Shown here: positions 1 to 6,751 of the stretch, piece after piece
Layout of the letters: each line of letters opens with the position of its first letter
Position numbering within the stretch: position 1 is the first letter of the stretch
IMG/VR virus record: IMGVR_UViG_2740892230_000023
From: a virus
Lineage: Duplodnaviria; Heunggongvirae; Uroviricota; Caudoviricetes
DNA length: 6,751 nucleotides
Strand: one strand, 5' to 3'
Made by a program: the position numbers and the translations under genes
The notes under the pieces: model-generated
Databases searched by the model: none
Seen by the model: the letters and a program-made list of their open reading frames with translations, nothing else
What the model was told of the DNA's origin: nothing

Positions 1-65
1 ATGTTTGATTTTCACACGGCTCTCATCAAACGGTTCGATTTCCAGGTTGAGTGAGACCTTACCTT
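1..65 (-). other. Redundant allelic copy of the 197-261 region (contig end); minus strand encodes ...GKVSLNLEIEPFDESRVKIKH of the leftward early gene
   Basis: Bases 1-51 match 197-247 with two substitutions; followed by a 10-N run at 66-75. Minus-strand translation is in frame with the gene that starts at 360. Confidence 0.6.
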
Positions 66-75
66 NNNNNNNNNN

Positions 76-360
76 ATTGTCCCTGGTCTTCCTGCAGAAT
101 AGTCAGGCGACCACCGCGATTGACATACATCGGCGTTTCGGTGGTGTCTTCTTCGGAAATTTTCCCGCGGTTAGTCGGGCGAACATATGAGAGTTTGTGT
201 TTGATTTTCACACGGTTCTCATCAAATGGTTCGATTTCCAGGTTGAGNNNNNNNNNNCGGAAGCGACTTCACTGAGAACTGCGCCGATTTTGGTTTCAAA
301 TACGCCGCCGTCCAGCTCCCCGATAAATGCCTGTACATCAGTACTGCGTTCGCTAGCCAT
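76..360 (-). CDS. Leftward early prophage protein of unknown function, 5' part (interrupted by N gap 248-257 and running off the contig at 76)
   Basis: ATG at 358-360 (minus) preceded by GGAG about 8 nt upstream (minus-strand 'gaggagcagcaaaATG'). Translation MASERSTDVQAFIGELDGGVFETKIGAVLSEVAS..., continuing after the gap as LNLEIEPFDENRVKIKHKLSYVRPTNRGKISEEDTTETPMYVNRGGRLTILQEDQGQ. The track ORF 208-591 is the same frame with a spurious Cys-rich upstream extension. Confidence 0.55.
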
Positions 361-504
361 TTTGCTGCTCCTCATCATATCGACCCTGCAAGGTCGGTTG
401 GTTTCTCCACAAAACAGAGAAGAACACCTGCGGTGGCAGCCGCCCGGATGGATTGGGTTATGAGCCCGTCGTCCGGTGATGCTCTTCTCTGTTTTGTAAA
501 AAGA

Positions 505-543
505 GCGGTACCAGCCGGAAGCAAGTGTACAAACTGGTACCGC
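505..543 (-). terminator. Candidate intrinsic terminator or regulatory hairpin in the leftward leader (10-bp stem gcggtaccag/ctggtaccgc, 19-nt loop, then TCTTTTTA on the minus strand)
   Basis: Perfect 10-bp inverted repeat at 505-514 and 534-543; minus-strand T-tract from the A-run at 498-502. The loop is long for a canonical terminator, so the call is tentative. Confidence 0.3.
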
Positions 544-908
544 CAAAGCAGTGGCTGTTGTGGTGGGGTTGTCACTCAGGCGTATGGTCAACCTGACAAT
601 CCGGTGTCCTCAACGGGGAAAGAGTAACCCCGCCATACTTACCGCCGCGCCATTTCGCGGATTACCACAACGCTGAGAGCACTTAGCCAGTTACGGCACC
701 ACACTTTGTCGCGGTTCCATAAATGCCCTCATCGTTGCACCCTGGTCTCTTCCCAGGCGTCAAACCGAATCGCCACGCTGGTTAGGCGTCTTATCAGCAT
801 CATCATTGACTTGCACATTCCGGCTACCTGGTTTGTTTGCTCGAGCAAGGAGTGGATTGTCCCCTTTAACGTCACCAGACCGCTAACGACGCATGTGCNN
901 NNNNNNNN

Positions 909-1075
909 TAATCTTGCCTGTGTTATGTTTCTTTTAGATACATTATGTATCTCATGGGTACATTGTCAAGCATAAAAAAACCTGCCGAAGCAGGTTCATA
1001 AATATTGATTAGGCCTTTATTGTGTATCTTCTTGGTTTTCCCGAGAAAATCACTGTACCAATTATAGAGCAATTA
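909..1075. other. Redundant allelic contig duplicating 1087-1253 (cI 3' end, terminator, pL-like promoter), flanked by 10-N runs
   Basis: Near-identical to 1087-1253 with a few substitutions; N runs at 899-908 and 1077-1086. Confidence 0.65.
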
Positions 1076-1118
1076 CNNNNNNNNNNAATCTTGCCTGTGT
1101 TGTGTTTCTTTTAGATAC

Positions 1119-1146
1119 ATTATGTATCCAAAGGGTACATTGTCAA
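1119..1146 (-). promoter_or_regulatory. pL-like sigma70 promoter for leftward early transcription (-35 TTGACA, 16-bp spacer, -10 CATAAT on the minus strand), with palindromic operator candidate GATACAT-N-ATGTATC at 1114-1128
   Basis: Minus-strand TTGACA (revcomp of 1141-1146) and CATAAT (revcomp of 1119-1124) with a 16-bp spacer, immediately downstream of the cI terminator. The same element is in the allelic copy at 942-969 (palindrome 937-951). Confidence 0.5.
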
Positions 1147-1149
1147 GTA

Positions 1150-1173
1150 TAAAAAAACCTGCCGAAGCAGGTT
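1150..1173 (-). terminator. Rho-independent terminator downstream of cI
   Basis: Hairpin aacctgc-cgaa-gcaggtt at 1156-1173 (7-bp stem, 4-nt loop), followed on the minus strand by a run of about 7 T (A-run 1151-1157 on plus), 12 nt after the cI stop at 1185. Allelic copy at 974-996. Confidence 0.6.
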
Positions 1174-1184
1174 ATAAATATTGA

Positions 1185-1859
1185 TTAGGCCTTTATTATG
1201 TATCTTCTTGGTTTTCCTGAGAAAATCACTGTACCAATTATAGAGCAATTACCGTTAATCTTAATGTAAGGCTCAGGCCAGTTTGGGTTTAATGCTTTGA
1301 GATAACGCTGTGTTCCATCTTCTATCAACCGCTTGAAGGTGGTTTCGCCTGAATCGTGCATCAATGCAATAACGTCGTCACCGTGGCAGGCAGGGACTTC
1401 AGGATCTACAAAAATCATGTCTCCCGGGCGGTACTCATCAATCATTGAATCACCAATCACCCGCAAGATATAAGTCATTTCGCCACAGGGTACAGGGCAG
1501 GGATAAGTTTCTGCTGTGCTCAAATCAACCTCAGAATAGCCAACTTCTTTCCATGCTCCGGCCTGTACCCATGATATGACAGGGACTAACGTTATTTGTT
1601 TGTTAGTAATTGAAACATCAGGTTTTTTTGTGATGTTTGTTGTCTGGTGTTCTTGATCAAGCCATCCGACAGGCAGGTCGAAACATTTTTCGATGTGCCG
1701 TGCCATGCTGTCACCGATATTTTTAGTAGCACCATCTCCCATAAACCTGCTGGTCTGGGTTGGCTCGCGATCAATCATGGTGGCAAAGGAAGAATTCCCG
1801 CCAACACCATCTCTCAGTTTTCTGGCGTTAGACCGCCGGATGTCATGGATTGTTTTCAT
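1185..1859 (-). CDS. cI: CI-type prophage repressor, N-terminal HTH domain plus C-terminal S24 (LexA/UmuD-like) autopeptidase domain
   Basis: 224-aa ORF. C-terminal half (LVPVISWVQAGAW...GDSM...VDPEVP...TFKRL...ALNPNWPEPYIKINGNCSIIG) resembles the cleavage domain of P22 C2 / lambda CI, including the Ser (GDSM) and Lys (FKRL) dyad. Divergent from a cro-like gene across a short operator region. Confidence 0.9.
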   Translation of the reverse strand: MKTIHDIRRSNARKLRDGVGGNSSFATMIDREPTQTSRFMGDGATKNIGDSMARHIEKCFDLPVGWLDQEHQTTNITKKPDVSITNKQITLVPVISWVQAGAWKEVGYSEVDLSTAETYPCPVPCGEMTYILRVIGDSMIDEYRPGDMIFVDPEVPACHGDDVIALMHDSGETTFKRLIEDGTQRYLKALNPNWPEPYIKINGNCSIIGTVIFSGKPRRYIIKA

Positions 1860-1949
1860 AACGAAATTAAAACCTTTGTACCGATAAGGTACAAGTATCT
1901 TGAAGGTTCATTTCAATCATGTAATATGTATATCGGAGGTACATATTGT
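1860..1949. promoter_or_regulatory. Divergent immunity control region (oR with pR/pRM equivalents) between cI and cro
   Basis: 90-bp intergenic region between divergent repressor genes. Palindrome TTGTACC-N5-GGTACAA at 1876-1894; candidate pR -35 TTGAAG (1900-1905) and -10 TAATAT (1922-1927); GGAGG RBS at 1935-1939 before the cro ATG at 1950; cI start codon at 1857-1859. Confidence 0.55.
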
Positions 1950-2150
1950 ATGAAAGCGTATTGGGACTCTTTAACCAAAGAACAGCAGGGCGAGTTGGCC
2001 GGAAAAGTTGGCTCAACACCTGGCTACTTACGGCTGGTTTTCAATGGTTATAAAAAAGCCAGTTTTGTGCTGGCGAAAAAACTTGAGCAATGCACGTCAG
2101 GTGCAATTACGAAATCTGACTTAAGACCGGATATCTATCCGAAAGATTAA
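1950..2150 (+). CDS. cro: Cro-like small DNA-binding regulator (Cro/YdaS family)
   Basis: 66 aa, MKAYWDSLTKEQQGELAGKVGSTPGYLRLVFNGYKKASFVLAKKLEQCTSGAITKSDLRPDIYPKD. RBS GGAGG 10 nt upstream; position opposite cI. The track ORF 1647-2150 is a spurious upstream extension antisense to cI. Confidence 0.8.
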   Translation: MKAYWDSLTKEQQGELAGKVGSTPGYLRLVFNGYKKASFVLAKKLEQCTSGAITKSDLRPDIYPKD

Positions 2151-2181
2151 CAGAACACCTTCAATTTTTAACCACAGAACG

Positions 2182-2751
2182 ATGAGGCTAACCGTGGGTA
2201 AGTATCACTGGAAAGTAGAAAAACAGCCTGAGTGGTACGTGAAAGCTGTCAGAAAAACTATCGCGGCGTTGCCGGGGGGTTACGCTGAAGCTGCTGAGTG
2301 GCTGGATGTAACAGAGAACGCTTTATTCAACCGCCTTCGTGCAGATGGCGATCAGATTTTCCCGCTGGGATGGGCAATGGTTTTACAGCGCGCGGCTGGC
2401 ACTCACTACATTGCGGATGCTGTCGCACAGTCTGCTGGTGGGGTGTTCGTATCGCTTCCTGAAATTGAGGAAGTAGAGAACGCCGATATAAACCAGCGCC
2501 TGCTGGAAGTCATCGAACAGATCGGGAATTACTCAAAGCAGATTCGTTCGGCAATCGAAGATGGGGTCGTGGAGCCACACGAGCAGACAGCAATTAATGA
2601 TGAGTTGTATCTGTCAATTTCGAAGCTCCAAGAGCATGCAGCACTGGTCTACAAAATCTTTTGCGCTCCAGAAAAGAGTGACGCCCGCGAGTGTGCAGCT
2701 CCGGGCGTCGTGGCGTCGATTGCTTCTGGTTGTGGAGAAACTAACGCATGA
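2182..2751 (+). CDS. CII-like / YdaT-like early regulatory protein (family assignment tentative)
   Basis: 189-aa ORF directly downstream of the cro-like gene, the position taken by cII in lambda and ydaT in Rac-type prophages. Start may be ATG 2182 or GTG 2194 (GAGG upstream). Stop overlaps the next ATG (ATGA at 2748-2751). Confidence 0.6.
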
Positions 2752-3086
2752 ACAGTTTAACAACACACTACCGTCGCTCGCAACTGATTGCGCTTCCTGT
2801 ACCGGGTGGAAAAGCGAAGGTGGAGTATTGCTATGCAGTGAATGTACCAGGTGACAGGGAAATTGTAACCCACAGCTTTGCAGAGTGGGCTGTGGGTGAT
2901 TTCAACCGGCAGAAGGAGACAGTCCTTTGCGACAAGTTAACCGCTGGTTCAAAGATCACTACGGAGTGCCCGTCAGAGTCATTCGTTGGGAGCCGGAAAC
3001 ACAACGGGTTATCTACCTCCGTGAAGGCTATGAACATGAATGCTTCAGTCCGCTCGAACAGTTTCGTCGTAAATTCAGGGAAATAG
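2748..3086 (+). CDS. Small hypothetical protein; only the N-terminal ~60 codons look coding, the 3' part overlaps ORF 2927-3139 in another frame
   Basis: ATG overlaps the upstream stop (ATGA coupling). The first ~60 codons have ordinary composition; the remainder is Ser-rich with rare codons, like an out-of-frame read of the overlapping gene. Confidence 0.35.
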
Positions 3087-3139
3087 AGGTCGGTCATGAG
3101 CCTGTTAATGACATCCCAGCCCATTGTGATAAATCGTGA
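2927..3139 (+). CDS. Small conserved prophage protein (about 70 aa), TTG start with strong SD
   Basis: AGGAG at 2914-2918, 8 nt before TTG 2927. Translation ...[54 protein letters not shown]... has protein-like composition. Overlaps the start of the O-like gene by 44 nt. Confidence 0.6.
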
Positions 3140-4088
3140 TCTTGCATGCCGTATTGGTCTGAATGAGGCAATTGTGTTGCAGCAGCTTCATTACTGGCTG
3201 AATGAAACGAATTCAGGCACTGAGCATGGCGGAATTCGCTGGGTTTATAACACGACAGAACAGTGGCTGGAGCAGTTTCCGTTCTGGTCAGAGTCCACTC
3301 TGAAACGCACATTTGCAAGCCTGAAATCACTTGGGGTTTTGCGTCGCGAGCAACTCAATAAATCGAAGCGTGACATGACCAACTTCTACACGATCAACTA
3401 TGAAAGTGAGCTTTTAGAAGAGGTCAAAGTGAACGAATCCATCAGGTCAAAATGCACTTCTCCATCGGGTCAAAGTGACCTGATGGATGGGCGCAAAATG
3501 ATACGATCCATTGGTTCAAAACGACACGCTGTCATCGGGTCAAAATGGCCCAATGATCTTACAGAGAATACAACAGAGATTACTACAGAGAATAAAACCT
3601 CTTCTCGTCCGGACGCTTCGCAACCGGACACGCAAACGGCTGAACAGGAGTTTTTAACTCGCCATCCTGATGCGGTTGTATTCAGCCCTAAAAAGCGCCA
3701 GTGGGGAACGCAGGATGATTTGACCTGCGCACAGTGGCTCTGGAAAAAAATCATCGCCCTGTACGAGCAGGCCGCCGAATGTGACGGCGAGGTGGTTCGT
3801 CCCAAAGAACCGAACTGGACAGCATGGGCAAACGAAATTCGCCTGATGTGTGTGCAGGATGGTCGTACTCACAAACAAATCTGCGAGATGTACAGCCGCG
3901 TCAGCCGCGATCCGTTCTGGTGCCGTAACGTGCTCAGCCCGTCGAAGTTGCGGGAAAAATGGGATGAGCTTTCCCTGCGCTTATCGCCGTCCGTCAGCAC
4001 GCACACAGAAAAACGTGAAGACCCGTACTTCAAAGCCAGTTACGACAACGTGGACTACAGCCAGATCCCGGCAGGATTCAGGGGGTGA
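3096..4088 (+). CDS. Replication initiator / replisome organiser (lambda O-like N-terminal region, origin-containing linker, DnaT-like C-terminal domain)
   Basis: 330 aa; RBS GAGG 8 nt before ATG 3096. The central region carries iterons at the DNA level. The C-terminus ...YSQIPAGFRG closely resembles the C-terminal end of E. coli primosomal protein DnaT (...SQIPPGFRG, recalled from memory). Confidence 0.85.
   Translation: MSLLMTSQPIVINRDLACRIGLNEAIVLQQLHYWLNETNSGTEHGGIRWVYNTTEQWLEQFPFWSESTLKRTFASLKSLGVLRREQLNKSKRDMTNFYTINYESELLEEVKVNESIRSKCTSPSGQSDLMDGRKMIRSIGSKRHAVIGSKWPNDLTENTTEITTENKTSSRPDASQPDTQTAEQEFLTRHPDAVVFSPKKRQWGTQDDLTCAQWLWKKIIALYEQAAECDGEVVRPKEPNWTAWANEIRLMCVQDGRTHKQICEMYSRVSRDPFWCRNVLSPSKLREKWDELSLRLSPSVSTHTEKREDPYFKASYDNVDYSQIPAGFRG
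3419..3600. repeat. Iteron-type origin of replication inside the initiator gene: 5-6 iterons (core GGTCAAARTG, about 23-bp spacing) then an A-rich tract with three 12-bp ACAGAGA repeats
   Basis: Cores at 3422, 3445, 3468, a degenerate copy at about 3491, 3513 and 3538; ACAGAGA at 3561, 3573 and 3585. Same layout as ori-lambda inside gene O. Confidence 0.6.
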
Positions 4089-4090
4089 TC

Positions 4091-4579
4091 ATGAGTCTTT
4101 TGAATGAAGTTCAGAAATTCATTGAAGCCCATCCGGGGTGTACTTCCGGAGACATTGCGGATGCTTTTGCAGGTTACTCACGGCAGCGCGTTCTGCAGTC
4201 AGCAAGCAAGTTACGTCAGAGTGGGCGTGTGGCTCACCGTTGTGAAGGGGATACACGCAGACATTTTCCGCGCCAGATAAAGATATCGCCGGAGGCGGAA
4301 CGGCAACCAGTTCGTGAAACCAGACCTGTGCGCAATTTCTATGTCGGCACTAACGACCCGCGGGAGATTTTATGCCTGACCCGCCAGGCTGAAGAACTGG
4401 AGTCCAGGGGCTTATACCGTCGTGCTGCAACGGTGTGGATGGCGGCATTCCGTGAAAGCCACTCCCAGCCAGAACGAAACAATTTTCTGGCGCGTCGTGA
4501 GCAGTGTTTACGGAAAAGCAGCAAGCGCGCTGTATCGGGTGATGAGTGGTATCTGTCAGGGAATTACGTGGGGGCTTAA
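4091..4579 (+). CDS. PerC/ANR-family-like transcriptional regulator with an N-terminal extension (possible winged helix)
   Basis: C-terminal region ...AEELESRGLYRRAATVWMAAFRESHSQPERNNFLARREQCLRKS matches the PerC-family pattern (G-x-[WY]-RRAA-x-x-W ... RR-x-x-C-x-x-KS, recalled). Starts ATG 4091 (or GTG 4085) overlapping the upstream stop; its stop overlaps the methylase ATG (TAATG at 4577-4580). Confidence 0.7.
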   Translation: MSLLNEVQKFIEAHPGCTSGDIADAFAGYSRQRVLQSASKLRQSGRVAHRCEGDTRRHFPRQIKISPEAERQPVRETRPVRNFYVGTNDPREILCLTRQAEELESRGLYRRAATVWMAAFRESHSQPERNNFLARREQCLRKSSKRAVSGDEWYLSGNYVGA

Positions 4580-4607
4580 TGAGTAATAAATATTGCCNNN
4601 NNNNNNN

Positions 4608-4691
4608 GTTAAATGACGTTCAGAAATTCATTGAAGCCCATCCGGGCTGTACTTCCGGAGACATTGCGGATGCTTTTTACGTGGGGGCTTA
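4608..4691 (+). other. Allelic fragment: in-frame internal-deletion variant of the PerC-like gene joined to the methylase start
   Basis: 4615-4668 matches 4107-4160 (one substitution in the first few codons) and then joins directly to the gene's last codons (tacgtgggggcttaATGagtaataaatattgcc), reading ...DIADAFYVGA*. Preceded by an N run at 4598-4607. Confidence 0.55.
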
Positions 4692-5496
4692 ATGAGTAAT
4701 AAATATTGCCAGGCGCTGGTAGAACTGCGGAACAAACCAGCCCATGAACTGAAGGAAGTGGGCGATCAGTGGCGCACGCCGGACAACATTTTCTGGGGAA
4801 TTAACACCCTGTTTGGCCCGTTTGTTCTGGATCTGTTCACCGACGGTGATAACGCCAAATGCGCTGCGTATTACACGGCGGAAGACAACGCGCTGGCGCA
4901 TGACTGGTCAGAACGCCTTGCGGAGCTTAAAGGTGCTGCCTTTGGAAATCCCCCATACAGCCGCGCCAGTCAGCATGAGGGGCAATACATCACCGGCATG
5001 CGTTACATCATGAAGCATGCCAGTGCCATGCGTGATAAGGGCGGGCGCTATGTTTTCCTGATCAAAGCTGCCACCAGCGAAGTGTGGTGGCCGGAAGATG
5101 CAGATCATATTGCTTTTATTCGCGGGCGTATTGGTTTTGAACTGCCTGCCTGGTTTATCCCGAAGGATGAGAAGCAGGTGCCGACAGGCGCTTTCTTCGC
5201 TGGTGCTATTGCTGTTTTCGACAAGACCTGGAAGGGACCGGCAATCAGCTATATCGGGCGCGATGAACTTGAGGCATGTGGTGAGGCGTNNNNNNNNNNT
5301 CTGGTTTATCCCGAAAGACGAGAAGCAGGTACCGACAGGAGCTTTTTTCGCTGGTGCTATTGCTGTTTTTGACAAGACCTGGAAGGGACCGGCAATCAGC
5401 TACATTGGGCGCGATGAACTTGAGGCATGTGGTGAGGCGTTTCTGGCGCAGGTTCGCCTGCAGGCAGAACGGCTGGTCAGGGAGATAGTGGCATGA
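4692..5496 (+). CDS. Phage Dam-family DNA N6-adenine methyltransferase (orphan methyltransferase); coordinates inflated by an N gap and a 141-bp allelic overlap
   Basis: WRTP and NPPY motifs and overall resemblance to lambdoid/Stx-phage Dam methylases. N run at 5290-5299; 5300-5440 duplicates 5149-5289. Track ORF 5098-5496 is the same frame after the gap. Stop overlaps the rusA-type ATG (ATGA at 5493-5496). Confidence 0.85.
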
Positions 5497-5526
5497 AGCT
5501 GATCCTGCCTTTTCCGCCCAGCGTGA
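5493..5526 (+). other. rusA: Allelic fragment: rusA start fused directly to the methylase stop (allele without the LexA-like gene)
   Basis: atgaagctgatcctgccttttccgcccagcgtga is identical to the rusA 5' end at 5887-5920, then an N run at 5527-5536. Confidence 0.6.
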
Positions 5527-5563
5527 NNNNNNNNNNGGAAAAGCTGGTCAGGGAGATGGCGGC

Positions 5564-5890
5564 ATGACGACGTTAACTCAATGCCAGCAGCAGGTGCTGG
5601 ATATGCTGATTTCTTATCAGAAAGAGCGTGGCTTCCCGCCAACCAATCAGGAGGTGGCAACCATGCTGGGATACCGTTCGGTGAATGCAGCGGTGGAGCA
5701 TCTTCGCGCACTGGAGAAAAAAGGCGTCATCACGATAAAGCGTGGTGTGGCCCGGGGGATCACGCTTCATACCGCGGTGAAGGACGACGACAGCGAGGCG
5801 GTCGGGATTATCCGCTCACTGCTTGCCGGTGAGGAAAACGCAAGGCTGCGTGCAACCCACTGGTTACATGAGAGGGGCCTGAAAGTATGA
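5564..5890 (+). CDS. LexA-like DNA-binding-domain-only protein (no S24 peptidase domain)
   Basis: 108 aa. First ~75 aa (LTQCQQQVLDMLISYQKERGFPPTNQEVATMLGYRSVNAAVEHLRALEKKGVITIKRGVARGITL) align to the E. coli LexA N-terminal winged-helix domain, followed by a ~35-aa unrelated tail. RBS GGAG 8 nt upstream; stop overlaps the rusA ATG (ATGA at 5887-5890). Confidence 0.8.
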   Translation: MTTLTQCQQQVLDMLISYQKERGFPPTNQEVATMLGYRSVNAAVEHLRALEKKGVITIKRGVARGITLHTAVKDDDSEAVGIIRSLLAGEENARLRATHWLHERGLKV

Positions 5891-5986
5891 AGCTGATCCT
5901 GCCTTTTCCGCCCAGCGTGAACACGTACTGGCGACACCCCAACAAAGGGGCGTTTGCAGGTAAGAGCCTGATAAGCTCGGCGGGGC
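5887..5986 (+). other. rusA: Allelic 5' fragment of rusA (contig end before N run 5987-5996); 5997-6026 then repeats the LexA-like 3' end
   Basis: Near-identical to 6027-6126 with a few substitutions. Confidence 0.6.
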
Positions 5987-6026
5987 NNNNNNNNNNTCAC
6001 TGGTTACATGAGAGAGGCCTGAAAGT

Positions 6027-6416
6027 ATGAAGCTGATCCTGCCTTTCCCGCCCAGCGTGAACACCTACTGGCGACACCCCAACAAAGGGGCATTTGCTGG
6101 TAAGAGCCTGATAAGCGCGGCGGGGCGAAAATTTCAGAGCGCGGCGTGCGCAGCAATAGTTGAGCAGTTACGTCGTCTGCCAAAACCAACGTCGGCACCT
6201 GCTTCAGTGGAGATCGTGTTGTTTCCTCCGGATAACCGGATCCGCGATCTGGACAACTATAACAAGGCGCTGTTTGACGCCCTGACCCACGCGGGTGTGT
6301 GGGAAGACGACAGTCAGGTGAAAAGAATGCTGGTGGAGTGGGGACCGGTTATCCCGAAAGGGAAGGTCGAGATCACTATCAGTAAGTATGAGAAACCGGC
6401 GGGTGCAGCCGCCTGA
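6027..6416 (+). CDS. rusA: RusA Holliday-junction resolvase (crossover junction endodeoxyribonuclease)
   Basis: 129 aa; shares LPxPPSxNxYxRH, RDLDNxxKAxFDALTxAGxWxDDxQV and C-terminal motifs with E. coli RusA. Confidence 0.9.
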   Translation: MKLILPFPPSVNTYWRHPNKGAFAGKSLISAAGRKFQSAACAAIVEQLRRLPKPTSAPASVEIVLFPPDNRIRDLDNYNKALFDALTHAGVWEDDSQVKRMLVEWGPVIPKGKVEITISKYEKPAGAAA

Positions 6417-6435
6417 TTAAGAGGAGAAACGAAGT

Positions 6436-6751
6436 ATGAATAATCTGATGGTTATTGATGGTATTGAAGTTCGTCGTGATGCTTATGGGCGTTACAGCCT
6501 GAACGATCTGCATCGGGCTGCTGTTGCATCTGGTGCAAATGCCAGAACTAAGGAGCCGGGAAAGTTTCTTTCCAGCCAACAGATTACTGAGCTGGTTCAG
6601 GAATTGATCGATACCCAAAATTTGGGTGTCGGTTCATTCAATGAAACTACCCAAAATTTGGGTAGTAAACCAGTAAGTAAAATAGAAGGGCGGAATGGAG
6701 GAACGTATGTCTGCAAGGAACTGGTGTATGCCTATGCAATGTGGATCAGCC
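6436..6751 (+). CDS. KilA-N domain protein (antirepressor/Roi-like), 3'-truncated by the window end
   Basis: ATG 6436 with AGAGGAG about 10 nt upstream. MNNLMVIDGIEVRRDAYGRYSLNDLHRAA...GGTYVCKELVYAYAMWIS has the characteristic KilA-N motif. Absent from the ORF track because no stop falls inside the window. Confidence 0.7.
   Translation, partial: MNNLMVIDGIEVRRDAYGRYSLNDLHRAAVASGANARTKEPGKFLSSQQITELVQELIDTQNLGVGSFNETTQNLGSKPVSKIEGRNGGTYVCKELVYAYAMWIS

Follow-up and report, generated by a model that had tools for sequence, protein, structure and literature searches.

A terminator hairpin followed by a covarying three-way-junction RNA domain is a portable leader cassette at the early-left operon entrance of N-less lambdoid prophages

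The window, i.e., the whole 6,751-nucleotide stretch of DNA analysed here, represents the immunity region of a lambdoid prophage of E. coli, and phage mEp460 is among its best database matches. In the assembly of the window, N gaps separate duplicated variant pieces; the N gap was bridged by reading L001, an identical gap-free copy. A cI-like repressor gene (Peptidase_S24; positions 1185–1859) lies on the minus strand, and the plus strand carries a Cro-like gene of the YdaS family together with a CII (CP76) gene. Downstream of cI, a canonical terminator (997–978, minus strand) directly precedes a pL-like sigma-70 promoter (942–969, minus strand), in which TTGACA (969) and CATAAT (942) are separated by 16 nt and match the consensus at 11 of 12 positions. 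The first leftward gene, annotated as yfdP by RefSeq, starts at 360, approximately 575 nt from the promoter, and features a Shine-Dalgarno sequence GAGGAG (373→368) ahead of its ATG (360→358). According to Pfam, the first five leftward gene products are YfdP, a DUF2303 protein, a YfbR-like nucleotidase and two DUF551 proteins. The interval between the repressor gene and yfdP carries no RefSeq annotation, coding sequences included. The pL-like promoter and the gene context support reading this region as an untranslated leader and bear out the preliminary description of this DNA, in which a structured leader had been placed downstream of pL and ahead of the first leftward gene.

Three features named in that description, a hairpin, an inverted repeat and a boxA-like string, are present at 505–543, 409–423/483–497 and 506→493, respectively. 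Folding of the minus-strand RNA, which had been suggested as a check, was performed on positions 355–560 and yielded a predicted structure of −92.9 kcal/mol (z = −7.2 relative to shuffled sequences). In the prediction, a hairpin called T1 is followed after 1 nt by a helix of 25 pairs closing two hairpins (the H2 domain), then by a further hairpin (H3) and finally by the Shine-Dalgarno sequence of yfdP.

T1 (503–545, minus strand) has a perfect, GC-rich stem of 10 bp, formed by 543–534 and 514–505 across a loop of 19 nt, and the stem lengthens by two to three G.U pairs in the minus-strand fold. The sequence downstream of the stem reads U-C-UUUUU-AC (504–496), and the segment 498–504 represents a U tract. 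Perfect 10-bp hairpins with loops of up to 25 nt are found in 15% of dinucleotide shuffles of the window (n = 300); T1 is therefore not significant as a hairpin alone, and comparative support is needed. T1 is also absent from a consensus terminator scan because its loop exceeds 8 nt; a loop of 15–19 nt is longer than the approximately 3–8 nt found in typical intrinsic terminators. Since T1 is atypical in these respects, its termination efficiency is not predictable.

Homologues were gathered from YfdP-linked loci in 31 genomes of other species and 80 viral contigs, and a further 120 contigs were retrieved using the H2 core as a DNA pattern. The combined set comprises 55 non-redundant copies. 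In 50 of these, a hairpin of −13 to −30 kcal/mol is located 0–2 nt before a run of five to eight T residues; in some homologues, the T1 loop region folds into an extra helix. Covariation was assessed in an alignment of 26 short-loop copies spanning 11 stem pairs. Paired residues occupy 90.5% of the cells, compared with 35–64% in slid controls, and 6 of the 11 pairs have changed on both sides; for instance, U-A is replaced by C-G ten times. The hairpin and the U tract of five to eight residues, kept through compensatory changes, uphold the proposal that the GC-rich hairpin is terminator-like. Two other roles for this sequence did not hold. An ops/RfaH reading of GGCGGTACCAG was rejected, as GGCGG alone is conserved and the remainder covaries as a stem, and a candidate antiterminator pairing of the upstream sequence AGCCGGAA (818–825) with TTCCGGCT (513–520) is compatible with chance.

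The 3′ end of T1 corresponds to that of a published RNA. sRNA-17 is a 193-nt RNA of the E. coli K1 strain RS218, encoded by an mEp460-like prophage, detected in the lysogen and characterized by 5′/3′ RACE and Northern blot (PMC7719688). It was placed on the window via the primers listed in the supplement of that report (PMC7719688). The “full-length” primer, AAAAGAGCGGTACCAGCC..., corresponds to positions 499–530 of the plus strand, and the 5′-RACE primer is also a plus-strand sequence; sRNA-17 is therefore transcribed leftward. Its 3′ end, ...GGUACCGCUCUUUU, falls at position 499 and comprises T1 plus four U residues. The preliminary description had offered an sRNA as one alternative and had listed a lack of transcript ends near 498–505 among the outcomes that would refute its reading; the RACE end at 499 maps there and bears out the sRNA alternative (PMC7719688). 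T1 has the anatomy of a terminator, its structure is under selection, and an RNA 3′ end has been mapped at the same place. An RNA 3′ end found by RACE at a stable hairpin could also result from exonucleolytic trimming of a longer RNA.

By primer mapping, the segment of the window homologous to sRNA-17 spans 499–672 on the minus strand. The two sequences share their setting (an mEp460-like prophage, the leftward strand and the interval from the repressor gene to yfdP) as well as the T1 hairpin, the U tract and the residues upstream, the last ~74 nt (572→499) being identical. In contrast, the middle ~100 nt differ, and at the opposite end, CGUUGUGGUGAAUGCG..., only the first 9 nt, CGUUGUGGU (672→664), are common to both. 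Within the window, GUUGUGGU (671–664) pairs with ACCACAAC (564–557). This degenerate variant fits the “degenerative” class defined for sRNA-17 (PMC7719688), and 27 of the collected loci (e.g., L036) carry the complete 194-nt sequence. RNA-seq reads of sRNA-17 are few (Table S6 of PMC7719688), and its synthesis has been ascribed to an ArcA-regulated promoter located inside the leader (PMC7719688); such a promoter is not recognisable as a sigma-70 consensus in the leader. The published work describes sRNA-17 as a stand-alone ArcA-regulated sRNA, and the terminator, the pL leader context, H2 and H3 do not feature in it (PMC7719688). T1 is thus probably a leader terminator, or attenuator, as well as an sRNA 3′ end, which is partly known already.

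H2 (404–502, minus strand) is a three-way junction domain. Its core is a perfect 15-bp inverted repeat (409–423/483–497) that grows to arms of 25 nt (409–433/473–497) with 84% complementarity; when the window was shuffled 300 times with its dinucleotide content kept, a perfect 15-bp inverted repeat within 100 nt never arose. The predicted RNA structure pairs 478–502 with 404–428 over 25 uninterrupted positions. The 5′ strand of this basal helix includes the arm 483–497 and starts with 5 nt that belong to the U tract of T1; the 3′ strand includes the arm 409–423, and its last residues, GGAGA (404–408), can pair with the U tract. The helix, 20–25 bp long and interrupted by one conserved mismatch, reaches the approximately 20-bp length expected of RNase III substrates. 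It closes two hairpins. Arm 1 (444–476) consists of a CCGGA...UCCGG stem, GA/UC pairs and an apical GGG-CUCAUAA-CCC (467→455), and arm 2 (430–443) is a small hairpin, GCGG-CUGCCA-CCGC. The CA-rich strands of H2, which had suggested a GcvB sponge, are paired within the domain.

Pairing in H2 was evaluated over 36 sequences and 34 pairs, and 94.8% of the cells are paired, compared with 37–52% in slid controls; 12 pairs, accounting for 64 cells, have changed on both sides. For the basal helix (20 pairs), the corresponding figures are 94.2% paired and 6 pairs changed on both sides. In arm 1, CUCAU is invariant in all 36 aligned homologues, within a 7-nt loop closed by GGG/CCC. In homologues, arm 2 has a covarying stem, in which both partners have changed in 3 of the 4 pairs, and its loop is often UUGCAG. 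In Providencia copies, the basal helix and the downstream tail are kept and arm 1 is replaced by a plain hairpin; the helix and the arm may therefore have separate roles. These data establish H2 as a conserved RNA structure on the leftward transcript. The long-range 15-bp helix that had been proposed does form and covaries strongly; it is not a simple stem sequestering the ribosome-binding site, as it closes a larger three-way junction domain. The inverted repeat is thus the stem of a widespread leader RNA domain that has not been described previously.

Downstream of H2 lies a conserved single-stranded tail, GUGGAGAAAC(C/U)AAC (397–410, minus strand), which marks the 3′ boundary of the conserved unit. 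Hairpin H3 (379–398, minus strand; ACCGACC-UUGCAG-GGUCGAU) occupies the space between H2 and the ribosome-binding site. In homologues, the H3 stem is variable and its loop is U(U/G)GCAG, often the same as the loop of arm 2. Rfam 15 has no family for T1 or H2. A search of the whole window left both without a match at E = 1 or better, and positions 370–560 gave nothing credible at E = 10 or better, the families including C4, IsrJ, AgvB, STnc100, tRNA and ribozymes. A scan of the gap-free leader returned sub-threshold noise only, and a literature search using the exact sequences of the element gave no match.

T1 homologues are found across Enterobacterales, including E. coli, Leclercia, Enterobacter, Phytobacter, Kosakonia, Mangrovibacter and Providencia. 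T1 and H2 travel together and precede yfdP, rdgC and at least four other first genes, and in many E. coli copies homology breaks just 5′ of T1, at a recombination junction. Of 5426 complete E. coli genomes, 2478 (46%) carry T1+H2 (148 nt; coverage of ≥80%), in up to five copies per genome, and the copies are mostly annotated as “none” or “hypothetical protein”. Some E. coli loci lack the unit and feature iteron-like repeats directly before yfdP (e.g., L006). T1+H2 is thus a portable leader cassette located at the early-left operon entrance of N-less lambdoid prophages.

A related arrangement is found in late operons. Contig L198 carries two copies of the H2 core, one following T1 at pL and the other located between the Q and holin genes. 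A search using the pattern GGACGGCTCATAACCCAATCC identified 58 viral contigs, most of which feature the late-leader arrangement, and phage vB_EcoM-689R2 carries it between Q and the holin gene. The order of elements is an intrinsic terminator, UAUUCA, a 6-bp closing stem, arm 1 and a small second hairpin. The closing stem covaries (GGGCUC/GAGCCC vs GGGCCC/GGGCCC), and the H2 model scores 22–31 bits on late copies over its apical part. In L198, the RNA that precedes the late terminator shows a likeness to IsrJ, an sRNA of Salmonella, although its 30.4 bits fall short of the gathering score (37). Short RNAs released by promoter-proximal terminators of lambdoid operons include the lambda pR′-tR′ 6S RNA, StxS and IsrJ. 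As in these leaders, a terminator here precedes the first gene of a long operon, a short RNA is found in the lysogen and read-through yields the mRNA; in contrast, their terminator is located at pR′, and T1 is located at pL. We know of no Q-type factor that acts at pL. The succession of a short leader RNA, a terminator and an H2-type domain therefore recurs at the entrances of early-left and late operons.

Other readings of the locus have to be weighed against the same data. The region might act as DNA, bound by a protein or extruded as a cruciform, or might be coding sequence, with small ORFs at 433–627 (plus strand) or 375–575 (minus strand); inverted repeats are symmetric in DNA, and hypothetical ORFs are annotated here in one phage record. 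The signals are nevertheless strand-specific. The H2 covariance model gives the minus strand 120.7 bits, compared with 40.9 bits for the plus strand, the hairpin is followed by a U tract on the leftward strand only, and conserved G.U wobbles, such as a U.G retained in 30 of 36 sequences, are found on that strand only, which fits RNA and not a DNA cruciform. Given the asymmetric scores and the conserved wobble, the functional form is the leftward RNA, not DNA. Small ORFs are excluded because the lengths of T1 (23–66 nt) and H2 (108–135 nt) vary by non-multiples of three, and RefSeq lists no CDS here; a DNA-level or coding element is hardly credible. An upstream ORF starting from (G/A)UGGAGAAAC, an in-frame extension of yfdP and a plus-strand ORF of 64 aa were rejected, since frame and length are not conserved. 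The preliminary description had also pointed to a nut- or put-type control point. A nut-type site would use CGCUCUUUUUACAA (506→493, minus strand) as boxA and the adjacent hairpin as boxB, and an N-like protein with Nus factors would render the polymerase resistant to termination. The element is located in the pL leader between promoter and first gene, as nutL is in lambda, and the window matches the 8-nt boxA core CGCUCUUU, a chance match confined to this one sequence. CGCUCUUUUUACAA, however, begins with the last five nucleotides of the T1 stem, runs through the U tract and ends in the first residues of the H2 helix. Its CGCUC part is the 3′ strand of the covarying T1 stem and becomes CCGCCC, CGCAC or CCGCAA in homologues, the U tract alone being conserved, so the boxA resemblance does not survive comparison. 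Moreover, unlike lambda, the locus has no boxB-type hairpin with a GNRA-like pentaloop, none of the first five leftward gene products is N-like according to Pfam, and the rightward operon within the window has no second copy that could be a nutR counterpart. Phages with a yfdP-type left operon have been reported to have no N homologue, and a put mechanism has only been guessed at for them (PMC12315714). A nut site is barely tenable on these grounds.

The put elements of HK022 provide a closer parallel, being structured pL-leader RNAs with two adjacent stem-loops in N-less lambdoid phages. By analogy, H2 or the leader might bind RNA polymerase and confer protein-independent, processive antitermination. 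Besides the published suggestion of a put-like mechanism for such phages (PMC12315714), the invariant loop nucleotides and covarying stems of H2 and the occurrence of H2-like domains at the head of late operons speak for a function of this kind. Late operons, however, already have Q. A covariance model built from HK022 putL and putR, HK639 putL and the elements of five other phages recovered HK022 putL (92 bits) and putR (49 bits) and returned no hit (E = 10 or better) for the window, for L001 as the gap-free leader or for the complete genome of phage Ayreon, a carrier of the element. Rfam gave no match for T1 or H2 either, and membership in the put family is rejected. H2 also follows a terminator, whereas HK022 put precedes its terminators; being downstream of T1, H2 is unable to suppress it, and no strong consensus terminator is seen further along the left operon. 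Moreover, in contrast to the putL/putR pair, the H2 core is present in a single copy in both the window, which ends before Q, and the complete Ayreon genome, with none in the pR operon. A put-like function is consequently doubtful. Resemblance to a tRNA suggests a different role. The tip of arm 1, CGGGCUCAUAACCC, matches the anticodon arm of initiator tRNA-fMet at all of its 14 nt (checked on K-12 metY) and has the same stem-loop geometry, and C-U-C-A-U is invariant in the 36 aligned homologues and in late-leader copies. Mimicry of a tRNA anticodon arm in an mRNA leader is exemplified by the thrS operator, in which, as here, a leader hairpin copies the arm with a 7-nt loop and a G-C stem; in our case, the copied tRNA is the initiator, the leader is that of a phage and a cognate binding protein is not known. 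Arm 1 could serve as a decoy for an anticodon nuclease or another tRNA-fMet-binding protein, or it could control initiation at the first gene by binding the 30S P site in cis. Nonetheless, the G-C pairs number only two (ACGGCUCAUAACCC) in approximately a quarter of H2 homologues and in all late copies, Providencia copies have no arm 1, ARAGORN detects no tRNA gene in the window, the H2 model does not match metY, no partner is known and the resemblance was noticed post hoc, all of which makes a mimic unlikely. Processed immunity RNAs of the C4/CI/CA type, known from P1, P7, P4 and N15, inspire the last alternative, in which the leader would be processed into a small RNA that enforces termination or blocks translation by pairing with the nascent leader or the ribosome-binding site. 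A leader-derived small RNA is indeed present in the lysogen (PMC7719688) and is followed by a terminator and a clover-like three-way domain. Rfam C4, however, does not match the short region even at E = 10, no nearby targets complementary to the H2 loops were found, and the loops of H2 arm 2 and H3 have the same sequence rather than complementary ones; an immunity RNA of this type is very improbable.

We assign a probability of roughly 60% to a reading in which a T1 gate, a leader sRNA and an H2 domain on the read-through mRNA constitute a portable cassette of N-less lambdoid prophages. T1 would stop most polymerases that start at pL or at a promoter internal to the leader, or that have read through the cI terminator, thereby insulating yfdP and the genes downstream in the lysogen and releasing the leader as a small RNA. 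Polymerases that pass T1 would go on to synthesize H2, the start of which is the U tract itself, so that H2 would be present in read-through transcripts only. On the read-through mRNA, H2 may act via a sequence-specific partner that reads the invariant loop (CUCAU AACCCAAUCC), and the basal helix may be a site of RNase III-type processing or stabilization, where a cut would detach the leader/sRNA part and set the 5′ end of the yfdP mRNA. On induction, T1 could be overcome by partial read-through or by a further factor; no mechanism relieving T1 was found in the present analysis.

RNase III sites are known in the lambda N leader, the T7 R sites and the metY-nusA leader. The lambda N-leader hairpin serves as the model here; in both cases, a helix of at least 20 bp is located in an untranslated leader, tens of nucleotides upstream of the ribosome-binding site of the first gene of a pL operon. 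By analogy, a role of the long basal helix in processing and stability is tentatively favoured as one possibility. It is loosely held because it leaves unexplained both the invariant loop and the short closing stem of late copies. Unlike the lambda hairpin, the helix closes a conserved three-way junction with an invariant loop, and RNase III requires neither an invariant loop sequence nor a three-way junction. The closing stem of late leaders is only 6 bp long, which counts against processing at the basal helix. A bolder version would make H2 a new class of phage leader RNA, a mimic of the initiator anticodon arm behind the early-left and late gate terminators of N-less phages. Initiation would then be controlled by H2 seated in the 30S P site or bound to a tRNA-fMet-binding factor; alternatively, H2 would be a decoy for host nucleases directed at the anticodon of tRNA-fMet. 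We consider this version a long shot.

Lambdoid phages of the yfdP/yfdQ/yfdR type have no N protein. Of the earlier reading, the terminator and sRNA part is supported and partly published, and boxA, nut and put are rejected as family memberships. A conserved terminator known as the 3′ end of sRNA-17 is now placed at the entrance of the early-left operon, and sRNA-17 can be reread as a terminated pL-leader RNA. Behind this terminator lies H2, a domain supported by covariation that is in no RNA database, yet is carried by almost half of complete E. coli genomes, and a related cassette is recognised behind tR′ in late operons. T1, the basal helix and the CAU loop represent concrete, mutable elements for the study of early-gene control in N-less prophages.

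In the minus-strand RNA, GUUGUGGU, which lies at the 5' end of the segment homologous to sRNA-17 of E. coli K1 RS218 (664-671), is complementary to (C)ACCACAAC, a conserved motif (the CA motif) located at 557-564, directly 5' of the terminator hairpin T1. Leaders of other types have GTTGTGGTG on the 5' side of the CA motif, at a distance of 50-155 nt, and compensatory changes in the pairing are found in some of them, as exemplified by GTTGTGGCG / CGCCGCAAC in locus L020. The complementarity between the two strands and the recurrence of the upstream strand, with occasional compensation, suggest that GUUGUGGU-type sequences and the CA motif form a closing helix of the sRNA body. In the MFE fold, AGCCACUGCUUUG (545-557, also directly 5' of T1) is paired with AGCAGCAAAAUGGCU in the yfdP start region (355-369), a pairing that the other types of leader do not conserve.

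T1 occurs in longer and short forms. In the longer form, found in homologues in L008, L010, L024, L027, L028, L030-L032, L120, L124 and L138, the hairpin is extended by an insert of approximately 25 nt, which holds a conserved unpaired GA(A/U)GAUAAUGUUCUG. Many short-form copies retain the loop motif UUUCCC. The T1 loop may have a separate function of its own. Downstream of T1, stems covary in arm 2 of the three-way-junction domain H2 (430-443), in H3, the hairpin preceding the yfdP RBS (379-398), and in their homologues, and the loop U(U/G)GCAG is frequently common to both. Together, arm 2 and H3 look like a repeated binding site.

Between Q and the lysis genes, L198 (11975-12065, plus strand), L238 (2985-3075, plus strand) and 58 contigs (L245-L301) carry a paralogous cassette, which consists of a terminator, UAUUCA and a three-way domain that resembles H2 and shares its CUCAUAACCCAAUCC core. 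In L198, the RNA preceding the terminator of this late cassette resembles IsrJ (30.4 bits). Some relatives have a tRNA gene within the pL leader or adjoining a copy of the H2 core: L020 carries tRNA-Ile (aat) at 1222-1300, L203 features a T-arm-like GTGGGTTCGAATCCCAC upstream of T1, and tRNA-Gln (10718-10791) is found near an H2-core copy in L148. The E. coli loci L006 and L015 lack the leader cassette, and a series of iteron-like repeats (GATTTTGACGGGTCAGA...) precedes yfdP (1240-1470 in L006). These repeats look like a replication origin placed beside yfdP through a deletion.

The window contains 10-N runs at 61-70, 248-257, 899-908, 1077-1086, 4598-4607, 5290-5299, 5527-5536 and 5987-5996, which set apart near-duplicate stretches (e.g., 909-1076 and 1087-1255, or 1-60 and 197-247). 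It looks like an assembly path in which allelic variants are joined end to end; consequently, coordinates right of 900 are not collinear with real genomes. The T run of the cI terminator (978-997) abuts the -35 hexamer of pL, and the operator/terminator region (933-1007) gives weak, sub-threshold Rfam matches to STnc50 (26 bits) and STnc370 (23 bits).

The leader cassette terminates with the 15-mer TGTGGAGAAACTAAC (410->397, with one difference). An exact copy of this 15-mer is present at 2731-2745 (plus strand), at the 3' end of the CII-like gene, where it serves as the RBS region for the gene that follows. Possible readings of the 15-mer are a recombination linker and a shared translation signal.

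Follow-up and report, generated by a model that had tools for sequence, protein, structure and literature searches.

Probable out-of-frame overlap of ymfM and a DUF4222 gene ahead of the replication initiator in an e14-like prophage

Two open reading frames (ORFs) at positions 2748-3086 and 2927-3139 of a 6,751-nucleotide stretch of viral DNA, here called the window, are probably two genuine genes overlapping out of frame. The first is ymfM and the second is a gene of the DUF4222 family; in this reading the tail of ymfM is kept open across the second gene and is part of a putative translational chain that leads to the replication initiator. The start coordinates leave remainders of 0 (2748) and 2 (2927) when divided by three, which places the DUF4222 frame at -1 relative to ymfM, and the two ORFs share 160 nt (2927-3086). 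The original prediction had left the choice between two overlapping genes and one gene split by a frameshift. Selection on both ORFs and a layout that is found across genera support the overlapping genes, and the constant offset between the ORFs and the separate start of the second speak against the split gene. All coordinates are those of the window, and the genes lie on the plus strand unless stated otherwise.

The window covers two parts of an e14-like lambdoid E. coli prophage, the early-right operon and the immunity region. Over 2600-3300 its DNA is 99.9% identical to that of E. coli PMV-1 and likewise to that of other strains. DNA related to this stretch is present in about half of the complete E. 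coli genomes (2713 of 5426), as well as in temperate phages including mEp460_4F5, PhiR29, SfII and SfIV. The gene order is a cI-like repressor, a cro-like gene, ymfL, ymfM with the nested DUF4222 gene, an O-like initiator and a PerC-like gene, followed downstream by an adenine methyltransferase gene, a LexA-like gene and rusA. The cI-like repressor, an S24 peptidase, is encoded on the minus strand at 1185-1859. The ymfL gene (2182-2751) encodes a CII-like (Phage_CP76) regulator matching NCBIfam NF041471 (YmfL, E 1.1e-50), Pfam PF06892 (E 6.8e-15) and the CII-like PHROG 101. The O-like replication initiator (3096-4088) matches PHROG 391, 'replication initiation O-like', with E 7e-102, and in E. 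coli PMV-1 its coding sequence is called by PGAP at identical coordinates. In a simple and crude scan, 0 sigma-70-like promoters were found in 1800-3300, where 1.7 were expected by chance, and within 2748-3139 the scan listed no site resembling a terminator on the coding strand. A search of the whole window against Rfam returned no match.

The ORF 2748-3086 encodes 112 amino acids and is the homologue of K-12 b1148, annotated in RefSeq as 'cell division inhibitor YmfM' (SfiC), with 108 of 112 residues identical. PHROG 1170 was matched over residues 1-112 (E 1.2e-69). In the window ymfM sits between ymfL and the replication initiator with its start overlapping the ymfL stop; the ymfM of the K-12 prophage e14 likewise lies between ymfL and the initiator and has the same ATGA start. 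Within the overlap, K-12 and the window differ at 4 bases, which change 4 YmfM residues and 0 DUF4222 residues, and these are all the residue differences between the two YmfM proteins; they fall in the tail. The initiator is intact in the window, whereas in K-12 a remnant of it is fused to a terminase fragment.

We divide YmfM into two parts. Residues 1-60 (2748-2926) form the core, which is the sole part of ymfM under amino-acid-level selection. Residues 61-112 (2927-3083), in the +1 frame of DUF4222, form a tail which is free of stop codons and carries no constraint at the residue level. In the AlphaFold model the pLDDT averages 70-80 over residues 11-60 of the core, and residues 68-112 have a pLDDT below 50 and are predicted to be disordered. 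Comparison of the YmfM alignment with the PDB by sequence gave no match, and the model had no significant structural match to any solved protein.

The ORF 2927-3139, in the -1 frame of ymfM, encodes 70 amino acids and clearly looks like a real gene. It matches Pfam PF13973 (DUF4222) with 66.5 bits against a gathering cut-off of 27 (E 1.5e-18, residues 2-53). With respect to PF13973 and PHROG 1343, the ORF matches the whole domain, and both its size and its prophage context are typical. Its translation start (2913-2929) consists of the Shine-Dalgarno element AAGGAG at 2913-2918, an 8-nt spacer and the start codon TTG at 2927-2929, and PGAP begins the gene at the same codon. The stop codon TGA (3137-3139) is placed 44 nt within the initiator gene, which starts with the ATG at 3096. 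The strong Shine-Dalgarno element, the TTG start and the 44-nt overlap are as originally described. The start codon is ATG in all other (non-e14) lineages and TTG in the e14 type only, and across lineages a GGAG- or GAGG-like element usually precedes it. The protein has 59-72 residues in the lineages compared, and annotated stand-alone products have 59-75 amino acids. AlphaFold predicts a barrel of five strands and an additional helix, the core having a pLDDT of about 90; the DUF4222 alignment had no match in the PDB by sequence.

Related loci were drawn from genomes and viral contigs, resulting in a set of 74 distinct sequences in 12 divergent enterobacterial lineages. The lineages compared include Escherichia, Citrobacter, Raoultella, Atlantibacter and Phytobacter. 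In the 12 lineages the ymfM-like ORF has 108-114 amino acids, and the offset from the ymfM start to the DUF4222 start is 176 or 179 nt, both of which leave a remainder of 2 when divided by three. Lineages having a common offset differ by dS > 1 in the shared stretch. Since the same two-frame layout is found at saturated synonymous sites, it points to an old and maintained arrangement and not to a recent lesion. By this comparison the arrangement is beyond chance, as the same frame offset recurs in every related lineage examined. In the contexts examined, DUF4222 is always located inside a ymfM-like ORF, flanked by a CP76 (CII-like) gene on one side and by a replication gene on the other. In one Phytobacter genome (L007) DUF4222 is disrupted and ymfM is open, and in two loci without DUF4222 the ymfM ORF has only 75-78 amino acids.

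Evaluation of the frame under selection was carried out on two data sets: polymorphism among 40 distinct E. coli-type sequences, and divergence between six deep lineages, for which medians of dN/dS are given. By both measures the selected frame switches sharply at about 2927, being that of ymfM upstream and that of DUF4222 downstream. The segment 2748-2926 has 23 variants; read in the ymfM frame, 18 are synonymous and the other 5, all rare, are non-synonymous. The segment 2927-3083 has 15 variants, 14 of which alter YmfM and leave DUF4222 unchanged. When lineages are compared, the dN/dS of the first segment is 0.44 in the ymfM frame versus 0.7-1.5 in the other five frames, and the number of stop codons summed over the six lineages is 0 in the ymfM frame and 5-24 in the others. 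In the second segment the DUF4222 frame has a dN/dS of 0.06 at a dS of about 1.6, and the ymfM frame has a dN/dS of 1.76, as expected for a frame not itself constrained. DUF4222 shows no shortage of synonymous change: its dS is about 1.6, compared with about 0.74 in the ymfM core. Constraint at the amino acid level was thus found in one frame of the shared stretch, that of DUF4222, and not in both. Judged from these values, residues 1-60 of YmfM, its core, are genuinely coding and moderately constrained, and DUF4222 is a far more conserved product than YmfM.

Codon usage was scored as log-odds per codon. In 2748-2926 the ymfM frame scores +0.22 versus -0.5 and -1.0 for the other two, and in 2927-3086 the DUF4222 frame scores +0.14 versus -0.03 for the ymfM frame. 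Codon-usage scoring of both frames and alignment of homologues were the checks proposed in the original prediction. The former selects the ymfM frame up to 2926 and the DUF4222 frame after it; the latter gives the two-frame layout in 12 lineages with a change of the conserved frame at about 2927. In terms of amino-acid selection and codon usage, the first ORF does look non-coding beyond about 2930, as was originally proposed. That the second ORF is coding agrees with its log-odds of +0.14, its dN/dS of 0.06 and its PF13973 match.

Over the shared stretch the ymfM frame has no stop in any deep lineage, and it is open in 73 of the 74 distinct sequences. We simulated this stretch by drawing random synonymous codons while the DUF4222 protein of each lineage was held fixed, and the chance of an open ymfM frame was 0.02-0.10 per lineage. 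These probabilities are approximate, as the lineages share ancestry though treated as roughly independent, for which a dS of at least 1.3 helps. The third frame over DUF4222 contains 1-5 stops per lineage. As a control, real genes of the same loci were used, where the +1 frame is open in 15% of windows of 53 codons.

The choice of codons in DUF4222 gives a second measure. A valine or leucine codon ending in A or G creates TAA or TGA in the ymfM frame if the next base is A. Among the valine and leucine codons that precede an A-initial codon, the third base is A or G in 0 of 33; these risky codons toggle solely between T and C at this position. Where the next base is C or T and the choice is harmless, 10 of 26 end in G (Fisher test, p = 8e-5). 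The lone exception to the open frame is the sequence L021, in which T2938A changes GTT to GTA, a change silent in DUF4222 that stops YmfM at residue 63. On these results, the ymfM frame is maintained open beyond chance across DUF4222, and the long ymfM ORF is probably not an accident.

An antisense ORF at 2831-3124 was considered as a further gene and rejected: it is open in all lineages, but its dN/dS is 1.7 and such openness is expected with a frequency of 30-50%. Its openness is also partly a consequence of the same avoidance, seen here as TTA and CTA.

The junctions at both ends of ymfM are conserved. The ribosome-binding region of ymfM (2734-2751) consists of GGAG at 2734-2737, a 10-nt spacer and ATGA at 2748-2751, in which the ymfM ATG (2748-2750) overlaps the ymfL TGA (2749-2751). 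The claim that the first ORF starts by ATGA coupling to the CII-like gene is borne out to the extent that its ATG overlaps the stop of that gene in the sequence. The motif GTGGAGA..ACTAACGC-ATG-A is kept at the ymfL/ymfM junction in 12 lineages. At the junction of the ymfM stop and the initiator start (3084-3098), the stop codon TAG (3084-3086) overlaps GAGG (3086-3089), the Shine-Dalgarno element of the initiator, which is followed by the ATG at 3096; 9 nt separate the stop from the ATG, and the two ORFs share one frame. In 11 lineages AGG comes after the ymfM stop, which is TAG or TAA. The distance from this stop to the ATG of the replication gene is 6-9 nt, and that from AGG to the ATG is 5-6 nt. 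This placement holds across initiator types, i.e. O-like, Phg_2220_C-containing, DnaD/HTH_36-like and the K-12 type. The 75-78-residue ymfM of the two loci without DUF4222 still ends at the start of the replication gene, by ATGA or by an 11-nt overlap. Folding of the RNA around the three starts gave no significant structure (z -1.3 to +0.9). The conserved ATGA and the stop beside the initiator start suggest, through their spacing, a chain of translational coupling from ymfL through ymfM to the initiator.

One explanation in which the tail has no part holds that only DUF4222 and a short gene for the YmfM core of about 60 residues are functional, the long tail being an accident of where the next stop happens to fall. 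We consider this unlikely. It fits the lack of residue-level constraint (dN/dS 1.76) and the predicted disorder of the tail, the open +1 frame in 15% of the control windows, and the fact that PGAP does not call the ymfM ORF. Shortened YmfM forms exist as well: besides the 63-residue form in L021, similar forms are frequent enough to have a PHROG of their own (phrog_20047), and given these forms the tail is dispensable in some genomes. Against an accident, only one of 74 sequences has a stop in the frame and every deep lineage keeps it open, although synonymous sites are saturated and the simulated chance is 0.02-0.10 for each lineage. Furthermore, the third base of valine and leucine codons before A is never A or G (0/33, against 10/26 where this is harmless), and the ymfM stop is always 6-9 nt before the initiator ATG, even when the initiator belongs to a different family.

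Programmed -1 ribosomal frameshifting, by which the YmfM core and DUF4222 would be made as one protein, is very improbable. The DUF4222 frame is indeed -1 relative to ymfM, the selected frame changes within a few codons of 2927, and T-TTC at 2900-2903 could permit the slip of a single tRNA. However, a heptamer of the form X-XXY-YYZ is neither present nor conserved. In many lineages a stop codon closes the DUF4222 frame at a distance of 3-27 nt ahead of its start, and in L007, L094 and L098 this distance is just 3-6 nt. The start codon and Shine-Dalgarno element are conserved at the first DUF4222 codon, and DUF4222 is annotated in the form of stand-alone products of 59-75 amino acids. Databases do contain predicted proteins that join both frames, and such proteins were found with a conceptual fusion of the two as the query. 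They are rare, vary in their junction and are mostly singletons from raw-read assemblies. We read these proteins as indels or assembly errors and not as the ancestral state.

Slightly less probable again is that the locus is a pseudogene in which a frameshift mutation has split a single ancestral gene. Two ORFs that abut in different frames could be taken for such a remnant, and one lineage, P0084 (44 contigs), has a single ORF running from the ymfL-coupled ATG into DUF4222. Its N-terminal 50 residues, however, do not resemble the YmfM core, and on this basis the single ORF looks derived by decay of ymfM and not ancestral. A single uninterrupted ORF in homologues had been named in advance as evidence against the proposed arrangement; as a recurrent lineage it was seen in P0084, where the core is lost, and not in the 12 lineages. 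The identical offset in 12 lineages at dS > 1 also argues against a broken gene, as does the purifying selection that persists on both parts, and the layout is present in the functional temperate phages SfII, SfIV and PhiR29 and in mEp460 derivatives. That only the 112-residue ymfM is real, DUF4222 being a spurious family made from out-of-frame ORFs, is scarcely credible: K-12 and most deposited phage records annotate ymfM alone, but DUF4222 has a dN/dS of 0.06, 14 of 15 variants are silent in its frame, its fold is predicted with confidence, and its start codon and Shine-Dalgarno element are conserved.

For the two overlapping genes we propose the following scheme. In the SOS response the LexA-like cI repressor would be inactivated and the operon transcribed. 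Ribosomes would move from ymfL to ymfM via the ATGA overlap, read ymfM across the DUF4222 gene and terminate at TAGAGG, from where they could re-initiate on the initiator gene. What is selected in the open tail would then be the delivery of ribosomes, or no more than the presence of a disordered tail, and not its sequence. DUF4222 would be made in parallel by internal initiation at AAGGAG-N8-TTG. According to the structure model it may fold into a small SH3/Tudor-like barrel, which probably binds a host or phage partner. The block of the Z-ring reported for ymfM could in this scheme be caused by YmfM, by DUF4222 or by both.

The original prediction had placed these small ORFs among the morons of unknown function of lambdoid phages. 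This was half right, as the first ORF is the published ymfM/SfiC and the pair lies within the operon, linked by coupling signals. In the literature searched, no function has been described for the PF13973 (DUF4222) family, and no paper on the overlap of ymfM and DUF4222 was found. YmfM has been described as the SOS-inducible division inhibitor SfiC and handled as a single gene of 112 amino acids (Ansari et al., bioRxiv 10.1101/2020.11.19.390815). In that work the cloned ymfM ORF led to filamentation by preventing formation of the Z-ring, this filamentation needed no SulA, SlmA or MinC, and deletion of ymfM shortened the SOS filaments of a sulA mutant (10.1101/2020.11.19.390815). Earlier screens had yielded fragments spanning ymfL to ymfN.

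The K-12 DUF4222 gene has 59 codons, and 53 of these, together with its TTG and its Shine-Dalgarno element, are included in the ORF of the published pBAD-ymfM clone. The ymfM deletions used so far remove both frames. Because the clone and the deletions affect both frames, the phenotype may be due to YmfM, to DUF4222 or to the two together. That the SOS-inducible division block credited to YmfM (SfiC) is wholly or partly due to the nested DUF4222 protein is a possibility we put forward tentatively, as we consider it doubtful. If DUF4222 does cause the block, the long ymfM tail would mainly carry ribosomes to the initiator start.

The records inspected annotate one gene only, never ymfM and DUF4222 together. 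PGAP calls DUF4222 only and leaves 2748-2926 empty; in K-12 and in those deposited phage records that were inspected, the one gene called is the 112-residue ymfM. With such mutually exclusive annotations, any analysis of the ymfM locus sees half of it. PHROGs has separate families for ymfM and for DUF4222, plus one for the 63-residue YmfM. Both families are therefore already catalogued; the nesting, the frame-specific selection and the ambiguity in the YmfM/SfiC assignment appear to be undescribed in the literature searched. In K-12, ymfM is listed as an inhibitor of cell division, and it serves as a tool for making filamentous E. coli. Two proteins made from the cloned fragment would change how the SfiC phenotype should be dissected, and DUF4222, a widespread family, gains a concrete phenotype to test. 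The ymfM tail itself is a clear case of a frame held open without residue constraint, apparently placing its stop by the next start.

Two further kinds of known system can be compared with this locus. Kil (of lambda and Rac), DicB (of Qin) and CbtA are small prophage proteins that block the Z-ring upon derepression (10.1101/2020.11.19.390815). YmfM, too, is a small prophage protein tied to a block of the Z-ring. For the YmfM alignment no similarity to a solved protein was detected in sequence or in structure, and for DUF4222 none at the sequence level. Overlapping genes of the kind proposed here are represented by lambda Rz/Rz1 and by those of phiX174, where a small gene lies inside another in a different frame and has its own start signals. 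In the same way, DUF4222 is a small out-of-frame gene within ymfM having its own start signals. The ymfM/DUF4222 pair differs from Rz/Rz1 and phiX174 in that, over the shared stretch, one frame is constrained in its residues and the other is merely kept open.

Each partner of the ymfM/DUF4222 pair has a natural knock-out among the related loci. At locus L007 (Phytobacter sp. V91, 2680-2700) the DUF4222 gene carries a stop at codon 7 and the 113-aa ymfM frame is intact, while at locus L021 (2322-2513) ymfM is stopped at residue 63 and DUF4222 is intact. Two further loci, from an Atlantibacter metagenome-assembled genome and Entomohabitans, carry the YmfM core without DUF4222: L009 (2501-2728) and L010 (2501-2737). 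Here, ymfM encodes 75-78 aa and ends at the start of the replication gene. DUF4222 is thus either an optional insert in the ymfM-like ORF or a segment that has been deleted from it.

The N-terminus of the ymfM-like ORF was compared using L036 (2334-2660), L094 (1834-2160), L096 (1822-2160) and L099 (1834-2166), and at least three very different types are found. The second type contains NNRLPQLRGIPVHG ... FRYERMVSGRW, and the third contains NRLRPAKQFRCLPLVGK. Every type opens with MNSL, and in all of them the ORF crosses DUF4222 in the +1 frame and has its stop just upstream of the replication gene. At this junction (window 3084-3098 and the equivalent positions of 11 lineages) the replication gene invariably keeps the reading frame of the ymfM-like ORF, with one stop codon and a further two to three codons between them; the common frame may simply reflect shared junction DNA.

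At the DUF4222 start (window 2913-2929), the AAGGAG Shine-Dalgarno sequence can form a small hairpin with CCUUUG, a stretch that takes in the TTG start codon. Given this pairing, initiation of DUF4222 might depend on ribosomes translating ymfM. A larger RNA fold around 2913-2929 was not significant (z = -1.3).

In a search against protein representatives, YmfM residues 19-52 (window 2802-2903) gave repeated matches in large proteins with Listeria-Bacteroides repeats (Pfam Flg_new, PF09479); one representative, P0227, has ten stretches matching these residues. As a weak lead from sequence matches, the YmfM core could have a beta-rich, repeat-like fold.

The window contains eight runs of exactly 10 N (66-75, 248-257, 899-908, 1077-1086, 4598-4607, 5290-5299, 5527-5536 and 5987-5996), and most are flanked by direct duplicates that are 94-100% identical, as in the pairs 5150-5289 and 5301-5440, 5858-5986 and 5998-6126, and 900-1076 and 1077-1252. 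Judged from this arrangement, the window appears to consist of variant alleles or assembly bubbles joined end to end, in which case several ORFs outside 2748-3139 would be artificially duplicated or truncated. The ymfM/DUF4222 pair (2748-3139) is free of all eight runs.

On the minus strand, an ORF of 97 aa (2831-3124) covers DUF4222. It is open in 10 of the 10 lineages tested, against an expectation of 30-50% given the protein, and has a dN/dS of 1.7. Its openness is partly due to the same TTA/CTA avoidance, and the ORF is most likely a by-product.

An Rfam search of the window found no family for the region equivalent to ECS003, a cis-antisense small RNA, and a simple scan found no promoter for it. 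In E. coli K-12, ECS003 is reported to be abundant and to lie opposite the ymfL/ymfM junction, with a size of 116 nt by sequencing and about 70 nt on Northern blots (PMC3175480). This reported position is opposite the ymfM ribosome-binding site, equivalent to about 2700-2800 of the window, minus strand. The ymfL/ymfM junction is identical to that of K-12 in the aligned part (window 2740 onwards).

Follow-up and report, generated by a model that had tools for sequence, protein, structure and literature searches.

Does the cluster of short tandem repeats inside the O-like initiator gene of this prophage locus act, as DNA, as an origin of replication, or does it do no more than encode part of the initiator? 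The question was addressed in a stretch of 6751 nt (the window) and in relatives of its initiator gene, namely 80 IMG/VR loci with 63 distinct gene sequences, gathered with the N-terminal 107 residues of the protein as the sole query. The segment 3417-3599 is most likely the origin from which a lambdoid prophage replicates vegetatively, placed within the linker-coding part of its O-like initiator gene.

Genomic Context of the Candidate Origin

The window covers the immunity and early-right region of an mEp460-like lambdoid prophage. An S24 cI-like repressor gene on the minus strand (1185-1859) is followed by a cro-like gene (1950-2150), a CII/CP76-like gene (2182-2751), and two small ORFs overlapping each other (2748-3086 and 2927-3139), the second of which is DUF4222. 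The O-like replication initiator gene (3096-4088, plus strand), with the candidate origin inside it, precedes a gene encoding a wHTH and PerC-like product (4091-4579; PF06069, E = 8.8e-10); genes for Dam, a LexA-like HTH protein, and RusA lie downstream of the latter, and a gene starting at 6437 corresponds, by position only, to the KilA-domain gene of Stx2a_1447. An antisense ORF of 111 aa (3470-3805) overlaps the array region and was treated as spurious.

An Rfam gathering scan of the window returned no RNA family, and a strict sigma-70 scan of positions 1800-4200 gave no consensus promoter, so the early rightward promoter is left unplaced in this interval. Terminator-like matches in 1800-4200 were all outside 3400-3620, the nearest being located at 3711-3695, within the O gene. 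Two GATC sites were counted in about 220 nt of the array region, a raw count that shows no enrichment. The DnaA box TTWTNCACA was found nowhere in the window; a plasmid-type iteron origin of the RepA/pi/RepE class was rejected on this ground and because the array is intragenic.

The Initiator Gene and Its Product

The first-pass annotation, made from the letters of the sequence, had taken the gene hosting the array to be a replication initiator, and this assignment is borne out by two matches of the 330-aa product. Along its full length, the protein matched phrog_391, "replication initiation O-like" (E = 7e-102), and BLASTP paired its residues 147-294 with lambda O residues 135-270, 33% of the 148 residues being identical (E = 1e-26). 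Only the C-terminal part aligned in this comparison, the N-terminal domain being without a match in lambda O. The gene is 98.2% identical in nucleotide sequence to that of phage mEp460_4F5, in which the annotated start corresponds to an alternative start at 3108. Scans of the whole protein against Pfam (E ≤ 0.01) and NCBIfam gave no family, residues 1-107 did not match Pfam Phage_rep_O at E ≤ 10, and searches of PDB sequences using phmmer with the protein, and using a profile of the C-terminal domain, returned nothing meaningful.

The coding region of the N-terminal domain (aa 1-107; 3096-3416, plus strand) is predicted to specify a winged-helix DNA-binding (specificity) domain, and it also matches PHROG initiator and DnaD-like N-terminal families. 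An AlphaFold2 model, built from a shallow alignment and reaching a mean pLDDT of 55, placed an H-H-E-E-H-H-E-E succession over residues 14-101 (pLDDT 54-72), consistent with a winged-helix-like domain at about residues 12-101, followed by a disordered segment (residues 103-178, pLDDT 25-45) and a helical C-terminal domain (aa 183-298; 3642-3989, plus strand). The last of these is delimited by the modelled helices, with block mean pLDDT of 60-83, and by the homology to lambda O. In a Foldseek search of the PDB, every match was a wHTH DNA-binding domain and all were weak, the best being 4pql_B, "N-terminal domain of DNA binding protein" (E = 0.04). Given the low mean pLDDT and the weakness of these matches, the winged-helix fold should be taken as a hint, consistent with the predicted function and not proof of it. 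The repeat array occupies codons 108-168, within the disordered segment between the two folded parts.

The Iteron Array

Five 23-nt copies were detected by a repeat finder, at 3417, 3440, 3463, 3509, and 3533, and a degenerate sixth copy at 3486 (GATGGGCGCAAAATGATACGATC) plugs the 46-nt gap among them, so that six in-register units fill 3417-3555 with a spacing of 23, 23, 23, 23, and 24 nt. TRF independently reported a period of 23 across 3421-3478. The degenerate 14-mer ATYRGKTCAAARYG occurred four times in the 6751-nt window, in every case on the plus strand within the array, against a chance expectation of 0.01 (200 dinucleotide shuffles), and the iteron core was absent from the rest of the window. 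Repeat finder, TRF, and shuffle statistics agree in this way with the initial description of five to six copies on a period of about 23 bp, and the periodicity holds when the 3400-3620 region is checked with a repeat finder. The boundaries first proposed, 3419-3600, were accurate within two bases, and 3417-3598 are better limits.

All six units are read on the plus strand. Unit 1 (3417-3439, GAAGAGGTCAAAGTGAACGAATC) has its core in codon phase 1 and a weak left arm, and unit 2 (3440-3462, CATCAGGTCAAAATGCACTTCTC) is in phase 3. Unit 3 (3463-3485, CATCGGGTCAAAGTGACCTGATG), in phase 2, is a near-palindrome with 18 of its 23 positions self-complementary. Unit 4 (3486-3508), in phase 1, is the degenerate copy of the window and reads GAAGAGGTCAAARTGA... 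in relatives, while units 5 (3509-3531, CATTGGTTCAAAACGACACGCTG) and 6 (3533-3555, CATCGGGTCAAAATGGCCCAATG) are both in phase 3, the latter being self-complementary at 16 of 23 positions and aligning with lambda iteron 4. Dyad symmetry is clear only in units 3 and 6, the other four reaching 10-12 of 23. Four units can be classed as strong and two as weaker, namely that at 3417, without the left arm, and that at 3486, with its degenerate core. The 23-nt family consensus is cATcAGGTCAAAATGAcCcGATc, in which positions 2, 9-12, 15, and 22 are nearly invariant, and the GGTCAAAR core is likewise nearly invariant among units.

The 80 loci form two groups, with N-terminal domains 100% and about 81% identical to that of the window at the protein level, and the six-unit register is kept together with the 12-mers throughout both groups, as it is in HannyBb (78% nucleotide identity). 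Relatives of the ~81% group have a good AGGTCAAAR core in six of six units. Units have also been lost in nature. For instance, protein cluster P0013 lacks exactly 31 residues, that is, 93 nt or four units, in frame, and two loci (L053 is the one listed) carry a version truncated at 119 aa, which in L053 is read as the loss of one 23-nt unit with a frameshift. Natural variants with whole units deleted fit an iteron array.

Constraint on the Repeats as DNA

The repeats could merely mirror a linker peptide that is repetitive and of low complexity, with the DNA itself serving no function, and the segment does encode a disordered linker in which I[RG]SK recurs three times and TEN/TEI recurs as well. 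However, the units start in codon phases 1, 3, 2, 1, 3, and 3, and as 23 cannot be divided by three, the GGTCAAAR core is translated in all three phases, giving EVKV, IRSKC, SGQSD, GRKM, IGSKR, and IGSKW across the six units. That the same core is maintained in three frames strengthens the reading of the repeats as a DNA signal. It also bears on the earlier proposal that the iterons encode a repetitive linker between the two domains of the protein: the position between domains is supported by the structural model, but the peptide is only partly repetitive, because the 23-nt period shifts the DNA core through all frames.

Variability at third-codon sites, counted over the 49 distinct sequences and compared by the Fisher test with the folded N-terminal domain, points in the same direction. 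Variable sites numbered 74 of 101 in the N-terminal domain, compared with 5 of 17 in the GGTCAAAR cores (p = 1.3e-3) and 1 of 12 in the 12-mers (p = 1.9e-5); for cores and 12-mers combined, the p value was 5e-7. Relatedness alone cannot explain this contrast, since the site classes share one tree. In relatives, the spacers and the encoded peptide drift, and the peptide between the cores varies freely. A peptide origin of the repeats is already contradicted by the frame analysis and is highly improbable, and the repeats are constrained as DNA beyond coding needs, independently of the reading frame.

The A-Rich 12-mers and the Module Junction

Next to the array, positions 3556-3599 (plus strand) form an A-rich, purine-skewed stretch that is a candidate DNA-unwinding element by TRF, composition, and stability. 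Its composition on the coding strand is GC 0.32, A 0.50, T 0.18, and purines 0.64. Three tandem 12-mers, ACAGAGAWTAMW, lie head to tail within it on the plus strand (3561-3572, 3573-3584, and 3585-3596), and this 12-mer is found three times against 0.13 expected; in no shuffle were three copies reached. TRF reported a period of 12 across 3561-3598, with 3.2 copies and 80% matches, which confirms the three tandem 12-mers in an A-rich stretch that had been described at first inspection. By nearest-neighbour stability, the least stable 40-mer of the gene is 3558-3597, at -44.6 kcal/mol, compared with a window mean of -55.5 ± 4.1 kcal/mol, and the only strongly destabilised segment of this coding region directly adjoins the array. 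The copy number of the 12-mer varies from three to four among relatives (L069 and L074 variants).

Comparisons with other lambdoid phages revealed a module junction at 3586-3596, with the N-terminal domain and the origin module on its left and an exchangeable C-terminal module on its right. Similarity to phages SfII and SfIV begins at query positions 491 and 497 (window 3586-3592); the C-terminal halves of their genes are 97-98% identical to the window gene in nucleotide sequence, whereas the N-terminal domain is unrelated, and repeats at the same place in the linker have a 15-nt period, GACCCGTCAAAATCT. A third N-terminal type is present in Stx2a_1447, where a 16-nt repeat, GTGCAGGAGATTCACC, occurs five times at intervals of 21-24 nt, together with, at the same position as in the window, three 12-mers, GAACCAGTCAAA, which by eye are not AT-rich; its C-terminal domain is also of a third type, yet ends in the same last 25 residues. 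Conversely, relatives sharing the N-terminal domain and iterons of the window come with at least two further C-terminal types, whose divergence sets in directly behind the third 12-mer. O-like genes of the SfII/SfIV/SfV and Stx2a_1447 types (L003, L004, and L088) resemble that of the window in having linker repeats and the same C-terminal tail. The downstream modules of SfII, SfIV, and Stx2a_1447 are alike in carrying PerC-like and LexA-like genes; Dam is present in SfII and Stx2a_1447 but not in SfIV, and RusA is annotated in SfII and Stx2a_1447.

Each of the three N-terminal types has its own repeats, so that iteron sequence co-varies with the N-terminal domain, and the swaps in both directions at the junction indicate that N-terminal domain, iterons, and 12-mers form one exchangeable unit. 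This unit is the classical lambdoid "specificity module".

The breakpoints of both kinds of swap at 3586-3596 raise another explanation, compatible with the iterons as origin, in which the 12-mers, with the conserved sequence beside them, act chiefly as a linker for recombination between modules, conserved by frequent exchange and not for unwinding. The near identity of the 12-mers across otherwise diverged relatives would agree with it, and the seemingly non-AT-rich 12-mers of the Stx2a_1447 type suggest that the 12-mers may not be a simple unwinding element. Yet a copy number that varies between three and four is what a functional tandem element would be expected to show, the minimum in stability equals that of the lambda AT-rich region, and this region occupies the same place in lambda. 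A linker role of this kind is rather unlikely, although the low variation of the 12-mers could partly stem from recent recombination at the junction instead of selection. That the 12-mers are the unwinding element specifically is a reasonable expectation, held with less assurance than the assignment of the whole segment as an origin.

Comparison with Lambda and Other Known Origins

The resemblance to the lambda origin was assessed with the annotation of the NC_001416 record, in which four iterons (39034-39118; spacing 20, 24, and 23 nt) lie in the middle of gene O and are followed by an AT-rich run. The BLASTP alignment between the two proteins starts with IGSKWPNDLTENTTEITTENK, encoded by the last unit and the 12-mers, facing lambda LGDCYPSKQGDTKDTITKEKRK, for which lambda iterons 3-4 and the beginning of the lambda AT-rich region code. 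The protein alignment superimposes the last unit and the 12-mers on lambda iteron 4 and the AT-rich region. The ori-lambda architecture suggested from the repeats at first sight is upheld both by the NC_001416 layout and by this superposition of the two origins.

The lambda origin and the probable origin of the window both sit in the part of the initiator gene that codes for the interdomain linker. Both consist of direct repeats separated by about two helical turns, with an A-tract in their centre and some dyad symmetry, which in the window is clear in two of the six units, and in both a stretch of low stability and skewed towards purines follows directly downstream (-44.1 kcal/mol per 40-mer in lambda, -44.6 here). 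The C-terminal domains are homologous. They differ in several respects. Lambda has four iterons with core CCCTCAAAACGAGGG, compared with six with core GGTCAAAATG in the window; its AT-rich region has a GC of 0.23, compared with 0.32 and three clean 12-mers; and P follows O in lambda, whereas no P is present here. In addition, the N-terminal domain of the window protein has no detectable relation to lambda O, and its DnaT-like tail is absent from lambda O. A lambda O/P module in the strict sense was therefore rejected, there being no P downstream, an N-terminal domain that is not Phage_rep_O, and homology restricted to the C-terminal domain.

Using repeats of this sort to locate the origin is accepted practice in lambdoid phages, as in lambda, P22, phage L, and Stx phages (PMC8022706, PMC7466680). 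In Stx phages 933W and P27, too, the middle of O contains six iterons with an AT-rich tract, and the linker is longer by the residues that the additional iterons encode (PMC7466680); these phages have genuine lambda O/P modules and iterons of the lambda type, in contrast to the other N-terminal domain, other iterons, and missing P of the window. Gene 18 of P22 and phage L encodes a distant O-like initiator with its own repeats within the coding region, recognised by inspecting the sequence (PMC8022706), but its partner gene specifies a DnaB-type helicase (gp12) and the repeat sequences are different. Since spotting origins by inspection is routine in lambdoid phages, the element fits a known kind and not a new mechanism, and it appears to be a lambda-type origin embedded in an O-type initiator gene, the expected arrangement. 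In the literature library searched, no title or abstract found for mEp460 dealt with its replication or origin, and "initiator-solo" modules gave no match; the origin is undiscussed in the SfIV genome paper. Such initiator-solo modules were reportedly classified by Weigel and Seitz in 2006.

Proposed Mechanism of Initiation

By analogy with lambda, initiation would follow transcription that starts upstream of the cro-like gene, at an early rightward promoter. Dimers of the N-terminal winged-helix domain of the initiator would bind the iterons and form an O-some-like complex by wrapping the DNA, the resulting stress would open the adjacent A-rich stretch, and the C-terminal domain would then recruit the host DnaB helicase. 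In lambda and Stx origins, a GC-richer sequence substituted for the AT-rich region leaves O binding unchanged (PMC7466680).

Binding of the initiator to the units could also serve mainly autoregulation, copy control, or the exclusion of related phages, with opening taking place elsewhere; unwinding at 3556-3599 is, after all, a prediction. Cloned lambda origin fragments inhibit homologous phages (PMC3349717, PMC4488673). Such a role would be consistent with this inhibition, but it is set against the position homologous to ori-lambda, the sole strongly destabilised segment of the coding region adjoining the array, and the restriction of the iteron core to the array within the window. Iterons have control roles in plasmids, a parallel that lends this explanation some weight; even so, a mainly regulatory array is improbable here, and initiation at the array itself is preferred.

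Helicase Loading and the DnaT-like Tail

How DnaB would be loaded is a separate matter, as a lambda P homologue was found neither in the window nor in any of the 80 IMG/VR loci, and no P, DnaB, or DnaC is annotated in the whole genome of mEp460_4F5. The gene following O encodes the wHTH and PerC-like product in the window, mEp460_4F5, SfII, SfIV, Stx2a_1447, and 66 of the 80 loci; in nine of the 80 it encodes a Dam-like methylase, and in one a DnaC-like AAA+ protein. Because there is no lambda-P gene, loading would presumably depend on host DnaC, possibly, and more speculatively, through a conserved DnaT-like tail.

This tail, SQIPAGFRG (4059-4085, plus strand), agrees at eight of nine positions with the C-terminal end of E. 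coli DnaT, SQIPPGFRG; in the HannyBb homologue, 14 positions agree with the last 20 of DnaT. Of 76 full-length relatives, 75 carry the tail, and the motif shared with DnaT, [DY]xxIPxGFRG, is kept on all three C-terminal domain types, which are unrelated to one another, whereas lambda O is without it. The RAST name for the mEp460 and SfII homologues, DnaT, was rejected, as the match is confined to the last 9-20 residues; the rest of the C-terminal domain is not a DnaT C-terminal domain either (hhalign probability 0.3%, no Pfam DnaT match), and the DnaT N-terminal domain is absent from the window protein. A bacterial fusion of an O N-terminus with a DnaT C-terminal part, "DopC", has been described and was reported without iterons (PMC5509034). 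A cryo-EM study of the preprimosome assigned no role to the last residues of DnaT and called its recruitment of DnaB/DnaC unknown (PMC13377028).

Speculatively, the tail might be a helicase-recruitment device in place of P. A broader and equally tentative proposal is that these proteins represent a widespread loader-less class of lambdoid initiators, in which the tail docks DnaB-DnaC or joins the PriA/PriB/DnaT restart machinery.

Implications for Escherichia coli Prophages

Of 5426 complete E. coli genomes, 1840, about a third, contain the N-terminal domain and origin module, and among the eight best-matching genomes listed, the PGAP name is "hypothetical protein" in seven. No Pfam or NCBIfam model exists for the gene. 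Recognition of the initiator would improve prophage annotation. The six GGTCAAAR iterons and three 12-mers provide a defined cis element for phage-derived replicons, knowledge of the module helps to predict replication incompatibility or exclusion among co-resident prophages, and prophages that have lost iterons could be scored as defective.

The layout of iterons within an initiator gene is already known; conceptually, the interest lies in the combination of a DnaT-like tail with the absence of a loader gene. The lack of P combined with this tail makes a tractable system for the recruitment of the host helicase by a phage origin without a loader. If the tail does act as a docking or restart motif, the three 12-mers would be a single-strand landing site, and the motif would hint at the role of the uncharacterised last residues of DnaT and tie the origin of DnaT to phage initiators.

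Assembly State of the Window and Genes Flanking the Initiator

The window contains eight runs of ten Ns (66-75, 248-257, 899-908, 1077-1086, 4598-4607, 5290-5299, 5527-5536, and 5987-5996), each followed by a near-duplicate of earlier sequence, such as 909-1076 compared with 1087-1256, or 4085-4597 compared with 4608-4690. The window has the appearance of concatenated alternative assembly paths rather than of genuine tandem duplications, and the ORFs spanning these runs are artefacts.

Upstream of the initiator gene, two ORFs with family matches share 160 nt, read in different frames: a 112-aa ORF at 2748-3086 (phrog_1170, E=1e-69), annotated in phage records, and a DUF4222 ORF at 2927-3139 (PF13973, E=1.5e-18; phrog_1343), annotated by PGAP, which extends 32-44 nt past the start of the initiator gene. 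Downstream, the position held by P in phage lambda is taken in the window by a 162-aa protein with a wHTH-like N-terminal region and a PerC domain (4091-4579; PF06069, E=8.8e-10; phrog_1324). A PerC-domain protein is encoded next after the O-like gene in 66 of the 80 related loci, regardless of the C-terminal domain type of the initiator; it may act as a regulator or as a replication partner.

Additional Repeats and Length Variants of the Candidate Origin

A perfect 13-nt inverted repeat (ATCCATCAGGTCA at 3437-3449 and TGACCTGATGGAT at 3476-3488) links the left arm of iteron unit 2 with unit 3's right arm and may allow a cruciform to form. Just right of the module junction lies a 14-nt direct repeat (CTTCTCGTCCGGAC at 3601-3614 and CTTCGCAACCGGAC at 3616-3629), also present in phage SfII, in a region that contains the 10-nt palindrome CGTCCGGACG (3606-3615). 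This direct repeat (3601-3629) may belong to the right side of the candidate origin, or it may have arisen by chance.

Related loci vary in the length of the linker region. Four units are missing from protein cluster P0013, a 93-nt in-frame loss. Unit 1 of locus L058 carries a 15-nt insertion, and the 12-mers number four in loci L069 and L074, compared with three in the window. The protein of locus L053 is truncated at 119 aa, which we read as the loss of one 23-nt unit together with a frameshift.

Distribution in Escherichia coli

Matches to the N-terminal domain and ori module (3096-3600) were present in 1840 of the 5426 complete E. coli genomes, and a single genome carried as many as four copies; 160 records showed at least 99% identity and 1593 showed 80-90%. 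Among the eight best-matching genomes listed, seven give the gene the name "hypothetical protein".

DnaT-like Tail and a Third Initiator Type

The initiator ends in the tail SQIPAGFRG (4059-4085), which agrees with the C-terminal end of E. coli DnaT at 8 of 9 positions and is absent from lambda O; the motif is also listed for loci L002 (3862-3918) and L087 (2479-3018, minus strand). The tail of the HannyBb homologue is identical to DnaT residues 160-179 at 14 of 20 positions, and the motif is common to three different C-terminal domain types. A DnaT-like assignment of the C-terminal domain body itself was rejected (hhalign probability 0.3%).

The "replication protein O" of Stx2a_1447 (locus L088) is a third initiator type with the same downstream module. 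Its gene contains five 16-nt repeats (GTGCAGGAGATTCACC; 2023-2128) spaced 21-24 nt apart, followed by three 12-mers (GAACCAGTCAAA; 2131-2171) that do not have an AT-rich appearance. The order of iterons followed by three 12-mers recurs in Stx2a_1447 and the window with unrelated sequences.

What the first reader, a model, noticed from the sequence alone, without database searches (positions are those of the whole stretch)
5537..5890. LexA DNA-binding-domain-only gene as a presence/absence cassette between the methylase and rusA
The protein keeps the LexA N-terminal wing-helix, including the recognition-helix region SVNAAVEHL (E. coli LexA has SPNAAEEHL), but replaces the cleavage site and S24 peptidase domain with a short charged/leucine-rich tail. 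It should therefore be uncleavable by RecA*. The window holds both alleles: methylase stop directly on the rusA ATG (5493-5526) and methylase 3' end, LexA-like gene, rusA (5537-5920), with matching junctions, which marks the gene as a discrete insertion. A non-cleavable LexA mimic could bind SOS boxes and damp SOS or prophage induction, or repress a competitor phage. I am not aware of a characterised function.
Basis: partly seen in the sequence, partly recalled or inferred. Interest (0 to 1): 0.65.

Follow-up and report, generated by a model that had tools for sequence, protein, structure and literature searches.

The report
Phage LexA look-alike without protease domain
A small prophage gene found in about 40% of complete E. 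coli genomes encodes the DNA-binding head of the SOS repressor LexA joined to a short two-helix tail in place of the self-cleaving domain, so it is probably a damage-proof LexA-type regulator; it is already catalogued, but I found no functional study.

Summary
Window 5564-5890 (+) encodes a 108-aa protein whose first ~70 residues are a LexA winged helix-turn-helix (Pfam PF01726, 69 bits; 50% identity and 1.3 Å rmsd to E. coli LexA NTD). No S24 peptidase domain is present. A conserved two-helix tail replaces it.

The gene is intact and under purifying selection (dN/dS ~0.06), so it is not a pseudogene. It is a widespread, already annotated family: phrog_362, NCBI "LexA family transcriptional regulator", phages SfV, mEp460, cdtI and Stx2a/c, and 2274 of 5426 complete E. 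coli genomes.

The "two alleles" are real, and the indel is exactly the ORF, bounded by ATGA stop/start overlaps. They sit side by side only because the window is a scaffold of alternative assembly paths. The filled form outnumbers the empty one 2222 to 41 genomes.

Homologues at 38-51% identity always lie just upstream of rusA. In the most divergent branch they sit in operons headed by near-consensus SOS boxes, laid out like the Gifsy dinI-antirepressor operon.

Best reading (about 45%): a RecA-insensitive LexA surrogate made during lytic growth that re-represses SOS-box promoters. No functional study was found. The closest characterised analogue is GIL01 gp6.

The parts
5564..5890 (+). LexA-DBD-only gene (108 codons plus stop)
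   Evidence: ORF list; PF01726 69 bits; phrog_362 full length, E=1e-59; 99-100% identical to 'LexA family transcriptional regulator' of E. coli prophages and phages SKA5, mEp460 and Stx2c
5564..5770 (+). Winged helix-turn-helix domain (residues 1-69)
   Evidence: AF2: H6-22, H28-35, H40-52, strands 56-58 and 66-68; Foldseek to LexA-DNA complex 3jso, rmsd 1.3 Å, 50% identity
5675..5713 (+). Recognition helix region RSVNAAVEHLRAL (residues 38-50); LexA has RSPNAAEEHLKAL
   Evidence: Alignments. Published LexA contact residues are S39, N41, A42, E44, E45 (PMC3091678). Here S, N, A, V, E
5777..5887 (+). Conserved C-terminal tail (residues 72-108): two helices, 74-87 and 93-103; proposed dimerisation module
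   Evidence: AF2 block pLDDT 84-86. Pattern EAVxxIRALLAxxxxARxRAxxWLxxxG kept at 38-51% identity, with A97 and L101 invariant. No specific PDB match. Dimerisation is inferred, not shown
5550..5567 (+). Left junction: Shine-Dalgarno-like AGGGAG (5550-5555) inside the methylase 3' end, then ATGA (5564-5567) where the methylase stop overlaps the LexA-like start
   Evidence: Sequence; same junction in L002
5887..5890 (+). Right junction: ATGA where the LexA-like stop overlaps the rusA start
   Evidence: Sequence; a 4-bp overlap with rusA is also seen in distant homologues L008, L009 and L014
5300..5526 (+). Scaffold piece carrying the empty allele: Dam 3' end fused to the rusA start by ATGA at 5493-5496
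   Evidence: The same junction is found at 100% identity in 41 complete E. coli genomes, e.g. NZ_CP014583.1
5537..5986 (+). Scaffold piece carrying the filled allele: last 27 nt of Dam, the LexA-like gene, first 100 nt of rusA
   Evidence: At least 80% covered in 2222 of 5426 complete E. coli genomes
5997..6026 (+). 3' end of a second, slightly different filled allele of the LexA-like gene (synonymous AGA/AGG change)
   Evidence: Sequence comparison of pieces 8 and 9
4692..5289 (+). Upstream neighbour: phage Dam-type N6-adenine methyltransferase (5' two-thirds; its 3' end is on pieces 7 and 8)
   Evidence: PF05869 E=9e-46; annotation in L002 and L021
6027..6416 (+). Downstream neighbour: RusA Holliday-junction resolvase
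   Evidence: PF05866 E=7e-15. The LexA-like then RusA pairing is conserved in 8 distant loci
1185..1859 (-). Prophage repressor of the same element (ymfK-like, with S24 peptidase domain), i.e. the cleavable LexA-family protein of this prophage
   Evidence: PF00717 E=2e-26; annotated ymfK 'LexA family protein' in L021

Best explanation
The gene encodes a RecA*-insensitive LexA-type DNA-binding protein of lambdoid (e14/SfV/mEp460-like) prophages.

Shown: it has a LexA winged HTH with most base-contacting residues intact, no S24 domain, and a conserved two-helix tail. It sits inside the early-right (nin) operon, translationally coupled to Dam upstream and RusA downstream, with no promoter of its own. 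It is under purifying selection.

Inferred: the tail replaces the LexA C-terminal domain as a dimerisation module. The protein is made only after prophage induction or infection. It binds LexA-type CTGT-N8-ACAG boxes, and because it cannot be cleaved it re-imposes repression on SOS-box promoters while host LexA is being destroyed. Those promoters include the host SOS regulon, the prophage's own SOS-box gene (the late-region DNA methyltransferase), and LexA-controlled antirepressor/dinI operons of itself or of co-resident prophages.

In the divergent branch, where the gene lies inside an SOS-box operon, this would form a delayed negative-feedback loop, producing a pulse of expression.
For: - Domain identity.
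- Contact residues S39, N41, A42 and E45 are kept. GIL01 gp6, which recognises a different site, has a diverged helix.
- Absence of S24.
- Published statement that the LexA NTD fragment by itself retains some ability to bind SOS boxes and repress, and must be removed by ClpXP (PMC10584840). This protein does not end in that fragment's C-terminus.
- Tail conserved and predicted helical.
- Purifying selection on both domains.
- Operon position and coupling.
- Near-consensus SOS boxes head the operon holding the gene in 4 of 4 divergent-branch loci with enough upstream sequence (L013, L016, L017, L018). The layout is the experimentally defined Gifsy one: terminator, LexA box, dinI, antirepressor (PMC3121763; L020). 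DinI-like and RecA_C-only genes are neighbours.
- E. coli-type prophages carry canonical SOS boxes, and N8 is the only enriched CTGT/ACAG spacing (3 observed vs 0.67 expected).
- The cassette carries no non-coding DNA of its own, so its target must lie in the host or in DNA shared with phages that lack it.
Against: - No binding or expression data exist.
- LexA Glu44 is never kept in the family, and some members have clearly diverged recognition helices (P0086 SVNTIAGH; P0242 SQNTVFIH, although its operon has a perfect SOS box). So at least some members read other sites, and the SOS boxes may serve host LexA only.
- Dimerisation through the tail is unproven: pTM is 0.52, and the hydrophobic-moment test was not significant.
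- The SOS-box enrichment rests on three sites.
- Gifsy-type operons carry the unrelated IrsA (DUF1367) in the same slot, so position alone does not imply LexA-like function.
- The window itself holds no above-chance SOS box.
Confidence: 0.45

Rival explanations
1. A phage-specific transcription factor with its own operator, as repressor or activator, like GIL01 gp6. The LexA fold has been recruited to control phage genes and has no effect on the host SOS regulon.
For: The precedent gp6 is a truncated LexA homologue that activates a late promoter at a non-LexA site (PMC6182141). The family-wide loss of Glu44 and the variable recognition helices in some members fit drifting specificity. LexA-DBD-only proteins are common in many phage groups.
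Against: The indel carries no operator DNA, and phages with and without the gene share the same flanks. No CTGT/ACAG spacing other than the LexA one is enriched. Most members keep the S-x-N-A-A-x-E-H helix. Late genes in these phages are already controlled by a Q antiterminator.
Confidence: 0.25
2. An accessory of phage DNA metabolism that works with RusA and/or the methyltransferase, for example by recruiting or restraining the resolvase at particular DNA sites, and not a transcription regulator.
For: The gene lies directly upstream of rusA, mostly with a 4-bp overlap, in 8 loci at 38-51% identity. A DNA methyltransferase is upstream in the same operon in the window and in 5 of those 8 loci, directly adjacent in L008, L012, L014/L015.
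Against: Gene order in lambdoid nin regions is conserved regardless of function. rusA works without this gene in the empty allele. L017 has the gene with no RusA in the ~1.75 kb held downstream, which reaches Q. Nothing points to a protein-protein interface.
Confidence: 0.1
3. An SOS-box competitor that works against host LexA: it occupies boxes weakly or displaces LexA without repressing, and so speeds induction.
For: Same DNA-reading residues as LexA. Phages are known to modulate LexA, as GIL01 gp7 does.
Against: SOS boxes overlap promoter elements, so any bound protein should repress. The gene is expressed only after the lytic operon is already on.
Confidence: 0.07
4. A decaying remnant of a full-length LexA/S24 repressor, i.e. 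a pseudogene.
For: It lacks two-thirds of LexA. In this copy an Ala-Gly aligns with the LexA cleavage site.
Against: Length is stable at 106-108 aa across thousands of sequences and none has S24. dN/dS is ~0.06. The tail is conserved to 38% identity. Translational coupling is intact on both sides.
Confidence: 0.03

Closest known systems
E. coli LexA (N-terminal DNA-binding domain; PDB 1lea, 3jso)
   Same: Same fold and clear homology: 43% identity over 90 residues to the host's own LexA, 50% over the 68-residue core at rmsd 1.3 Å. Contact residues S39, N41, A42 and E45 are retained.
   Different: No S24 peptidase/dimerisation domain, no conserved Ala-Gly site, Glu44 replaced, and a novel two-helix tail. 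It scores below the TIGR00498 equivalog cutoff (70.8 vs 110.95). It is encoded in a prophage lytic operon, not in an autoregulated SOS gene.
LexA N-terminal cleavage fragment (residues 1-84)
   Same: A DBD-only LexA species. The fragment is reported to retain some ability to bind SOS boxes and repress (PMC10584840).
   Different: According to that paper the fragment is removed by ClpXP. This protein has a different C-terminus (…ERGLKV) plus a conserved helical tail that may give stable dimerisation (inference).
[quoted passage not shown]
   Same: [quoted passage not shown] Same Pfam domain, PF01726. It is the only functionally characterised example I found.
   Different: gp6 is 66 aa with no tail. 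Its recognition helix has diverged (VSHKTAHRY), it binds a GaCACA/TGTGaC site and it activates a late promoter. There is no pairwise BLASTP similarity to the window protein. According to that paper it is 44% identical to Bacillus LexA, so independent capture is plausible.
phrog_362 / NCBI 'LexA family transcriptional regulator' (e.g. WP_000210170.1) / SfV orf42 / mEp460 'LexA DNA binding domain protein'
   Same: This is the same family. Full-length match to phrog_362 (1e-59) and 99-100% identity to the annotated proteins. 'Pham 237' of Stx phages (pfam01726 only, 15 phages; PMC8136144) carries the same label and is probably this family; membership was not checked.
   Different: Nothing structural. 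These names are annotation labels with no experimental function behind them (SfV orf42 is annotated 'unknown').
Gifsy prophage LexA-controlled dinI-antirepressor-irsA operon
   Same: Divergent-branch homologues lie in operons of the same layout: terminator, SOS box, (dinI), small ORF, slot gene, phrog_1212 ORF (45% identical to Gifsy-2 STM1021.1n), resolvase, Q.
   Different: The slot gene in Gifsy is IrsA (DUF1367), which is not homologous to the LexA-DBD protein. The small ORF (phrog_1813) shows no BLASTP similarity to GftA. The window's own copy is not in such an operon.

Membership tests
LexA (TIGR00498 equivalog; SOS master repressor) | N-terminal LexA winged-HTH DNA-binding domain | tested here: met
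   PF01726 69 bits, cutoff 23.7; structural match to 3jso/1lea
LexA (TIGR00498 equivalog; SOS master repressor) | C-terminal S24 peptidase/dimerisation domain with the Ser119/Lys156 dyad | tested here: not met
   No Peptidase_S24 hit at E<=0.1. The protein ends at residue 108. TIGR00498 is matched only over positions 1-91 of 203 and scores 70.8, below the 110.95 cutoff
LexA (TIGR00498 equivalog; SOS master repressor) | Conserved Ala-Gly cleavage site | tested here: not met
   A88-G89 aligns to A84-G85 in this copy, but homologues have AK, AN and VG at that position
LexA (TIGR00498 equivalog; SOS master repressor) | Binds CTGT-N8-ACAG SOS boxes | not testable with these tools
   Only indirect evidence: 4 of 5 contact residues are kept. 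EMSA or ChIP is needed
phrog_362 / NCBI LexA-family small prophage protein (PF01726 only, ~106-108 aa) | Full-length similarity, including the C-terminal tail | tested here: met
   phrog_362 E=1e-59, protein residues 1-108 to profile 1-106 of 106; 95-100% identity to annotated prophage proteins
phrog_362 / NCBI LexA-family small prophage protein (PF01726 only, ~106-108 aa) | Location in the early-right/nin operon of a lambdoid prophage, directly upstream of rusA | tested here: met
   Window; L002 and L021; distant members L008-L016, L018 and L019
Phage truncated LexA homologues of the GIL01 gp6 type | Phage-encoded, LexA DBD only, no S24 domain | tested here: met
Phage truncated LexA homologues of the GIL01 gp6 type | Sequence relatedness to gp6 beyond the shared Pfam domain | tested here: not met
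   BLASTP finds no alignment at E<=100; no Bacillus phage among the tblastn hits
Phage truncated LexA homologues of the GIL01 gp6 type | Activates a late promoter at a non-LexA palindrome | not testable with these tools
   The recognition helix is LexA-like here and diverged in gp6. These phages have a Q antiterminator for late genes
IrsA (Gifsy dinI-antirepressor-irsA operon) | Homology to STM1020 (DUF1367) | tested here: not met
   BLASTP finds no significant match. STM1020 is PF07105 and the LexA-DBD proteins are PF01726. Only the slot is shared

The most novel reading that the evidence does not exclude
The protein is a RecA-proof surrogate LexA carried by prophages in ~40% of E. coli genomes. 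Once its phage goes lytic it switches the host SOS regulon back off and silences the LexA-controlled antirepressor/dinI operons of rival prophages. In Gifsy-like operons that carry it behind their own SOS box, it acts as a built-in timer that turns an SOS signal into a pulse. This would be a general phage strategy for taking over the DNA-damage response, with consequences for Stx-phage induction, mutagenesis and antibiotic tolerance.
Probability: 0.3. Interest if true: 0.7.

Novelty: new variant of a known kind. Interest (0 to 1): 0.48.

Why it matters
If the protein binds SOS boxes, a very common prophage gene can override the cell's DNA-damage response after LexA has been destroyed. The gene is in 2274 of 5426 complete E. 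coli genomes and in SfV, SfII/SfIV, cdtI and Stx2a/Stx2c phages. That would bear on prophage-prophage competition, on the timing of Shiga-toxin phage induction by antibiotics, and on SOS-dependent mutagenesis and persistence in lysogens. It would also be a second, probably independent, case of a phage recruiting the LexA DNA-binding domain, after GIL01 gp6. Here the SOS-box-reading residues are retained and a new tail is added. If instead it has its own target, it is simply one more uncharacterised phage regulator. The hypothesis can be tested with standard assays.

Tried and rejected
1. A retained LexA cleavage site that might allow trans-cleavage. HMMER aligns LLAGE to VAAGE, but the Gly is not conserved. 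Rejected.

2. Identity with IrsA of the Gifsy prophages, suggested by the dinI, small ORF, slot-gene order. IrsA is DUF1367 and unrelated. Only the slot is shared.

3. phrog_1813 small ORF as a Gifsy GftA-type antirepressor. No BLASTP similarity and no Pfam hit. Left open.

4. A phage-specific operator made of CTGT half-sites at a non-LexA spacing. Only N8 is enriched.

5. SOS boxes inside the window. Three one-mismatch matches against 2.3 expected, so no signal.

6. An own promoter in front of the gene in the window. None found.

7. Defence or anti-defence annotation. PADLOC gave only weak wHTH matches to CARF/Csa3.

8. Hydrophobic-moment test for amphipathic tail helices. Not significant.

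9. Locus scan with the divergent alignment A4 failed because no stretch was conserved enough. The scan with A2 returned only 5 loci.

10. The LexA-DNA structure paper could not be read. Contact residues were taken from PMC3091678 instead.

11. Seven literature searches for a functional study of this protein found only genome-annotation mentions.

Full report
**What the window is.** The 6751-base window is not one continuous molecule. It is nine pieces joined by 10-N runs. Consecutive pieces are alternative versions of the same region of a lambdoid prophage: 909-1076 against 1087-1250, 5300-5526 against 5537-5986, and 5997 onward as a third variant.

The main path runs in this order:
- an S24-type repressor (1185-1859, minus strand)
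- cro/cII-like genes
- a replication gene (3096-4088)
- a PerC-family gene (4085-4579)
- a Dam-type methyltransferase (4692 onward)
- the gene in question (5564-5890)
- rusA (6027-6416)
- a KilA-N gene (6436 onward)

Piece 1087-4597 is 98.6% identical to a prophage of E. coli FJ_Ec_21 inserted at dusA. The statement that the window holds both alleles is therefore literally true. It reflects two or three related prophages in the sample, collapsed into a branched assembly, and not a tandem arrangement.

**Check of the observation.** The ORF encodes 108 residues.
- Residues 1-65 match Pfam LexA_DNA_bind end to end (69 bits, cutoff 23.7).
- NCBIfam's LexA equivalog model matches only over its positions 1-91 of 203 and scores below its cutoff.
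- The best solved relatives are E. coli LexA structures.
- An AlphaFold model (mean pLDDT 77) has the three helices and two-strand wing of LexA. It superposes on the LexA-DNA complex 3jso at 1.3 Å over 68 residues with 50% identity.
- There is no S24 hit.

After a short acidic linker the model has two helices, 74-87 and 93-103. In this copy LLAGE aligns with LexA's VAAGE, which contains the Ala84-Gly85 bond. The Gly is replaced by Lys or Asn, and the Ala by Val, in close homologues.

**The indel.** The filled and empty alleles differ by exactly the 324-bp ORF.
- In the filled allele the methylase stop overlaps the LexA-like start (ATGA, 5564-5567), and the LexA-like stop overlaps the rusA start (ATGA, 5887-5890).
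- In the empty allele the methylase stop overlaps the rusA start (ATGA, 5493-5496).
- Each junction has a Shine-Dalgarno-like sequence inside the upstream gene.

Both forms occur in complete genomes. The filled form is covered at 80% or more in 2222 of 5426 complete E. coli genomes. The empty junction is in 41. That count needs a near-exact 60-mer, so it is a lower bound. The last nine methylase codons differ between the alleles in the same way in the window and in independent genomes (EKLVREMAA against ERLVREIVA). These are old haplotypes, not a recent insertion. Loss of the gene, or exchange of mosaic modules at gene boundaries, is more likely.

**It is a working gene and a known family.**
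- Close homologues are 106-108 aa and carry PF01726 only.
- dN/dS against the Shigella copy is about 0.06. At larger distances synonymous sites are saturated while pN is 0.19-0.38, in both the wHTH and the tail.
- The protein matches phrog_362 ('transcriptional repressor') over its whole length.
- It is annotated in SfV (orf42, 'unknown'), SfII, SfIV, mEp460 ('LexA DNA binding domain protein'), cdtI and Stx2a/Stx2c phages, and as 'LexA family transcriptional regulator' in RefSeq.
- A survey of Stx phages lists a 'pham 237' (pfam01726 only, 15 phages), probably this family, with no functional comment (PMC8136144).

An exhaustive HMMER search found members at 38-51% identity with the same tail pattern, EAVxxIRALLAxxxxARxRAxxWLxxxG.

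**Conserved context.** In the window's own type of prophage the order is Dam, LexA-like, RusA, KilA-N, DUF968, Q. I looked up eight distant homologues in their contigs.
- Seven lie 0-650 bp upstream of a RusA gene, mostly overlapping it by 4 bp.
- The eighth (L017) has a 67-aa ORF, DUF968 and Q downstream, with no RusA in the ~1.75 kb held downstream.
- The gene directly upstream varies (Dam, C5-methylase, D12-type methylase, a replication protein, or a small ORF); a methyltransferase lies upstream in the same operon in 5 of the 8.

In the most divergent branch (N-terminally extended proteins of 118-165 aa) the gene follows a conserved 75-82-aa ORF (phrog_1813). All four loci with enough upstream sequence have a near-consensus SOS box at the head of the operon:
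- L016 TACTGTTTATATATACAGTG
- L013 ACCTGTACATTCATACAGTA, directly after a TTGCAA-17-AATAAT promoter-like site
- L017 TACTGTTTATTTATACAGTA, in front of a DinI-like gene
- L018 TACTGTATAAAAATACAGTT, in front of a RecA_C-only ORF

In L016 the box follows a predicted terminator, and L013 has a terminator-like hairpin by eye.

This is the layout shown experimentally for the Gifsy prophages: a terminator and LexA box drive dinI, a small antirepressor and irsA (PMC3121763). My scan recovered that documented box in Gifsy-2. The ORF after the slot gene is homologous between Gifsy-2 and L013 (45% identity, E=4e-20). IrsA itself is a DUF1367 protein and is unrelated. The LexA-DBD gene and irsA are therefore alternative occupants of one slot. 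The Gifsy paper reports that non-polar irsA or dinI deletions did not change the induction of early-gene fusions. That says nothing directly about the LexA-DBD protein.

**What it probably binds.** The published LexA DNA-contact residues are Ser39, Asn41, Ala42, Glu44 and Glu45 (PMC3091678). The window protein has S, N, A, V, E. Across the family Ser39 is invariant, and Asn41, Ala42 and Glu45 are mostly kept. Glu44 is never kept. A few members have clearly different helices.

By contrast GIL01 gp6 has a diverged helix. It is the one characterised phage LexA-DBD-only protein, and it binds a different palindrome and activates a late promoter. It shows no pairwise BLASTP similarity to the window protein.

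In the prophages that carry the E. coli-type gene, the only CTGT/ACAG spacing that is enriched is the LexA one, N8 (3 sites against 0.67 expected), and all three sites have AT-rich spacers. One of them sits at the start of the late-region DNA-methyltransferase gene in the window's own type of prophage (L021 28230). It recurs in L002 and upstream of the equivalent gene in the distant L016. The scan also recovered the known box upstream of the host lexA gene, which happens to lie in L021.

**Most likely mechanism (confidence about 0.45).** The shown facts are the LexA-type reading head, the absence of the domain that RecA* acts through, a conserved helical tail, expression as part of the early lytic operon in this window (no promoter, coupled translation), and location in SOS-box operons in the divergent branch.

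From these I infer a protein that dimerises through its tail and binds LexA-type boxes. Because it is uncleavable, it would restore repression at SOS-box promoters after host LexA has been destroyed. The literature states that even the bare LexA N-terminal fragment retains some ability to repress and has to be removed by ClpXP (PMC10584840). A stable, dimeric version made by the phage would be an effective SOS shut-off.

Competition with co-resident prophages whose antirepressors are LexA-controlled may also be affected. Where the gene lies behind its own SOS box, the circuit is a delayed negative feedback.

The weak points are the family-wide Glu44 change, the divergent helices in some members (including one whose operon has a perfect SOS box), the unproven dimerisation, and the small number of sites behind the enrichment.

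**Rivals.**
- A phage-specific regulator with its own site, in the manner of gp6 (0.25).
- An accessory of RusA or methylase DNA metabolism, suggested by the conserved adjacency (0.10).
- A LexA antagonist (0.07).
- A pseudogene (0.03, effectively refuted).

**Novelty and score.** The gene is not new as an object. Thousands of copies are annotated and it has a PHROG. [quoted passage not shown] Three things have not been described in the literature I could search:
- the architecture of this family, a LexA head with SOS-reading residues plus a conserved two-helix tail
- its fixed place next to rusA
- its presence inside Gifsy-type SOS-box operons next to DinI-like and RecA_C-like genes

I rate it a new variant of a known kind, with interest 0.48. 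A specialist would not be astonished, but the hypothesis is sharp, cheap to test, and concerns a gene present in about 40% of complete E. coli genomes.

Noticed in passing
window 4608-4692 (compare 4085-4579): Another ORF-level indel among the scaffold pieces. Piece 6 starts with a deletion allele of the PerC-family (yfdN-like) gene, in which the N-terminal ~23 codons (LNDVQKFIEAHPGCTSGDIADAF) are joined in frame to the last four codons (YVGA*). About 137 codons are missing.
   Followed up: partly
window 1-65 / 76-247 and 909-1076 / 1087-1250: Pairs of scaffold pieces that are near-identical alternative versions of the same sequence. This shows the window is a linearised branched assembly of two or more related prophages.
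   Followed up: partly
L021 28230-28249; L002 10103-10122; L016 7741-7760: A near-consensus SOS box (TACTGTAAAAATAAACAGTG or CACTGTAAAAATAAACAGTG) sits at or just upstream of the start of a late-region DNA methyltransferase gene, between Q and the lysis genes. It is conserved between E. coli prophages and a distant prophage. This suggests a LexA-controlled phage methyltransferase.
   Followed up: partly
L002 1575-1594; L003 3105-3124; L005 1867-1886: A perfect or near-perfect SOS box (TACTGTTTTTACATACAGTA) lies inside the coding sequence of the XRE-type cI-like repressor gene. It is conserved in E. coli, Shigella and Citrobacter prophages. Its function is unknown.
   Followed up: no
L018 4244-4597; L017 515-785: Prophage operons headed by SOS boxes encode a 95-aa protein made only of the RecA C-terminal domain (PF21096) in L018, or a DinI-like protein in L017, just upstream of phrog_1813 and the LexA-DBD gene. 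Together they form a cluster of small genes that look SOS-related.
   Followed up: partly
L013 4713-4961; L016 4724-4951; L017 797-1024; L018 4722-4955: A conserved 75-82-aa ORF (phrog_1813, unknown function) always directly precedes the divergent-branch LexA-DBD gene, in the position held by the antirepressor in Gifsy operons. It has no detectable similarity to GftA.
   Followed up: partly
L021 9595-10203 and 14100 onward: The prophage that best matches the window is inserted at dusA, only about 4 kb from the host lexA-dinF locus in E. coli FJ_Ec_21. This is probably coincidence.
   Followed up: no
proteins P0022, P0092, P0098: Predicted proteins that combine Dam (PF05869) and LexA_DNA_bind. 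They are probably frameshift or read-through fusions across the ATGA junction in some genomes.
   Followed up: no
proteins P0132, P0149, P0152, P0153 and others: Many representatives of 140-350 aa match the query in two separate stretches, i.e. proteins with tandem LexA-type DNA-binding domains and no obvious S24 domain.
   Followed up: no
L016 8794-10357: An AcrVA2-like gene (PF26125) lies next to a Cas1 gene immediately beyond the prophage late region.
   Followed up: no
L013 2863-4232 (minus strand); L018 2833-3801 (minus strand): Reverse-strand morons inserted just upstream of the SOS-box operon: a bacterial RNase A-like toxin with a CdiI_2-like immunity gene in L013, and an Abi_2 abortive-infection gene in L018.
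   Followed up: no
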